This document shows positions 1-64,000 of a stretch of DNA of 64,000 bases, piece by piece. The position numbers were made by a program, and so were the translations under genes. The notes beneath the pieces are model-generated. The model was not told the DNA's origin and searched no databases. It worked only from the letters and a program-made list of their open reading frames with translations. Position 1 is the first letter of the stretch. Each line of letters opens with the position of its first letter. Source of the DNA: a virus (lineage: Duplodnaviria; Caudoviricetes); IMG/VR virus record IMGVR_UViG_3300036770_003093, positions 32,001 through 96,000 of that record; one strand, given 5' to 3'.

Positions 1-3000
1 TGTACCCCTAAGACCATCTACAAAATCTTTTAGTGAATTACTATTTCCTGTTTTAGATGGTTTAACATCATGAACATGCATTTTTCCAGCTATATCTTCT
101 ACTAAAGCCCTTTCATAATTTTTTTTATTTCCTTTTCCAAACTTATTAAGCATATCCATTTCATCAAAATCTAATATCATATTGTTATGATATTTTAATC
201 GTACATCGTGTACATCTAAACCTTTTTCCAGAATTTTATTATAATCTCCTAAACCTCTACCTACATTATCTACAACAGAAACTGCATTAGGCGAACCTGG
301 TATTTGTCTTGGTACTTCTACTTGTGGATATCCTTTCCACCAGTGAGGTGTATTAAAAGCTTTATCTTGTTGTATAAGTTGTTGCAAATCATTTGTACTA
401 AAGACTTCAGCCTGGTTTAATTTATCTTTTGGTACAATAAATTCTGTATCATAGTTTAAACTAGCTTTTTGAGCTTCAGGAAAATTTTTTAAATTGTACG
501 CCATACCTTCTTTTTTAGGTACTTTTAGTCTAAGTATGTTACCCTCATCTCCATCTAATCTACCCTCCATATAAAAATTCATTCTGCTAGGGTTTTTATC
601 AAACCATTGACCATGATACTCATCAAGTGCTTTTCTAAAAGGCTCAGGTTCGTATTTTATTCGATTAAGTTTTCCTTGTAAATGATATGGTACTTTTTCT
701 CCTTTTAGTATTTTATCTGCTATTAAATCTTCTAAAAATTGTTGTTCTGTGTAACCAGCAACAAAATCTTTAGGTTGTGTTCTATAAAGAAACATTTCAG
801 GATTTTCTTCTAAAGCTTTAGGATTTAATCTCCAAGCATTTCTTAAAGGAGTCTTTGTTGTAGCATATCTACCAGCTTGTCTTAATCCTTGTGCTCCTAA
901 ATTGACAGCACCTTTTGCTAATGGTGCAGCCATTGCAATCACTGTACCATAATCTGACATAGCTTGGATTTCTTCAGGAGTAAACTCTCTACGCAAACCC
1001 ATCATTCCAGATACTGGACTAGAGCCAATTAATAACTGATCAACACCTGTAAGGAAATCATTTATACTTTCTGGATTTTGAGCAATTCTCATTATAGAAG
1101 GTACACCGGTGTACTCTGCAAGAGGCGTGGGATCATAACCACCAGGTTTGAAATAACTACTTGCCCGCACTGGAGCATTTCTTATTACACCACGATTTCT
1201 TTCATACTCTTCAGCAGCAGTTGCATTAATTTGTCTAGCTGCTTTTATTGGATCTGGTTTAGTAGCAACATTAGTTGAAGATCTCTCCGCGGCTTTTTGT
1301 TTAGGTTCAAAATCTCTAAGCTGAGGTTTAGCTTTTGGCTTCTCCCAATTATATCTACCAGTTAATGGATTAGGTTGAAACAGTTGAGGATTAAATTGAC
1401 CTAGCATTTGAGCTTTTGGTAAAGAACCGCCAATTTGATATGGAAAATATTTTCTTGGTATTCGTATACCTGCAAATTTTATAGGCTGGTAATTAGAATT
1501 AATAATATTACTTACACCTTCACCTATTTCTTTTCTAAACAATGTTTTTTCAGGAAGTGATAATGTTGAAAAATCTTTATTTGAATAATTAGGACTTAAA
1601 TACTCGGAAGGATTTACATCAAACCTAATATTCATGTTTGGATTATTTCTTATTTCTGGTGGAAGAGTTAACTCCCCTTGTAAATAATCATCTGATACTG
1701 TTACTGATTTAGGTTTACCAGACATACCTTTAGCAGCAGGACTCATAGATTTTTCTAAATTTCTAATTTGTCTTTCTGATAATCTGTTAACTAGTACATT
1801 ACCTGGTCCAGGTCTTGTTTGCGGATAAAAACCAAGTCCTGATAAAACGTCAATTTTTTGATTAGGATTAGAAAGACTGCTATTAAAAGTTGCTGGATCA
1901 TATCCATACCAAGAACCTTTTAATGCTTTTTGTTCATCTGTAAGATTTAAATTACCTGCTTTTAAAAAACCTGGAATTTCATCTGGTTGCCAACGAACAG
2001 CATTAGCATATTGAGGAAGTTTTCCTCTTGGTATACTATATGCCAAATCTTTACCATAATCAACTACACCTTTTGGAATAGTATTAACAGCTTGTTTCAT
2101 TCCTGCAGTAACAGGAGCTTTAAGTGCTGAACCTAATACTGTTGCTGTACCTACAGCATCTAATGTATTAAAAGCTCCTTCAACATCTTCTGCCCTAAAA
2201 GATCCTTCACCAGTTAGAGGATTAACACCTTGTGTAGCATATTGAATCCCACCTGCAGGATTCATCCTAGCAAATGCGCCAACTGTCATTCCTAAATCAA
2301 CAAGAGTATTACCAGCACCTTTTAAACTAGTAACTGGATTTTGAGCAAATCTAACTGTTCCTGGAATACCTGTTAACTCTGCAGCTCCTTTAACACCTAA
2401 TACAGCAGCTCTTGATAAATCATCTCTTAAACTTGTATACTGGGGTGTTATTTTAAATTCTGGTAATGTTCTAGCTCTAACAAAATCTTCAGGATCACCA
2501 GACAAACTAGTAGTTAGTGTTCCTTGATTATATGCTTGCTCATATTCTGGTGTACCATATTTTACCTCATTAGGATTTTCTGTTTGTAATCCTGGTTGAG
2601 CTTTAGGTAATGACCCACCTGATTTAAAGTTTTTTCTAAAAGCTCTAAATGGTAATTTGTCTTTACCATCAGGGTATTTATGAATATTACTTTTTACTAA
2701 AGGTTTATCTTTTGAACCATCTCCTACATATTCATCATCTCCTACATAAATTCCTAAATGTGTTGGTCTATCTTTTTCATAGTACTGAATAATATCACCA
2801 ACTTGAAGTTGTTCATTAGGAACAAGGGTAAATCCGTATTTTGAATAATTTTCAAGGAAATCTTTGTTGTTAAGAACATCTTCAGGAATACCTGAATTTA
2901 AATTTGCTTCTTTAAATATATCACATACACCTTTTACACAAGTGTTGTCATAATACTTTTTTTCACCAGGAATAAAAAAATCTGAAATCTTTTCTGTAAA

Positions 3001-3447
3001 ACCTGCAGCAGGTCTTGACACATCATATAATTCTTCAACTAGTCTTTTTGCTGTATTAGCTAATCTTATGTTTTCTGGAATTTTTTCATCTATAACTGTA
3101 TACTCAGGTAAATTTATAATAGGTGTTGATAAACCATTTTGAGCCATGGGTAACTCAAGTACATTTAGACCAGGAACCTTGGGCTCCTCAAGTATATATC
3201 GACCACGAAACTTATACTTTTTTCCTGGATACATCATTTGTGTGTATCCTGTTTCATCCTGGCCTAGCACTGGATAAGGAACGTCTTCCATAGTGATATT
3301 ACCATCATCTGTTGGCACCAACGTAGTCATAAATGGAAAATCCCATTGACCTCTTTCAGATACAATGATACCTTTTACCTTTTGAAACATTTCATTAGGG
3401 CCCCCAGGTAACCCTTGACGAGAAGATTTAGAATATGCTTTTTTCAT
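1..3447 (-). CDS. Large modular virion/cargo polyprotein, partial (runs off the window edge, >1149 aa): N-terminal domain, NlpC/P60 peptidoglycan hydrolase, two ADP-ribosyltransferase-like modules
   Basis: Hand translation. ATG at 3447 overlaps the TGA of the upstream gene and the frame has no stop down to base 1 (MKKAYSKSSRQGLPGGPNEMFQ...). NlpC/P60 motifs NTCVKGVCDIF...LQVGDIIQY...HLGIYVG. Repeated linker GGSLPKAQ. Absent from the ORF track because no stop lies in the window. Confidence 0.85.
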   Translation of the reverse strand, partial: MKKAYSKSSRQGLPGGPNEMFQKVKGIIVSERGQWDFPFMTTLVPTDDGNITMEDVPYPVLGQDETGYTQMMYPGKKYKFRGRYILEEPKVPGLNVLELPMAQNGLSTPIINLPEYTVIDEKIPENIRLANTAKRLVEELYDVSRPAAGFTEKISDFFIPGEKKYYDNTCVKGVCDIFKEANLNSGIPEDVLNNKDFLENYSKYGFTLVPNEQLQVGDIIQYYEKDRPTHLGIYVGDDEYVGDGSKDKPLVKSNIHKYPDGKDKLPFRAFRKNFKSGGSLPKAQPGLQTENPNEVKYGTPEYEQAYNQGTLTTSLSGDPEDFVRARTLPEFKITPQYTSLRDDLSRAAVLGVKGAAELTGIPGTVRFAQNPVTSLKGAGNTLVDLGMTVGAFARMNPAGGIQYATQGVNPLTGEGSFRAEDVEGAFNTLDAVGTATVLGSALKAPVTAGMKQAVNTIPKGVVDYGKDLAYSIPRGKLPQYANAVRWQPDEIPGFLKAGNLNLTDEQKALKGSWYGYDPATFNSSLSNPNQKIDVLSGLGFYPQTRPGPGNVLVNRLSERQIRNLEKSMSPAAKGMSGKPKSVTVSDDYLQGELTLPPEIRNNPNMNIRFDVNPSEYLSPNYSNKDFSTLSLPEKTLFRKEIGEGVSNIINSNYQPIKFAGIRIPRKYFPYQIGGSLPKAQMLGQFNPQLFQPNPLTGRYNWEKPKAKPQLRDFEPKQKAAERSSTNVATKPDPIKAARQINATAAEEYERNRGVIRNAPVRASSYFKPGGYDPTPLAEYTGVPSIMRIAQNPESINDFLTGVDQLLIGSSPVSGMMGLRREFTPEEIQAMSDYGTVIAMAAPLAKGAVNLGAQGLRQAGRYATTKTPLRNAWRLNPKALEENPEMFLYRTQPKDFVAGYTEQQFLEDLIADKILKGEKVPYHLQGKLNRIKYEPEPFRKALDEYHGQWFDKNPSRMNFYMEGRLDGDEGNILRLKVPKKEGMAYNLKNFPEAQKASLNYDTEFIVPKDKLNQAEVFSTNDLQQLIQQDKAFNTPHWWKGYPQVEVPRQIPGSPNAVSVVDNVGRGLGDYNKILEKGLDVHDVRLKYHNNMILDFDEMDMLNKFGKGNKKNYERALVEDIAGKMHVHDVKPSKTGNSNSLKDFVDGLRGT

Positions 3448-6400
3448 CGAGATGAGTATTGAAGCTTTTCATTAAACGATCTTAGAATCATGTTTACATT
3501 TCCAGAAACACGTCTTCTAAAAAGTACATAGTTAAGATAGTGTCTAAACTTCTTACGCTGAGTTTGAAGTTTATTATAGTTTAGATTGTTTGGATTCAAA
3601 TCTTTTAAATAACCATTTGGTTGTGTGTTCCAAATTTGCCTTTGAGCAATAGGGTTAAACTCGCCGCGATCATCCGTGATATCCCAGAACTGATTAAAAC
3701 GAATTTTCTGTTCTTCTTTAGCATAAAGAATATCTATGCTGCCGGGGTTAATAATTGGATATGCAAGGTTTGCTATACCGTTATTCTTAGACTGCAGATT
3801 TAAGCGTAACAAACCAGAAGTTTGTTCTGTATTCCAGATCACTGCCTCATCAAAGTTGTAGTCTAAAATCTGAAAATCATCAGTACAGTTATTAAGATTT
3901 CTTGCAACAAAGGATTCTACAGTATATTCAACACTACGCATTGTAAATACTTGTTGTCCTGTTGCTACCGGGATCTCAATTTCAAAAGGATAGTCTACAC
4001 CATAATAGTTACAGTATTGCGCGCAGGTATTGTTGTGTCGCCATATACCAGATCCTTTAATACTAGAGAAGTGATTTTTTGAAGGTAATAATAGATCAGG
4101 TTTCCAATCATGGAAACTTATCCACATCTCATTTTTAAGGTCATAACTAATTGTCCATGATGCATCTTCAAAGTAGTTAAAGAATGCCTGATCACCGATC
4201 TTTACACGGATTACTCTATCAACAACAAACTCGTTAGTAGACGCATCATATAAAACTCGTTTGGTTCCTTTGTATTGATCCTTTAGATAGAAATCTTTCT
4301 TGGTAATATAAAGTATGGTGTCTACGTTTTCGTAGATTGTTTGCATACCAATACCGGCCACAGGGTTATCAATTAGTTTGAAGTTTGGAAAGTCTTTTAG
4401 CAATTCATATTGCATGTATTTAAAGAACCACCATTTCAAACCTGATAGAGATATCTCTTTTAGTTGACCGGTATACTGATATACTTTACCTTGATTTTGA
4501 CTAGTCCAAAACAATCCACCAGGGGTACTTATTACAGAACGTATGTCTTGACAAGACGCATACTCAAATGAGTTCTCAGCATTTACAATTCTTTGTTCCG
4601 CTTGAGAAAATAGTGCACCGTCGCCTAAAGTAACCTTTGTACCAAGATCAGTTTTAAGTTCATCTACACCTTGAAATATTACCGGGCTAGCATCTCTAAA
4701 GAAAAAGATTGCGCCATTTTTACTAATACTCTTGATCCCAGTAATATAGTTACGATAATCTTTATAGTTATTAGCTAAATAGATTCTCCAGCTATCTCTT
4801 ATCTGCTCATCTTGCTGAGGTAGTGAATACAATATCCGGTATGGAAAATATTGATAACAAAGTTGTGATACCTGCGGATCATAATTACGAGCTTGTAATT
4901 CACCCCAGGATATAAAGTTGTTGAATAACCTACTTATACTAAAAGACTCATCGTATGCATAGAAGTTATCAAACGGTATAACATTTGGGTTTGCGTTGAA
5001 CATGGTTTCCAGATCATTGAAACCATATGGATCATAGAACTTGTCTTTATCTTCTAAACCTTGTTCTCTAAACTCAGATAAGCGTTCTGTCTCAACAAAG
5101 AAATCTCTTACACCAGAATTGAATAGATAAAAGCAAGCATCAACATTATCAAAAACATTATTCTCATTATCTAAGTCATAAAAGTCTTCAGGCAGAATAC
5201 CACTACCTGATGATGGACTTGGCAAACTACCTGTTAAAATAGAGTTCATCGCTGAATTTACAGCTCCAGATAAAGTAAACTGTTTACTATTAACCCAAAA
5301 TCTAGGTTTTGTCAACATCCTATATGTATAGTAGTTGTATTCAAACCCATCAGGTTGACCATACAACCAATCATTAAAATAAAAGAATGTTGTCTTTTCA
5401 GTGTATCTCTGTATGTATGTGTCTCCACCAAAATATAAACATTGCGGCGCCGTAGTGCTATTAAGATTTAAACCAGAAGGTATAACTCTCTTAGTATAAG
5501 TTTTACCATTAACAGTAAAGCTAGATTGTATAAGAGTAGAGAAATCAATTTTCTGTTCGCAGTCTGTAATAGGAATTTGTTTAATACTATCTAGCTGACC
5601 ATACTGATTTTGTATTCTTACTTTAATACCACCATACCATGATGAGATATTTCTTTCAAACTCTTGTCTTGGATCTGAATAACTTGCTGGTTTAGCTAAA
5701 CTGTCATCTAGATTTGGTGGTAATAATAAGATTGTACTCTGATTATTAAGTGTAGTTTTTATACCAACAAAAGTATTTCGCTTAATATTATTGATTTTAA
5801 AATCCTCATCAAAAGTTATAAGCCCCGGTCTAATATATGCGTTTCTATCAATTTCTCTAGTTATGTTGTTAATAATTGGTCTTGCAGAATTTGAATAAAA
5901 ACCGTGGGCAATACTTTGAAGCGCATATTGAGCAAAAGGTGTAAATGCATAAATAGCACGCATTGCTGTTTCAGCACCTTCTGTAAAGAAATTAATAAAA
6001 TTAAAAAAAGGAAATAACGCATCAACAGCACCTAATGGAAGACCGTCATATGGTGTAGACTCATAAGTTTCTCTATACTCACCTGTTAAAAAACCTGGTA
6101 GAGTTTTTGCAAAACTATCATCTGCTGCTTGTGTTGCTTGCGATGTTGATGATTGACCACCAGGAAGTGCCGCTTGGCCTATTGCCGAAATACTACTTGC
6201 TGAAGTGCTACCTGCTGTAGATTGAAACGCGCTTGTAACATGTGCTCCTGGAATTGGAAAAAATGGAAAAAATGTTCCAGGAAGAGTTGTACCATTTAAT
6301 GTAGGTGGAAAAGCTATATTAAGACCCCTTGGTGAAGAATAACTTCTTTGCTTTTTACCATTAAGTTTAATGATACCATAAGCGGCACCTGCTATTACAG

Positions 6401-8486
6401 CAAATAGAACAAAAATGTTTTTGATTAATTTGAACTGTGGATGATCTTCAGGCTCCTGGAAATAATGTAAAGATTTACCATAAATGTTACTGTAGATCTT
6501 TAATTGTTTAGTACTTAGATATGGTCTATTAAAGTTTGTATCAGGTGAATGAAAACTTAAATAGTCATAAGTAAACTGATTTACAGTTGGACTTATATCT
6601 AAGAATGGATCTAGTTTAAGATCATTGAATGGGTAGTTTTGATACAGTACTGTTTCAATAAGATTACCCGTATTATCTTTTACATCATACTTACGCATGT
6701 TGTTGACAAGACCTTTAGCAATAATTGATCTGTTACCCTGACGTGTTCCTCTTAGTATTTCATACCCTACTATGTTTGTTATATCATTGCCGTCGTTGTC
6801 TTTAGGGAGCGCGATGTTTTCAAACCTTACACCCATGATGCGGATGAACTGATTTCCATTTGCATCTACCCTGAAATGCACAAGCTCGTTGCGATTTGAA
6901 TAACCATTAGGGTTATATTGATAGGTCTCAGGAAATTTGTGATGGCGAATATTTTTACCACACAAATCATAACTGCTATTAGGTATATTAAACACCCCGG
7001 TCCATGGCTGAGAACTTGAATTCCAAATATCTGGTTTATCATCAGGGTATATCTCTGTTGATTCCCAGTATCCCATATCACCTTCCGCAATGATTTGCCC
7101 TTGATAAGGTACGTCATCAACAGGCTTTGATATGTTTGGTGCAGAGGTAATAACCGCTGTGTTATATACCTGCCAGATTTCATTACCAGAACCCTCAGCA
7201 ATATTTTGTGCAGCATCTGCATTTGATACTGTTAAGAGATCATAGTTGTTATTTAAATTAGCAACACGCCCCGGTATATGATAAGAACGACTTTTATCAC
7301 CGGTATCATAAACCCACCTTATAAAAAATGAATATACCTCATCTCTTAAATAAGATGTTCTAAAGCCCCCTTTCTGATAATAATCGGCAGGGTATTCAAC
7401 AGAAACCCATTTAGCACCAATTAAGTTTGCTAGAGGTTGATAGTTGAAGTCTAACTTACCAGTTGGCCTAATTCTGAGTAAATACCTATTTACATCAAAC
7501 ACACCTTCGCTTTTCTCAAACACAGGATTTCTTAAAGGTATATTCTCAATAGGTACCGATGGTAACTCAGTAGCAATAATGTCTAGAGATATAATGTTTT
7601 GCCGGGTGCTGTAAACACCAATCCTCTTAGCAACAGTTTGTTGAGAAACTATAGATACAATTACAAGTTCAAACTCACTAAAGTTCTCTGTATCAGCATC
7701 CACTTCAATTTCTAAAGATCCTGCAAACTCAGAATCTCTATCAAATAAAACTTGAACATTACTCGGAGAAAAGTAGTTTGTTACTGTTTGTCCATCAATA
7801 CAATATGCTACTACTGCATAATATGAACCTGCTTGAAGATTACCACCACCGGGACCTTGACGCACCTTTAAACAAGGTGTTTTCATTAATGATGCTAAAC
7901 GCAATTTATCACAATCAAGCTGTGGTAAATCAACATATGTTGTACAACCATTAACTGTAGTAGGGTCTTGTTTCCATGGTGGACCATCCCACAATGACAA
8001 AGGTTGAATACAATCTTGTGGCCAAAGTTGTGGGTTACCAATGTTCATAACCCTGTCTGGGTTTAAACCATCAGCCCAATAAATTGACCATGTACAATCA
8101 GCATTTTCTCTTGATACACCAAGAATAAGATTCTCTTTCTTAAATGAAAGACAGTCGTCGTTTACAATTGTCAAATAACAACACTCGCTCTCATCATAAA
8201 GACCTATTTCTGAGTTAGTATTATTAGTAGAGTAAATAATCCACTTGTCACCAAATAGATGTGTTGTCCCTATAATTGGATATGGCGCAGCACCACACAA
8301 AAAGTTAGCAGGCTCATTTGATACTGTACCAACATCACCTGTAACAGTATTGTTTTGTAAATTTCTAGCATGTGTCCAAAAACCTTCAGGTAAGAATGTA
8401 GTATCTACATCCTTATTCATACCTTTTGTAAAAGGTCTTGTTACAACTGTGCTGCTAACATTTTCTGATGAACCTTTCTTTGCCAT
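3444..8486 (-). CDS. crAss-like tail stabilization/muzzle protein (P22 gp10-like)
   Basis: 1680 aa; N-terminal FTKGMNKD...WTHARN motif; position after ring proteins matches crAss-like gene order. Confidence 0.7.
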   Translation of the reverse strand: MAKKGSSENVSSTVVTRPFTKGMNKDVDTTFLPEGFWTHARNLQNNTVTGDVGTVSNEPANFLCGAAPYPIIGTTHLFGDKWIIYSTNNTNSEIGLYDESECCYLTIVNDDCLSFKKENLILGVSRENADCTWSIYWADGLNPDRVMNIGNPQLWPQDCIQPLSLWDGPPWKQDPTTVNGCTTYVDLPQLDCDKLRLASLMKTPCLKVRQGPGGGNLQAGSYYAVVAYCIDGQTVTNYFSPSNVQVLFDRDSEFAGSLEIEVDADTENFSEFELVIVSIVSQQTVAKRIGVYSTRQNIISLDIIATELPSVPIENIPLRNPVFEKSEGVFDVNRYLLRIRPTGKLDFNYQPLANLIGAKWVSVEYPADYYQKGGFRTSYLRDEVYSFFIRWVYDTGDKSRSYHIPGRVANLNNNYDLLTVSNADAAQNIAEGSGNEIWQVYNTAVITSAPNISKPVDDVPYQGQIIAEGDMGYWESTEIYPDDKPDIWNSSSQPWTGVFNIPNSSYDLCGKNIRHHKFPETYQYNPNGYSNRNELVHFRVDANGNQFIRIMGVRFENIALPKDNDGNDITNIVGYEILRGTRQGNRSIIAKGLVNNMRKYDVKDNTGNLIETVLYQNYPFNDLKLDPFLDISPTVNQFTYDYLSFHSPDTNFNRPYLSTKQLKIYSNIYGKSLHYFQEPEDHPQFKLIKNIFVLFAVIAGAAYGIIKLNGKKQRSYSSPRGLNIAFPPTLNGTTLPGTFFPFFPIPGAHVTSAFQSTAGSTSASSISAIGQAALPGGQSSTSQATQAADDSFAKTLPGFLTGEYRETYESTPYDGLPLGAVDALFPFFNFINFFTEGAETAMRAIYAFTPFAQYALQSIAHGFYSNSARPIINNITREIDRNAYIRPGLITFDEDFKINNIKRNTFVGIKTTLNNQSTILLLPPNLDDSLAKPASYSDPRQEFERNISSWYGGIKVRIQNQYGQLDSIKQIPITDCEQKIDFSTLIQSSFTVNGKTYTKRVIPSGLNLNSTTAPQCLYFGGDTYIQRYTEKTTFFYFNDWLYGQPDGFEYNYYTYRMLTKPRFWVNSKQFTLSGAVNSAMNSILTGSLPSPSSGSGILPEDFYDLDNENNVFDNVDACFYLFNSGVRDFFVETERLSEFREQGLEDKDKFYDPYGFNDLETMFNANPNVIPFDNFYAYDESFSISRLFNNFISWGELQARNYDPQVSQLCYQYFPYRILYSLPQQDEQIRDSWRIYLANNYKDYRNYITGIKSISKNGAIFFFRDASPVIFQGVDELKTDLGTKVTLGDGALFSQAEQRIVNAENSFEYASCQDIRSVISTPGGLFWTSQNQGKVYQYTGQLKEISLSGLKWWFFKYMQYELLKDFPNFKLIDNPVAGIGMQTIYENVDTILYITKKDFYLKDQYKGTKRVLYDASTNEFVVDRVIRVKIGDQAFFNYFEDASWTISYDLKNEMWISFHDWKPDLLLPSKNHFSSIKGSGIWRHNNTCAQYCNYYGVDYPFEIEIPVATGQQVFTMRSVEYTVESFVARNLNNCTDDFQILDYNFDEAVIWNTEQTSGLLRLNLQSKNNGIANLAYPIINPGSIDILYAKEEQKIRFNQFWDITDDRGEFNPIAQRQIWNTQPNGYLKDLNPNNLNYNKLQTQRKKFRHYLNYVLFRRRVSGNVNMILRSFNEKLQYSSR

Positions 8487-9535
8487 TACAGTATATATGA
8501 TCTTCTATAAGGATAAGCTATCTGATTCCATGGATAGCTCTTAAACATGTCATAGTATTTAGCATACATTGCACGCCGGTTAGTTTCCCAGAGCTGTTTC
8601 ATCTCAGCAAAGTTTGGCATGTTGATAAAGCTTAATGCTGTATTACGAGCAGCTCTATATCTGGCTTCTATTAACTGCATCTTGGCAGTCACATCTTCGC
8701 CGTTCATAAGGAGATTCTCGAGTATGCGTTGTTTCAGCGCGTACTCATAATACTCATTAAGATACTCATGATCTGGCACCAGTAGATTACCATCTTCGTC
8801 TTCTAAAGAACCTTGGTAGTTTAGATACACATTACCATGCTCAAAATTGACATATAGGAAACCATCTTTGATCCAACCCTCGTGTTGTGATTTCCAATAT
8901 AAGTTTGGGCAACCACATTCTACGTCTTGTGATTCACGCAATCTTAATGGGTGCACACTACGATAATGACGAGTTTGTGATTTTAGAATCTGTACAATCT
9001 CATACTGCTCTCCCTTTTGATTCACAAAAGTTCGCGGGCGCACGCATACATTACCATATGGATTATTAGGATCATACACATTAGTTTGTGTATATACAGT
9101 ACCATTATCTCCGGGCATGCACATAGCAGGTGTACAACCACAAGGTGTGCAACCACAATCTGCACAGTTTACTGTAGGCTCTGCACACTGATTAATTGTT
9201 CCAGGTGTTTCTGTATAAGTAGGAACAACCTTAACTTCTTCAATATGAGTACCTTGTGGAACAAACTCTTTTGTTGTAAGATCTGCACAAATCAATGCGT
9301 AGTTTACACTAAAGAAATCTTCTGGAAGTTGAACCTTATAATTACAAACTTCTAGTACAGTTTCTTTAGTCATGTAAATCCTGAGACCTAAATCATAGGT
9401 AACACGTTTTGCAACCTTGATCAAAGTTTGTGGGTCAATCATATTATCCAAAGCATATTGCCTGAAATCAACGTTGACGTCCTCTAACAAACTGTCAAAG
9501 GTTTTATATTTAATTGTATAGTTATACGTAGCCAT
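8486..9535 (-). CDS. crAss-like tail ring (tubular, P22 gp4-like) protein with a Cys-rich insertion
   Basis: C-terminal GFLYVNFEHGNVYLNY...DEDGNLLVPD...EYYEYALK motif; synteny. Confidence 0.65.
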   Translation of the reverse strand: MATYNYTIKYKTFDSLLEDVNVDFRQYALDNMIDPQTLIKVAKRVTYDLGLRIYMTKETVLEVCNYKVQLPEDFFSVNYALICADLTTKEFVPQGTHIEEVKVVPTYTETPGTINQCAEPTVNCADCGCTPCGCTPAMCMPGDNGTVYTQTNVYDPNNPYGNVCVRPRTFVNQKGEQYEIVQILKSQTRHYRSVHPLRLRESQDVECGCPNLYWKSQHEGWIKDGFLYVNFEHGNVYLNYQGSLEDEDGNLLVPDHEYLNEYYEYALKQRILENLLMNGEDVTAKMQLIEARYRAARNTALSFINMPNFAEMKQLWETNRRAMYAKYYDMFKSYPWNQIAYPYRRSYIL

Positions 9536-10206
9536 TACCGTAGAATATTCTGTTTATCATCTTGACCATCACTTGGAATACTGGCGCCGGCAGTAAGTTC
9601 TTTTAAAGCAAACTGCTCTATCTCAGCAAACAAGTAATCTGGTACATTAAAGTTTTGTTCCTGGCGCGGTATACACTGTTCTTCTGAGTCACACTGAAAA
9701 GCTCCAATATTACCTTCAAAGATTGCTTCTACCTTAATGGCTTCCCATGTTTGATTAGGTATATAGATATAATCGTTTATGATCCAGCAATAGACATTCT
9801 TGTTGTACTTAAAAGTACTAGTCTTAGTCATGGATGTGTATGTACCGGGATCAGTAATCGTTACAGATTGAGATCCATCAATAGATGTAATTGATCTAAA
9901 CATGGGACCATAAGTAGCATCTAAGATCTTTGGGAGTTTGTCTTTAGTACGCATGATGGTACAATTTGTTTTGATCCCAGAGCAACATGCTTCTATCTTG
10001 TCAACCTCAATAAGTTCTACACAAGGTAGCACGCTATAGATAGATGACATGCGAATAATCTTACCGCGGTCATCATCTCTCTTTATCAAGAGTTTAGCAT
10101 ATTTCAATATTACTGTATACAACATACGATCAGTAATGAAGCTGTCTTCATTGACAGCTTTCATTATACTCCGTAATCTTGATACAGCATCACCTATAGT
10201 ATTCAT
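9535..10206 (-). CDS. crAss-like tail ring/structural protein
   Basis: 223 aa, translationally coupled to neighbours; synteny. Confidence 0.55.
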   Translation of the reverse strand: MNTIGDAVSRLRSIMKAVNEDSFITDRMLYTVILKYAKLLIKRDDDRGKIIRMSSIYSVLPCVELIEVDKIEACCSGIKTNCTIMRTKDKLPKILDATYGPMFRSITSIDGSQSVTITDPGTYTSMTKTSTFKYNKNVYCWIINDYIYIPNQTWEAIKVEAIFEGNIGAFQCDSEEQCIPRQEQNFNVPDYLFAEIEQFALKELTAGASIPSDGQDDKQNILR

Positions 10207-10787
10207 ACATCAAATTCATTATAGTTAACCAGAGACTTTTCAATTAAGAACTTGCTCCGGCGTTTTTTAATTTGATCTTCAATTAGTTTAGAGATCTTCT
10301 TTTTACTGTCTACTACAATATATGTCTGCCAATAATCAGGAAAGGTTTTAGCAACAGTTCTTGAAAATAAACGCGCGGGTTTAAATTGCCATAACTCTCT
10401 GTTAGGAAAAGTATAACGGCTAGCATAATTGCTATAGAAGATCTTACCTAAATAACTATCAGATCCAATATTACTATGAATAACCTTTACGCCATATTTA
10501 ATTGATTTACCAAAGTCTATATTTTCTTTTTTAGGTCTTTGACAACTACCAATAAATACGTATCCCATTCTTTGTGGTAACTCTACACCGTCTCTGTTTT
10601 CAATAACTCTTTCAGTAACTTCAATGTTAAACTTCCTGATCACAGTTTTAAATTCTCTTATTGATAGCTTAGGCATATCAGGATTCTTTTCTGCAAATCT
10701 TTTTAAAAAGTCAGCATCAATCAAACTGATTTGTTTTTGAGCGAATCTAGGGAGATTTAAATCAGGCTTTTTAAACGCTTTATTCAT
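10203..10787 (-). CDS. IHF/HU-like DNA-binding protein of the crAss-like structural module
   Basis: Basic; helical N-terminus followed by GVELPQRMGYVFIG and a WQFKPAR motif resembling HU/IHF arms. Confidence 0.5.
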   Translation of the reverse strand: MNKAFKKPDLNLPRFAQKQISLIDADFLKRFAEKNPDMPKLSIREFKTVIRKFNIEVTERVIENRDGVELPQRMGYVFIGSCQRPKKENIDFGKSIKYGVKVIHSNIGSDSYLGKIFYSNYASRYTFPNRELWQFKPARLFSRTVAKTFPDYWQTYIVVDSKKKISKLIEDQIKKRRSKFLIEKSLVNYNEFDV

Positions 10788-10830
10788 AATTATAATATAC
10801 TAATTATATGGCTTCTTTACAAATATATAC

Positions 10831-10862
10831 AAAAAGCAAGCCCCCATTAAAGGGGGCCGCTT
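10831..10862 (-). terminator. Intrinsic terminator
   Basis: GCCCCC/GGGGGC stem followed by a T-run on the minus strand, downstream of the 296 aa ORF. Confidence 0.6.
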
Positions 10863-10898
10863 CGTTGTCACAGATAAACCAACAAACTGAGACATATT

Positions 10899-11789
10899 TT
10901 AGCAAGGATCTCCTACAGTTACTGTACCACCTACAATATACCAAGAGTTATTGCTTGCACATACAGCCAGGGTACCTAATGGAGCAATAGCTGTTGGGCC
11001 AATAAACTCTCCACTGCAATCTACATAGTAAGCATTTGCACCACCACCGCCGGCAGTAAAGGTGATGTTGCGACAATCGTAGCAGCAACCACCAGGTGTA
11101 ATTACAATACCACTTGGTACAGGAATAATGGTTAAGTCATTTACTGAGCAAACAGAAACAGTTTCATTGACATCAATTGATGGGAATGCCTCTGTTGAAC
11201 CATCACAATCTGTAATGTTAAAGGTTGCACAAGGTGTAAGTGTTGCATCAGCAGTAGCAGTTACTCCTGGTACAGGAGGAGGATCAATAACTACACTAGG
11301 TGTACTAGTATAACCAGTTCCTGGCGCTACTAAGTTTACTGCAGCAATAGTATTTCCACCACCTACTACAGCATTAGCAGTAGCACCTAAACCACCTCCA
11401 CCAGTAATTGTTACTGTAGGCGGATTTAATGGATCATAGTTGGTACCAGCATTTGTTACAGTAAATGTCATTACTGTATACTGACACTCGATATCATAAC
11501 CATCACATGTAGGTACAGGGGTGAATGTTACTGAAAAAGGTACACGTTTGTTTAATGATACCTCTGATTCACAAGTTGGTTGTACGTATCCCTCAAAGGT
11601 TACTGCGTCACATGTCTCGTTATCAACAGTAGTAATAATGTTTGCATTACAAGATGCTCCTCCACCGGTACATGTTACAACAGTTGTACAATCATAAGGT
11701 GAAGAAGGACTGGTTCTCCAACATACGCGATGATTTCCTGCGTAGTTAGAATTAAAGGTTACCGTAATTGTTGCTGGTATTGGTGCCAT
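10899..11789 (-). CDS. Cys/Thr/Gly-rich virion fibre or decoration protein
   Basis: Beta-rich; VTITGGGG-GATA...PGTGYTSTPSV motif typical of phage structural insert domains; many Cys. Confidence 0.55.
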   Translation of the reverse strand: MAPIPATITVTFNSNYAGNHRVCWRTSPSSPYDCTTVVTCTGGGASCNANIITTVDNETCDAVTFEGYVQPTCESEVSLNKRVPFSVTFTPVPTCDGYDIECQYTVMTFTVTNAGTNYDPLNPPTVTITGGGGLGATANAVVGGGNTIAAVNLVAPGTGYTSTPSVVIDPPPVPGVTATADATLTPCATFNITDCDGSTEAFPSIDVNETVSVCSVNDLTIIPVPSGIVITPGGCCYDCRNITFTAGGGGANAYYVDCSGEFIGPTAIAPLGTLAVCASNNSWYIVGGTVTVGDPC

Positions 11790-11792
11790 GAA

Positions 11793-12335
11793 TTATGAGT
11801 TTAATGTTCTTACTCTAATAGTTACTGAATTACAAGGGCCGCCACTAGCACATGCTGTAACAACACGAATGTAATATTCTGTGTTAGCAGTTAGACCAAT
11901 GAGTGTGTCTGTTAATAAGGTAGTCGCCACATTAGGTTGTGTAAATGGTCCTAACAAACTAGTAGCGACAGATAATTGATAATTTACTGCAGTAGGATTA
12001 CTTGTCCAGCTAACAGTAATAGCACTAGATGTTACATTACTTACAGATAAACCAGTAGTTGCTAGACATGTACCTGTTGGATCAATACAACCATCAATTT
12101 GATTAAGGATGTATTTTTCCATAATGTTACAGAGAGTGTCTCCTGTTTCAATAATAAATGGGTCAAGATCTACAATAGTGGGCCCGTTATAAACGACACA
12201 ACACATATTATAAAACTCTGAACAAATCTCAGGAGTAGGACAACCCACACCGCTTGGACAAGCAGGTGGGGTTGTCATGTAAGAATCACAAGTACATTTA
12301 GTCTTGCTGCAGTTACAATTGTTGCAGGTGCTCAT
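11793..12335 (-). CDS. Cys-rich virion protein with a C-terminal fibronectin type III domain
   Basis: GLSVSNVTSSAITVSW...LIGLTANTEYYIRVVTAC is an FN3 signature. Confidence 0.7.
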   Translation of the reverse strand: MSTCNNCNCSKTKCTCDSYMTTPPACPSGVGCPTPEICSEFYNMCCVVYNGPTIVDLDPFIIETGDTLCNIMEKYILNQIDGCIDPTGTCLATTGLSVSNVTSSAITVSWTSNPTAVNYQLSVATSLLGPFTQPNVATTLLTDTLIGLTANTEYYIRVVTACASGGPCNSVTIRVRTLNS

Positions 12336-12336
12336 T

Positions 12337-13833
12337 TTAGTATGTTAAGTTAGCTATTACTGAATCTGGAGCTTCACAAAGATCTGACAAAGTACTGGTT
12401 ATGTTATAAGAACATTCTTGTTCTTCAGAACCAACAACTATGCGCAGACGCACGCGATATGTGGTAGAACTTGTCAATCCACTAAATGTACCACTATAAG
12501 CAGCAGGAGCAGCTCCAGCAACTTGTACATATGTAGTAATCAAAGAGCCTGGTGAACCACCATCCCATAACTCAACATTGTAGGTAGCTACACCACCAGG
12601 GTGGTTAAAGCTCCATGCAATAGTAGTTGCTGTAGGAGTAAGTGTTACCACAGGACAAGGAATAGTATTATTCACAGTATCATTGAGCACTTGGAAACAA
12701 GTTTGACCAATAGATGTATTAGTAAAACATGTTGTAGCACTAATCGTAAAATCCAACAAAGGATTCAACGGTGTACTAGCTATTGATATTCCATAGTAAG
12801 TGCTATTGATAAGTGAAGGAATACTAACAATGGCATTGTAGAGATTTCCTGCTGTATCCAAAATTGTAAATGTGGTTGAACCAGAACACTCAACAAAACC
12901 TGCAGGAATAGTGCCGGTAAAGTATAAGCGAAGTTCTCCACTTACAACCAGAGCTTGAAGAACAATATCTAAATCTTCACAACCATTTGGACAACAGTTT
13001 GCTTGAATATTTTGTACTGCAGCACGCAAATCACATATGGTTAACCACATGTTTGTCACTGAGTCAGATAAGTTTGTTACAGTATTAACCCATCCAGGAA
13101 GAGATGACATATTACCTAAACCTGGTGCAAGTGCTGGGCTATTGTTTAGATTAGGACACTGATTAGCAATTGCTGAAAAAATATCAGCTGGTAAACCAGT
13201 AGAAGTTCTTAATTGACAAAACTGAGTTTCAAGAGCTTCTAAAATAATGTCAATTGTTGTAGGTACTGGTGGTGTAATTACACAATCAGGAGTAAAGCTT
13301 GGTAGTGTAAATGTGGGCGCCGGTGCATTTTCTAATGCTGTAACCCGAATATTTAACTGAGATATTGCTAACTGTATCTGAGTAATATCACTTACAATAT
13401 CACACAACCTGTTACCAATTAGATTTACGTAATCTGTTAGTGACAAAAAGCGAACTTGATCACCAAGGTTATTCGTGTAATAGAAGCATTCTGCAATTGG
13501 TACAACACAGTTATCTGGACAACCACCACCAGTGCTAGAAATACCAGGGACAGAATTTCCCTGTAATTCACAAATCTTCTGGATCAGAATATTGATAAGA
13601 TCCTTGAAGTTTTCTGGCGTAGGACAACCTAAATTTAAACATGTAAGATCATAATGTTGAAGATCAAACATGTCAATAAGTTTGCACAATTCTGTAGCTA
13701 ACTTATAAACTACATCAGTAATAGTATCTCCACTGCATAGATTAATGCATGGAATATCTGGGCCCTGCCACACTACACAGTTTGATGAAACCGGTGTGCA
13801 TCCGCCATTCTTATTTTTATTTACTGGTACCAT
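12337..13833 (-). CDS. Cys-rich fibre protein with coiled coil and FN3 domain
   Basis: Likely start MVPVNKN at 13833, directly after a TATATTA motif. SSNCVVWQGPDIPC N-terminus, heptad segment, FSGLTSSTTYRVRL FN3 motif. Confidence 0.65.
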   Translation of the reverse strand: MVPVNKNKNGGCTPVSSNCVVWQGPDIPCINLCSGDTITDVVYKLATELCKLIDMFDLQHYDLTCLNLGCPTPENFKDLINILIQKICELQGNSVPGISSTGGGCPDNCVVPIAECFYYTNNLGDQVRFLSLTDYVNLIGNRLCDIVSDITQIQLAISQLNIRVTALENAPAPTFTLPSFTPDCVITPPVPTTIDIILEALETQFCQLRTSTGLPADIFSAIANQCPNLNNSPALAPGLGNMSSLPGWVNTVTNLSDSVTNMWLTICDLRAAVQNIQANCCPNGCEDLDIVLQALVVSGELRLYFTGTIPAGFVECSGSTTFTILDTAGNLYNAIVSIPSLINSTYYGISIASTPLNPLLDFTISATTCFTNTSIGQTCFQVLNDTVNNTIPCPVVTLTPTATTIAWSFNHPGGVATYNVELWDGGSPGSLITTYVQVAGAAPAAYSGTFSGLTSSTTYRVRLRIVVGSEEQECSYNITSTLSDLCEAPDSVIANLTY

Positions 13834-13862
13834 GTTATTTAATATACAATTTTTTGGGTTAT

Positions 13863-15560
13863 TTAGCAACTTGAACAACCTATACAACCAGATGTACAGT
13901 CAGATGTACAATTAGATGTACAACCACACTGACTGCTTACGCTAGTACAATTTTGAGGACCTGTTAGTTGCAACATTAGAAGTTTTTCTCTTTCTAGATA
14001 TGTTTCAAGCAGATCATACTCACAACATACAGTTATCCCATATCTCTTGGATAACATGTCTGAATAATATGCTTCAACAAATGCACAGTTTACAAGAATT
14101 TCTTTCTCCTCTGTACATGCTTTAGGAATATATCCAGGTTCAACATAAAACTTGGTTTTCTTTACAGGTTTAGGTAAACATAAATCACAGCGACTAAAGG
14201 ACGCAGTTTTTACAGTTGCTTGAATACAATCGCAACCTTCTTCACTACCTGCAGATACAGTCCAGCATTTTGGAGAACCTTGTATCTGAATTACATTACC
14301 AATTTCATTAGTAAGATCTTCATTAGAATAGATAATATCTGTAGGATCCTCACAGTTTGTTAGAATAAAACATGGTATTCTACAAACATCACAATCAGCA
14401 ATAATCTCATAAATAAAAGGTGATGGTGTAATAATAACCTCATCACAAGAACCATCAATAATTGTGTAGCAACCTTTTATACTCTCAGGTTGAGATATAT
14501 AAATAGTTGTACCAATCATGTTATTTAAATCAACACTAATGCTAATCTGTGAACCATCAGCACATGATTGTAATACGGTACATGTTGATGCTGCTGTATC
14601 TTCACTCCAAACAGCTCGTGGTAGATAATAAACATTATCAGATACTGAAACATTCAGCATTTCATCTGTAGTAGAATACACTGGACCACCACTACCTGCG
14701 CCACTTCCTGTTACATATCCATCAGTGGCAGTATACATATGAGCACCATGATGAAAATCCGCACCTGGTGTAGGACCACTTAAAACTATCCAGTTAGCAC
14801 CAGCATCAATAGTTTGCAGTCTAAGTTCTGAGTTACCGGTTGCCCATAATAAATTATCACTTCTCCATGTTAAGTGTAAAAGATTAGAACGTAGCTCAGG
14901 CGTGTATACAACAGTAAAAAGACCACCAGCATTTGTGCTTCTCCAAATATTATTATTGGTAACAGCAATAATTGTTTGTTGATCTTGGCTGATATGTATA
15001 CCAACAATAGGATCATTAATTGTTCCAATTGATCCTGGTAATGCACCCCAGTTAGAACCAGCATCTAAAGTGTAATATACCTCACCATTTACACCACCAA
15101 CAACGCCTATATTACTAGTGATAAAATGTACTGAATATAGATCAACCGGATTAGATGAATTATCTAATACTTGTCCAACTAAATTAAATGAATTAGCTTG
15201 ATTGTTAGAATAGGCAACTCTTCCTTGATCACCAACAACAACAACGTTGTTAGCATCAATATACCATACTTCACGCCAGGTAAATGCATTAGTCCACACA
15301 CTTTGGTAATTACCAGAAGGTGAAGCCCACAATACACCAGCATTGTTAGAAACAATAATACCTTTACTATTAGAAGGTACAGAACCTGTCATACCAACAG
15401 CAACTACTGAATCAGCAGATCCTGGTTTTGCCATGATATCCAATATGGAATCCATGCGCAAATTGGGAAAAAGATTAGATGTTAAATCAACCCATGGTGT
15501 GGTATGATTATCTAATCTTTTTACAAGACTATTGTCTCCAACTACATATGTTTTAAACAT
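13863..15560 (-). CDS. Beta-propeller (BNR/Asp-box, YCF48-like) protein with Cys-rich C-terminus, probably a virion/receptor-binding protein
   Basis: Repeated S/T-x-D/N-x-G-x-x-W/F boxes (SNNAGVLW, TLDAGSNW, STNAGGLF, TIDAGANW). Confidence 0.7.
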   Translation of the reverse strand: MFKTYVVGDNSLVKRLDNHTTPWVDLTSNLFPNLRMDSILDIMAKPGSADSVVAVGMTGSVPSNSKGIIVSNNAGVLWASPSGNYQSVWTNAFTWREVWYIDANNVVVVGDQGRVAYSNNQANSFNLVGQVLDNSSNPVDLYSVHFITSNIGVVGGVNGEVYYTLDAGSNWGALPGSIGTINDPIVGIHISQDQQTIIAVTNNNIWRSTNAGGLFTVVYTPELRSNLLHLTWRSDNLLWATGNSELRLQTIDAGANWIVLSGPTPGADFHHGAHMYTATDGYVTGSGAGSGGPVYSTTDEMLNVSVSDNVYYLPRAVWSEDTAASTCTVLQSCADGSQISISVDLNNMIGTTIYISQPESIKGCYTIIDGSCDEVIITPSPFIYEIIADCDVCRIPCFILTNCEDPTDIIYSNEDLTNEIGNVIQIQGSPKCWTVSAGSEEGCDCIQATVKTASFSRCDLCLPKPVKKTKFYVEPGYIPKACTEEKEILVNCAFVEAYYSDMLSKRYGITVCCEYDLLETYLEREKLLMLQLTGPQNCTSVSSQCGCTSNCTSDCTSGCIGCSSC

Positions 15561-15762
15561 CGCTTAATCTTACACTTACTTTTTGAATAACAGGTGCATC
15601 AGATTTTGTAGGATTTGGTTGTACAAGTTTGTTTCTGTTTGTAAGAGACAGATCGTACTCATACTTCGCCGCGCAGTTTACACAAACTGAGCGTCCATCA
15701 GTAGCTGTTTTACGTTGACAACCACACCCTAGTTTACTTTTGCAATTTGAACATTGTGCCAT
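15553..15762 (-). CDS. Small Cys-rich (possible metal-binding) protein
   Basis: CSNC-GCGC-CVNC; overlaps the next gene. Confidence 0.55.
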   Translation of the reverse strand: MAQCSNCKSKLGCGCQRKTATDGRSVCVNCAAKYEYDLSLTNRNKLVQPNPTKSDAPVIQKVSVRLSDV

Positions 15763-15781
15763 ATTTGTTGGTTTTAAATAG

Positions 15782-16324
15782 TTAGCAGGTTACACAATTA
15801 ATTTTATCAAGAAGTTTTACAGCATAGTTGTAAATATCCATACCTTTTGTTGGCTCGTGGCAGTATTCAACTGCAGCTTTAGCCGCATCTAATAGTGTAC
15901 GAATATATTGCAACTGACGCAGTTTATCTTTAACCTTAGCTGTAGGATCACAGTTTGCAAGGTTTAAAGCGCACAAAGCTTTCTCATATTTTTTGAGGGC
16001 TGCTGTTATACGCAGATGATTGTACTCTACATACAACTGATCAGATGGAGATAGACTATACTTAATAATCCATATTCCATCTGGTAAGTCTGTATATGTG
16101 GTACCACAACCACTAGTTTGTGTTCCTAAATCACAGGCCGTAATATTTAGATTAAAGTTTTCTGTTACACTTAACTCTTTAGAAAAAGAATATCCTGGCA
16201 ATGTTATATGCAGTGTAGGACAAGTGATAGGTAAACCTGTAGCATAAACGCTAGTATCTACCACTTTAAGAACACAACCAGTCATTATGGTTGGTACATC
16301 AAGACTTAAAACGTGATTTGCCAT
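15782..16324 (-). CDS. Putative structural protein
   Basis: 180 aa inside the virion module; LPDGIWIIKYS motif. Confidence 0.5.
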   Translation of the reverse strand: MANHVLSLDVPTIMTGCVLKVVDTSVYATGLPITCPTLHITLPGYSFSKELSVTENFNLNITACDLGTQTSGCGTTYTDLPDGIWIIKYSLSPSDQLYVEYNHLRITAALKKYEKALCALNLANCDPTAKVKDKLRQLQYIRTLLDAAKAAVEYCHEPTKGMDIYNYAVKLLDKINCVTC

Positions 16325-16341
16325 ATGCTAAGATATATAAG

Positions 16342-16378
16342 AAAAGGGAGAGGAGAGATAAACTCTCACTCTCCCTTT
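16342..16378 (-). terminator. Intrinsic terminator
   Basis: AAGGGAGAG...CTCTCCCTT stem with TTTTC tail on the minus strand. Confidence 0.7.
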
Positions 16379-16399
16379 AACTTAAGATTTCAGAAATGA

Positions 16400-18028
16400 T
16401 TAGGGTATGTCAATCAAAGATGTTTCACAAGGAGTGCAAGATACCACCTCTAATTCTGGACACTGAGCGCAAGCAGTAAGCCATGCGTTAACCGTTTGTT
16501 CAAAACTAGTAGAGCGTGCATTTGCAACAATCTCCAACATGTACCGGTCATTATCAAACACTCCAGTAGGATTGTTGAAACGTGGTACACTGTGCAACAA
16601 GTAGTAACGATAGTAACGAGTGCTACGGTTAATTACATTGAACACGTTATCACCTTGAGTGATTTCCCGGATACGAATATCGGTTGCAAAGAAGTTTTGA
16701 CGATAGCTCTCAGAAAGAATCAAGTCACGCAAAACAGTCTCACCAAATCCGTTACCTTGTAGACCAAGACACTCAGTGCGGTTTACGCAGATGCCTTCAA
16801 ACTTACAAGGATCTCCAGTGTAATCTACCATAGAAGCATAGATCTGAATTGGCTCAACTTCATAGAAGTCAGATACTTGGAAAGAGCAGTTACCAAAAGT
16901 GGTATCTACATATGCACCAAACAATACCAAACCAGCACACTCACCAGAAGTATGACCAGGAGATACATAATTATCCCAAGTTCCATATACCACACCTGCA
17001 GGAGCAGGAGTTAATGCAGAAGTATTTGTTCCAGGAGGATACAACCAGTAAGTGCTACCACTTACAGTTTCAGAAATTACTACAGGGTAGATAAAATCTG
17101 CAAGGTAAGGTACGTTACGAGTAGTGTCCATGATTTGAGAGGCCCAGCCAATCATAACCAAGGTAGAATCTACAGGAGTAGGTGCCAATACACCAGGAGC
17201 GCAGCAACCAGTATAGTGATCCAAAGTGTTATACACTTGGTGGTTCAAGAAACGTAGTGCAGGAGAACCTTTGATGTCAAGACGCAAGTAGTAGGTCTCG
17301 TCACAAAGGAATTCAAAGCAACACTCACCATCTACACTGCTTCCATTTACTGCAGTTATAGTAATTGTAGCATCACCACTGTCACCAACAACTGTTACAA
17401 CATCACCAACTTTGTATCCATATCCAGGATTAACAATTGAAAAAGTTGCAATTGGATCAGGAGAAGGACCAGTTAAGGTTAAAACATTAATGGTCAAACC
17501 ATTACCGCTACCACCACTAGTAGTTTTTACACCAACTGTGTAGTTAGTACCAGGAGTAGTTAATGAAGCAGAAGTAACTGCAGTGTTGAACGGAGTTTTA
17601 CCAATGTTCACAATTGCTTGTTGAGGAACACAAGGCTCAACAACATAGAAATTTTGAACATATTTAGGATTGATCTCTTTAGACTTGTTGGTCTCTTGGT
17701 ATCCACCATGAAATTTACCAATCTTGTCATTTTCATAAAAAGATGAACCAGCAAGGATCAAAGGGCAACATGCACTAGCACCGCTCCATGAAGTATCAGT
17801 TCCTACAGATGCATAAGTATCTTTGTAAAAAAGACCATAAGCAGGAGTTGCTTTAGGATTGGTAGGAGCAATACTACGACCAGTAACAAATGCACCATTA
17901 AGGTTTACCATAGGCATACCTACACTGGTAACATAACCTTGATCCAAGCCTGCCGCCGTTGGCGACTCAACTTGATTTCCAGCAGTTCCTACGAACACTT
18001 TCTGGAAAGAATGATTAAAATAAGCCAT
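16400..18028 (-). CDS. Major structural protein (putative auxiliary capsid protein) with an inserted beta domain
   Basis: 542 aa with its own upstream motif and terminator, suggesting high expression; located downstream of the MCP as in crAss-like phages. Confidence 0.5.
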   Translation of the reverse strand: MAYFNHSFQKVFVGTAGNQVESPTAAGLDQGYVTSVGMPMVNLNGAFVTGRSIAPTNPKATPAYGLFYKDTYASVGTDTSWSGASACCPLILAGSSFYENDKIGKFHGGYQETNKSKEINPKYVQNFYVVEPCVPQQAIVNIGKTPFNTAVTSASLTTPGTNYTVGVKTTSGGSGNGLTINVLTLTGPSPDPIATFSIVNPGYGYKVGDVVTVVGDSGDATITITAVNGSSVDGECCFEFLCDETYYLRLDIKGSPALRFLNHQVYNTLDHYTGCCAPGVLAPTPVDSTLVMIGWASQIMDTTRNVPYLADFIYPVVISETVSGSTYWLYPPGTNTSALTPAPAGVVYGTWDNYVSPGHTSGECAGLVLFGAYVDTTFGNCSFQVSDFYEVEPIQIYASMVDYTGDPCKFEGICVNRTECLGLQGNGFGETVLRDLILSESYRQNFFATDIRIREITQGDNVFNVINRSTRYYRYYLLHSVPRFNNPTGVFDNDRYMLEIVANARSTSFEQTVNAWLTACAQCPELEVVSCTPCETSLIDIP

Positions 18029-18091
18029 TGTTTTAGATTAAAAGGGTTATAAACATATTATAATATAAGAAAAAGTTTTTCAAATGCAAAA

Positions 18092-18589
18092 CTATGAAAG
18101 AAAAAGAAGTTTATATTTTGCAGCATTTATACTGTCTTTTACTGTATCTAAACTATTTACTATTTCAGAGTAAGGCATTTTAGCTTGCAGTTTTGTAATT
18201 ATTGCATACATATCTCTTAGATAATTTACAGCGTCTTGTAAATCATCTAGTTGTCTAGGGACAGATTCTGTATACTTTAATAGTTTTTCAGAAGCACCTT
18301 GATATCCTTCAATTAAAGAATCAGCATGATCTGGTAATGCATCATATAGATCATTAAGAGCTTTATGTGCAGCATATGAACCAGGTCCTGTAATCTTTAG
18401 ATGTAGTTTATGAAAGCTTGATGCTGCATTCATCATCTCTGTTGCACAGGCAGCAGTCATTGTGTCTAAGGAACTACCGCCCACACCTGTATCTGAAACA
18501 GGTTGTGGTTTTGCAGTTTCTTTATCTACAACTGGCCTGCTAATCTGTTTTGCAGGCTGCGGGTTGCGTTTTAGTAATCTAGTTTCCAT
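18092..18589 (-). CDS. Ferritin/Dps-like four-helix protein
   Basis: FHKLHLKITGPGSYAAHKALNDLYD...ADSLIEGYQG matches the Dps-type H-x-x-H...H...D-x-x-x-E pattern. Confidence 0.7.
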   Translation of the reverse strand: METRLLKRNPQPAKQISRPVVDKETAKPQPVSDTGVGGSSLDTMTAACATEMMNAASSFHKLHLKITGPGSYAAHKALNDLYDALPDHADSLIEGYQGASEKLLKYTESVPRQLDDLQDAVNYLRDMYAIITKLQAKMPYSEIVNSLDTVKDSINAAKYKLLFLS

Positions 18590-19287
18590 TAGTTATTTTG
18601 TTCTACGCGTTGTTGTTCTCGCTGGTACTGAGTAAAGATCTCCATATCACCAGCAAGAATTGATGCTGCTTCGTCAATCATGACTTCTACAACATCATCT
18701 TTAAATTCACTTGTTACATCAGTTGTAGATGTGATTCCTGTATAAGGATCTACACAACCGGTAATCTGAATACGCCGAGGTTGGCGGTAATAGATAAAGT
18801 CTCCTTTTGTAACTTCAAACTCTTCGTTGGTATAAACAAAAAGTTTGCCGTCACGCAATGTAGCTACTGTCTCACCCCACTCAAAACTTGGACGTTTGTT
18901 TGTATCCTTTAGAATAATATCTAGGTTACCTTCTTCAACAAGATACACTACCATTCTCTTAGTGGGACAACATTCATTTTTAGCATGTACAGTTATTCTC
19001 TTCCATTGAAAATAATCAGCAGGTATTAGACCAAAACTGTAGTTTTCTTTGTCAGTAAGAATAAGGTTTGCTGAGGTTAAAAGAATTTGAAGGTCATCAA
19101 TGCGTCGATTGCTTTGCTCATCACCTTCTTTAAATTGGTTAAAACCATGAAGTTGACGGCGGCACCATTCGACTTGCGCTTTATTAAAAGCCTCAACAAT
19201 ATGCCAACACTCAAGATTATCATAATCCTGGCTATCAAGTTTGTTAAGCCGTTGTTTAATCTTTAAGGTAATTGTACTATTTAGCAT
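18589..19287 (-). CDS. crAss-like head-tail adaptor/ring protein
   Basis: KQRLNKLDSQDY...FNKAQ N-terminus and YYRQP motif; synteny. Confidence 0.6.
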   Translation of the reverse strand: MLNSTITLKIKQRLNKLDSQDYDNLECWHIVEAFNKAQVEWCRRQLHGFNQFKEGDEQSNRRIDDLQILLTSANLILTDKENYSFGLIPADYFQWKRITVHAKNECCPTKRMVVYLVEEGNLDIILKDTNKRPSFEWGETVATLRDGKLFVYTNEEFEVTKGDFIYYRQPRRIQITGCVDPYTGITSTTDVTSEFKDDVVEVMIDEAASILAGDMEIFTQYQREQQRVEQNN

Positions 19288-19293
19288 GTCTTT

Positions 19294-19740
19294 TTACTTT
19301 TTACGTGCATTCTTTTTTGCACCAGCAATTCTATCAGCAGCTGTAGGTTTATTGTATGGGGGAGCTAGAGCAGCAAACTTAGCAGCTTTAGTAGAACCTC
19401 CTACTTTCATTTTAACACCACCTTTTTTTGCTTTATTGGGTATTGTATCCTTTACAAAATATTTTTCAGGATACATCAACATATTTGTATTTCTTCTTAC
19501 ATCAGAAGGATAATTTTTCATATACTCCTGAAAATTTAAACTCTCCTCAAGCTTTCTAGCATCTTCTTTAGCTTTTTGAAAGTCAAAAGCATTAATGTCT
19601 TTATTATCTACTGGACCTGCGGCCTGATATTTTTTTAATGACTTTTTATATGCAGACATAGCACCACCAGCTTTTTTATAAGCCATAGCTTTATTATCAT
19701 TAAAAACTTTAAGTGGATTGGGTTTATTAGTCTTTTTCAT
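19294..19740 (-). CDS. Small Lys-rich protein with xxGG motifs
   Basis: YKKAGG, KKYQAAG, KAKKGG, MKVGG. Confidence 0.65.
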   Translation of the reverse strand: MKKTNKPNPLKVFNDNKAMAYKKAGGAMSAYKKSLKKYQAAGPVDNKDINAFDFQKAKEDARKLEESLNFQEYMKNYPSDVRRNTNMLMYPEKYFVKDTIPNKAKKGGVKMKVGGSTKAAKFAALAPPYNKPTAADRIAGAKKNARKK

Positions 19741-19742
19741 TT

Positions 19743-20006
19743 TTATCCTCTTTTAATATTTTTCCTCATCTTACCAAGAGTCTTAGCAAGTCTAGCTCTT
19801 TGAGCAGTCTTACCGGTACCTTTAGCTTTTTCGTTTAACCATGATTTTTTAATAGTGCCTTCAGGAGTAATTGCACCAGCTGCTTTAGCTGTAGCACGCA
19901 ATGACCCAGGTTTTTTAATAGCACCTTTAATCCAGCTGCCGCCAGATTTCATTTTAGTAAGCTTAGTTGGTGTCATAGAGCCACCACCACACATCATGCA
20001 CTTCAT
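19743..20006 (-). CDS. Small basic protein
   Basis: MKSGGSWIKGAIKKPGSLR...RARLAKTL. Confidence 0.65.
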   Translation of the reverse strand: MKCMMCGGGSMTPTKLTKMKSGGSWIKGAIKKPGSLRATAKAAGAITPEGTIKKSWLNEKAKGTGKTAQRARLAKTLGKMRKNIKRG

Positions 20007-20008
20007 AA

Positions 20009-20341
20009 TTATTTTTTCTTAGTTTTAATAGCTCCCCCACGTTTTTTGATCGGTGTTATTGTAGATTCAGTAACACTTCTTCTTGAATTTTTGCGAGGAC
20101 TTACAGTTTTTAAATTCATTCTAATAGAATCATCTTTACTAAAAAGATCTATATTATCTGTTCTAGAGTAGCTTTTAGGTTTAGCACTATATTTTTCAAA
20201 TTTTTTTACATACTCCTTCTCTGATATAGGTTTAGATCTTGTAAAAAGATTGCTTTTCGTATAACGCTTACGTGAATCAGAATCTTGCTTTGCTCCACCA
20301 GCTTGTGCTTTTTTTAAAGGTTTTTTAGATACATTTTTCAT
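20009..20341 (-). CDS. Small Lys/Ser-rich protein
   Basis: LKKAQAGG and KKRGG motifs. Confidence 0.65.
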   Translation of the reverse strand: MKNVSKKPLKKAQAGGAKQDSDSRKRYTKSNLFTRSKPISEKEYVKKFEKYSAKPKSYSRTDNIDLFSKDDSIRMNLKTVSPRKNSRRSVTESTITPIKKRGGAIKTKKK

Positions 20342-20361
20342 GGTTATATAAAATTAAAAGG

Positions 20362-20643
20362 TTAACAATTCCATTTGCGCAAACTTTTATTAATCCTGCT
20401 ATTTGGATCTCTAGCTGTTTTAGCGCTTGTTAGTTTTTTCTTCATGCCCTCCATTCTTGAACAAAAGGATTTACGACGTTTGGCATCTTTGCTACCAGCT
20501 TTAAGCTCAGATGGTTTTTTGGTTACTGCAGTTTGTAACTTACTACCAGGATTTTCCCGGCGATAAGATGCTACACCTTTTTTGTTAAGACCCCCTTTGG
20601 GATCTTTACCCTCTTTACGTTGCCACGCAGCTGTCTTTGCCAT
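20362..20643 (-). CDS. Small basic conserved phage protein (DUF6321-like)
   Basis: WQRKEGKDPKGGLNKKG...RRKSFCSRM...SLRKWNC. Confidence 0.65.
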   Translation of the reverse strand: MAKTAAWQRKEGKDPKGGLNKKGVASYRRENPGSKLQTAVTKKPSELKAGSKDAKRRKSFCSRMEGMKKKLTSAKTARDPNSRINKSLRKWNC

Positions 20644-20813
20644 CAGTTTTCACTTTTTAATAATTCCATAGCTTTCAAAAACCCGGCTTCATAAGCTTCT
20701 TTTACTTCTTCATATCTTTCATACTTAGAAATATGATCGCCTGTTTCCATTTTATGTTTTGAGGAGGCATATTCATCTGCTAATCCCCAATAATTAATTT
20801 CTGTCTTTGCCAT
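20643..20813 (-). CDS. Hypothetical protein, 56 aa (not in ORF track)
   Basis: Hand translation MAKTEINYWGLADEY...AMELLKSEN; start and stop overlap both neighbours. Confidence 0.6.
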   Translation of the reverse strand: MAKTEINYWGLADEYASSKHKMETGDHISKYERYEEVKEAYEAGFLKAMELLKSEN

Positions 20814-21037
20814 TACTTTTTAAGTTTACGTACAGAAGTTCTCTGTGCAGGTTTAGATGCGTTATTTTGAACAATTGTAGACAATGCAGAAAGTTGCTGT
20901 TTAGCAAGATTCTGTACAGCTGACATACGAGATTTATCAGCCATGATTTCTTTAGCGCGTTGTAGAGTTGATAAGTCAGACTCAGTGCGCCACTTTTTTT
21001 CATCTACAGAAATAGAGATTGCTTTAGACTTAGCCAT
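20813..21037 (-). CDS. Small basic protein
   Basis: 74 aa, coupled to the downstream gene. Confidence 0.6.
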   Translation of the reverse strand: MAKSKAISISVDEKKWRTESDLSTLQRAKEIMADKSRMSAVQNLAKQQLSALSTIVQNNASKPAQRTSVRKLKK

Positions 21038-21039
21038 AA

Positions 21040-21186
21040 TTATTTGGTTTTTGGTTTAACATTTCCGCCACGTTTGTAGGCAGGTTTCTTTTTACCAGCA
21101 GCTTTAAAGCGCTGTAGTTCTTCTACGCCGGCGCCACTTTGTACACCACCGTAAGCTTTTTTCTTTAAGGGTTTAGTCTTTTTCAT
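21040..21186 (-). CDS. Small Lys-rich protein, 48 aa (not in ORF track)
   Basis: Hand translation MKKTKPLKKKAYGGVQSGAGVEELQRFKAAGKKKPAYKRGGNVKPKTK; preceded by a TATATTA motif. Confidence 0.65.
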   Translation of the reverse strand: MKKTKPLKKKAYGGVQSGAGVEELQRFKAAGKKKPAYKRGGNVKPKTK

Positions 21187-21204
21187 AAGATTAATATACA
21201 AAAA

Positions 21205-21471
21205 TTAACGATATCTTTTAGCTTTTTCGCGAGCACTTTTAGGTTGAGGTACAAACTGCTTACCTCTCTTATTACCTGCAGCTTTAGCTTTGTTTGTTGC
21301 GGCTTTCTCTCCTGCTGATAAGGAATCCCACGCGGCCTTGGGTAGATAGCGTTTCTTACCCTTGGATTTTACTTCTTTTGATGAACCACGTTTTTTGTTA
21401 GAATGTGTGCCAGAAGTCATCCATTCTTGCTTGGTCCAATCACGTAAACTTTGTTGTGGATCCTTAGCCAT
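21205..21471 (-). CDS. Basic protein, C-terminal half of a DUF5872-like family
   Basis: WTKQEWMT...RYLPKAAWDSLS...GKQFV. Confidence 0.6.
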   Translation of the reverse strand: MAKDPQQSLRDWTKQEWMTSGTHSNKKRGSSKEVKSKGKKRYLPKAAWDSLSAGEKAATNKAKAAGNKRGKQFVPQPKSAREKAKRYR

Positions 21472-21671
21472 TACTTTTTGGTTTTATAACCGCCACCAGA
21501 TTTTTTATACTCACTAGCTAATAGTTGTGCTTTGCGGGCACTCCATTCACCAGGATCACCTCCCTTAGAACCAGCTTTGATTCTATTGAAGATCGTCTTA
21601 CGTAAACCAGGCTTGGTGTAAACACCAGCCTGATTTACTTTAGACTTAGTTTTTGACTTAGAAGCAGCCAT
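21471..21671 (-). CDS. Basic protein, N-terminal half of a DUF5872-like family
   Basis: YTKPGLR...KGGDPGEWSARKAQLLASEYKKSGGGY. Confidence 0.6.
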   Translation of the reverse strand: MAASKSKTKSKVNQAGVYTKPGLRKTIFNRIKAGSKGGDPGEWSARKAQLLASEYKKSGGGYKTKK

Positions 21672-21880
21672 TACTTTTTGCGAGCAGCGCCGCCTTTTTT
21701 CATCATAGATTTCTTGGCACCACCGTACATCATTTTGCCTTTGCCATCAGCAGCAAATGCAGGTACCATTTTGCCATCTTTTTTTACCATAGGCATAGAT
21801 CCGCCTTTTTTCATCATAGGTTTTGCTTTAGCAGCTCCACCTTTTTTCATGGTATTCATTTTGGGTTTTACAGCGTTCAT
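21671..21880 (-). CDS. Met/Lys/Gly-rich protamine- or histone-tail-like protein
   Basis: MKKGG three times plus MMYGG in 69 aa. Confidence 0.65.
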   Translation of the reverse strand: MNAVKPKMNTMKKGGAAKAKPMMKKGGSMPMVKKDGKMVPAFAADGKGKMMYGGAKKSMMKKGGAARKK

Positions 21881-21898
21881 TGTATAAAGGATTAAGGG

Positions 21899-22903
21899 TT
21901 AAAGTGTCCAGTTACGCTCAACCTTCTTGGTAAGATCAAGCAGAATATCCTCATGCAACGGATTCTTTAAATACTCTACAACGTCAGCAACATTTCTTCC
22001 TAACAAAGCATTTGTTTCAGTGTGATAGATATAACCATCACCTTTGGTTAAAATGAACTTGTAGAAAGTTGAGTCTTTAACAATTGACCGGATTTTCAAA
22101 GTCTCCATGTCTAACTTAGTTGTATCCAGGAACTGATTAGCCGCGCGGGTTTTATTAGACTCAACACCTTCACCATTAATGAATCTGTCCATGGCGTCAT
22201 AGATAACGTCATTTGGAGTATTCTTTTTATAGATCTGGCTAGCTGCATCTACAACTTTAGCAACATAGAACAACTTACTGCTATTCTTATCATAAAGCTT
22301 TTGCAGTTCAGATAGTGCGCGGTTGCGTAGTTTTTTACCCTCGGTCTTAGTAACCATGGTTTCTTCTACCCTATCAAGATAAAATTTAGGTGGTACCGCG
22401 CGTGCGCGTGCGTCATCTAAACTTTTAGCAACAATAGAAAAACCTCCAGCATTAATAGCATGAAGCTTAATCCTGTCAAATGGATCACTAGGATCTAAGA
22501 ATACAGGATCGTTACCACAGCGCAACGTAATCTTGTTCCAGAAAGTTTTGTTGTTGGGTTGAAGCAGTTCAACCTTGTTCCAAAAATCTTTATCTTCTGG
22601 ATCAATAATGTTAGCTGCAAGCTCACGCTCTAGTTCAGCAACTGATGCGCGAATCTCACGAATATGAGCTTCACGAACTTCAGGGTCTAGTTTTTTGATT
22701 TCAGGAGCAAACTCGTTTAAACCGGTAAGGTAACGAGTAACACCATTCATCTCTACACAAGCTAACTGCTCTTCATGGTAAACACCATCATATAGAGTAA
22801 GCCCGTATTTTTCAAGACCTAGGTTAGAAATGTTGCCATCAAAATATGGCCTTACAGAAACAGGTGTTAGTTTCTTTGGATCTAAAGTTTCGACAATTGT
22901 CAT
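21899..22903 (-). CDS. Conserved crAss-like capsid-module protein
   Basis: 334 aa, downstream of the MCP; C-terminal LGRNVADVVEYLKNP. Confidence 0.55.
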   Translation of the reverse strand: MTIVETLDPKKLTPVSVRPYFDGNISNLGLEKYGLTLYDGVYHEEQLACVEMNGVTRYLTGLNEFAPEIKKLDPEVREAHIREIRASVAELERELAANIIDPEDKDFWNKVELLQPNNKTFWNKITLRCGNDPVFLDPSDPFDRIKLHAINAGGFSIVAKSLDDARARAVPPKFYLDRVEETMVTKTEGKKLRNRALSELQKLYDKNSSKLFYVAKVVDAASQIYKKNTPNDVIYDAMDRFINGEGVESNKTRAANQFLDTTKLDMETLKIRSIVKDSTFYKFILTKGDGYIYHTETNALLGRNVADVVEYLKNPLHEDILLDLTKKVERNWTL

Positions 22904-22925
22904 GATTTGTTGGTTTTAAAAAGGG

Positions 22926-23417
22926 TTAGTTAATTACTAAAAAGTGAATAGTCAAAGTGTTATTGAATGCATTTGTATCAATATTATAAATACGGATATC
23001 AAATGATCCAGCAGCAGGAGGACCATCAACAATAACTACAGGAATACCTGCACCAGGATGTTCTACAGTAAGAAGAATTGTACTAGTAGCAGTTACCTCG
23101 CTGTTATTCACAGTAAAGGCGGCATTGCTACCACCGGCTAGGGTACTAGAAACAGTTGTGATGCGACCAGATGCAGCATTAAGAGTAACAGCAGTTGAAA
23201 TAGCAGTTTGCTGAGTAACAGTAGAATTAGTTCCTAGAAAAGAATCATACAAATCAGAAACAAGCACATTTTTAAAGCTAGTAAACTCAATAGCCCATGT
23301 TTTGTAACCATCATCACGAGTAGAATCAGGATTACCAAACAATAGTAAGGCATTATCAGGTACAGTGGTAGAAACGATTTCGTTTGCTACTAAATATGAA
23401 AAATTAATCAGTTCCAT
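22926..23417 (-). CDS. Putative capsid decoration/fibre protein
   Basis: TAVTLNAASGRITT...FTVNNSEVTATSTILLT beta-rich motif. Confidence 0.5.
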   Translation of the reverse strand: MELINFSYLVANEIVSTTVPDNALLLFGNPDSTRDDGYKTWAIEFTSFKNVLVSDLYDSFLGTNSTVTQQTAISTAVTLNAASGRITTVSSTLAGGSNAAFTVNNSEVTATSTILLTVEHPGAGIPVVIVDGPPAAGSFDIRIYNIDTNAFNNTLTIHFLVIN

Positions 23418-23437
23418 TGTTATAAGTTTTGGTAAGT

Positions 23438-23469
23438 AAAAATGGGGAGGATTTGACTCCTCCCCATTT
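23438..23469 (-). terminator. Intrinsic terminator after the major capsid gene
   Basis: AATGGGGAGGA/TCCTCCCCATT perfect stem plus T-run. Confidence 0.8.
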
Positions 23470-23486
23470 GTTACTCAAGTTTATGA

Positions 23487-25103
23487 TTAGAATGAGCCGC
23501 CAGTGATTGGGTTACGCATAACAATCTTCAAAACTTTGGTAGGGTCTTTTACCCAGATTGCAGGCATAGTCTGAGTCATATACACACGGTAACCGTTGAA
23601 TTGACCAGAGCTTGCAAATCCTTGAGAACGTCCCATGTAATCCATGGTACCGTTTTGGTAGAACCACTTCAACTGATTATCCCAAGATAACTTCAACAAG
23701 AAGATGTTGTCATTAGTGTTATCAGTGATATCAAAGATGATGAAGCTGTAAGAAGACAAAGGATAACCATCAATGATTGGGTTTTCAATGTCGTTAGTAA
23801 ATACGTTATCAAACGCAGGGTTCAATACAAACTTCACGTTGGCCAAGAAAGGAATCACATAGCTAGTGTACGCAAATCCAAAGTTCAAGTCCATACCTTT
23901 ACCAGTGATAGCACCGATATCAGCAGCTTGAATCACCAAACCAGAGCTGATAGCTTCTTGTTTGATAGCCTCGTTGACCATACGCATACCACCCATACCA
24001 GTTTGTACAACTAGTGAACGTTGTGGATCTGGACCTTTGAATTCAACTTTACCATTGAAGAAGTTGAAGATCTCAGAGCGGAACAAGTCAAGGTTGAAGT
24101 TGTTCTTGTTGTAAACACGCTTGAAAGAGTTATCAAGCTGCTTCCATAGACCTACAGACAAACGCAAATCATCTGGACCATCTTGTTTGATACGTCCACC
24201 ATGTCCCCACATCAAGTAGGTTTCGATGTCAGTAGCAATTTTGGTCAAGTGAGCAGCTTCCATTGTGGTCAAGAAAGTGCGAGACAAATCTCCATTTTCC
24301 ATAGCACGCTTAACAGCATCTTTACCCATAGTTTTTACCATGTCTTCCAAAGACGTGATAGAAGGATCCATGCGCTTATCAAAGTTACGCCAGATCTCAG
24401 TTACAGGTACAGTACCGTCAGCATTCATACCACCTTTGATCATAAGATCAGCGCGAGAAGAAATGCTATAGTGAACGTGAGCTTCAGCACCACCTACGTA
24501 GTTGTAGAACTCACGGTATCCAGCACCGGTTTGAATATCAGAGAAACGCTCTCCATATTCTCCACGCGCAGAACCTTTACGGAATACACGGGTACCATTA
24601 GCAAGATACTTGTTGTCCAAGAACCGGTAGTTGTCATTGTTCACCAACTGCACAGTGTAGATAAATCCATCACCAATAGGCAGGATATCTTCAGCAGTGA
24701 TGTACAATTCAGCGCCGTTGTATTTGTCATAAGTGATGATATCACCATGACCAAACTCACGCTTGTTAATTTTAATCTTGAAGGTTTGACCATCAATACC
24801 TTTAGTAAGGTTGTTAGGCTCAATATCTTCAATAATGTAAGGAAGCTCAAGGCTTACTGGGGTTTGCCATTTGTACTCACCGCGAGCGTTATCAACCTGG
24901 ATAACATTCTTACCGCCAAAAGAGGACATTTGATAAAGAGGCATTTCTACTTTCTGAGCCATTGCCCAAAGGTCAACGGGGCCCATATCCATAGGTTCTG
25001 CATCTTTCAACATGTTCACTAAGTGGTAAGAATCCACGTGAGAACTGGCAGCATACTTGGTATCTCGGAGGAATATACCATTATTTAAAACTGGAGTTGC
25101 CAT
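23487..25103 (-). CDS. Major capsid protein (crAss-like)
   Basis: 538 aa; order terminase-portal-acidic protein-MCP; followed by a strong terminator. Confidence 0.8.
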   Translation of the reverse strand: MATPVLNNGIFLRDTKYAASSHVDSYHLVNMLKDAEPMDMGPVDLWAMAQKVEMPLYQMSSFGGKNVIQVDNARGEYKWQTPVSLELPYIIEDIEPNNLTKGIDGQTFKIKINKREFGHGDIITYDKYNGAELYITAEDILPIGDGFIYTVQLVNNDNYRFLDNKYLANGTRVFRKGSARGEYGERFSDIQTGAGYREFYNYVGGAEAHVHYSISSRADLMIKGGMNADGTVPVTEIWRNFDKRMDPSITSLEDMVKTMGKDAVKRAMENGDLSRTFLTTMEAAHLTKIATDIETYLMWGHGGRIKQDGPDDLRLSVGLWKQLDNSFKRVYNKNNFNLDLFRSEIFNFFNGKVEFKGPDPQRSLVVQTGMGGMRMVNEAIKQEAISSGLVIQAADIGAITGKGMDLNFGFAYTSYVIPFLANVKFVLNPAFDNVFTNDIENPIIDGYPLSSYSFIIFDITDNTNDNIFLLKLSWDNQLKWFYQNGTMDYMGRSQGFASSGQFNGYRVYMTQTMPAIWVKDPTKVLKIVMRNPITGGSF

Positions 25104-25145
25104 GTTTTGTTGTTTGATTAAGGGTTAATTATTAAGTGTTAAAAG

Positions 25146-26402
25146 TTAAAATTTGAAAATGTTTTTGTTAGCGCGTTGTATAGTTTTTCTGGATTTATTA
25201 GTTGCTGTATCACTTTCACGCTCTACTACTGCAGAACCTACTCTACGAGCTTGTTCTGTTTTTAAGGAGCGCACAGTTTGCTCAGTTGCTGCGCGATTAC
25301 CTTGAGATTTAATTTTAGTTTTAAATCCTTCAGGATCTGCTAGCAACCATAGAGCTTCAGCAATTAACTCATGATTAGGTTCAACCCACTGATACTTTTC
25401 TAAAAGGTGCCCCAACAAGTTAGTTGGTTTACCACTAATAGATGGATATCCTGGTTGTACTAATCCAGTATAAAGCATATTTTGAGTCTTACGATCAAGC
25501 TTTACACCACCAAGTTCACCTTTTTCAAGAACACCATATACACTATCTACAAATTGACCTGCGATAGCTTGTTGTTGTTCTTTTTGTTTTTCCTGCTCTG
25601 CAATGCGACGGGCAACTTCTTTTTCTCGAACAGCCTCTAGTTTAGGTTTATACTGACTAGCTTTTTGCTCAAGACGATCCATATCTTTAAATGTTGCAAT
25701 CTCGTCTTCAATCTCGTCTTGTGACATATCACCTTTTAGAGATAAATACTGGCGAACAATTATTTCCTGATCATTAGGATCAGAAGGATCAAGTTCCATT
25801 GCCTCATTAACTTGAGACAGTTGTTGCATCATACCTTTCAAATCTGTTCCACCTTTAGATATATAATCCATAAGGTATTGCATTTCTCCAGGCATAGATT
25901 GAAAAATCTGCTGAGGAATTCTTTGAGAAAGTTCTGCTTCTTTTTCTTTCATGTTAGCTTCAAAAAGCTCACGAAAGTCTTTTGCAGAATACTCATCTAA
26001 AGGCTTGTCGTCATCAAATGGAAAAAGAACACCTTCTTCAATCATTTTTGATGCAAGTTCTACAAGACCACTCTTGTCAACTTTTTTACGACCACGACCA
26101 CTAGAATCCTCTTGTTGAGAGATTAAACTATCAAGTTCATTCAATGCTTCTTCAGCATCTTCAGTGCTTAATGATTCATCATCATTTGAAGTTTCAACCT
26201 TTGCAGCAGGTTTTGCTGGTTGCGGTTTATTGTCAAGGAACGAAGTGTCTACACCTGTAGACGAAAAGATATTAGGTTTTTTCTCATCTTCCTCTTCACC
26301 TTGAACAATGATGTTCTCGGCGCCGGGAAGAGCAAACAGTTCATCAATGTTGACATCTGCTTGTGTAACCTGTGTTACCTCTTCATTTTTATTTTCTGCC
26401 AT
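25146..26402 (-). CDS. Acidic coiled-coil protein, putative scaffolding protein
   Basis: Highly acidic disordered N-terminus; lies between portal and MCP. Confidence 0.55.
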   Translation of the reverse strand: MAENKNEEVTQVTQADVNIDELFALPGAENIIVQGEEEDEKKPNIFSSTGVDTSFLDNKPQPAKPAAKVETSNDDESLSTEDAEEALNELDSLISQQEDSSGRGRKKVDKSGLVELASKMIEEGVLFPFDDDKPLDEYSAKDFRELFEANMKEKEAELSQRIPQQIFQSMPGEMQYLMDYISKGGTDLKGMMQQLSQVNEAMELDPSDPNDQEIIVRQYLSLKGDMSQDEIEDEIATFKDMDRLEQKASQYKPKLEAVREKEVARRIAEQEKQKEQQQAIAGQFVDSVYGVLEKGELGGVKLDRKTQNMLYTGLVQPGYPSISGKPTNLLGHLLEKYQWVEPNHELIAEALWLLADPEGFKTKIKSQGNRAATEQTVRSLKTEQARRVGSAVVERESDTATNKSRKTIQRANKNIFKF

Positions 26403-26510
26403 TGTTTGTTGGTTTATGTTATTAATATAGACAAATTTATTATATAAACTTTAAAAAGTTGAAATCGTTAGAGTTGTAATCAGGAAAAATAGTTTATTAT
26501 ATAGCACGCA

Positions 26511-29285
26511 CTATTTTTTCTTCTTATTTGATTCTGCTTCTTTCTCTTTTTTAATGTTCTTTAAATCATACTGATTCTTGTTTTCACGAGCAATTTGTAC
26601 CTGAGCATTTATTTTTTCTCGTTCAACTTGTAACTTTTCTCTTTGAATATTTAGTTTTTCAGCCTCTGTAAGCTTTCTATTAGTTTCTTTTTCTCGTTGA
26701 AGATTAGTTTGCTCTTGGTATTGTTCTGTTTCTCTGATTTCTTTCATGGCATCTTGATAGTCAGATTGCTCATTTTTATTAATATCCATCATAGAACCAT
26801 AGCCGGCAGCTCTAATTTCAGCAACAAGAATATCTTTTTGACGATCTTTCTCTTTTTCTGCAGCCTCATATTGTTGTTTCATCTGCTCTTCTTGTTGTTT
26901 AGCCTGTTGTGCTTGTTGAGCAAGTTGCTGTTCTTGTTGATACTGCTCTTGACGTTGAGCATTAGTTTTCTCCTCAATCTTCTTAAGAACACCAGAAACA
27001 TCTGCCATAGATTCAGCCTCAATGATTTGGCCAAGATCATATATGCTTGCGCCGGCAGTATTGTTTTGAACAGCTAGTTGTTTAATCTGATCTAAGATAG
27101 CTCTATGATTAGCTTTGGTTGTAGCATATACACCAATGTCTCTTAACAACAGATCAGTGCCATTCATCTGGAAGTTAACAATCTCGTCTTTAGAAGAGAT
27201 GTATTGTAAACGAGATGAAGGTTTAGTAGAATAGTAGTATTGTGCAATGTCCGTGCGCATCTGATGCACGCGAGGCATTAGATAGTCACAGTGTTGTATA
27301 AAGTACTGTTCTGTTTGAGCATATGACCCAACAACAGCTTGCTCAATAGCAGTAGCTGTTTGTTGACCAATTTGTTGACCCATACGTTGTGGTGTTACAC
27401 CAACTACTTCAAAAGCTTGCATCTTAAAGTAATTAGCAAGCTGGATCCTAGACATTAGTCTTTCTGTTTGAGAAAGATCTAGTTTTTGGAAGTGATTAAA
27501 GTTTAACGCATTCTCAGTATTAGTTATACTAGTATCTAAAGGTAGCATCTGAAAGTTCTTCATTGCTACATACGCCTTGGCTAGATTATTCCTACCCCAG
27601 TCTTCACCTGCAGAGTGGCGAGGTAAAGTATTTTGATCAAGTAGAATTACTGTACCAAGCTCGTCAACAAGAATATCAGCAATCTGGTTATTAACAATGT
27701 TATAACCAATTTGGAAAGGTTTCATCAAGTCGACGAGCGAAGTTGATCTAGTATTACGATCTGAGAAAACAGAACCCTCAACAGGCAACTTACAACCATA
27801 CAAGGTAGTATCACCTTTCATTTGGTAGCGTAGTCTTCCTGGACGATTCTTTTGTACACCTAGGTAAATAGGATTAATACCGCCGGGGTTATTCATTCCC
27901 CAAAAAGAAGGGTGATTGGGACCAATCTTTACACCACCCCAAACATCATTAATCCAGATCCAATCAATGTGCTCACCAAAAATTAAATTGTCTTTGTTTT
28001 TATTCTTAAACAGAGTAGTGTCATATACAGGCTTATCAGTCACAATATAATCTTCTCCAATAACAGCTGTTTCTACATTTCCTAGTTCATCAATTTTAGT
28101 TAGATGGCCTACGCGTCTTTGTGACTTCCAATATACAGTTGTTACTCTTAGTAAGTGGGCCACGCCAACATCCAAGTAATCCTCGCTCTCAGAAAGAATC
28201 CAGTTTACAATATCACCACCATTATAAATCCAGTTGTCATATACAGATGTAAACTGACGATATGCAAGACTTGGCATACTAGTATTCCACTCATGAGATT
28301 TCGTAGCATCATAGTAGGTGCCATCATTTTGATAACCTTGAATAGGATAACCTGCAGAGCGCACCGGGTAAATAGCTTCTAATGACTTAAGTTCATCCTC
28401 AGTCATCAAATAACCATATTTATCAATGACATCTGAAACAGATAACATATCTGTTTTACCTACCCAGTTACCCTGGGAGATATAACGAATATCCGGCGAC
28501 TTGTGATAGAAAGTTAAAACTGGATTCCAGAGCTCTACATCATAGTCATCTTCCATCATGTGAAAATGCCAAAACTCTCTATCTGTGATCAACATGTCAC
28601 GAAAAGCGCGTTCTTCTAACTCTTCAATTTTGAAACGCTCCATGTCATGCTGCATAAGGTGGGTAGCCCACTGTTCTGCTTGTGACTTATAGTTAGTTCT
28701 AAAGTAATCTTCAATTTCCGGTAAACTCTTTAGCTTTTCAGGTGATAGTTCTTGTTGAGCTTCTTCAGATTCAATATCCATGCCCATTTCGAGCAACTTA
28801 TTTGTAATCTTAATTTGAGCATCAGTTAAAAGATACTCTTCAACCATGGACTTCTTTTGTTCAAGAAGCTCATTATATGAATACTCGTCAATAGCTTTAA
28901 AATTGATTTTAGTGTTTCTTTTAGCAAATTCAGACACAAGAACATTAATTACATTTGGGATAATAGGATAGAACTTAAGTTCTAGTGCACTATAGTCTTC
29001 TTGTGTAAGAGTTTCAACAAGATCTGACATTTCATTGTTTTCACTAACAATATAGTCTGTCTTATCAATGATCCCCTTTGCTAATTTGTAGTTCTTCATA
29101 AGGCGCCGCGCATTACGACGCAGTTGCTTTATACCATTCCACTCTAACCAGTCAACATTCCAGGCTGCCCACTCATCAGTCTTTTCTTTGTCAGGTATAA
29201 ATTGTAAGGGTTGGGTAACACTACCTAACCTATTGTAATCTGCCTTTGCTCCATTCTTGAGCTGTAATGCATTATATATTTGCAT
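26511..29285 (-). CDS. Portal protein (crAss-like)
   Basis: 924 aa; FYPIIPNVINVLVSE motif; long C-terminal coiled coil; adjacent to terminase. Confidence 0.85.
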   Translation of the reverse strand: MQIYNALQLKNGAKADYNRLGSVTQPLQFIPDKEKTDEWAAWNVDWLEWNGIKQLRRNARRLMKNYKLAKGIIDKTDYIVSENNEMSDLVETLTQEDYSALELKFYPIIPNVINVLVSEFAKRNTKINFKAIDEYSYNELLEQKKSMVEEYLLTDAQIKITNKLLEMGMDIESEEAQQELSPEKLKSLPEIEDYFRTNYKSQAEQWATHLMQHDMERFKIEELEERAFRDMLITDREFWHFHMMEDDYDVELWNPVLTFYHKSPDIRYISQGNWVGKTDMLSVSDVIDKYGYLMTEDELKSLEAIYPVRSAGYPIQGYQNDGTYYDATKSHEWNTSMPSLAYRQFTSVYDNWIYNGGDIVNWILSESEDYLDVGVAHLLRVTTVYWKSQRRVGHLTKIDELGNVETAVIGEDYIVTDKPVYDTTLFKNKNKDNLIFGEHIDWIWINDVWGGVKIGPNHPSFWGMNNPGGINPIYLGVQKNRPGRLRYQMKGDTTLYGCKLPVEGSVFSDRNTRSTSLVDLMKPFQIGYNIVNNQIADILVDELGTVILLDQNTLPRHSAGEDWGRNNLAKAYVAMKNFQMLPLDTSITNTENALNFNHFQKLDLSQTERLMSRIQLANYFKMQAFEVVGVTPQRMGQQIGQQTATAIEQAVVGSYAQTEQYFIQHCDYLMPRVHQMRTDIAQYYYSTKPSSRLQYISSKDEIVNFQMNGTDLLLRDIGVYATTKANHRAILDQIKQLAVQNNTAGASIYDLGQIIEAESMADVSGVLKKIEEKTNAQRQEQYQQEQQLAQQAQQAKQQEEQMKQQYEAAEKEKDRQKDILVAEIRAAGYGSMMDINKNEQSDYQDAMKEIRETEQYQEQTNLQREKETNRKLTEAEKLNIQREKLQVEREKINAQVQIARENKNQYDLKNIKKEKEAESNKKKK

Positions 29286-29286
29286 C

Positions 29287-31491
29287 TTATTTAAAGTTTT
29301 TAAATGGACTCCTCTTCATACCTACTGGCAATACAGATTTGCCCATGTGTCTAAACGGACTATTATTAAATTTACTCAATTTATCTGATTTTTCCAATTT
29401 ACCGTCATCTCTAATTACACGCTTTACATATCCCCGGTTTGTTTGCTGAATTTTAGCAAATGCTACCAGGGCAGAAAAAGCAACTAATCTATCCACGTTA
29501 AGACCATCTTGATAAGCCTGCATTTCGCGCAATAGCATTATATCAGGTATACGTTCAACACCAAATTTTGTACGTACAACTTTACCATCTTCATCTATTT
29601 CCTCATCTAGCTTTTCTTGCAGATACTCAATAGCATAAGATAGAAGATGACTTTTAAATAAGGTGCCGGTATTCTTCCAACCATAATCTGCATATACAGC
29701 TTTGTTAGAAGTAATTTCTTTCAAGAAAAGTATCTGATCTTTTGGTACCAAATACTTTTGCTTACGCTTCATCATCATGTATTGAATAAATAAGCTGACG
29801 TTATTCTCTACAAGAGTCCAAGCATTATAAAATTCAATTATGTTTTCTAGGCGCTCATGAGTTTGCTTAATATCATCAAAACGGCCACACCAGGATGCAA
29901 CAATTTTATCTCCCTCTACATAACTATTTACAGTATCAGCTTCAACCTTTGTAACTTCCGTTGGAGCTTTATACACAAATATCGAGCACAACGAATCTGA
30001 CGTTGTAGTTTTTCCTTCTCCCACAGGGTCAATAGACGCGTAGTACATGCCAAAAGACGGATCCTTAACAGGGCGCTCGTATATAACCACGACACCCTCT
30101 TTATCAACCGCATTTTTAGGGACTGGAAATTCATTAATAGGGAGCTTACGAGTTTCTTTAATAACAACTTTATCATGTTCATCACGAATTAAATTAACAT
30201 ATTCAATAGAAATTTCTTTATCTAAAATACGTCTAATTTGCGCATTAACAAGATGTTGTGGAAACTTTGACTCCTTTCTATAAGCAAAAGCCTCTTCTAT
30301 ATTTCTAGGATGCTGTGATATACGCAATTGATACTTATCTGCCGGCAACTCTTTCTTCCATGTGGCAAACTGTTCTTCTAATGCTACAAGGGCTTCTTCC
30401 ACTTTTGAATTGCCATATTCGTCGATAAAGGGTGGCATTGACCACTGCTCTGGTATGAATAATCCAGATTTTCCATGGGTGCCGTCTTTATCAATAAGAT
30501 TTGATTCCACCGCGTAAATATCATTTACCTCTGGTTTTAGAATCATTTCTTTGAGAGGTTCACATTGATCAAGATCACCTACAGATCCTGCTGCTATAAA
30601 CATACCACTGGTTATAAAACCAGATTTTAGTGCAGGTCTTATATACTCAAAAGTATCATTCATCTTTGGTGCAATACCGGCTTCTTCATGAAAGAAGTAT
30701 TTACATGGACCACCTACACCATTTGTGGGATCTTTCTCAAATGACATACCTTGAATAGTACCTTTAAGACCAACCTCACTTTTTCTATTACCCTTACGCA
30801 CCTCAATCTTCTGTTGCCACATTAATGTCTTACTAGGATTGAATGGTCTATACCATGCAGTATGCTCATTCAAGAAAGCAGCATATTCATCTAGCATTTT
30901 CCAGGTACCTTTCTCATTAATGTAATCTTTAAGACTAGCACCCATTTTTAAGGTAACACCCTCTTCAAACCAAACCTGATTTATAAGCTTTGCAGAATGA
31001 AAGTATGAACTAGCAATCTGACGTTTCTTAAGAATGGCGCTGTGTTTATAATGAAGCTCTGCTAGTAACTCATAAAGGGCCATATGATACTGCGCGTCGC
31101 GAACTTTTGCAAAACCAAACAGGCTCTCTTCCTTATCGTAAATAGGTAAGAAATTAAGCCACATGTAGTAATCACGGCATACATACCATGTCTTATCACC
31201 AGAAATAACTATTATACCATTTCTGTTTTTTACTTTCTGATCATCCCAGTAGTTGACAAAATCTTTGCTTTTAATAGGCGCCTGGCAAAAATAGTTGCGT
31301 TCATTAAATATGGTTGCCTGTTCGTTAAAGATAGCAGTGTCTTCATTAAAACCATACTGACCTGGTTCTTTAAACCGGTCAAGTACAAAAGATTTAAACT
31401 CTTCACGATTACCAAATTCTGTAACTTCCCAGTTTCCATTACGCCAGGTTGGTATACGCTCATAGTATTTTACACCACTCCTACTGATCAT
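29287..31491 (-). CDS. terL: Terminase large subunit
   Basis: Walker A-like LKKRQIASS, Walker B FFHEEAG, RNase H-like ASIDPV...SD, ENN, VDR. Confidence 0.9.
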   Translation of the reverse strand: MISRSGVKYYERIPTWRNGNWEVTEFGNREEFKSFVLDRFKEPGQYGFNEDTAIFNEQATIFNERNYFCQAPIKSKDFVNYWDDQKVKNRNGIIVISGDKTWYVCRDYYMWLNFLPIYDKEESLFGFAKVRDAQYHMALYELLAELHYKHSAILKKRQIASSYFHSAKLINQVWFEEGVTLKMGASLKDYINEKGTWKMLDEYAAFLNEHTAWYRPFNPSKTLMWQQKIEVRKGNRKSEVGLKGTIQGMSFEKDPTNGVGGPCKYFFHEEAGIAPKMNDTFEYIRPALKSGFITSGMFIAAGSVGDLDQCEPLKEMILKPEVNDIYAVESNLIDKDGTHGKSGLFIPEQWSMPPFIDEYGNSKVEEALVALEEQFATWKKELPADKYQLRISQHPRNIEEAFAYRKESKFPQHLVNAQIRRILDKEISIEYVNLIRDEHDKVVIKETRKLPINEFPVPKNAVDKEGVVVIYERPVKDPSFGMYYASIDPVGEGKTTTSDSLCSIFVYKAPTEVTKVEADTVNSYVEGDKIVASWCGRFDDIKQTHERLENIIEFYNAWTLVENNVSLFIQYMMMKRKQKYLVPKDQILFLKEITSNKAVYADYGWKNTGTLFKSHLLSYAIEYLQEKLDEEIDEDGKVVRTKFGVERIPDIMLLREMQAYQDGLNVDRLVAFSALVAFAKIQQTNRGYVKRVIRDDGKLEKSDKLSKFNNSPFRHMGKSVLPVGMKRSPFKNFK

Positions 31492-31993
31492 ATGCTAAGT
31501 TTTGGCCTCCGCGAACTGAGGATTGTTGTTCATCTTTAAGATCTCTGTATGCACCTTTAAAGCTTTCACGAATCTGTTGATACTTAGCTGCAGCATTAAC
31601 AAGAGAGTTGATATTACCATCTCTACCATGCTCAATTGGCGTATTTTCCATGTAATCTGCCAATCTATCAAGCATTGTTTTGATTCCCCTGTACGCGCGC
31701 GATGTTGGTGTTTCATACAGTTTCTTAACAACATCTAATGCATGCATGATATAAGCATCCTCTGTAGAAAAGTCAGCATCTATTTCTTGAAGAATAAGCT
31801 CTTCGCGATCAATATCTGGAACATCAAAAAAAGGATTTAGATCCGGGTTCATACAGGTCATGTAAAACACATACTGATAAATCTTAATATAGTTATCAGG
31901 ATATTCATCCATGATAGTCTTAAGACTTTTCATAGTGTAGCAGTGCTCAGTAGGCACCACAGCACCATTTTGAATATCAAATATTCTCACCAT
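31481..31993 (-). CDS. Conserved protein upstream of terminase (possible small terminase subunit)
   Basis: Helical, overlaps the terL start, C-terminal VRGG; function inferred from position only. Confidence 0.45.
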   Translation of the reverse strand: MVRIFDIQNGAVVPTEHCYTMKSLKTIMDEYPDNYIKIYQYVFYMTCMNPDLNPFFDVPDIDREELILQEIDADFSTEDAYIMHALDVVKKLYETPTSRAYRGIKTMLDRLADYMENTPIEHGRDGNINSLVNAAAKYQQIRESFKGAYRDLKDEQQSSVRGGQNLAYDQ

Positions 31994-32367
31994 TGTAATT
32001 GATCTTTATACAAATTAAAATCATCGTCAAACGTATCATATGAAACAGTTATCTCTTCATCAGGATAAATATCTCTAGAAGCAATCATTTTATCTTCTTC
32101 AAACACTACACAATTTGGATTAGATGTATGATTCTGAAAAACTGAATGATCACAAGATGAATAATAATAATCACCATCTCTCCAAAAATATTTATCTATA
32201 TGCTTTTGCTGAACGTGATTTAAAGTCTCATATATGTCTTTGTGAAACTTTATATCTAAACCTTCAATAAACTGCCATATAACAGTATTTTTTGGTATGA
32301 GCTCGTTAGCAAATAGACCAAAACCTTTTCCTGGTGATTCTGATATGTATGTTTCTACTAGTAACAT
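31987..32367 (-). CDS. SET-domain protein (lysine methyltransferase fold)
   Basis: GKGFGLFA...NHTSNPNC...IASRDIYPDEEITVSY matches SET motifs GxG, NHSxxPN and ELxxxY. Confidence 0.85.
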   Translation of the reverse strand: MLLVETYISESPGKGFGLFANELIPKNTVIWQFIEGLDIKFHKDIYETLNHVQQKHIDKYFWRDGDYYYSSCDHSVFQNHTSNPNCVVFEEDKMIASRDIYPDEEITVSYDTFDDDFNLYKDQLQW

Positions 32368-32990
32368 TAGTCCTTATTGTTAATATTATAATAGTAACAA
32401 TCAGTGTCTTCACTTACCCATTTATCAGAAACTGTTTCTACAGATGGTAGATCTTCATCAACTTTTATTCTTTTCAACTCAAAAGGAAAATCTTTTGTAA
32501 TCCAATTTGAATCTCTCCAAACTATTCTATTATTAGGTTGACATAGTAAATAACCGTCATCTGCAACTAGTATGTGTCCACATTTATAATCAGAAGGTTC
32601 ATCAGAATAAGAGTTGTTATACCAATCTACAGTCATTAAATAAGTAGCCCATACTTTAGAACCGTCTTTTAATATAACTTGACAACGCTTTTCATATAAA
32701 TAGTCATAAATGGTAACAGAAACGTTTTCACTAAAGCAGTCCCAAAGCTGTTTAAAATCATAAGGAATATCATTTGTAGGAATCTTTATAAATATCTCAG
32801 ACATAGGAACCCTTGATCTAAGCATACCATAATCTGTCATAACATGAAAGGTTAAAATCTTCATTGTTAATGACTGTATAGCAAAGGCATAACAGTTATG
32901 ATAAGTGTTTTTATCAGCAACATCTTTTGTAAAATGAGATGCTCTTACAAAGCACTTGAAACTCTTTATATTTTCGTTTAGAATAGCCAT
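32367..32990 (-). CDS. Conserved hypothetical phage protein
   Basis: QLWDCFS...YLMTVDW...QPNNRIVWRD motifs. Confidence 0.6.
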   Translation of the reverse strand: MAILNENIKSFKCFVRASHFTKDVADKNTYHNCYAFAIQSLTMKILTFHVMTDYGMLRSRVPMSEIFIKIPTNDIPYDFKQLWDCFSENVSVTIYDYLYEKRCQVILKDGSKVWATYLMTVDWYNNSYSDEPSDYKCGHILVADDGYLLCQPNNRIVWRDSNWITKDFPFELKRIKVDEDLPSVETVSDKWVSEDTDCYYYNINNKD

Positions 32991-33797
32991 TTATGATAGA
33001 TGTTTGATTATATCTACGACTTCTCTTTTCAAATAGGGTACATTTATTACGTTAACTCTTTTGACAATAAAGTCTCCGCGCTCATCTTGATGATAAATTG
33101 GGTTACCATACTTATCCTCAGCTTTCTGTTCAAACTCAATATGGTGAATCTGCATGTTACCTGGTTTATATCTTGGATTATGCTTCAAGATAATATACAT
33201 GTAAATACTGAGTTGTAATGCATAATGATTAAAGTTACAATCATCTAGATGACCCAAAGGTTTCTGCATCTTCTTGGTTACACCCTCCCAAGTTTTAAAA
33301 CCCTCGCGCTTAATCTCCTTGTTTGTCTTATAGTCAATGATGTTAACCTTTGAGTTAACCACCTCAATTCTATCAGCCTGGCCGCATATACCTGCTGATT
33401 TAAGATAAACAAAGTGCTCTGGGTAAATACCCTCAACAAGATTTTGATCGGGTGCATGCTTGATACCATCAAACTCAATAGGCTTGACAATCTGTAGTTG
33501 TCTACCCTCTAGTGTAATGTTATCACATGCGTATAGGTCATTCTCTCTTTGTTGGTGGTAGAAGGTGCCCATGGACATCGCGCGATCAGATTCATTTTTC
33601 CAAATCTGTTGAATCTCAGCTGGCGCCATACCATACCACTTAGACCTCTTGTTTTGAGAAGACTTCTTTGATTGAGCCACAGGATCAAATGGCTCTTTGA
33701 ACTTGCTAATAACTGATGTTACACTAGTCCACTGAATGTTTTCGTTTTCATTAGTCGAAAGGTAGGTGTGTGTCTCCGGGATAAATTTGACTGCCAT
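32991..33797 (-). CDS. PD-(D/E)XK exonuclease
   Basis: SVTSVI...GTFYH...E...GQADR...IIDYKTN...YALQLSIY; likely start MAVKF at 33797. Confidence 0.8.
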   Translation of the reverse strand: MAVKFIPETHTYLSTNENENIQWTSVTSVISKFKEPFDPVAQSKKSSQNKRSKWYGMAPAEIQQIWKNESDRAMSMGTFYHQQRENDLYACDNITLEGRQLQIVKPIEFDGIKHAPDQNLVEGIYPEHFVYLKSAGICGQADRIEVVNSKVNIIDYKTNKEIKREGFKTWEGVTKKMQKPLGHLDDCNFNHYALQLSIYMYIILKHNPRYKPGNMQIHHIEFEQKAEDKYGNPIYHQDERGDFIVKRVNVINVPYLKREVVDIIKHLS

Positions 33798-33972
33798 GAT
33801 TAAGATTAATTGAGTTGTCGTTTGAGTTGAAACATTCCACATATCTTGGTGGTAAACCATTTAACTCGCTGATTATGCGAGTGCCTTTGCATGTGGGGCA
33901 AATAGCATCTGATGAAACAGGGTTTGAAAATAAACCTGTACCATTACAAATAGGGCATTTTTGATAAGACAT
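33751..33972 (-). CDS. Small zinc-finger protein (CxxCxGxG repeats)
   Basis: CPICNGTG and CPTCKGT. Confidence 0.6.
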   Translation of the reverse strand: MSYQKCPICNGTGLFSNPVSSDAICPTCKGTRIISELNGLPPRYVECFNSNDNSINLNHGSQIYPGDTHLPFD

Positions 33973-34292
33973 TAGTATTCTAGATTAAGATCGTTTTTAA
34001 CTTGTTCTTCTGTTTCTTCATCTGTTAGTGCATCCCAGCGATTATCATCGCAGGCACTAGACAAAGAACGCGTTTTCCATTTAAGATTACAACCACATAG
34101 CCCACAACAAGGTTGCGTGCCGGGCATTAAACAAGATGCACCCTCTCTATCAATGTGGGGACACTTGTTACAAATAGCCATGCGTACATCAGCTACTTGC
34201 TCAATAGATTCTTTGGTAATAATAGAGTTCTTAATACCCTCAAGAATCTTTTTTTTGTTCTTCCAAATCTTTAATATATCTGTTTTTTTCAT
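33972..34292 (-). CDS. Cys-rich zinc-binding protein
   Basis: RMAICNKC...CCGLCGC...KTRSLSSAC...W. Confidence 0.65.
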   Translation of the reverse strand: MKKTDILKIWKNKKKILEGIKNSIITKESIEQVADVRMAICNKCPHIDREGASCLMPGTQPCCGLCGCNLKWKTRSLSSACDDNRWDALTDEETEEQVKNDLNLEY

Positions 34293-34638
34293 CGTAAAAA
34301 GATTTCATGCGTTGTTTATCTTCTATAACCTGCTGTAGAGCACGCTCAAGATCTACTAGTTCTTCTTCACAAATTTTTACAAGCTTGTAGTTTTGCATGG
34401 TATCACGCCGGGAATGCTCAATGATATTCTTATGAGTATCTATCTTCTTCCTTACAGCGTTTTCTTTTAAGTTAAACTTACCAAGACCTTCTACAATAAT
34501 TTGTTTGTACTTAAGACCAGTCAGAGCTTGACGTAACTCTTTATAGTAAAAGTCTACTATTCGTGTAAGATCTGCTTCAGATATACCCATATCATCAGCA
34601 ATCTCAGGAATAAATGACTTAAACTTATGAGGGGTCAT
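34240..34638 (-). CDS. HU/IHF-like DNA-binding protein
   Basis: IADDMGIS...IIVEGLGKF matches the HU helix and GFGxF turn. Confidence 0.6.
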   Translation of the reverse strand: MTPHKFKSFIPEIADDMGISEADLTRIVDFYYKELRQALTGLKYKQIIVEGLGKFNLKENAVRKKIDTHKNIIEHSRRDTMQNYKLVKICEEELVDLERALQQVIEDKQRMKSFYDEKNRYIKDLEEQKKDS

Positions 34639-34987
34639 GAGATAACATTTTGATGTCTAAAAACACAGGATGTTGTATAACAACCTTTATTTCAGGATTT
34701 ACGTAAATAGTCCTAGACTTCTTACGTTTAAGAACCAGATTCTTTGTCTGCAGTTTTACCACCAGGTTTCTTACAGATTGGGGGTTTGAGAGAATCTCGT
34801 GATTGACAATGTGGTCACAAAACGGGATCAACTCAAACTCCCCCAAAACTGCAAGATGTGATAAACATTCAATTTCAGTCTCAGTAATTTTTACACCATT
34901 AACTAAGCAATGATGCCAAAACTGATACTTAATGATATCAGCCAAATTTAATCTAGTTCTTTTTTGAACTTGATTAACTATAGCCAT
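34625..34987 (-). CDS. Putative winged-helix DNA-binding protein
   Basis: ITETEIECL...QSVRNLVVKLQTKNLV...IYVNP. Confidence 0.5.
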   Translation of the reverse strand: MAIVNQVQKRTRLNLADIIKYQFWHHCLVNGVKITETEIECLSHLAVLGEFELIPFCDHIVNHEILSNPQSVRNLVVKLQTKNLVLKRKKSRTIYVNPEIKVVIQHPVFLDIKMLSHDPS

Positions 34988-34988
34988 C

Positions 34989-35243
34989 TTAAGACTTTTT
35001 TAAATTACGAGACTTAGAACTAGGTTCTGGTGAAGGCTCTTCTTCAGGATCTGGCGCCATATATTGGGCTACCTTAACCTGAATCATAAACCGGTTAGCA
35101 CGAGCTTCCTCAATTTTTGTAAGCAGTTCTTCATACTCTAGCTGCCTCTTTAAAAAGGGAATGGTTTCTTTGTAATGAGCACTTAGCTCCTCACGCCGGC
35201 GAACTAGTTCTTCAGGACTGATGTTTTCTTGTTGGTTTTCCAT
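34989..35243 (-). CDS. Small coiled-coil protein
   Basis: Likely start MENQ at 35243, downstream of a TATATTTG host-type promoter element. Confidence 0.55.
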   Translation of the reverse strand: MENQQENISPEELVRRREELSAHYKETIPFLKRQLEYEELLTKIEEARANRFMIQVKVAQYMAPDPEEEPSPEPSSKSRNLKKS

Positions 35244-35288
35244 ATCATTAAAGTTTACACAAATATACAAAAAATGTTTAAAGTGTAC

Positions 35289-35320
35289 AAAAAGAAAACC
35301 CCGCAGTAAAAACTACGGGG
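35289..35320 (-). terminator. Intrinsic terminator
   Basis: CCCCG/CGGGG stem with TTTTCTTTTT tail on the minus strand. Confidence 0.6.
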
Positions 35321-35346
35321 CTCTGTAACCAATTAAACACCTCACT

Positions 35347-35766
35347 TTATGAGACACCAAATATAATAATTAAAACAACTAGTAAGCCACCTATTACGCT
35401 ACCAATAGCTGTTCTTTTTTTGATCTTTCTCTCTAGCTTAGTAATGTTTTCTTCTTTAGTGCTGATTATCTGTGTGTATACACTGTCTTTCTTGTTAATA
35501 AGAGAATCCTTGACCCCAAGTGTAGTTTGTAACTTTTTGTTAATCACGATCAAATCCTGGCAGTTTCCTGCTACCTTTTCAAGACTATCTACTTGTATCT
35601 GGGCATATTCATGCTTTAGATAAAGCACATTTAGGTTACGCTGTTGCTGCTTAGTTATAGCGATAACTGTATCACTTTCCAGCACTAAAATCCTGGGATA
35701 TCCAACCTGTGAAAAACACAAAGGAGGCAGAATCGCTAAGATTAGACACATAATGAATTTTTTCAT
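35347..35766 (-). CDS. Putative spanin-like membrane protein (signal peptide, coiled coil, C-terminal TM)
   Basis: MKKFIMCLILAILPPLCFSQ signal; C-terminal hydrophobic helix; overlaps the upstream TM/coiled-coil gene. Confidence 0.45.
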   Translation of the reverse strand: MKKFIMCLILAILPPLCFSQVGYPRILVLESDTVIAITKQQQRNLNVLYLKHEYAQIQVDSLEKVAGNCQDLIVINKKLQTTLGVKDSLINKKDSVYTQIISTKEENITKLERKIKKRTAIGSVIGGLLVVLIIIFGVS

Positions 35767-36031
35767 CACGCTGCTTTTTGATTTGTTTGACATTTGTAAG
35801 AGTTACATTTACCTGGTTTGAGATTTTATCAGCTTGCACATTTAAAGTTTTAATCTGATAATTTGTAGAATCAATCTTCTTACCAAGATTATAAACCTCC
35901 ATCTCTAATTTTGTTGTAGAGATTTGCTCTTCATCTTCAGTAAGGTACCGGTCAAACATAAAGAATATGAGCATACCTATGCCAGCTAGACTAGCATAGC
36001 GCACAATTCTATCAAACTGCTCCAGGCTCAT
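35672..36031 (-). CDS. Putative inner-membrane spanin-like protein
   Basis: N-terminal TM plus coiled coil, directly after the holin. Confidence 0.45.
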   Translation of the reverse strand: MSLEQFDRIVRYASLAGIGMLIFFMFDRYLTEDEEQISTTKLEMEVYNLGKKIDSTNYQIKTLNVQADKISNQVNVTLTNVKQIKKQRDEKIHYVSNLSDSASFVFFTGWISQDFSAGK

Positions 36032-36488
36032 TGTCTCTATGTTTTTTTAGGTTGATGATTACACCTATAGTTTTCTTAATGCTTCTAACAAACTCAAATA
36101 TTCTTTCAGTAATACCTTTTCCAGTTTGCCATCTTACTTTTTCATCAACAGAACTGTACTCTATCCAGATTATAAACAAAGCAGTGAATAGTGTAGATAG
36201 ATATTCTTTAGGAAAGTACATCATCACAAAATCATTAAGGACCCAGCTATCTAACATAAAGATAAACGTGAGTCCTCCGCCGTATGTAAACATCTTGTTT
36301 ACAAAACCTTTTCTTGTGATTTCACTAAGTACCTCTTTACCTTGTTTTTTCGCGTACCATCTTCCTGCAAAAGTATCTGCTACAACAGCAAAGAATACTA
36401 AAAGTAATAGTGGTACTAGTGGCATGAAGAATGTTATTACCACTGATATATATGAAAGTAGAGTTGCTTTAAGATTTAGCTTTTCCAT
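36012..36488 (-). CDS. Holin
   Basis: Several TM segments, DT.AG.W motif and IEYSSVDEK (ExxSIxEN-like). Confidence 0.7.
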   Translation of the reverse strand: MEKLNLKATLLSYISVVITFFMPLVPLLLLVFFAVVADTFAGRWYAKKQGKEVLSEITRKGFVNKMFTYGGGLTFIFMLDSWVLNDFVMMYFPKEYLSTLFTALFIIWIEYSSVDEKVRWQTGKGITERIFEFVRSIKKTIGVIINLKKHRDNEPGAV

Positions 36489-36530
36489 TTTGTTCTTGTT
36501 ATCTTATAATATACAAATTATTCTTGGGTA

Positions 36531-37712
36531 TTACAAGAATGCAGCTAGCTGGGCGCCGGTGCTTTGAACAGTAGATGCATCTTTTAGTCTCTCTCCAATA
36601 CTATTAGGTGTAGTAATACTTGCTAGTGGTACATTCCAGATGTCTGTAGGATTTAAATATGCTGTTCCTGTAGTATTATCAACAGGTACACCAAGGCTTA
36701 CCGTATTTGCAGGTGGCACAGCGCATGTACCTGTTAGGTTATTTGTAGGGCCGTAAACAATACCAGTTCTTACGTTGTTGGTTGCAGGATGCCCAGTTGC
36801 AACGCCGGGGGTGTATAGGGTGTTGGTAGTTAGGTTTGATTTTCTGAACTCCCAAGAATTTACATTTTCAATAAATACAAAGTTTATAACTGTTGCCATT
36901 AGGCCATTTGATGCATTAAAAATATCGCCATACATATAAAGTGTAAGACCGCCAGCAACGCCGTATGAATTTGTATTTGCAGATAGCGAACCAGTTATTG
37001 TAACATTTGCAGTCCCCGATGACCTTATTGCTGTGCATGGATTTCCCAAATTATTCGATATGCCAGCCGTTACGTTTCCAATTATATTAACTGTATGGCT
37101 ATTCCCTTGAAGCCCTATTCCAAAATTTGCGATGCCGCTGCCTCCAAAAACATTCCCAGCTATGTTGATAGTATTGCTATTTAAACCCTCAATACCATTT
37201 CCCAACCCAGCTGCACCTCCTGAACCAGCTTGCGTTCCACCATATACATCGCCAGTTAAATTTAAAGTTGCTGCGTTTGCAAGTTCTATACCCCTATAAG
37301 CTGTTGTTGTTACATTCCCAACAAAATTTAAAGTTGCACTTGATGTTAATCTAACTCCAGCATTGAAGAGACTTCCTGATGTTACAACCAAATTACCATT
37401 TATGTTTACAATGTTTGGGAAAGATGCAGTTACTGATATTAAATTATTGCCACTTGCATGAAACAAATCAGCATTTACCGTTCTTGATGTTGAAATAACA
37501 CCAGCACCCCCAGCCGTTACTCCTGTTGCGCTGTTGTTTCTAATCTGTAAAACCGTAACATCAACATCCATTTGCACGGTGAAATTGTTGAAATACACAA
37601 CATCACTCGCCCCCGGCAACACCGTAGATGCGACATAGCTACCAGTCGAATCGTCTTGCCAAGTAGCCAATGCCGACCAGTTGCCGTTGGCTACCGCTTT
37701 GTAATTAGCCAT
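36531..37712 (-). CDS. Tail fibre/spike-like beta-helix protein
   Basis: GNWSALATW...PGASDVV N-terminus; G/N/T-rich repeats. Confidence 0.6.
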   Translation of the reverse strand: MANYKAVANGNWSALATWQDDSTGSYVASTVLPGASDVVYFNNFTVQMDVDVTVLQIRNNSATGVTAGGAGVISTSRTVNADLFHASGNNLISVTASFPNIVNINGNLVVTSGSLFNAGVRLTSSATLNFVGNVTTTAYRGIELANAATLNLTGDVYGGTQAGSGGAAGLGNGIEGLNSNTINIAGNVFGGSGIANFGIGLQGNSHTVNIIGNVTAGISNNLGNPCTAIRSSGTANVTITGSLSANTNSYGVAGGLTLYMYGDIFNASNGLMATVINFVFIENVNSWEFRKSNLTTNTLYTPGVATGHPATNNVRTGIVYGPTNNLTGTCAVPPANTVSLGVPVDNTTGTAYLNPTDIWNVPLASITTPNSIGERLKDASTVQSTGAQLAAFL

Positions 37713-37714
37713 GA

Positions 37715-38008
37715 TTAAAGACCTTTTGCGTTAATATACTCTTGAACTGCCTCAGTAATCTTAGCAAATGCTTTTAATGCATCTGCATCACCTGAAGTAG
37801 TAACATCACCATATACAACAGGAACGTCATATTGTGATGGATCTTCAGGTCTAATTACATTTCCATTTTCATCATGGGTGTAATACTGCAATCTAATGGC
37901 TACAGTTTGCCCAATTTCAGCTTCTCTGAACAATGGCATTGATGAAAGAGATGCTGCTACCTTGTTGTAGGTAACATCATCTACTGTAATAGGTTTATTT
38001 GTGTTCAT
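37715..38008 (-). CDS. Hypothetical protein (possible fibre chaperone)
   Basis: 97 aa, between fibre-like genes. Confidence 0.5.
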   Translation of the reverse strand: MNTNKPITVDDVTYNKVAASLSSMPLFREAEIGQTVAIRLQYYTHDENGNVIRPEDPSQYDVPVVYGDVTTSGDADALKAFAKITEAVQEYINAKGL

Positions 38009-38013
38009 AGTTT

Positions 38014-38547
38014 TTAAGTATAAGGTACAATATATCTGTCATCCCAGGCAACATTGTTAGCATTCAACACAGTTGTTGAGCCATCATTGTTTACCTGTAT
38101 TCTTTTTATATCCCAATAGGGATCGCTTGTTGATACACCAATTGGTGCCACCCCGCAATAACTATAGGGACTTACCCAGTCACTTTCTGTTTGTAAGAGA
38201 AGCTGCCCCGGGGAATAAGTTGCCGTTAATCTATTCGTCCAAGCTACATTATAAGCTGACGAAAATATAACGTCTCCTGTATTTGTAATCTCTAGTCTAT
38301 CAATCTGCCATACAGGATCTGTTTCTTGTGCTCCCGTGGGCGCGGTGCCACAATATGAATATGGAGCAACCCAATCATGGCGATATTCACCAACTACAGG
38401 AATGCCTCCACCACCACCAGATACAGGTTTGTAAGTACCATCATCGGCCAAATACATGTTTCCACCACCACCTTTTGTGATGATTTCTAACACATCCCAG
38501 TTAAAATGAACGTGCTCTTTTACTCTATTGGCCCAGGTTTGTTTCAC
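38014..38547 (-). CDS. Protein with two tandem ~56 aa repeats
   Basis: DWV.PYSYCG.AP.G....DP.W.I.R...NVAW..R occurs twice. Confidence 0.65.
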   Translation of the reverse strand: MKQTWANRVKEHVHFNWDVLEIITKGGGGNMYLADDGTYKPVSGGGGGIPVVGEYRHDWVAPYSYCGTAPTGAQETDPVWQIDRLEITNTGDVIFSSAYNVAWTNRLTATYSPGQLLLQTESDWVSPYSYCGVAPIGVSTSDPYWDIKRIQVNNDGSTTVLNANNVAWDDRYIVPYT

Positions 38548-39056
38548 AATCTTACGTACTCTGTACCGGGGATAAAATCTTTAGCATTATAACGACGAAG
38601 TAACTCTTTGTTAGATAAGCCAAAGGTTTTTTCAAAGTGAGGTCTATCTATAAATTTCCAATCACCACCCCATGCCCAACCATGAGCTTTGAAGATCTTT
38701 ACTACCTCCATCCAGTCACTTACTTTATCGCCATCAAAGTCTTTCTTATAGTCCCATGATGCGTGTCTCTTATCAACAATAAGGCATATATCTAAAGCTA
38801 GACCATAGTTATGATAAGATTGGCCACCTTTAGCATTGGTTACCTTACCAATGCGATTACCAAAACTATCAAACAAAACAGTTCTACCTTTAGCATAGAG
38901 CTCATCTTGCTCCTTGAAAGTGCGTAGAGTATAAGCAAAGCGACATGTAGCGCGGCCAGATAACGCCGGTACTATCTCTTCAATGTATATTGCGCGTACC
39001 TCATCTCTAAGTTGAGGATGTAAATGCTCAATTCTTCCTAGTGTTACTGCATCCAT
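38544..39056 (-). CDS. Endolysin, M15-family (L-Ala-D-Glu) peptidase
   Basis: LRTFKEQDELYAKGRT...GQSYHNYGLALD...WGGDW...DRPHFE. Confidence 0.9.
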   Translation of the reverse strand: MDAVTLGRIEHLHPQLRDEVRAIYIEEIVPALSGRATCRFAYTLRTFKEQDELYAKGRTVLFDSFGNRIGKVTNAKGGQSYHNYGLALDICLIVDKRHASWDYKKDFDGDKVSDWMEVVKIFKAHGWAWGGDWKFIDRPHFEKTFGLSNKELLRRYNAKDFIPGTEYVRL

Positions 39057-39066
39057 TTTTTTGGTT

Positions 39067-39333
39067 TTAAGGATTGTTTTCTTCTATTGGTGAAACTGGT
39101 GGTACCCAAGGTATCATGGGCAAATCCTTCACCCACAAAAAATCTTCGTTCACAGTCTGATCTACTTCCTCAACTGAGATAACCCAATTGCTCGGATCAT
39201 TGCCATCTTCAACAGGATTAAAATAGCTGTCAGGGGCATACATCTTCCCTGAAATCTCATCTTTCTGCTGAGTCGTAATTAAAGCTACAAACTGAGACTC
39301 CTGCCCAAGCGGTATTTCATTTCTTGCTATCAT
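39067..39333 (-). CDS. Hypothetical protein
   Basis: YFNPVED...WVISVEE; coupled to the upstream gene. Confidence 0.55.
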   Translation of the reverse strand: MIARNEIPLGQESQFVALITTQQKDEISGKMYAPDSYFNPVEDGNDPSNWVISVEEVDQTVNEDFLWVKDLPMIPWVPPVSPIEENNP

Positions 39334-40160
39334 ACTTGGCGGCCTAAAGTTGTTTGGAATGTTTGAACAATGTTGTATAAATTAAAGTTGTCAGCATCTG
39401 AAAGTCCTTGATTTTCAATGTATGCAAAAGCACACTGCTTTCCACTATACTGTGCAAATCCATTTGCCACTAATATGTAAGCATTTGCAGAATCAAAAGA
39501 TAAGAAAGAAAAAGAACTTGTTTGAACCCTAACTCCATTTTTGTAAGAAGCACCATTAGATGCTCCGAGCCCTGTCCTCGTAACAGTATAAAACCCTCTC
39601 CCATCAAGATTTGGACTTGTAAGCCAAGACGCCGAGCCTTCGTTTGCATAAAAGACATCATCTATATACCTCGGTATCACAATCAAACTTCTTGATCCAT
39701 TCGTTACATTAATGCCCATCTCTCTACCACCCTGAATATTTGTTCTTGAGTAAAATCCCAATCCTCCTACCCCGGAAGAAAGCTCAGTACCAACATTAAA
39801 CCAAGTGTTCGCATATCCGTTAATTGCATTCCCTTGAATCCCAAAAGCACTGTGGGTAACGCCTCCTAAAAATACAAGCCTGTATGCTGCGTTTGTGTCC
39901 GCAGGGTTTATAAGGTTAAACTTATGCGTAGTGGCTGTCCCCCCAACAAAAGGGTACATTGCTTTCATTTTAGTCCAAATACCGTAACTTTTCAGGTCTA
40001 AAACCAATGTGTCAATGGCTGCCGTTATAGTTGCATCAGTTATGCCAGCCGCAGTTAAAAAAGCCTGAGCATCAGGATCTATTGATCCACCAGATACTGG
40101 CGGCTCAATACCCCTTACCTTGGAGCCAAGATACTTGCTTATGTTAATGCTATTGCCCAT
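39330..40160 (-). CDS. Virion fibre-associated protein
   Basis: DPDAQAFLTAAGIT...DLKSYGIWTKMKAMYPFVGG...FQTTLGRQV; beta-rich. Confidence 0.55.
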   Translation of the reverse strand: MGNSINISKYLGSKVRGIEPPVSGGSIDPDAQAFLTAAGITDATITAAIDTLVLDLKSYGIWTKMKAMYPFVGGTATTHKFNLINPADTNAAYRLVFLGGVTHSAFGIQGNAINGYANTWFNVGTELSSGVGGLGFYSRTNIQGGREMGINVTNGSRSLIVIPRYIDDVFYANEGSASWLTSPNLDGRGFYTVTRTGLGASNGASYKNGVRVQTSSFSFLSFDSANAYILVANGFAQYSGKQCAFAYIENQGLSDADNFNLYNIVQTFQTTLGRQV

Positions 40161-40525
40161 TAGTAGGTATAGGTAATAATAAAGGTTGTACCGGTTGCGT
40201 TGTATGCAAAATGACTAGCTGGATATTTAGAGGCAGTTCCCGCATCAAAGTTCAAAGTTACACCCGCAGGGAGACTAACATTACCACCACCATTTACATT
40301 CACAGTGCCCGGCGCGGCACCAGCATTATAAATAGATACAGACTTAGTAGCTACAGTAATAGTACCAGAACCTGTTGATGACAACAAAGCACCAGTAGAA
40401 CTACCTGTATTACTAACAAGTGTAGATAGTGAAGTAAATAAAGCTTGCAACCCCTCAAGTACCTTGAGCTGGTAGGGCATATTACTACCCTTTTGACCAT
40501 ATGTTTTTATATTACCTACAGACAT
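40160..40525 (-). CDS. Putative structural protein
   Basis: 121 aa, S/T/G-rich beta-type sequence. Confidence 0.5.
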   Translation of the reverse strand: MSVGNIKTYGQKGSNMPYQLKVLEGLQALFTSLSTLVSNTGSSTGALLSSTGSGTITVATKSVSIYNAGAAPGTVNVNGGGNVSLPAGVTLNFDAGTASKYPASHFAYNATGTTFIITYTY

Positions 40526-40527
40526 GG

Positions 40528-41217
40528 TTAATATGTTTTAGTTAAAGTTACAATTTCAGTGTAAATAGAGTTTAATGGATCAGCAGCGCTCCATTGTGCG
40601 GTGATAGTCAGTGTGTTAAGCACTGTTGTATCAAAAGTTGTGTTGTTAACAACACTAAAATCTACCCCTTCATAAGCAGTAGAGGCATCCTTTATATAAG
40701 TAAACTGGCCACCGCTAGCAATACTAGCAACCCCAGCTGCACCAATAGCGCGAATAGTGAAATCCATGTTTAGTTCAAAATGCTGATTAGTCAACCCTGG
40801 CATGTTTATATTACCTGTATCAACCAATACTACACTTCCAGATTTCACCCTTATACGCAGATCGTCATTGTTTTTAGAGGATAAATGGCCAATAACTGTT
40901 ATATGGAAACTATCACCAACCATAAACACGTTTGCCGGCACACTCAAGCTACCAACACCGGTACCCAGAATGTTTGTCTCAGTAGTAGTGTTTGTAACAG
41001 TTGGACCATTCACAGTTTGGCTAAACAATCCCCCGCCAGTAGCGACATTGAAGTTTATATAAGCCATGAAATCCTGCACGGTAATAATAGCGGGTCTATA
41101 ATCACCATCATACTGATCATTTTTTACACCAATCATAAAAAGATCAGAAGCCTCGGGCGCAGTGCGCCGGGCCCCTATCCTAATCAAATTGAATAAATTC
41201 AATAAATTGTTTAACAT
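40528..41217 (-). CDS. Putative structural/fibre protein
   Basis: 229 aa, beta-rich C-terminal domain. Confidence 0.5.
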   Translation of the reverse strand: MLNNLLNLFNLIRIGARRTAPEASDLFMIGVKNDQYDGDYRPAIITVQDFMAYINFNVATGGGLFSQTVNGPTVTNTTTETNILGTGVGSLSVPANVFMVGDSFHITVIGHLSSKNNDDLRIRVKSGSVVLVDTGNINMPGLTNQHFELNMDFTIRAIGAAGVASIASGGQFTYIKDASTAYEGVDFSVVNNTTFDTTVLNTLTITAQWSAADPLNSIYTEIVTLTKTY

Positions 41218-41219
41218 GC

Positions 41220-41360
41220 TTACCTGCCTTGACGGTTATACGGTTTCTTATAGTTCTTGCTAGTCTTTAGTCCACTAGACTTCTTCTTTGAATGCACACC
41301 AGGACGGCTAATCTTAACCTTCTCCTGCTTTACACCAGAATTTTCTTTTTTCGCTGCCAT
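41220..41360 (-). CDS. Small basic protein, 46 aa (not in ORF track)
   Basis: Hand translation MAAKKENSGVKQEKVKISRPGVHSKKKSSGLKTSKNYKKPYNRQGR; TATATTA motif upstream. Confidence 0.7.
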   Translation of the reverse strand: MAAKKENSGVKQEKVKISRPGVHSKKKSSGLKTSKNYKKPYNRQGR

Positions 41361-41398
41361 TTTTGTACGATTATACCTCTTAATATAACCATTATTCC

Positions 41399-41731
41399 CT
41401 ACTTATCCAAACTACCACCATCACGCTTCAATAAAAAGTCGCGGATCTCCACACAAATCTCATACTCCTCAGTATACTCATAATATCCCAACATGTCCTG
41501 AATAATCTCGTCAGTAATACCCACAGCAGGGTCGTGCCCTATAAACAACACCATGTTCTCCCTCTGAGCACGCTCTAATAACTCCTCATAACTAACAACA
41601 CCAAACAATATCTTCCTGGTATTATTATAACCAACAGATATCATCACATCCTCAAAATTCTCGGCGTCAAACTTGACCCCACGCATACCATCACCATCAC
41701 CATCTAAATAATAAGCATGTTCACTTCTCAT
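41399..41731 (-). CDS. Hypothetical acidic protein
   Basis: 110 aa, first gene of the minus arm; C-terminal EEYEICVEIRD (UVR-like motif). Confidence 0.6.
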   Translation of the reverse strand: MRSEHAYYLDGDGDGMRGVKFDAENFEDVMISVGYNNTRKILFGVVSYEELLERAQRENMVLFIGHDPAVGITDEIIQDMLGYYEYTEEYEICVEIRDFLLKRDGGSLDK

Positions 41732-41759
41732 ATTACTAATATAAACAAAAATAACAATA

Positions 41760-42050
41760 CCCCCGGGTACCTACACATTTTTACCCACCCCCCACCATAT
41801 TAGGGATATACAATATAAGATAATAGACAGTGTGAGGGGGGCTCCATAAAACGAGCCCCCGCCGTGCACGCGCGGGTGGCCACCCCCTATGCTGCGCGTG
41901 CTACGGCGCAAGCCACCGCGCACACCAACAAAAGTTTTTTTTCCAAGGGAAAAACTTTTGTTGTTGTCATGCTGTGCTGTGCATGCTGTGCATGCACATG
42001 CGTTGCTAGTCATGTCATGCATGCTGTGCATGCATTGCATTGCTACGAAG
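41760..42050. repeat. Divergence junction: palindromes, a 14-bp inverted repeat and TGCATGC-type repeats
   Basis: GGGGGCTC/GAGCCCCC hairpin at 41837-41860; CAACAAAAGTTTTT/AAAAACTTTTGTTG at 41926-41963; TGCTGTGCATGC three times. Confidence 0.8.
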
Positions 42051-42060
42051 GTTCTGTATG

Positions 42061-42074
42061 TACATTCATTTAAT
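42061..42074 (+). promoter_or_regulatory. Early repeat motif, copy 1 (TACATTCATTTAAT)
   Basis: 38 nt before ATG 42099. Confidence 0.7.
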
Positions 42075-42098
42075 TACTTAACTAATACCCCTTGTCAT

Positions 42099-42287
42099 AT
42101 GAAAAATGCCAATTATCGTGTTGATCTGTTCTTTGTAAAGAACGACAACAGCCAAGAGCTTACGCAAATGCAAACGCGTTTGAATCAATGGATTACCGCA
42201 GGTTCTCTGTTGAAATTCGATATTACCGCTTGCGGCGATACGCTCTTGTTCCGCGTTCTTCGCAAGAAAGATACTGGTGCTGCATAA
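42099..42287 (+). CDS. Early hypothetical protein, 62 aa
   Basis: Start MKNANYR after the motif; the longer 41889 call runs through repeat DNA. Confidence 0.7.
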   Translation: MKNANYRVDLFFVKNDNSQELTQMQTRLNQWITAGSLLKFDITACGDTLLFRVLRKKDTGAA

Positions 42288-42303
42288 GCACCAGTATTTT
42301 TTT
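42271..42303 (+). terminator. Intrinsic terminator
   Basis: ATACTGGTGCT/AGCACCAGTAT plus T-run. Confidence 0.8.
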
Positions 42304-42309
42304 CGGCGA

Positions 42310-42323
42310 TACATTCATTTAAT
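42310..42323 (+). promoter_or_regulatory. Early repeat motif, copy 2
   Basis: TACATTCATTTAAT, 37 nt before ATG 42347. Confidence 0.7.
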
Positions 42324-42346
42324 CCCTTAACTAAATACTTTATCTT

Positions 42347-42643
42347 ATGAAAAACACTTCATTTGGCTTTTACGAGACAGCCTTTGGCATCGCCTTACAC
42401 CTTATTTATAAGGATCAGGCTGACGCAGAGCGCCTATTGCCTTGGCTTGATAGGGCAAGCATTTATCCAGGCAAGAATGGCTGGCATATTTGCGGATTGC
42501 TTTACGGCGATTTTCGCGACACCGCTTTACGCGAAGCCATTGCTGATATCAAAATCGCTAAACTTCAGCGAGAGATTGACGCTATTAAAGGCCGCATTTA
42601 CGGCGGTACTTTGCCACCACTCGCTGATGACTTGCCCTATTAA
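42347..42643 (+). CDS. Early hypothetical protein
   Basis: 98 aa between motif and terminator. Confidence 0.7.
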   Translation: MKNTSFGFYETAFGIALHLIYKDQADAERLLPWLDRASIYPGKNGWHICGLLYGDFRDTALREAIADIKIAKLQREIDAIKGRIYGGTLPPLADDLPY

Positions 42644-42650
42644 CAGAAAT

Positions 42651-42678
42651 AACCCGCGTAAAAGCGGGTTTTTCTTTT
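42651..42678 (+). terminator. Intrinsic terminator
   Basis: AACCCGC/GCGGGTT plus T-run. Confidence 0.8.
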
Positions 42679-42684
42679 CTGCAA

Positions 42685-42698
42685 TACATTCATTTAGT
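42685..42698 (+). promoter_or_regulatory. Early repeat motif, copy 3
   Basis: TACATTCATTTAGT, 39 nt before ATG 42724. Confidence 0.7.
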
Positions 42699-42723
42699 TA
42701 ATTAACTATAAACACTTTATCTT

Positions 42724-42933
42724 ATGAAACTATTAGTTCTTTTCCTACGCGTATGGTTCTCCGCATTAGTAGCAACCTTTGTTCCACTGTTGAGCGTTGC
42801 ATTTCTAATCTCTGTGTTCACAGATATTAGTTTCTTGCAGGTTACAAGTCATGGCACATTCTGGATATTCGCCACATTCGCGATGATTCTACTGCTTGTG
42901 CTATTCGGCACAACAGAAGAAGATAAGTTGTAA
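42724..42933 (+). CDS. Early small membrane protein (2 TM)
   Basis: Two hydrophobic stretches. Confidence 0.7.
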   Translation: MKLLVLFLRVWFSALVATFVPLLSVAFLISVFTDISFLQVTSHGTFWIFATFAMILLLVLFGTTEEDKL

Positions 42934-42941
42934 CACCAGTT

Positions 42942-42971
42942 GTAAAGCCTCGCAGTGATGCGGGGCTTTAC
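42942..42971 (+). terminator. Terminator-like hairpin
   Basis: GTAAAGCCTCGC/GCGGGGCTTTAC. Confidence 0.65.
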
Positions 42972-43046
42972 TGTTTGTAAGGTAACGCATGGCCCCGCTC
43001 GCGGGCCCAAGTACCTTAACTCGTAGTCCTTGCCTCGACGCGGCAA

Positions 43047-43060
43047 TACATTCATTTGAT
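43047..43060 (+). promoter_or_regulatory. Early repeat motif, copy 4
   Basis: TACATTCATTTGAT, 39 nt before ATG 43086. Confidence 0.7.
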
Positions 43061-43085
43061 TCATTAACCATAACACTTATCAATT

Positions 43086-43289
43086 ATGACTAATGAAAAT
43101 GTCACAAAAGAAATGTATTTAGACACATGTCTATCTCACAGTGAAGAACCAATTCCTGTTCGTGTTGAGCGTGTGATTTATCATCGCACCAAGACTATGA
43201 CGGTAAGGAAATGGTGCATGAAAACCAACATGATACTCGCTGTTGTAAGAAATTTACCCGCACCTATTAGCGTGGTAGGCAAGCCTTGA
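43086..43289 (+). CDS. Early hypothetical protein
   Basis: 67 aa between motif and terminator. Confidence 0.65.
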   Translation: MTNENVTKEMYLDTCLSHSEEPIPVRVERVIYHRTKTMTVRKWCMKTNMILAVVRNLPAPISVVGKP

Positions 43290-43307
43290 ATAAGGTGTAT
43301 TTGGTTA

Positions 43308-43340
43308 GGATAACGGGGCGCAAGCCTCGTTATTCCTTTT
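43308..43340 (+). terminator. Intrinsic terminator
   Basis: ATAACGGGGC-GCAA-GCCTCGTTAT followed by TCCTTTT. Confidence 0.75.
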
Positions 43341-43360
43341 GTATATGCCTATGCCAAATT

Positions 43361-43374
43361 TACATTCACTTAAT
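43361..43374 (+). promoter_or_regulatory. Early repeat motif, copy 5
   Basis: TACATTCACTTAAT preceded by TATGCCAAATT; 38 nt before ATG 43399. Confidence 0.7.
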
Positions 43375-43398
43375 CACTTAACTAAATCCTTTTACGTT

Positions 43399-43842
43399 AT
43401 GAAAAAAACATCTCAGAAACAAACCGTGAGTGTAGATTTGCCCGAAGAGTTTCTTAAGTATCAACTCGCACAGAAACTCGAAGGTAGAAACTCTCTTCTC
43501 GTTGACTGCATTGTAGAAACATGCGACAACAAAGAAGCTTTGATGCACGTGCTATTAGGTACCTTTGAAGAGCCTCAATTCTCTGTTGGTGACAAGGTGT
43601 ACTGCACAGACACCTATTATCACAGACCAGAAGGTGCTGAAAATGGTAGCTACGTTGAATATGGCGACTGCGTGGTGATTGGTGTTAACCCATTCAATCA
43701 GCGCTACCGCTATGAAGTGCAGCAACAACCGCAGATAGACACTTTTACAGATGAAATCATTCCTGGCAAGCAGGTTTATTGCCGCGAGTCGCACCTTAGC
43801 CCTTTAGAGTACAAGGAATGCGTTGCGGCCTCAATGATTTAA
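43399..43842 (+). CDS. Early hypothetical protein (possible SH3/KOW-like fold)
   Basis: Start MKKTSQK; FSVGDKVYC motif. Confidence 0.7.
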   Translation: MKKTSQKQTVSVDLPEEFLKYQLAQKLEGRNSLLVDCIVETCDNKEALMHVLLGTFEEPQFSVGDKVYCTDTYYHRPEGAENGSYVEYGDCVVIGVNPFNQRYRYEVQQQPQIDTFTDEIIPGKQVYCRESHLSPLEYKECVAASMI

Positions 43843-43883
43843 CAGGGGTTTGAGTTTGAAGGGAGTGCCCCAAGTACCTGAAC

Positions 43884-43916
43884 AAGTAGCCGTGGCCTCG
43901 AGCCACGGTTGCTTTT
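43884..43916 (+). terminator. Intrinsic terminator
   Basis: AGTAGCCGTGGC/GCCACGGTTGCT plus TTT. Confidence 0.75.
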
Positions 43917-43936
43917 GCTCGTATTTATGCCAAATT

Positions 43937-43950
43937 TACATTCATTTAAT
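43937..43950 (+). promoter_or_regulatory. Early repeat motif, copy 6
   Basis: TATGCCAAATT-TACATTCATTTAAT upstream of ATG 44001. Confidence 0.7.
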
Positions 43951-44000
43951 CCGTTAAGACATAATGCAATTTTGCAACATAACCACTAAATCCAAAAACT

Positions 44001-44537
44001 ATGTCTCTATTGAAAGCAACCCTTATGGGTAAATACCGCAGTGCCAAAAGCGGTAACATCGTTAAACGCTATGTTGTCACCGGTAGCAAAGACGCTCTCG
44101 CTGAATACAAAGAAATTCAGGGTACCAACTATGTCGCAGACGACAAAGGTAGACCCCTGTTCTTTCGCAGCGAAAACGACGCACAAGGCAAGCCCTATCC
44201 AACCGTGATGATGATTGAGCCCAATTATCGTCGTGATGGCTATGAGATGGCCTTTGACACCTCCTACGATGACGCTGAATTCGCAGCCTCTTTGCCAGGT
44301 GCTGTTGGTCAAGCCGTTGCAGAAGAAATCGCTAAGGATATTCTTGCCCGCCGCCGTGCCCTACGCTCAGGAACAAGCGGCATTGTCGCTCCAACTCCTG
44401 CACAGGAAAATGTTGCGGAAAACATTGATGATATTATCAATGAAGAACCACAGCAAAAGACAGAGCAAAAGACGCCAAAGCCTAAGAAAGAACAGGTGTC
44501 TGCCACGCCAGAAGACGCAGGTTTAGGCGATATCTAA
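44001..44537 (+). CDS. Early hypothetical protein with acidic/disordered tail
   Basis: 178 aa between motif and terminator. Confidence 0.75.
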   Translation: MSLLKATLMGKYRSAKSGNIVKRYVVTGSKDALAEYKEIQGTNYVADDKGRPLFFRSENDAQGKPYPTVMMIEPNYRRDGYEMAFDTSYDDAEFAASLPGAVGQAVAEEIAKDILARRRALRSGTSGIVAPTPAQENVAENIDDIINEEPQQKTEQKTPKPKKEQVSATPEDAGLGDI

Positions 44538-44556
44538 TCCGCTCTCGCACACACAC

Positions 44557-44594
44557 AACAGGGTTGCTCGCATTTGCGGGTAACCCTGTTTTTT
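44557..44594 (+). terminator. Intrinsic terminator
   Basis: AACAGGGTTGCTCGC/GCGGGTAACCCTGTT plus T-run. Confidence 0.85.
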
Positions 44595-44625
44595 AATCAC
44601 CTTTTTTTTCAATTTATGCCAAATT

Positions 44626-44639
44626 TACATTCTTTTGAT
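44626..44639 (+). promoter_or_regulatory. Early repeat motif, copy 7 (no ORF follows)
   Basis: TATGCCAAATT-TACATTCTTTTGAT. Confidence 0.6.
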
Positions 44640-45211
44640 TCGGCGAGCCTGCCCTCAAACCCACCCGCAGAAACAAGCGACTCCTTACGGAAAATAGATT
44701 GTGTGCCTAACCTTCTCATTATCAAGTACCTCGAGTAAAATTGCACTCGGGGTGTCGCTTATCGCTAGACGCTAAAAACTAAAATTGTTTACGATGAGAT
44801 TACTATTGATAATCAAGCAGTTAGTCTCACTTTCCCACCGCGTGGATAAACTTACGAAAAGGCGATTGTTTACGATATCTGTGGTGGGGGTCGCTTATCA
44901 CTCACAACAACAACATAAATACAGTAGTTTTACTTTAAGTAACACGACGTAAGTGCTTGAGTATCAGTGAGTAGGTGGACGTATACCCCCTATTATTAGT
45001 AACCCGATAATCAAACTAATTTAGGCCGGGTACCAGATAACAAGTGGGGGATATAGCACGGAGAACACCTAGCGTTTCAACTCTTATCTTATTTATCTAT
45101 TCTCTTTCTTATATAAGTAAGAGTTTGATTTGTTGATAAAGAGAATCCGCCGCGGGTTTAGTCACGAGTATTTTTCAAATCATTATATAAACAACTCAAA
45201 AAAACAAACTA

Positions 45212-45340
45212 ATGTTTAGTAACTTAAAACAATTTGAAACTAAGCCCAATACTTTTGAAGGTACTTTTATTAAAGTAAAAGATAGAGTTATGGTTTGGCA
45301 AAATGGTGTTATACATACAGGATATGTGTATCTTCCATAA
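45212..45340 (+). CDS. Hypothetical protein, 42 aa (not in ORF track)
   Basis: MFSNLKQFETKPNTFEG...GYVYLP after an A/C-rich leader. Confidence 0.45.
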   Translation: MFSNLKQFETKPNTFEGTFIKVKDRVMVWQNGVIHTGYVYLP

Positions 45341-45347
45341 TTTTACA

Positions 45348-45928
45348 GGTTGGTAAACCGTAAGCTTCCACTCTTTAAACATTCCGGGAGAACAGGCTAT
45401 GCAGGAACCACAGTTAACACTCATATTGTCTGATGTATCAGAAGTGTTCTGCCTCATACCTGTTCTTACGAATCTTTTTTATTTTAAACATTTAACCCTC
45501 AATCCTATGCTCAACTCTATTCTAGAGCAGTATCGGGAGGCACAGCAGCGGGTAAATGAGCTGTATGAACAACTGCGTAATACATCTGATGGGTATCTTT
45601 ATGTTACCTGTCTGAGATGTTATGGCAGTTTGACTTGGGAGAGCCATGTCAATAAGTTCACAGTTCAGGAACTCTGTGATGAGTATGATGGTTATAATGG
45701 TATAGTGGATGTTTATACCACTAATCCTGACCATGGTATTTATTCTTATGGCGGTGTTAAAGTTATGTCAGAAGCCGAGCTTCAAGACATGGCTAAAAAA
45801 GACATCTCCATGAGTACAGCTGTGACCAACTGGATAACACGCTCAACTGGTTATTAAGATAACCGGGGCTCACACCATATGCCTGGCAACAGAAGGTGTT
45901 TTTTTGGTTGGTAAACCGTAAGCTTCCA
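45348..45928 (+). repeat. 23-bp exact direct repeat GGTTGGTAAACCGTAAGCTTCCA (45348-45370 and 45906-45928)
   Basis: Read directly; flanks one ORF. Confidence 0.85.
45507..45857 (+). CDS. Hypothetical protein
   Basis: Likely start MLNSILEQY at 45507. Confidence 0.65.
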   Translation: MLNSILEQYREAQQRVNELYEQLRNTSDGYLYVTCLRCYGSLTWESHVNKFTVQELCDEYDGYNGIVDVYTTNPDHGIYSYGGVKVMSEAELQDMAKKDISMSTAVTNWITRSTGY

Positions 45929-46489
45929 AATTTTTCTTTAAGGTTGATAAACCTTGACAAGCATGTGGGGCAACGACACCATTCTATCTATTACTGCAAG
46001 TAAAATAGATAGTATCAAACACTTTTGCAGAGTGTAATGGTATCATATGAGATATAATCTCTATGATTTAGCGTTTGTGCAGACTTAAAAATCATGCAGT
46101 TATAAGCAACTTGATATGTTGTGGAAGTTACATAACTTTAAAAGCAAAATGCTTATCTCTATCTCAAAAAAGTCACAGAGGTAGATGCTTAATGGTTTGT
46201 GACGAACCATAAAAATTTGGGAGTATATGCGTTAAGCCACATGATGCAGACTGGTAATCTGTTGAATCCCATTTATATGACAACTAACAACCGACAGGGG
46301 GGTAAATACTCACCTTGTAAGTGATCTACCAAAGATTGCGAGTCCTCAACAAGCTGTTAAATCAGCCAACATTCTTTTTTAGTAGTTATTTTTTCTTATA
46401 TGGGATAAAGCATAGAAAAAAATCTACACCTCTTGAAGGTTACCAAAGAGTATAAATAAATGGTAGCTCAAACTCAAAAACTTATTATT

Positions 46490-46678
46490 ATGAAAGAAAC
46501 ATGGTTATTGGTTTGTGAAGAATTTGGTATTCTCGACAAATGTTTAGCATCATCAAAAGATGAAGCAAGTGATATATTCAAAAAGAATAATTCATACATT
46601 GATTGGTCAGAATCAGATATATTATCAGAAGCTGATTATATGAATGAACTTGAACTAAATTCTTTTGAATGTCAGTAA
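46490..46678 (+). CDS. Small acidic hypothetical protein
   Basis: Likely start MKETW. Confidence 0.6.
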   Translation: MKETWLLVCEEFGILDKCLASSKDEASDIFKKNNSYIDWSESDILSEADYMNELELNSFECQ

Positions 46679-47319
46679 AAATCTTCTACACTCCCTGAGA
46701 TAGTATCAAAGGGAGCTTTTTACGAATCAGAGTTAACTTGAACAAACGATAGTTCTCAGATTGATGATGTTTCTTTTATCAACCGTGCGGGGCAGTAATC
46801 CTCGCCGCAACTAGTAAGACTAACCAATAATGTCTTACAAAACAATCTCAAAGCCAGCACTAAGAAACTCGGCGGTCTTATGACCAATGTTTCCTTGCAA
46901 CTAGAAATAGTGTGCTAAATAGTGCTGGCTTCATCTTTCTCTCTTCACTAACTTTAGGGTGAATAGTTGTAATCTTCAGGCAATGTAAGTAAACTACCTA
47001 AATAGCCATAACGGAAGTGCTTAAGAGCTTTCTGTTGTGTTGATGGACAATATGTTCTTTTAGCTTTAGAAGAGATTATAACTAAGTGTTGAGAAAATCT
47101 CTCTTCACTAACCGCAAGGTGAACAGTTGTGATAGACAGGATTTTGTACAATCCTGACCACTGGTATAATTAAATAGTTTTGTAGTATGCCTCTACCATA
47201 AGGAAGGCTATAAAATGTTCATTATTCTATCACAACTGAGTGCAGAGGGGTAAAAAACTTAATAACTTCCAAAGTTGTTGAGAACACAAGTTTTTCTTTA
47301 AAACATAAATAAAATAGAC

Positions 47320-47532
47320 ATGAAAGTTATAGCAACTATTCCTTCTTTTGATAAGAATAAGTCTTATTCTGACGTAGTAAAGTCTAAGCATATTCCTGTT
47401 TATCCTAATCAATGTCCTTGCCACTATGGGTATGAATGCGATGATCCTAATTTTGATTATAGCAAACCTATAGGCTACATAGAAGTAGATAAGAACGATG
47501 AAAGAAACAGTGTTTTAGACACAGATACCTGA
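47320..47532 (+). CDS. Hypothetical protein
   Basis: 70 aa with A-rich leader. Confidence 0.55.
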   Translation: MKVIATIPSFDKNKSYSDVVKSKHIPVYPNQCPCHYGYECDDPNFDYSKPIGYIEVDKNDERNSVLDTDT

Positions 47533-47604
47533 GCAAGTATTTAAACTGCTCTAGTAAATCATCCTACTTAGTGGATGAATAACCTCTTTTAAAAACCAAA
47601 AACC

Positions 47605-47886
47605 GTGAAACAAAGATTTCAAAACATTCTATTAGCCACTGCTGTAGTTCTTACTGGTGTATTCATTAGTGCTTTTACTATTGAGACTCTTGATAAAGAA
47701 CCGGCGCCGCCGCTAAAACAACTTTCTTACGAGAAAATCCAGGCTATTAACGCCCTGGAAGATATGCGTGATTGGGTGTATGAAGATTTAGCATATGTAG
47801 AAGAAGATTCGGTGCTTACCGCGCGTCTACAAGCCTATATCAACAACATAGATTACGCAATCGAAATGTTAAACAACGAACAGTAA
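47605..47886 (+). CDS. Hypothetical protein with N-terminal signal/TM
   Basis: Hydrophobic N-terminus. Confidence 0.6.
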   Translation: MKQRFQNILLATAVVLTGVFISAFTIETLDKEPAPPLKQLSYEKIQAINALEDMRDWVYEDLAYVEEDSVLTARLQAYINNIDYAIEMLNNEQ

Positions 47887-47916
47887 ACTCAAAAATCAAC
47901 TCAAATACTCAATCCA

Positions 47917-48984
47917 ATGAACACTATCATTAAATCTTACAACATGGATAAAATAGCAGATGTTCTTGCTATAGAAAATCCTATTGCAAAAAGAATCGCT
48001 GTTGGAAAAAGCCCAATCAGTGGCTATGAAACATCTATTTGTGTCAAAGATGGTAAAACGTACTTTTCTTCAAGATACATGTGTACAGCCATAGGCAGTA
48101 CTGGAAATGTATATCTTAAGATCGATACACAATGCGGTTTTACTTATGATGGTAAAACTATCAAATACTGGTTTGGTAAGAGTCCTTTTCAGCATTTATC
48201 ACAAGAAGATCTATACGCGCTTATGACGCATTTAGGCTTAGATTGGATTAAGTCTAAAGAATTCAACAGCCTATATTTTCATTACAAAAGTGTTGTTCTT
48301 AAAATCTTACAAGGTAAAATCACAAACTTTGAAGATTTGTACAAGGCTATCATGAAAAGCATGCGTGTCAAGAACTGCTCACCAAAACTGTTTGAAAAGG
48401 TTTTAAATCATATGAGAAGATTTCAAATCAGTCAACTGGTAAGAGTTACCGAAAATCACGGCGAGCAGTTTATAGCGTACATGAAACAGGATAAGAATCT
48501 GCAAATACTTGGAGACACCATAGAACAAGCAGTACTACTTGGTGAAAAGATAGATCTTCGTTGGTCGAATAAAAGACTAAATGAAGTTCACACGGATTTT
48601 ACCAGAAGGATAATGTTCTATGAAGCTGAAACTGTCAAAAATGTAGATTTTACCATTCCTGAAGTTAAGTATATAGCTGAAGAAAGGAACTTTGAGTACA
48701 TCTCTAACAACAGAAGGTTGTATGAAGAAGGCATGATACAGAAACATTGCGTTTACACTAACTACTCCAACATGTGTATAGACAAGAGATTTCTTGTTTT
48801 TAACATTGATGGTTACACACTTGGTGTGAACGTAAATAATTCTGTAGATAACTCTTCTGTATTCAATAAAAGGTTTACCTTTAATCAGCTTTATGGTAAA
48901 TTCAATGCTCCGGCGCCTATAGAGATAAGTCAAAAGGCAGAGCGTTTTATTGAAGAACTTAACTCTAGAGTTACTCTAAACTGA
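47917..48984 (+). CDS. PcfJ-like domain protein
   Basis: LNEVHTDF...LYEEGMIQKHCVYTNY motif. Confidence 0.65.
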   Translation: MNTIIKSYNMDKIADVLAIENPIAKRIAVGKSPISGYETSICVKDGKTYFSSRYMCTAIGSTGNVYLKIDTQCGFTYDGKTIKYWFGKSPFQHLSQEDLYALMTHLGLDWIKSKEFNSLYFHYKSVVLKILQGKITNFEDLYKAIMKSMRVKNCSPKLFEKVLNHMRRFQISQLVRVTENHGEQFIAYMKQDKNLQILGDTIEQAVLLGEKIDLRWSNKRLNEVHTDFTRRIMFYEAETVKNVDFTIPEVKYIAEERNFEYISNNRRLYEEGMIQKHCVYTNYSNMCIDKRFLVFNIDGYTLGVNVNNSVDNSSVFNKRFTFNQLYGKFNAPAPIEISQKAERFIEELNSRVTLN

Positions 48985-49101
48985 TTCCACGGCGGGTCTC
49001 CCACAACGTTTCCTAATTCCATCCCAACTCGGGGGGCCCGCCAAACTTATAGGTGGTAGTAAGTATACCTTTATAAACTTACAAACATTTATCTCAATTT
49101 T

Positions 49102-49326
49102 ATGTCACAATCCTTAAACGAAGCTCTAAACATCTCAGACGAAAGAGCAGATGAGCTTGCAAAAACATCTGTAGAAATCCTTAGAGCAAATGAAACGCTT
49201 GACCAGGCGTTAACAAGTTTGTATTCTGGAATTACAGGCAAAGAAGATCTTACTACAGAAGAAAAAGAAGCGATCTTCTCAATTTATGCCTTGGGACACT
49301 ATTTGTCCTCTTTTCGTCAATCCTAA
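49102..49326 (+). CDS. Hypothetical protein
   Basis: LNEALNIS start, similar to the next ORF (VNEALNIP). Confidence 0.6.
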   Translation: MSQSLNEALNISDERADELAKTSVEILRANETLDQALTSLYSGITGKEDLTTEEKEAIFSIYALGHYLSSFRQS

Positions 49327-49361
49327 ATCATTTAATCAATTAACCACTAAATCCATTTTTT

Positions 49362-49655
49362 ATGAACGTAAATGAAGCTTTAAACATTCCACAAAATTTG
49401 TGGGACCAAGATGACGAATTTGTAAACAAAGTTATCAAAGAGGATGATTCAACAGTAGCAAGCTGTCTTGAAAGTTCTGGAAATCACGTTAAAAGTGATG
49501 AGTTTAATATTAACGGTATTGAACTCTCATTGTATGAACGTAGACTTCTAGCAATTGGCTACATGGTAGGTTGCGAAATCATGAAATATAGGGTTCAAAA
49601 TGACCCAAGAGTCATGATGGACATGATTCGATCATTCAAAAAAATGTTTGACTAA
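49362..49655 (+). CDS. Hypothetical protein, probable paralog of the previous gene
   Basis: Shared NEALNI start and E-x(6)-Y-x-x-G helix. Confidence 0.6.
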   Translation: MNVNEALNIPQNLWDQDDEFVNKVIKEDDSTVASCLESSGNHVKSDEFNINGIELSLYERRLLAIGYMVGCEIMKYRVQNDPRVMMDMIRSFKKMFD

Positions 49656-49671
49656 ACTATCTTTGAACCAT

Positions 49672-49698
49672 GGGCGGGGAAACTAATCCCCGCCCTTT
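49672..49698 (+). terminator. Intrinsic terminator
   Basis: GGGCGGGGA/TCCCCGCCC plus TTT. Confidence 0.7.
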
Positions 49699-49712
49699 AT
49701 ACACAATCAATC

Positions 49713-50120
49713 ATGAAAAATCTATTATTTCTCTTATTACTGTTTATAGGAAGCGCTGCAAACGCTCAAAACATGATCTACATAGATCACACTTACGATG
49801 CAATGAAAGAAGCCCTAACAGAAGATGGGAACTACATTGACAAAGAAGAAGACTATAAAGGTCAAGTTGTAGTTACTATATTCTCTCATGAGCACCCGGA
49901 AAGAGTTGGTCTGTTGTTTTACAAAAATGGCGAATGTGTAACAAACGCTATCTTTTATAACGATATGCCTAAGTTTAACGCTGCAATCGAAGATTACAAC
50001 AAACATTTCGTAGTTTTAAGCAATAAATCGTGGAGAGTTTATGCAAAAGGTAATTCTTACCACGCATCTATAGAAACTACGAGTAAAAACAAGTTTTATA
50101 TTCTCTGGACTAGAGAGTAG
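49713..50120 (+). CDS. Secreted/periplasmic hypothetical protein
   Basis: Sec signal MKNLLFLLLLFIGSAANA-Q (Gln at +1, typical of Bacteroidota). Confidence 0.7.
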   Translation: MKNLLFLLLLFIGSAANAQNMIYIDHTYDAMKEALTEDGNYIDKEEDYKGQVVVTIFSHEHPERVGLLFYKNGECVTNAIFYNDMPKFNAAIEDYNKHFVVLSNKSWRVYAKGNSYHASIETTSKNKFYILWTRE

Positions 50121-50128
50121 ATAAACAT

Positions 50129-50251
50129 AGTCAGGTGGCGGAATGGTACGCAAAGATATAGGCTGTGGAAAATAACTTGTTATACAGCCAGCAATAAGCG
50201 ATGGATTGGTTATCCAGTATCTTTATACAGGTTCGAGTCCTGTTCCTGACA
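50129..50251 (+). ncRNA. tRNA-like RNA 1 lacking a canonical anticodon loop
   Basis: Acceptor GTCAGG/CCTGAC; D arm GCG-GAATGGTA-CGC; T arm ACAGG-TTCGAGT-CCTGT; branched insert in place of the anticodon loop. Confidence 0.7.
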
Positions 50252-50311
50252 AATCAATTCAGGTCTTGGTATTGCCCTGAAATTTTGTATATTTGTAGAA
50301 ATATAAATACT

Positions 50312-50692
50312 ATGAAACAACAGGGTGATACCGCTGAATTGAGATTTATGCTATTGAACCATGAGTTAGGATATATCGTGTCTAAACCATTTGGTGATAA
50401 TGCAAAGTACGATTTAATTGTAGATACAGGAGATAATCTTGAAAGAATACAAGTTAAATCAACAAGAAGAAAAGAAAATTCTTCAGGAATGGATTGTTAC
50501 AATTGCCTTGTTTGTTCAGGTGCTGATTCAAAACAACAGTACTTAGAAAAAGATGTGGATTATATAGCAATTTATGTTATACCTGAAAATGTTTGGTATA
50601 AAATACCACTAAAAGAAATTAAGGGTAAGACAGTAAAACTGTATCCTCATAGGAAATCTCAAAGAAACACCTATGAAAAATATAGAATATAA
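50312..50692 (+). CDS. PD-(D/E)XK homing endonuclease (group I intron-associated, I-Ssp6803I-like family), free-standing
   Basis: QGDTAE...SKPFGDNAKYDLIVD...RIQVKS...VDYIAIY; start MKQQG after TATATTTG. Confidence 0.85.
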   Translation: MKQQGDTAELRFMLLNHELGYIVSKPFGDNAKYDLIVDTGDNLERIQVKSTRRKENSSGMDCYNCLVCSGADSKQQYLEKDVDYIAIYVIPENVWYKIPLKEIKGKTVKLYPHRKSQRNTYEKYRI

Positions 50693-50721
50693 TCCTGTCC
50701 TGACTACTAAATATTAAAACG

Positions 50722-50925
50722 ATGATAACAATTTCAATATTATTAATTCTACTATACTCATACAGTATATATAAAATTAGAAAGGACTCTGGATCTTGGA
50801 AAGATTTTGATTTCTATGAGAGTAATATATTTGTTTATCTTATATTCTTATTTGGTACAGCAACAATTGTCTTAAGCATAATATCTCTTATGATTTATGC
50901 GGTAAATAATAATATTGTACCTTAA
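50722..50925 (+). CDS. Small membrane protein
   Basis: Two hydrophobic segments. Confidence 0.55.
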   Translation: MITISILLILLYSYSIYKIRKDSGSWKDFDFYESNIFVYLIFLFGTATIVLSIISLMIYAVNNNIVP

Positions 50926-50935
50926 ATAATAATAT

Positions 50936-51034
50936 AGTCAGGTGGCAGAATTGGTAACAGTTCCTGGGCTATTAAGGATGCTGGAAACGGTAGATAGAGA
51001 GATTCTTAATGCGGGTTCGATTCCCGCCCTGGCT
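50936..51034 (+). ncRNA. tRNA-like RNA 2 lacking a canonical anticodon arm
   Basis: Acceptor AGTCAGG/CCTGGCT; TGGCAGAATTGGTAA D-loop; T arm GCGGG-TTCGATT-CCCGC; ATTAAGGAT/ATTCTTAAT helix. Confidence 0.7.
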
Positions 51035-51049
51035 CCTAATTTAAAACAA

Positions 51050-51187
51050 ATGGAAGAATTAGATAAAAAGTTTCAAGAATTAGGTTGGAGAGACACAACC
51101 GAGGCATATTATGGATTGGATTTTACTCCTTTCATGAGTATCATTATAGAACACATTTCAGAAATCTCTAAAAAACAAGAACTATGA
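51050..51187 (+). CDS. Hypothetical protein, 45 aa
   Basis: Start MEELDKK after the tRNA-like RNA; coupled to the next gene. Confidence 0.5.
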   Translation: MEELDKKFQELGWRDTTEAYYGLDFTPFMSIIIEHISEISKKQEL

Positions 51188-51543
51188 AAGGATTAATCTT
51201 ATTTAAGCTCATATCTGCTATGATAATGGTAGAGAGTGGTGGTAACCCTAATGCATTTAACCCTAAAGAAGATGCCGCAGGTGTACTACAAATCAGGCCA
51301 ATTATGGTCGCTGAACTTAACAGATTAGGAATAGAGTTTAGTCTTGATGACAGATACTCTAAAACAAAATCTGTAGAAGCATTTGAGAAATGGGTTGAAA
51401 TCAAGAACTATACTAATCCAGAGGTAATTGCTAGAAAATGGAATGGTGGTCCTAGTGGCCACCTTAAACCTACTACTCTTAACTACTGGAGAAAGGTTAG
51501 TAATTTGATGTACCCCAAATTTTATAAATGTGACCTCAGATGA
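51184..51543 (+). CDS. Lysozyme-fold protein (lytic transglycosylase/destabilase-like)
   Basis: MVESGGNPNA...AAGVLQI...ARKWNGG. Confidence 0.75.
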   Translation: MKGLILFKLISAMIMVESGGNPNAFNPKEDAAGVLQIRPIMVAELNRLGIEFSLDDRYSKTKSVEAFEKWVEIKNYTNPEVIARKWNGGPSGHLKPTTLNYWRKVSNLMYPKFYKCDLR

Positions 51544-51968
51544 AGATTCCACAAACACCTAAAGATTTTGTAAAAGACATCTTAGAACTTTTGGAAAGAA
51601 ACACATATCAAGGCTTTGAAAAAGAGTATTTGTATGCAATGTACCTAGAGCTTGTTAGTAAGGAAAAGTTTCCGCAGCCTAAATTTAAAGTTGGTGAATA
51701 TGTATATGTTCATACAAAAAACTTAGGCTACGGTTACAGCGAAGAAAATTCTCAAAAGAAAGATCTTATATTCTTCATTGACAACGCTCCTTATGTGATG
51801 GGTATAATCACAGACTTTTCTATTTATAATAGAAGATCTTATGAGGTTAAAACCTATTTTGCTGATAACCGTGATCCTGAAAAAGAATCTGATATAAAAA
51901 GGTTTACTGAAAGCGAACTCATAAAAATGTCAGAATACTGTAAGAATCCCTTGTTAGAAAAAGATTGA
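51540..51968 (+). CDS. Hypothetical protein (KOW/SH3-like)
   Basis: KFKVGEYV...FTESELI. Confidence 0.55.
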   Translation: MKIPQTPKDFVKDILELLERNTYQGFEKEYLYAMYLELVSKEKFPQPKFKVGEYVYVHTKNLGYGYSEENSQKKDLIFFIDNAPYVMGIITDFSIYNRRSYEVKTYFADNRDPEKESDIKRFTESELIKMSEYCKNPLLEKD

Positions 51969-52038
51969 CAGAGAGGTAGATTGTTTATATATGGGGAGGT
52001 GAGAAGTCTCCCCATTTATAAATTTTATTTATTTAACT

Positions 52039-52314
52039 TTGCTCGTGCTGTATCAATTACCAAACGGAAAAGTAATCTCAATGTCACTTGAGCAATACCT
52101 TCAGTTAGATCATGAAGAGATACAATTCTTGATTTCTCTTGATTGTGGCAGCATAATTCACAACCCATTTAGTGGGTCCTCAATTAATAAATCTCAAAGA
52201 TACTATGATCCTGACCTTGATGAGATTGTAGATGATAATGAAGATATAGAATCTTTTGAAGATATAATTGTTGATGATATCGACTTATTAGAGGACATAG
52301 ATCCTCTCGAATAA
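52039..52314 (+). CDS. Acidic hypothetical protein
   Basis: YQLPNGKVI...NPFSGS, D/E-rich tail. Confidence 0.55.
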   Translation: MLVLYQLPNGKVISMSLEQYLQLDHEEIQFLISLDCGSIIHNPFSGSSINKSQRYYDPDLDEIVDDNEDIESFEDIIVDDIDLLEDIDPLE

Positions 52315-52409
52315 TATTGCAACACGAAGTTGTGATACTCTACTGTGCATAAAGGCCCGTGCGCAGTGGAGTTTTTTAATTTTGGGCTTAACCAATTCAA
52401 TCATTTTTT

Positions 52410-52946
52410 ATGAACCCAGTTGTAGTAACAGCAGACCAACTTGGAAATGTAATCATCCCTAGCGAGAATAACGCTGAATGGGGACATGTCAGGGTAGAAC
52501 AAACCCGAGTACAAATTGATGACAAAGGATTCTTGCGCAAATCTAAAATGAGCGCTCTTATCCATGGTAAAATGGAAGATCTCACAGAAATGGGATTCTT
52601 CAAAGGCCAAAAGTTGCCTGGTAAAATCGTCGTAATCGAGTCTTTAGAGCCATTTAATACTAAAGAACCGGCACGCGATTACAAAGTTGCTGGTGCTACC
52701 GGTGTTGTTTGTTGCGTTGATGGTCAACCCATCTACCGTAAAACATTCTTCCGTGAAGATATCAATGCACAAGATGAAACCATTCAGCACAACAACACAG
52801 ATGATATCAAAGCTGCTTATCAAGCAACCTTGGCATCTACTCGTGTTCAACCTACTTTTGAAGAAGAAGAGGTTGAAGAAGAGGAAGAAGTGTTCGCCGG
52901 TGATGATGACAGCGATGACACCATCCAAGGCACATTTGATCTGTAA
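52410..52946 (+). CDS. Conserved protein with acidic C-terminal tail (possible ssDNA-binding)
   Basis: Beta-rich core plus EEEE/DDD tail ending FDL; followed by a hairpin at 52965-52985. Confidence 0.5.
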   Translation: MNPVVVTADQLGNVIIPSENNAEWGHVRVEQTRVQIDDKGFLRKSKMSALIHGKMEDLTEMGFFKGQKLPGKIVVIESLEPFNTKEPARDYKVAGATGVVCCVDGQPIYRKTFFREDINAQDETIQHNNTDDIKAAYQATLASTRVQPTFEEEEVEEEEEVFAGDDDSDDTIQGTFDL

Positions 52947-53021
52947 TTATGTATTAACGATAACGGGGGCTCCTAGTGGGCCCCCAATATCAAAATTGTA
53001 AATTAAATCTATCTATCAATC

Positions 53022-53519
53022 ATGTCACAAAAACCTTATTCAAAACCAATGTACTCTGGCAAAATGCAGGAGTACCAAGTCTCTCCCAAGCGAGTAATGA
53101 ATTATGAAAAAGATGAATTCTCGCAGTACCAAAACTTTCTTTATCACAGAGCTATATATGGCTTAAAAGTGTATGAAGAAACAGAACTTAAAGTTATGAG
53201 CAAACAGAAAAAATCTCGTATCTTTAAAGTTCATAAGAGAGCACAGCAAGTCATCAATCTAATGAAACACGAAGTTGTAATGGATCGCACAAACCGGTTA
53301 TTTACCGCATTGTTCCCTAAAAGCAGCCTCGTGCAAGAGTTACTTGCTGAAAAAGAACCCTCCTTAGAAGTAGTAAATACCTCTTCTTTTAAAGAACTCA
53401 ACATCTCTAAGAAAGATTTAGTTGAGAGATTTATTAAAGAGCGTATTTTACCACCAAACTTCTATCAACTTGAACAAGATCCTAATTTTCTACCTCGACT
53501 AAAAGCTTGTGAAAGCTAA
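53022..53519 (+). CDS. Hypothetical protein
   Basis: 165 aa ORF. Confidence 0.6.
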   Translation: MSQKPYSKPMYSGKMQEYQVSPKRVMNYEKDEFSQYQNFLYHRAIYGLKVYEETELKVMSKQKKSRIFKVHKRAQQVINLMKHEVVMDRTNRLFTALFPKSSLVQELLAEKEPSLEVVNTSSFKELNISKKDLVERFIKERILPPNFYQLEQDPNFLPRLKACES

Positions 53520-53910
53520 AAAGAAAATATGTTCGTCTTGTAAAAGGGAGTCCCTCATATGGAAGAGCGTGGGGCGTGAAAAGTATTGTAAATCATGCTG
53601 GAGTTGCCAAAAACCTAGTCAAGAATTGCAGACTAAAAAACCAATACGCCCCCGCTCTCCTAAGAGGGTTTTAGATGATGCTCTGTACACAAAACTCAGA
53701 AAAGTATTCATGGATAAAAATCCATTGTGTAAAGCTAATCTTCCAGGATGTACGCTGAATGCTACAGATGTGCATCATAAAGCTGGTCGCACTGGCGATA
53801 ATCATTTAAAAGAATCAACCTGGCTGCCTGTATGTAGAACCTGTCATAATTATATTCATGACAAACTTAGCATGGAGGACGCCATAACTCTAAATCTTAG
53901 AACACGATGA
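53509..53910 (+). CDS. HNH-type nuclease with zinc finger
   Basis: CSSC/CKSC; C-x5-C...DVHHKAGR...VCRTCHNYIH. Confidence 0.75.
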   Translation: MKAKKKICSSCKRESLIWKSVGREKYCKSCWSCQKPSQELQTKKPIRPRSPKRVLDDALYTKLRKVFMDKNPLCKANLPGCTLNATDVHHKAGRTGDNHLKESTWLPVCRTCHNYIHDKLSMEDAITLNLRTR

Positions 53911-54006
53911 CTTACACAACCTATGACATAGTATTTTCACTGATATACTTACTAATAGTATTAGCAATATTTCTAGTTACAATTATCGCAATAACAAATA
54001 GTTTAA

Positions 54007-55095
54007 ATGACACGAGATCAGATACAAGGAGAAGCGCTGGTAGCTTTAAAAGGAAAAAAGAAAGCTGGTTTAGCTGTAAGCGTTGGCGTAGGTAAAACGC
54101 TAATCGCATTAAAACACATAGACTCTCTTTATACAGAGAACCTAACGGTTTTAGTAGTTGCCCCAAAGAAGAGTATTTTCCAATCTTGGAAAGATGAAGC
54201 TAAAAAACATAACCTCGAGCATTTACTCGAGCACATTAGCTTTACAACATACTTATCTTTGAATAAACAGAGTATCCATTACGATGTAGTTTACCTAGAC
54301 GAGTGTCACTCTTTGTTGTTTTCACATCAAGATTGGTTAGCAAACTATACCGGCGCCGTGATTGGCTTAACAGGCACGCCACCTAAATACAAATCTTCTG
54401 AGAAAGGTATTATGGTTGAACGCTATTGCCCAATCGTATACCGGTATATTACTGATGACGCAGTTAAAGACGAGATTCTTAACGATTATAGAATCAAAGT
54501 TCATATGCTTAAGCTTAATCCTAATAAGTCTATTTGTAAGACAAGCAAGGATGGCCGCCGCTCTTGGTATACTAGCGAACTAGCAGAGTATAATTACTGG
54601 ACCCAGGCAACAATCACAGCTAATTCTCCTAAACAACAACAGATCATGCGTATAATGCGCATGAAAGCGTTAATGGAGTTCCCGAGCAAAGAACAATATG
54701 CTCAAAAGCTGTTTAATGCCAGCCAGGAGAAATGCATTCTCTTTACCAACACACAAAAGCAGGCTGATAAGATGTGTAGCCACAGTTATCATTCTAACAA
54801 TCCCCAATCTGAAGAGAACCTGGAAGATTTTAAGAATGGATATATAACTAAGCTATCCTGCGTATTACAGCTTAATGAAGGTGTTAATATCCCCAATCTT
54901 AAAGAAGGGATTATTATGCACGCATATGGTAATGAGCGCAAATCTAGTCAGCGCATAGGTCGATTATTACGTTTATCTGCAGATCAAACAGCGACTATAC
55001 ACATTTTGTGTTATGTTAACACCATAGATGAAAAGTGGGTTAACGAAGCCATTTCTCACCTAGACTTAACAAAAGTAGAAATCATAATTGTTTAA
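54007..55095 (+). CDS. Superfamily 2 (DExH) helicase
   Basis: GVGKT, DECH, LTGT, LNEGVNIP, QRIGRLLR. Confidence 0.9.
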   Translation: MTRDQIQGEALVALKGKKKAGLAVSVGVGKTLIALKHIDSLYTENLTVLVVAPKKSIFQSWKDEAKKHNLEHLLEHISFTTYLSLNKQSIHYDVVYLDECHSLLFSHQDWLANYTGAVIGLTGTPPKYKSSEKGIMVERYCPIVYRYITDDAVKDEILNDYRIKVHMLKLNPNKSICKTSKDGRRSWYTSELAEYNYWTQATITANSPKQQQIMRIMRMKALMEFPSKEQYAQKLFNASQEKCILFTNTQKQADKMCSHSYHSNNPQSEENLEDFKNGYITKLSCVLQLNEGVNIPNLKEGIIMHAYGNERKSSQRIGRLLRLSADQTATIHILCYVNTIDEKWVNEAISHLDLTKVEIIIV

Positions 55096-55097
55096 CT

Positions 55098-55271
55098 ATG
55101 TACTCATCAAATTTACCACCGGGGACCTCAGATAAAGACTTTGAAAGAAATCTTTGTCCTAACTGTGATTCTGAAATTATTTCAGAGATGTCTCAAGATG
55201 AAATTTCTGGATTAAAACTGTGTCCAACATGTATACAAGAATATCGCTACGACAATGAAGATAGAGAATAA
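55098..55271 (+). CDS. Small zinc-finger protein, 57 aa (not in ORF track)
   Basis: Hand translation MYSSNLPPG...CPNC...CPTC...EDRE. Confidence 0.6.
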   Translation: MYSSNLPPGTSDKDFERNLCPNCDSEIISEMSQDEISGLKLCPTCIQEYRYDNEDRE

Positions 55272-55671
55272 AGACATACTGCTTGGCGTTTTAAACTGTA
55301 CACCTAAAGAGCTAAGAAAATTAAAAAAGCTTTTTAAAAAGCTCCATAAGTATAATATAACCCTTGATGAAGTAATTACTACAGCAAGGGGACAATATAT
55401 TACTCAAACGGAGCCTTTGACATATGGAAAACTAGTCAAAACATCTTTTTACATGTTACATGGTTTACTCATAGCTTATTTCTATGGGCGAGCCAAAAAT
55501 GCAAAAACAGATAAAGAGCTTAACATGGTCGAACTCTTTATTGAAAAGGTAAGCTACTCACCAAATCTTGAAAAACTAAAGTTTGATAACTTACTAGATG
55601 ATCTACCACTAGACGGTGATTTATCTGAAGACTATGATTATTTTATTTATCTCTTAAACCAAAAACCATGA
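55255..55671 (+). CDS. Hypothetical protein
   Basis: 138 aa, coupled to neighbours. Confidence 0.55.
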   Translation: MKIENKDILLGVLNCTPKELRKLKKLFKKLHKYNITLDEVITTARGQYITQTEPLTYGKLVKTSFYMLHGLLIAYFYGRAKNAKTDKELNMVELFIEKVSYSPNLEKLKFDNLLDDLPLDGDLSEDYDYFIYLLNQKP

Positions 55672-56024
55672 CAACAGACATTAAAGCAACAAAAAAGAAA
55701 CTTGAGCTAATCAAGAGAATTTACGAGCACATTGAGCAAAATGATGTAAAAAATGCTAGAGATCTTAGAACCGAAATGAAATGCGATTCTAGATTAATAG
55801 GCTTTCTATTTAAAAACAACCTTATCAAAAAAGAAAATGGTAAGCTTGTAATTGGTAGAAACTCTACACCATCTATTGCTTTAGCAAGAACTTATCAAAG
55901 TTACATTGAAGTTGAAAATGCTAAATCAAGAAGTATGAAAAAAGGTAGAAATACTGAAAAAGGAATCGCTCCAACAAGAAGAACCTTTAGTATCTTATGG
56001 GGTTTATTTAAGATTTCCTGGTAA
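55668..56024 (+). CDS. Basic hypothetical protein (possible HTH)
   Basis: C-terminal FSILWGLFKISW; hairpin at 56033-56059. Confidence 0.55.
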   Translation: MTTDIKATKKKLELIKRIYEHIEQNDVKNARDLRTEMKCDSRLIGFLFKNNLIKKENGKLVIGRNSTPSIALARTYQSYIEVENAKSRSMKKGRNTEKGIAPTRRTFSILWGLFKISW

Positions 56025-56074
56025 TTTAATTAGCGCCCTCCTGTTTATAAGGAGGGCGCATTAACCCAAAGCTT

Positions 56075-56620
56075 ATGTTTCCTGAATTTGTAATATTTAC
56101 CGGCCCCATGTTTGGCGGTAAAACCACTAGGTTATTATCCGTGCTAGAAAGAGCGCGGTACCAAAAGAAAAAGATTATTCTTTACAAACCCAAGATAGAT
56201 TCTAGATACTCTCTAGATCATGTATTAACCCATAGCGGTTTATCTTGGGAATGTAAAACCGTTGTTACTGGAGATGACATCTTAACTAACAGCAAAGATT
56301 ATGATATCATTGCTGTAGATGAAGCATTTCTAATCCAAGGTTTATCTCAAGCGTTATTAACGCTGTTTAAACAAGGTAAGACTATATACGTAAGTAGTAT
56401 TCAATTATCAGCAGAAGGTGAGCCTTTTGATGAGATAAAAGAGATTTTACCCTACGCCACAAAGATAGAGATCTGTCCCGCGGTGTGTCCTATCACCAGC
56501 CAAGATGCTTATTACACAATAGCTAAAGAAAAGACAGAACACTTTCAAGTTGGCGGTAGTGAAACATATGAACCAAGAAGTTTTTATTACTCAAAACTAT
56601 ACTTTAAGAACAAGCTATGA
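56075..56620 (+). CDS. tdk: Thymidine kinase
   Basis: GPMFGGKTT, KPKIDSRY, IAVDEA, VGGSETYEP. Confidence 0.9.
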   Translation: MFPEFVIFTGPMFGGKTTRLLSVLERARYQKKKIILYKPKIDSRYSLDHVLTHSGLSWECKTVVTGDDILTNSKDYDIIAVDEAFLIQGLSQALLTLFKQGKTIYVSSIQLSAEGEPFDEIKEILPYATKIEICPAVCPITSQDAYYTIAKEKTEHFQVGGSETYEPRSFYYSKLYFKNKL

Positions 56621-57003
56621 CACAACAAATTAAACCCGCATACGCAACCCCTGAACAAGCTAAATGGCTTAAAGAGAAAGGATTTGATGAGCTAACAACT
56701 GTATGGAGACAGCACGGAAATGGTGTATCTGGAGATGTTGAAGGTAAACGAGATTATTATAACAGAAAAGGTGATGTTTATATATCTTTACCCGAACAAC
56801 ATCAAGTAGTTGAATGGTTAAGAGTTAATCATGGTATTCATATTGAAATACTACTAGAAGAAAATAAACCTTGGAATAAATTTTATTACAGAATAATGAA
56901 AATAGGTCAATATTTTAGTTTAAGTCATGATGGTATTTATTCAGAAACACCACAAGAAGCTTATTCAGCAGCATTTGATTACATTTTAAATGATTTGATA
57001 TGA
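56617..57003 (+). CDS. Hypothetical protein (paralog of the next gene)
   Basis: AKWLKEKGFDE...P...V.EWLR..HG. Confidence 0.6.
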   Translation: MTQQIKPAYATPEQAKWLKEKGFDELTTVWRQHGNGVSGDVEGKRDYYNRKGDVYISLPEQHQVVEWLRVNHGIHIEILLEENKPWNKFYYRIMKIGQYFSLSHDGIYSETPQEAYSAAFDYILNDLI

Positions 57004-57443
57004 CACAACAAGAAATACAAGAAAACACAAACTATGAAAAGGAATTTGTGCTTTATGAACAAGCCCTAGCATTAAAAGAACTAGGGTTTGATGAACCTTT
57101 TAAAATTTTTGACCAAGCTATTGTCTTTAGAAATAAAGGTATATGTATGGCTAATGAATATGCTTTAGAATATTTTGATTTTTATGGTGATGAAGTTATA
57201 TCAGCACCACTTTACCAGCAAGTATTTAGATGGTTTAGAGAGAAGTATGGTTTATGTTCTTGGATAGAAAGAATGTATACAGCAGATAGTATTTGTTATT
57301 ATAGATACACGTGTGAATATAAAAAGGATCCTTCATCAAAGACTCATGAAGTTATACTTAGTATTAAAGAATATAATACCTACGAAGAAGCAGAACTTGC
57401 TTGTCTTAAAAAACTAATCGAAATCGTTAAACAACAACTATGA
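57000..57443 (+). CDS. Hypothetical protein
   Basis: ALALKELGFDE...PLYQQVFRWFREKYG. Confidence 0.6.
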   Translation: MTQQEIQENTNYEKEFVLYEQALALKELGFDEPFKIFDQAIVFRNKGICMANEYALEYFDFYGDEVISAPLYQQVFRWFREKYGLCSWIERMYTADSICYYRYTCEYKKDPSSKTHEVILSIKEYNTYEEAELACLKKLIEIVKQQL

Positions 57444-57667
57444 GCAACAAACAACAAACAGCAGTTGAGTGGTTAGCATCTCAATTAGGAAAACATATTA
57501 TTTGGGAAGAAAAGATAATAGACATAATCGAACAAGCCAAAGAACTTGAAAAGCAGCAGATTATTGATGCTTATGATTTAGGTAGCTTATCAGATATGCA
57601 ATACCCTGACCCTAAAACAGTAATTGAAAATGGCGAACAATACTACAACGAAACCTTTAACAAATAA
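57440..57667 (+). CDS. Hypothetical protein
   Basis: QTAVEWL...QAKELEKQQIIDAY...EQYYNETF. Confidence 0.6.
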   Translation: MSNKQQTAVEWLASQLGKHIIWEEKIIDIIEQAKELEKQQIIDAYDLGSLSDMQYPDPKTVIENGEQYYNETFNK

Positions 57668-57670
57668 CCC

Positions 57671-57880
57671 ATGAACAACAACAAACAAGAAACACTTGAA
57701 GAGGCTGCTGAAAAGTATTGGGCTAAACAACCTTATAATCAAGATGCTTTTGAAGAAGGTGCTAAATGGCAAGCAGAGAGAATGTATAGCGAGGAAGAAG
57801 TTAAACGTATTTTAATGAAAACAGGTAACTATACAAAGATAACTTTAGATACATGGTTTGAACAATTTAAAAAGAAGTAA
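57671..57880 (+). CDS. Hypothetical protein
   Basis: KQETLEEAAE...GAKWQAERMYSEEEV...EQFKKK. Confidence 0.6.
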   Translation: MNNNKQETLEEAAEKYWAKQPYNQDAFEEGAKWQAERMYSEEEVKRILMKTGNYTKITLDTWFEQFKKK

Positions 57881-57881
57881 T

Positions 57882-58154
57882 ATGAAACAGTTAATAGTAA
57901 TTTTATCAGTATTTTTATTATTTAGTTGTAATTCTGATTATAAAGTAGTTAATACAAAAATAGTAAAAGGAAGAGTTTCTGCAATTGAAGAAGGCTACAT
58001 AGGTACAAGGACATCAAAACTACCTAAAATATATATTCAGGATAACAAACAGACTATCACAATAGACATACCGTTTGCTAATGAAAATGATTACAAAATA
58101 GGTGATAGCATTAGTGTTATTATTCAACAAGTTGAACAATTTAAAAAGAAGTAA
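57882..58154 (+). CDS. Putative lipoprotein
   Basis: MKQLIVILSVFLLFSC lipobox; flanked by a 28-bp direct repeat. Confidence 0.6.
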   Translation: MKQLIVILSVFLLFSCNSDYKVVNTKIVKGRVSAIEEGYIGTRTSKLPKIYIQDNKQTITIDIPFANENDYKIGDSISVIIQQVEQFKKK

Positions 58155-58155
58155 T

Positions 58156-58737
58156 ATGACACACAACATTATCAAAACCGAAAACTATCTTCTTATTGTA
58201 AGTGATGAAATACCTACTACATGGTACTATGACACTTACATAAATCAGGTGCGACATACGGGAGGTGCTGAATATGGGGATAGTTCTATTACTAAAAAAG
58301 TGATTGGTCATTTACCACTCAACAACTCACCTGTTCTTGAAGGTGTACCCCTTTTGCCACCGCTTGAAGATGAAGCTGAAAGTTTATCTTTAAAATCTGT
58401 GAATAAAAGAGGGTACACAACAGATGATTATCAAGATGGTTTTGAGGATGGCTACAACAAAGCCAAAGAGAAGTATAAGTTTACAGAGGATGATTTGAGA
58501 GAGGCTTTATTTGAAGCATTAAATACACCAAAAGAAGAATGTTGTGTGAGTTACACAAAAGACAGTATTGTTCGTAGAGTAATCCAATCCCTCCAACAAC
58601 CAAAGATGCCTGTTGCGTTTGAGTGTGATATGGAAAACAAGATTGCTATTGATGGTCATACAGTAATAGGTAGTGAGCCAAAAACCACAACCAACCCCCA
58701 AGGCCAAACCGTTTTGGTAGGCAAATACATTTACTAA
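58156..58737 (+). CDS. Hypothetical protein
   Basis: Likely start MTHNII. Confidence 0.6.
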   Translation: MTHNIIKTENYLLIVSDEIPTTWYYDTYINQVRHTGGAEYGDSSITKKVIGHLPLNNSPVLEGVPLLPPLEDEAESLSLKSVNKRGYTTDDYQDGFEDGYNKAKEKYKFTEDDLREALFEALNTPKEECCVSYTKDSIVRRVIQSLQQPKMPVAFECDMENKIAIDGHTVIGSEPKTTTNPQGQTVLVGKYIY

Positions 58738-58763
58738 AAACTTAATACCTTTGAAGAAAAACT

Positions 58764-59018
58764 ATGACTACAATTACTTTTGTAAACGGGTGGAAAGAAA
58801 GCTACCAACACATTAATCTTATTCCACACACGCAGATCGTGCGTAAAAAACCAGGTAAAGTTGAATCCTGCATGAAAGGGTGCATCAATACCAAAAAGTG
58901 TAAAGATCCTTTCTGCACACAAATCTTAGAAAAAAGAAGAGAGATTGTGATCAGCTGGTTAGGATTTACTCTGAACATCATTACTGTAGAACACACAATA
59001 GATAAACCTAACAACTAA
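58764..59018 (+). CDS. Hypothetical protein
   Basis: 84 aa, stop overlaps the next start. Confidence 0.5.
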   Translation: MTTITFVNGWKESYQHINLIPHTQIVRKKPGKVESCMKGCINTKKCKDPFCTQILEKRREIVISWLGFTLNIITVEHTIDKPNN

Positions 59019-59404
59019 TGTTTCACGGCGTTCTTAAGAAAGAAAATGGAAAGCTTGTATACTCTGATCATGCTGAGAAATTAAAGTATGATCTGTTTTT
59101 AAAGAACCTGCCCGAGGGTGCCACAATCGAAATCTATGTAGAAGCCGTTAAATCTGATGGGAGTGTAGCCCAGCTTGCTAAAGTTCATGCTATGATAAGA
59201 GAACTCGCAAATTTCCTGGGTTACACTTTCGAGGAGATGAAATATGAGGTAAAAGAAAAAGCCGGTTTATGCCTTGTTAAAGACATAAACGGCTCTCAAG
59301 TAAAAGTGTGCAAATCTTTTGCAGCCTGTTCTAAAATGGAACTAGGTATGGCTATCAATGCCTGCCTAGAAATTGGAGATATAGTAGGTTTTAACCTTCA
59401 CTAG
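59018..59404 (+). CDS. Possible NinB/Orf-like recombination protein
   Basis: AQLAKVHAMIRELANFLG...KSFAACSKMEL. Confidence 0.45.
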   Translation: MFHGVLKKENGKLVYSDHAEKLKYDLFLKNLPEGATIEIYVEAVKSDGSVAQLAKVHAMIRELANFLGYTFEEMKYEVKEKAGLCLVKDINGSQVKVCKSFAACSKMELGMAINACLEIGDIVGFNLH

Positions 59405-59714
59405 TAGGTTCTACATACCCCTCGTCTCCAGGTTCTAGAATTTCTTTCTCATTAAACTGCTTTTGCTCTACAGAAGCATTCTCGATTTCACTAAGCAAAA
59501 TGAAAAGCGTTTGAATATCAAAAGCTTCTGGATTACTGTTGTAAAACTCAGGAGACTTTTCTGATGCTTGTGGATTCAAAAATTCTTTTACAATCTCTGG
59601 ATCAAGTTTGTTTAACTGACGAAAAAGCATAGATTTTACACGCTTATAGAAAAATCCACTGATTTTAATTGACACCAAATGGTCATCTTGAAGTTCCTTA
59701 ACTGTAACAGCCAT
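59391..59714 (-). CDS. Hypothetical protein, lone counter-oriented gene
   Basis: 107 aa fills the gap between plus-strand genes. Confidence 0.6.
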   Translation of the reverse strand: MAVTVKELQDDHLVSIKISGFFYKRVKSMLFRQLNKLDPEIVKEFLNPQASEKSPEFYNSNPEAFDIQTLFILLSEIENASVEQKQFNEKEILEPGDEGYVEPTSEG

Positions 59715-59734
59715 AATTTAAATGTTTAAAGTTT

Positions 59735-60445
59735 ATGACAAATATAGATATAGATTCCATACGAGACAAATTACACGCAAAATTAGAACCATCTGGTTGG
59801 GCTACAGTACTTAGACACTTTATTTACAGCGACGAGTTTACTAAAATTATAGTAAAGCTAGAGCATGAAACTAAAGAAGGTAGAAGATTTACTCCTTCTC
59901 TTAGTAAAATGTTCAGCGCTTTTTATGATTGTCCCTATGATAAGTTAAGTGTAGTCATGATTGGACAAGATCCTTATCCCTATGTAGGGGTAGCTGATGG
60001 TAAAGCTTTTTCTGTGAGTAATGATTCTAAACATGTGCCGCCGTCGCTAAAGTATATCTTTAAAGAGATAGAGCGCACAGTATACAAAGAGAAAAAGAAC
60101 TTTCAACCAGATTTATCAAGGTGGTCTAATCAAGGCATATTGTTACTAAACATTGCTCTTACCACAACTGTAAACAAAGTAGGCCAACATTATCTTATCT
60201 GGCAACCATTTCTAGCTTATCTCTTTGATATGCTCAATTGGCACAAGCCTCAAACTATCTATGTTTACATGGGTAAAAAAGCTAGTGATTGGCAAGATAG
60301 TGTATCTGACAACAACAAAAAGTTAGTAACTTCACATCCCGCATCCGCAGCTCATAATAAACTTGAGAACTGGGATTCCGGGGATGTATTCAACAAGATA
60401 AACGAATGTCTACAGAAACTAGAGAAGCCACAGATAGAGTGGTAA
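59735..60445 (+). CDS. ung: Uracil-DNA glycosylase (family 1)
   Basis: GQDPYP, ADGKAFS, PPSL, QGILLLN, HPAS. Confidence 0.9.
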   Translation: MTNIDIDSIRDKLHAKLEPSGWATVLRHFIYSDEFTKIIVKLEHETKEGRRFTPSLSKMFSAFYDCPYDKLSVVMIGQDPYPYVGVADGKAFSVSNDSKHVPPSLKYIFKEIERTVYKEKKNFQPDLSRWSNQGILLLNIALTTTVNKVGQHYLIWQPFLAYLFDMLNWHKPQTIYVYMGKKASDWQDSVSDNNKKLVTSHPASAAHNKLENWDSGDVFNKINECLQKLEKPQIEW

Positions 60446-60906
60446 TGAATCCAAATTACTACTACGATTTACATCAAGAAATCTCTAGATTTTGTAAACG
60501 TATCGCGCGGCTGTATGATGTTACACTCCATGTAACAACACTACAAACCATAGATATTGTCACAAAGCTTCCTCTAGAAACAATAGAGAGCGCAGTAAAT
60601 GCTGTCATTGAAAAAGAGTATCCCGGCGAAACTGTAAAGACTTTAAGCCGTGGTGGAGCTATTTATAGACAAGTGTTTTCTAAGATTGCTAGTGATCTAG
60701 GTCATGTAAAATTGCACATCGCCGCTTATCTTGGTCAAAACCACACTACAGTTTTATACTCTATAAGAACCATCACAAACCTTATAGAAGTCAAAGACTA
60801 CAACACGTTACTAATCCATAACAAATGCATTCATGAGCTTAAATCCAAAGAACAAACTTATAACTCTTTTTCAACAGACTCTGAACCTGTCGATAACACC
60901 CAATGA
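60445..60906 (+). CDS. Protein with a DnaA C-terminal (domain IV)-like HTH
   Basis: RQVF...IAAYLGQNHTTVLYSIRTI resembles the DnaA RDHTTV motif; likely start MNPNYY. Confidence 0.6.
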   Translation: MNPNYYYDLHQEISRFCKRIARLYDVTLHVTTLQTIDIVTKLPLETIESAVNAVIEKEYPGETVKTLSRGGAIYRQVFSKIASDLGHVKLHIAAYLGQNHTTVLYSIRTITNLIEVKDYNTLLIHNKCIHELKSKEQTYNSFSTDSEPVDNTQ

Positions 60907-61468
60907 GTTGTTTGCTATGTTGTGTTTCAAGGAAAAGATAATGATTGATCATACCAAGATCAATCTACACTTTGAAATGCGACGACTCAAATCAGAAGGG
61001 TATGTTATCTACGATGAGAAAGAGGAGAAAATAGTTATCACAGAAAAAGGTGAAGCTCTTTTAACTGAAATGGAAACGCTATATAGCAAAACAGTTGAGA
61101 GTATTTCTAAACAGGTTATTGGTAATAACTATGAAGAGAACATTGCTAGTTACAACATGTTGTTCCCGCGCGGTAAACTACCTAGTGGTAAACAAGCCCG
61201 AGTAAATGCTAAAAATCTAGAAGCTTCTTTCAAATGGTTCTTCAAAACTTTTGATTACTCATGGGAGATTGTTCTTAAAGCAACCGAGCTTTACGTAAAT
61301 GAGTACAGATTACGCAACTATCTTTATATGCGTACATCCCAATACTTTATTCGTAAAACTCTCCCTGATCGTACATCAGAATCTGAGCTGGCTAATTATT
61401 GTGAAATGATTGTAACCGGCAACTATGAAGATCCAGGAAGCGAGCATTTTAGTGAAAGAGTAGTATAA
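60833..61468 (+). CDS. Putative replication initiator/helicase loader
   Basis: wHTH-like N-terminus; directly precedes dnaB. Confidence 0.45.
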   Translation: MSLNPKNKLITLFQQTLNLSITPNELFAMLCFKEKIMIDHTKINLHFEMRRLKSEGYVIYDEKEEKIVITEKGEALLTEMETLYSKTVESISKQVIGNNYEENIASYNMLFPRGKLPSGKQARVNAKNLEASFKWFFKTFDYSWEIVLKATELYVNEYRLRNYLYMRTSQYFIRKTLPDRTSESELANYCEMIVTGNYEDPGSEHFSERVV

Positions 61469-61482
61469 TTAAATAGATAGAT

Positions 61483-62481
61483 ATGTTGAAAGGTAAACAG
61501 GCTTGGAAAAGCCAAAAGGAAGGGTTTGTTGATTCTCTTAACTACCTAAAAGGTAGGCAAGAAGGCTTGATTAAAAGCATCAGAACACCCTGGGTAAAAT
61601 TTAATGACGCGTCTACAGATGGTATTGAGTGGAACTCTATGACTGTTATTGGTGGAAGACCAGGTAGTGGTAAAACTCTTATTGCGGCCCAGATAATACG
61701 AAGTGCTTATTCTCTTAATAAAGGGCAAAAGTTTAGAGTATTACAGTTTCAGTTTGAGATGCTTGCTCGTGTCTCCGCCATTCGTGAATACAGCAGTTAT
61801 CTAGGTAAATCTTACAAGTATCTATGTAGTGCGGATGGTCAACTTACAGCAGAAGATTTGACTAAATGCTATGCTTATGCAAAGAGTAGAGTAAAGTATC
61901 CAATTGATGTTGTAGATGAACCATGCACAACAAAAGAGTTCAAAAAGATCGTAGAAACTTACATGGAAGAACACGCAGAAATAGTTGACGAAGAGAAGGT
62001 TTTTACAAAAACAATTATTACCTTAGATCATTCATTACTAGTTAAAAAAGAGACTTACGAGAAAGATAAATATGAAACACTTTACAATTTAAGCGAAACA
62101 ATAACTGAGTTAAAAAGAAAGTATCCTATAGCCTTTATCATATTAAGCCAGCTTAACAGAAACATTGACTCGCCAGAGCGCAATGAAGATGGTAAATATG
62201 GAAACTACATTCTAGAATCTGATCTTTTTGGTGCCGATGCTTTGTTGCAACACGCAGACATGGTAGTTGGTATAAACCGGCCAGGTAAACAAAAGATTAG
62301 ATTTTATGGCCCAGATAGATACATTATTGAAGATGACAAAATTCTTGTCATGCACTTCCTAAAATGTAGAAACGGTGATAACAGAATGAGTTTCTTTAAA
62401 GCAGAGTTTGAGAAGATGCAGATTATAGAAACAGATACTCCACCCACACAAGAAAAAAGAACATTAACCAAAATCACATAG
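61483..62481 (+). CDS. dnaB: DnaB-like replicative helicase
   Basis: GGRPGSGKT, FEM, LDH, LSQLNR, LKCRNG. Confidence 0.9.
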   Translation: MLKGKQAWKSQKEGFVDSLNYLKGRQEGLIKSIRTPWVKFNDASTDGIEWNSMTVIGGRPGSGKTLIAAQIIRSAYSLNKGQKFRVLQFQFEMLARVSAIREYSSYLGKSYKYLCSADGQLTAEDLTKCYAYAKSRVKYPIDVVDEPCTTKEFKKIVETYMEEHAEIVDEEKVFTKTIITLDHSLLVKKETYEKDKYETLYNLSETITELKRKYPIAFIILSQLNRNIDSPERNEDGKYGNYILESDLFGADALLQHADMVVGINRPGKQKIRFYGPDRYIIEDDKILVMHFLKCRNGDNRMSFFKAEFEKMQIIETDTPPTQEKRTLTKIT

Positions 62482-62482
62482 T

Positions 62483-63031
62483 ATGTCAACAAAAACAAGA
62501 GCAGAAATCGTCAAAGAATTAAAAGAACATCATCAACTAGTATTTAACGCACTCGGAATCCCAGATGCTAACTTTGTCCCTAAGTTAGCATGGAAACCTC
62601 AAGACAAAGATTATTACTGTATGGGCTTCTTTGCTAATGAACTTAGCGGAGGCACTGATGTCTATACAGAGTATGTAAGTTCTAATTTAGAACCCGAGGA
62701 TCCACAGCGTAAACTGTATAGATGGAAATACAATCCTCATTTTGCTGAGGAGTATGACACTATACCTACTAGCTCTGGACATGTGAGATATTTAATTCCT
62801 GTTGATGAGTTACATGAAGTAACTGTAGATACAAAAATTGAATCTGCACCAAAAGAGTTACCAAGTCTTAAGACTAAGAGTAAATCTTTTGAAATCATGG
62901 ATCCTGACAATGACGCACCCATTGATCAGATGACTATTAAGGATCTTGCTGCAATATTGTGGCAGTCTCCTGTAAGCGACAAATCATTTTTAAACCAATT
63001 AATCAAAGAAAGATGGCCGAAGCATGCTTAA
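62483..63031 (+). CDS. Hypothetical protein
   Basis: 182 aa in the replication module. Confidence 0.6.
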   Translation: MSTKTRAEIVKELKEHHQLVFNALGIPDANFVPKLAWKPQDKDYYCMGFFANELSGGTDVYTEYVSSNLEPEDPQRKLYRWKYNPHFAEEYDTIPTSSGHVRYLIPVDELHEVTVDTKIESAPKELPSLKTKSKSFEIMDPDNDAPIDQMTIKDLAAILWQSPVSDKSFLNQLIKERWPKHA

Positions 63032-63690
63032 TCATTGCTGAGTCTGGATCTGGTAAGTCTACTAGCATCCGCACTTTAGATCCTGAAACAACGTTTATTA
63101 TCAACGTTGCAAACAAACCGTTGCCGTTTAAAGGCTGGCGAGAAAAATACATACTTGTAAGCAAAGACTATCCCCAGGGTAACATGAGTAATACATCTAC
63201 TCCTGGAGGTATTATCAAAGCTTTAGAATATGTATCTACATCCCGGCCAGAGATCAAAACTATTGTCATAGATGACTGGCAGTATATGTCAAGCTTTGAG
63301 TTCTTTGATAGAGCTCTAGAAAAAGGTTATGAGAAATTTACTCAGATTGGTGCCGGTATAGCAGCTGTTGCTAAAACACCAAAAGATTTGAGACAAGATC
63401 TTGTAATCTTCTTTCTTACACATGCTGAAGACTTTTATGATAGCACCGGCGCTCGTAAAACCAAAGCTAAAACAATTGGTAAAATGATTGACGAGAAACT
63501 TACTCTCGAAGGTTTATTTTCCATTGTACTATATGGCAAGGTAAAGAAAGACAAGGACAACAATCTTAGATATGTCTTTGAGACAAAGAACAGTGGCGAT
63601 AACACATGTAAAGCACCACTCGAAATGTTTGAATCAGATGAGATTCCTAACGATCTAGAATTAGTACGTAAATCAATCATTAACTTTTAA
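63013..63690 (+). CDS. AAA-family ATPase (Sak4-like recombination protein)
   Basis: AESGSGKSTS, IVIDD, LTH; start MAEAC. Confidence 0.75.
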   Translation: MAEACLIIAESGSGKSTSIRTLDPETTFIINVANKPLPFKGWREKYILVSKDYPQGNMSNTSTPGGIIKALEYVSTSRPEIKTIVIDDWQYMSSFEFFDRALEKGYEKFTQIGAGIAAVAKTPKDLRQDLVIFFLTHAEDFYDSTGARKTKAKTIGKMIDEKLTLEGLFSIVLYGKVKKDKDNNLRYVFETKNSGDNTCKAPLEMFESDEIPNDLELVRKSIINF

Positions 63691-63701
63691 ATCAATTAAA
63701 A

Positions 63702-64000
63702 ATGGCACTAAGCACAAAAAAAGTAACCACAGATGGTGGTGGTAGTTATGTCTCAAAAACAATTGAGCCAGGAAATGTAACAGCAAAGATTCTTGAAGTA
63801 AGACTAGAACCTTTCACTTTTGTAGAAAACTCCTACCATATTATCCTGGAGTTAGAAACTAAAGAGATTCCTGGATTTGAAGGTTTTGCTATTAACAAAG
63901 ACAAACCAGATGGACCTAAATACAAAGGTCAAGTTGGACGTGTTAAAATGAGTCAGTATGCCTATGTAGATGGTGTTACTAAAACTGGCCGCGAAGTTTC
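63702..64000 (+). CDS. Partial ORF, possible ssDNA-binding protein
   Basis: MALSTKKV...IEPGNVTAKI...; position after a Sak4-like ATPase. Confidence 0.45.
   Translation, partial: MALSTKKVTTDGGGSYVSKTIEPGNVTAKILEVRLEPFTFVENSYHIILELETKEIPGFEGFAINKDKPDGPKYKGQVGRVKMSQYAYVDGVTKTGREV

Follow-up and report, generated by a model that had tools for sequence, protein, structure and literature searches.

What is a nuclease gene doing in the 3' end of a tRNA-shaped phage gene, and why does the end of that RNA appear twice, once before the nuclease open reading frame (ORF) and once across its stop codon? The initial annotation of this locus proposed an intron-less homing endonuclease that targets tRNA-like T arms and immunizes its own site with an altered 3' end. 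Our follow-up retains the core of that proposal and revises several of its parts. We consider it probable that positions 50244-50690 are a minimal intron-less mobile cassette, inserted where a phage tRNA-Leu-like gene has its conserved 3' end and homing as proposed.

The window, the whole 64,000-nt stretch of DNA analyzed here, comprises bases 32001-96000 of one 118,243-bp virus record (35.6% G+C) from a freshwater phage. Among its genes are those for a major head protein, a portal protein and the large subunit of a terminase, and the record can therefore be assigned to a tailed phage. BLAST of positions 49000-52000 against deposited phage records returned no match. Two tRNA-shaped genes, RNA 1 and RNA 2, lie 800 nt apart in this region (Table 1), and ARAGORN called 0 tRNA genes in the whole genome. 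RNA 1 begins with a 7-nt acceptor 5' strand, AGTCAGG (50129-50135), and a class II-type D arm; a 61-nt insert of two hairpins replaces the anticodon loop, and the gene is completed by a T arm and by a 3' strand one base longer than standard. Its Rfam tRNA score falls below the gathering score of 29 bits, and it lacks a tRNA-type cloverleaf with a 7-nt anticodon loop that tRNA finders would recognize. As it stands, RNA 1 is predicted to adopt a cloverleaf-like fold of -38.0 kcal/mol (z -3.3, equaled by 0 of 200 shuffles). RNA 2 is unoccupied, and its T arm and acceptor strand (GCGGG/CCCGC, CCTGGCT) are unlike the end that is standard among the relatives of RNA 1. Between the two RNAs, ORF67 (50722-50925) is variably present or absent, as judged from contig joints.

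The family of phage tRNA-Leu-like RNAs to which RNA 1 belongs is very large, apparently undescribed until now, and combines fixed ends with a hypervariable core. The 5' motif common to RNA 1 and RNA 2 occurs in at least 120 viral contigs. The 5' part of the family is fixed as the acceptor strand AGTCAGG followed by a tRNA-Leu-type D arm, and the 3' part as the T arm ACAGG/TTCGAAT/CCTGT, then CCTGACT, then AC. The middle varies in both sequence and length: mostly 40-140 nt separate the 5' motif and the T loop, with up to about 250 nt in single genes, and a few larger distances include a neighboring copy. Across 128 viral loci and this genome, the core of the standard end, CCTGTCCTGAC, follows a T loop in 136 instances, and in 24 others a normal T loop is lacking. 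In the excerpts available of a preprint on bacterial tRNA mimics, the families described are other than this one. Six of 13 MAG contigs with the standard 26-mer are labeled Bacteroidota, Chitinophagia or Sediminibacterium, and the sequence before the nuclease ORF has no Shine-Dalgarno sequence; these are hints, no more, that the phage may infect Bacteroidota.

Table 1. Features of the RNA 1 locus and its neighbor, with positions in the window
Feature	Position	Strand	Evidence
RNA 1, tRNA-Leu-like as it stands	50129-50251	+	Rfam tRNA 23.4 bits; fold
T arm ACAGG / TTCGAGT / CCTGT, host-derived, putative left homology arm	50227-50243	+	contig matches up to 50243
Extra T (50244) and replacement acceptor 3' strand CCTGAC, then A, cassette-borne	50244-50251	+	variant follows nuclease tree
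Cassette leader	50252-50311	+	97% identity to L121 over 62 nt
Free-standing PD-(D/E)XK_5 homing endonuclease gene, 126 aa	50312-50692	+	PF11645, PDB 2OST
Orphan standard 3' end, presumed right homology arm	50691-50707	+	identical to family standard end
RNA 2, neighboring tRNA-like RNA, unoccupied	50936-51035	+	Rfam tRNA 30.3 bits

On re-reading, the coordinates in the initial annotation all proved correct. Behind the T loop, TTCGAGT (50232-50238, its TTCG at 50232-50235), lie CCTGT and an extra T (50244), then CCTGAC followed by A. The upstream copy, AGTCCTGTTCCTGAC, spans 50236-50250; the downstream copy, AATCCTGTCCTGACTAC, spans 50691-50707 and overlaps the nuclease stop codon TAA (50690-50692). 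This downstream copy, which we call the orphan, consists of the last 3 T-loop bases, the T-stem 3' strand, the acceptor 3' strand and AC. Joining TTCG to the orphan, as had been suggested, is predicted to yield a T stem of 5 bp directly abutting, in a stack, a perfect acceptor of 7 bp, AGTCAGG/CCTGACT, with a minimum free energy of -40.0 kcal/mol and an additional T-A pair formed by the base before it; RNA 1 as it stands has a 6-bp acceptor with a one-base bulge instead. Because the orphan is exactly the standard end of the family, the empty site rebuilt in the initial annotation is simply the family's normal state.

We considered whether the repeated end could be a product of chance. The 16-mer has one match within the window, which is exact; in shuffled sequence, allowing up to 3 mismatches, 0.34 matches are expected and 28 of 100 shuffles contain at least one. 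A chance repeat was rejected chiefly because the orphan is the standard end that recurs 136 times in the family. The repeat lies beyond chance, with the family providing stronger support than the count within the window.

The perfect T arm and acceptor of the joined RNA could also be read as the product of splicing, with 50236-50690 acting as an intervening sequence whose removal joins TTCG to AATCC, in the manner of the intron of I-Ssp6803I or of the group I introns on record in the T loop of tmRNA (PMC11915505). We regard this as highly improbable. The earlier observation that no intron is visible held up: the window contains no group I or group II family at the Rfam gathering score, 49900-51200 contains none even at E ≤ 10, and seven related loci contain no intron family at E ≤ 0.1. 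Only 76 nt of the insert are non-coding. Splicing is also unneeded, since the upstream copy already completes the RNA.

Phages and genomic islands integrate at tRNA 3' ends and leave a rebuilt gene together with a displaced partial copy. A small integrative element, whose recombinase uses the tRNA 3' end as its attachment site, would accordingly produce the same direct-repeat geometry, in which the left-hand 3' end is rebuilt and the right-hand copy is displaced. This account is, in our judgment, even less probable than splicing. The only ORF in the 455-nt insert is the 126-aa nuclease gene, with no integrase or other site-specific recombinase gene, and an insertion distinguishes the two repeats, unlike the cores of attachment sites, which are identical.

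The product of this ORF belongs to the PD-(D/E)XK_5 family. Its sole Pfam match is PDDEXK_5 (PF11645, residues 2-118; E 7.2e-23, 81.6 bits where the curated cut-off is 26.1), and it does not match the GIY-YIG fold. It also matches PDB 2OST (E 1.1e-6) with the D...QVKS core aligned, and YDL...QVKS is invariant across 8 relatives; the residues of the D...(Q/E)xK core are presumably the catalytic ones. We take 2OST, an entry titled "putative endonuclease", to be I-Ssp6803I. The home of I-Ssp6803I is a group I intron in tRNA-fMet; the gene studied here is not encoded inside a group I intron. It is free-standing, with its own ORF and no intron or intein, and it is present in some related genomes and absent from others. 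All 19 nuclease coding sequences compared are open, and dN/dS over 168 pairs has a median of 0.122 and a maximum of 0.452. The nuclease gene is therefore under strong purifying selection.

Empty alleles of RNA 1 exist: in metagenome contigs the RNA has its standard end and the nuclease gene is missing. We mapped contigs from four public runs to 49700-51200 at a likeness of at least 85%; those with empty alleles are short assembled metagenome contigs. Record 25 of run X5 (263 nt) matches 50123-50243 over 121 nt with 5 differences and covers the unique middle of RNA 1. The consensus of loose ends in X5 at 50243 continues with CCTGACTAC and then with unrelated sequence, with no extra T and no nuclease gene; from the tables, we infer that record 25 belongs to this consensus. 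Standard CCTGACTAC likewise follows 50243 in runs X2 (records 15 and 17) and X10. On the other side of the cassette, three contigs of X10 that start at 50693 are preceded by CAGGTTCGAG, and record 6 of that run, which matches the window's own downstream flank over 50693-50836, is probably one of the three. The contigs being short and metagenomic, they establish that the empty allele exists and give no frequency for it.

These alleles also refine the limits of the insert. The annotation had placed it in the T loop, at about 50236-50690; of the two junctions, only the right one lies there. The left limit moves from 50236 to 50244: empty alleles stay host-type through 50243, so the first insert-specific base is the extra T. 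The G of the T loop at 50237 is RNA 1's own base. At the same place the orphan has an A, because that base belongs to the stop codon, and the orphan therefore travels with the cassette.

We collected relatives of the nuclease from 8 and 21 viral-contig loci and from metagenome contigs (the best 80 of 291 relatives), and compared 26 entries with at least 67% identity, two of which are duplicates (L183 = L123, L186 = L124). Wherever the upstream T loop is visible (15 of 26), the one-base-longer version of the end follows it (15/15). A(A/G)TCCTGTCCTGAC stands directly after the stop codon in 16 of the 25 entries with visible downstream sequence; among the other 9, five have the same end with changes, three have a stump-like element and one (L127) has none. 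These cassettes sit in at least 10 distinct host RNAs, in which the 5' motif and the T loop are 48, 75, 82, 93, 100, 119, 127, 146, 153 and 153 nt apart. One host RNA is a true tRNA-Thr(UGU) called by ARAGORN (L124), and a scan with the pattern of this tRNA found its own contig only.

The middles of the host RNAs are unrelated among cassette-bearing contigs, and the homology between such contigs is confined to the cassette and its immediate borders. In a BLAST of 49000-52000 against all loci, the unrelated nuclease contigs L176-L179 and L121 match 50225/6-50707 only, at 93-96% identity, and multiple alignment gives the same limits for this 483-bp unit (50225-50707). The mobility that the initial annotation had supposed is thus borne out by a 483-bp unit that recurs in unrelated host RNAs with homology ending exactly at 50225/6 and 50707. 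Searches with exact patterns for orthologues of RNA 1 itself found none in viral contigs (30-mer) or metagenome contigs (22-mer).

The genome most closely related to the window (L150/L152) matches 49000-50144 and 51008-51996, with no match between. At the position of RNA 1 it has a 29-nt stump, in which the 5' acceptor strand and the start of the D stem are fused to the standard 3' end; an ORF comes next, then a second stump and a further ORF, and last an RNA 2-like gene whose T arm is damaged. With this arrangement, the closest relative is not an empty RNA 1 allele.

The one-base extension of the replacement end is specifically linked to nuclease genes. We examined 209 non-redundant family ends within two edits of the standard 11-mer and scored as nuclease-adjacent those with the gene no more than 700 nt downstream. 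Ends of 12 nt make up 23 of the 24 nuclease-adjacent ends, versus 6 of the 185 others (Fisher 4e-24). Among these six, L288 is a nuclease locus that the motif had missed, and two lie less than 300 nt from the end of their contig. The sole exception among the 24, L184, has a standard end 311 nt upstream of the occupied gene, so a standard site can adjoin a nuclease gene on the same DNA. The position of the inserted base varies (CCTGTTCCTGAC, CCTTGTCCTGAC, CCTGTCCATGAC, CCTGTTCCTGGC, CCTGTCCTCGAC), and in a maximum-likelihood tree of the nucleases the variant type tracks clades. For example, one clade (support 98/96), with the window, L176, L177 and L179, has CCTGTTCCTGACA throughout although the hosts differ. 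The variant 3' end therefore travels with the nuclease gene, as the initial annotation had it, and because its type follows the nuclease clades while the hosts differ, the replacement end is part of the mobile unit.

Why should a replacement end carry an additional base? A complete standard site is present in 0 of 5 nuclease-bearing virus records (15-40 kb each), where orphans and one copy with an altered T loop are the only places with the exact motif; one record (G005) lacks it even in its orphan. Nor does the genome studied here hold an intact standard site elsewhere. These patterns suggest that the altered end may confer immunity against re-cutting. Substitutions that spoil the DNA site would have to be matched by changes in the 5' strands beyond the cassette, whereas one inserted base would shift the register of the DNA at the cost of a single bulge in the RNA. 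The same base would also break a 16-nt direct repeat through which the cassette could be lost. In L060 and L062, non-nuclease ORFs lie between a standard end and an orphan, and the upstream copy has no extra base; since these loci keep the standard upstream copy, immunity is favored over repeat stability as the role of the extra base.

Such loci raise the possibility that the nuclease is a passenger: tRNA-like ends would be general recombination joints that shuffle any adjoining ORF from phage to phage, the true target of the nuclease would lie elsewhere or the enzyme would have no homing role, and the extra base would be kept for breaking the 16-nt direct repeat, which would otherwise delete the gene. 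Orphans or stumps flank non-nuclease ORFs in L060, L062 and L150, so recombination at conserved ends does occur without an adjacent nuclease gene. The variable presence of ORF67 between RNA 1 and RNA 2 and the standard site kept beside the nuclease gene in L184 fit this account as well, and distant nuclease relatives (31-48% identity) sit between protein genes with no tRNA nearby. We nonetheless think it unlikely. A passenger would not readily explain why the extra base is specific to nuclease genes and missing at the two similarly flanked non-nuclease ORFs, why the cassette and not its neighbors recurs at high identity in different hosts, or why the nuclease gene is under strong purifying selection. 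It is further at odds with the finding that a second nuclease family has the same layout.

This second family comprises HNH_3 (Pfam) ORFs, which in L030 and L068 end in the same orphan. Among 58 relatives, a T loop lies 113-125 nt upstream in 18, and the end behind it is one base longer in 17 of these. An exact orphan lies within 25 nt of the stop codon in 17 relatives, all of which are among the 34 closest (≥59% identity), and 9 further members of those 34 carry, by eye, an orphan with one to three changes. The HNH_3 stop codon TAA overlaps AATCC, as in the window's cassette. The HNH_3 family, unrelated to PD-(D/E)XK_5, shares both the landing pad and the layout, a convergence of two nuclease families on one short site.

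Taken together, the evidence points to a mobile cassette made up of a one-base-longer acceptor strand, a 60-nt leader and a nuclease gene whose stop codon runs into the leftover standard end. In the homing cycle that we envisage, the nuclease, presumably expressed from the cassette, would cut the standard end (T arm and acceptor strand) of cassette-free genes. The break would be repaired from an occupied copy through homology arms of 12-17 nt, with the T arm serving as the left arm and the 17-nt orphan as the right, and the cassette would thereby be copied in. The host RNA would keep a usable 3' end because the replacement pairs with unchanged 5' strands and leaves a one-base bulge only, and the extra base would shift the DNA site such that the occupied gene is not cut again. 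The right arm is only 17 nt long, a point against homing.

Two subsidiary claims of the initial annotation fared less well. The leader contains a hairpin, TTCAGG (50258-50263) with CCTGAA (50276-50281), followed by the octamer TATATTTG (50288-50295), which had been read as a promoter. This function is unsupported: the corresponding pattern TAnnTTTG is not enriched in the genome (74 and 89 sites versus about 71 expected), and alignment reveals a second type of cassette leader without the motif. A scan for sigma-70-type promoters stayed at background, with TTGGTA-16-TATATT matching at 9/12 and 14 sites in the region versus 8.4 ± 3.1 in shuffles, and TAGAAAT was not found as a recurrent upstream motif. 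The contigs of RNA run X15 map to 49753-50145 and 50903-50935 only. The cassette had also been taken to imply that RNA 1 is functional; this argument is weak, because the closest relative does without RNA 1 and has only the 29-nt stump in its place.

A broader picture can be drawn, which we offer as possible although on balance doubtful. The ends, identical among hundreds of phage tRNA-Leu-like RNAs and some true phage tRNAs, may constitute a shared landing pad for at least two unrelated nuclease families, each bringing a bulged replacement end that spoils the DNA site yet pairs with the host 5' strand. Repeated cutting and repair could then keep the ends of the family uniform, shuffle nearby ORFs and leave 29-nt stumps and orphan tails as scars. 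Homing traffic might in this way explain part of the uniformity of the family's ends.

How does the proposed cassette compare with known systems? In full-text searches, no phage tRNA gene or tRNA-like gene with such an arrangement came up. Among phage systems, a close counterpart is SegB of T4, a free-standing GIY-YIG nuclease encoded in a tRNA gene cluster; its 27-bp recognition site includes GGTTCRANTCC, it cuts tRNA genes at their 3' ends, and in mixed infections it spreads together with its flanks (PMC2330249). SegB also drives rearrangements at tRNA genes (PMC13096335). Like SegB, the nuclease described here is encoded by a free-standing gene among phage tRNA-type genes, and the end of the SegB ORF likewise abuts the next tRNA. 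The two differ in fold, PD-(D/E)XK here versus GIY-YIG, and SegB sits between intact tRNA genes. The available parts of these accounts describe neither a replacement 3' end nor an orphan copy for SegB, and report that T4, unlike the genome studied here, retains SegB-cleavable sites in its own DNA.

Other parallels concern the enzyme and its site. I-Ssp6803I reads a 23-bp pseudo-palindrome as a tetramer (PMC3384342). The nuclease of the cassette is in the same Pfam family, shares direct sequence similarity with it and presumably also targets a tRNA gene, and the T-arm DNA is near-palindromic here. In contrast to I-Ssp6803I, it is not intron-encoded, it belongs to a phage and not to a cyanobacterium, and its presumed target is the T arm and acceptor rather than the anticodon region. 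For I-TevII, the sequences that flank the nuclease ORF resemble the target site when joined (PMC3984707). The flanks of the cassette ORF, taken together, likewise resemble its presumed target, although the ORF of I-TevII lies inside a self-splicing intron. The tmRNA genes with group I introns in the T loop, which sometimes include an endonuclease gene (PMC11915505), share with the cassette, whose homing is presumed, the T loop of a tRNA-like domain as a homing site; the cases described in the portions available are true introns with LAGLIDADG genes, and there is no intron here.

The organization of the cassette itself is most readily matched in fungal mitochondria. Mobile ORFs in Allomyces atp6 and in Glomus atp6, atp9, cox2 and nad3 consist of a nuclease ORF with a foreign replacement C-terminus, with the native one left downstream (PMC3630166). 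In the RNA 1 locus, too, a nuclease ORF sits toward the 3' end of a gene, the host gene is completed by a diverged replacement end, and a native-type end lies displaced and presumably unused downstream. The fungal examples occupy mitochondrial protein genes and, in the sections we draw on, rely on synonymous changes; the cassette described here occupies a phage RNA gene and has a one-base insertion that forms a bulge. A selfish nuclease that brings a spare gene end is thus known for mitochondrial protein genes, and we now find it in a phage RNA gene. An RNA gene has no silent codon changes to draw on, and the one-base bulge appears to protect the occupied gene instead.

The conserved standard 3' end of the phage tRNA-Leu-like RNAs serves as landing pad for nuclease cassettes of two kinds: the PD-(D/E)XK_5 homing endonuclease cassette found in the window and cassettes encoding HNH_3 nucleases. 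In the HNH_3 cassettes, the stop codon overlaps the same orphan (the displaced standard 3' end) as in the window. Their upstream end is longer by one base, mostly CCTGTCCTCGAC or CCTGTCCTCGGC, and their leader, of about 115 nt, bears a hairpin.

Further variation was found among the nuclease cassettes. A second type of leader contains the hairpin CCTGTCA...TGACAGG along with an additional 3'-end-like piece, CTGTCCTGATT; in one locus of this type (L190), the host T-stem strand is joined to the leader hairpin through a deletion. On another contig (L184, 249-332 and 537-641), an occupied family gene is preceded by a standard, unoccupied one 311 nt upstream, so one DNA can carry both the nuclease and its intact presumed target. 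One contig assembled from the public metagenome run X10 lacks the final 83 nt of the nuclease gene (window 50607-50691) and joins directly to the orphan; it looks like a decaying copy of the cassette.

In the closest relative genome (L150), small ORFs are bordered by short stumps. In each, the 5' acceptor strand and the start of the D stem pass straight into the standard 3' end, with GAAT at the junction. Joints in contigs from runs X5 and X10 (50145/6 to 50691) are of this form too. L180/L181 is without a tRNA-like gene upstream of the nuclease gene, and a stump-like element, not a bare orphan, lies directly 3' of the nuclease stop. Between RNA 1 and RNA 2, the two tRNA-like RNAs of the window, relatives are without the membrane-like ORF located there: contigs of runs X5 and X10 join 50711 directly to 50928, or 50719 to 50927/50931.

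Features of the window and of related loci
Feature	Location	Strand	Description
Membrane-like ORF	window 50722-50925		67 aa; between RNA 1 and RNA 2
Stumps	L150 2918-2946, 3266-3296; L052; L062		29-30 nt
HNH_3 nuclease cassettes	L030 5204-5735; L068; L269-L302		same landing pad as PD-(D/E)XK_5 cassette
Second cassette leader type	L123, L124, L188-L190		119-126 nt
Hatchet ribozyme (RF02678)	window 45934-46097	+	66.4 bits vs gathering score 51
Pistol ribozyme	L124 676-735		related nuclease-bearing contig

The tRNA-Leu-like family is very large, comprising at least 120 viral contigs (L001-L120) in addition to the window (50129-50251 and 50936-51035). Across these, near-identical 5' and 3' parts flank a hypervariable middle; the D loop of some members holds inserted hairpins (L119, L029), and among the matches listed up to five family genes lie inside 5 kb (L010). 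In Rfam, no family covers these RNAs, which gave only weak tRNA matches. The standard 26-mer is also present in 13 MAG contigs (L256-L268). Six of these are labeled Bacteroidota, Chitinophagia, Chitinophagaceae, Sediminibacterium or Bacteroidia; the others, with scattered labels, are probably mis-binned phage contigs.

True-looking tRNAs (L124 2833-2904; L055; L007), to which ARAGORN assigns the identities Thr UGU, Lys UUU, Ile GAU and Lys CUU, have an acceptor stem in common with the family (AGTCAGG and CCTGACT), an indication that tRNA ends evolve in concert in these phages. The window also holds a Hatchet ribozyme whose variable stem has a long insert, and a related contig holds a Pistol ribozyme. 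A tRNA cluster (L125/L126, 4113-4188 and 1982-2043) containing a nuclease relative includes both an ARAGORN-predicted tRNA with a four-base anticodon (ttaa) and a freshwater-1 RNA (RF02979, 85 bits).
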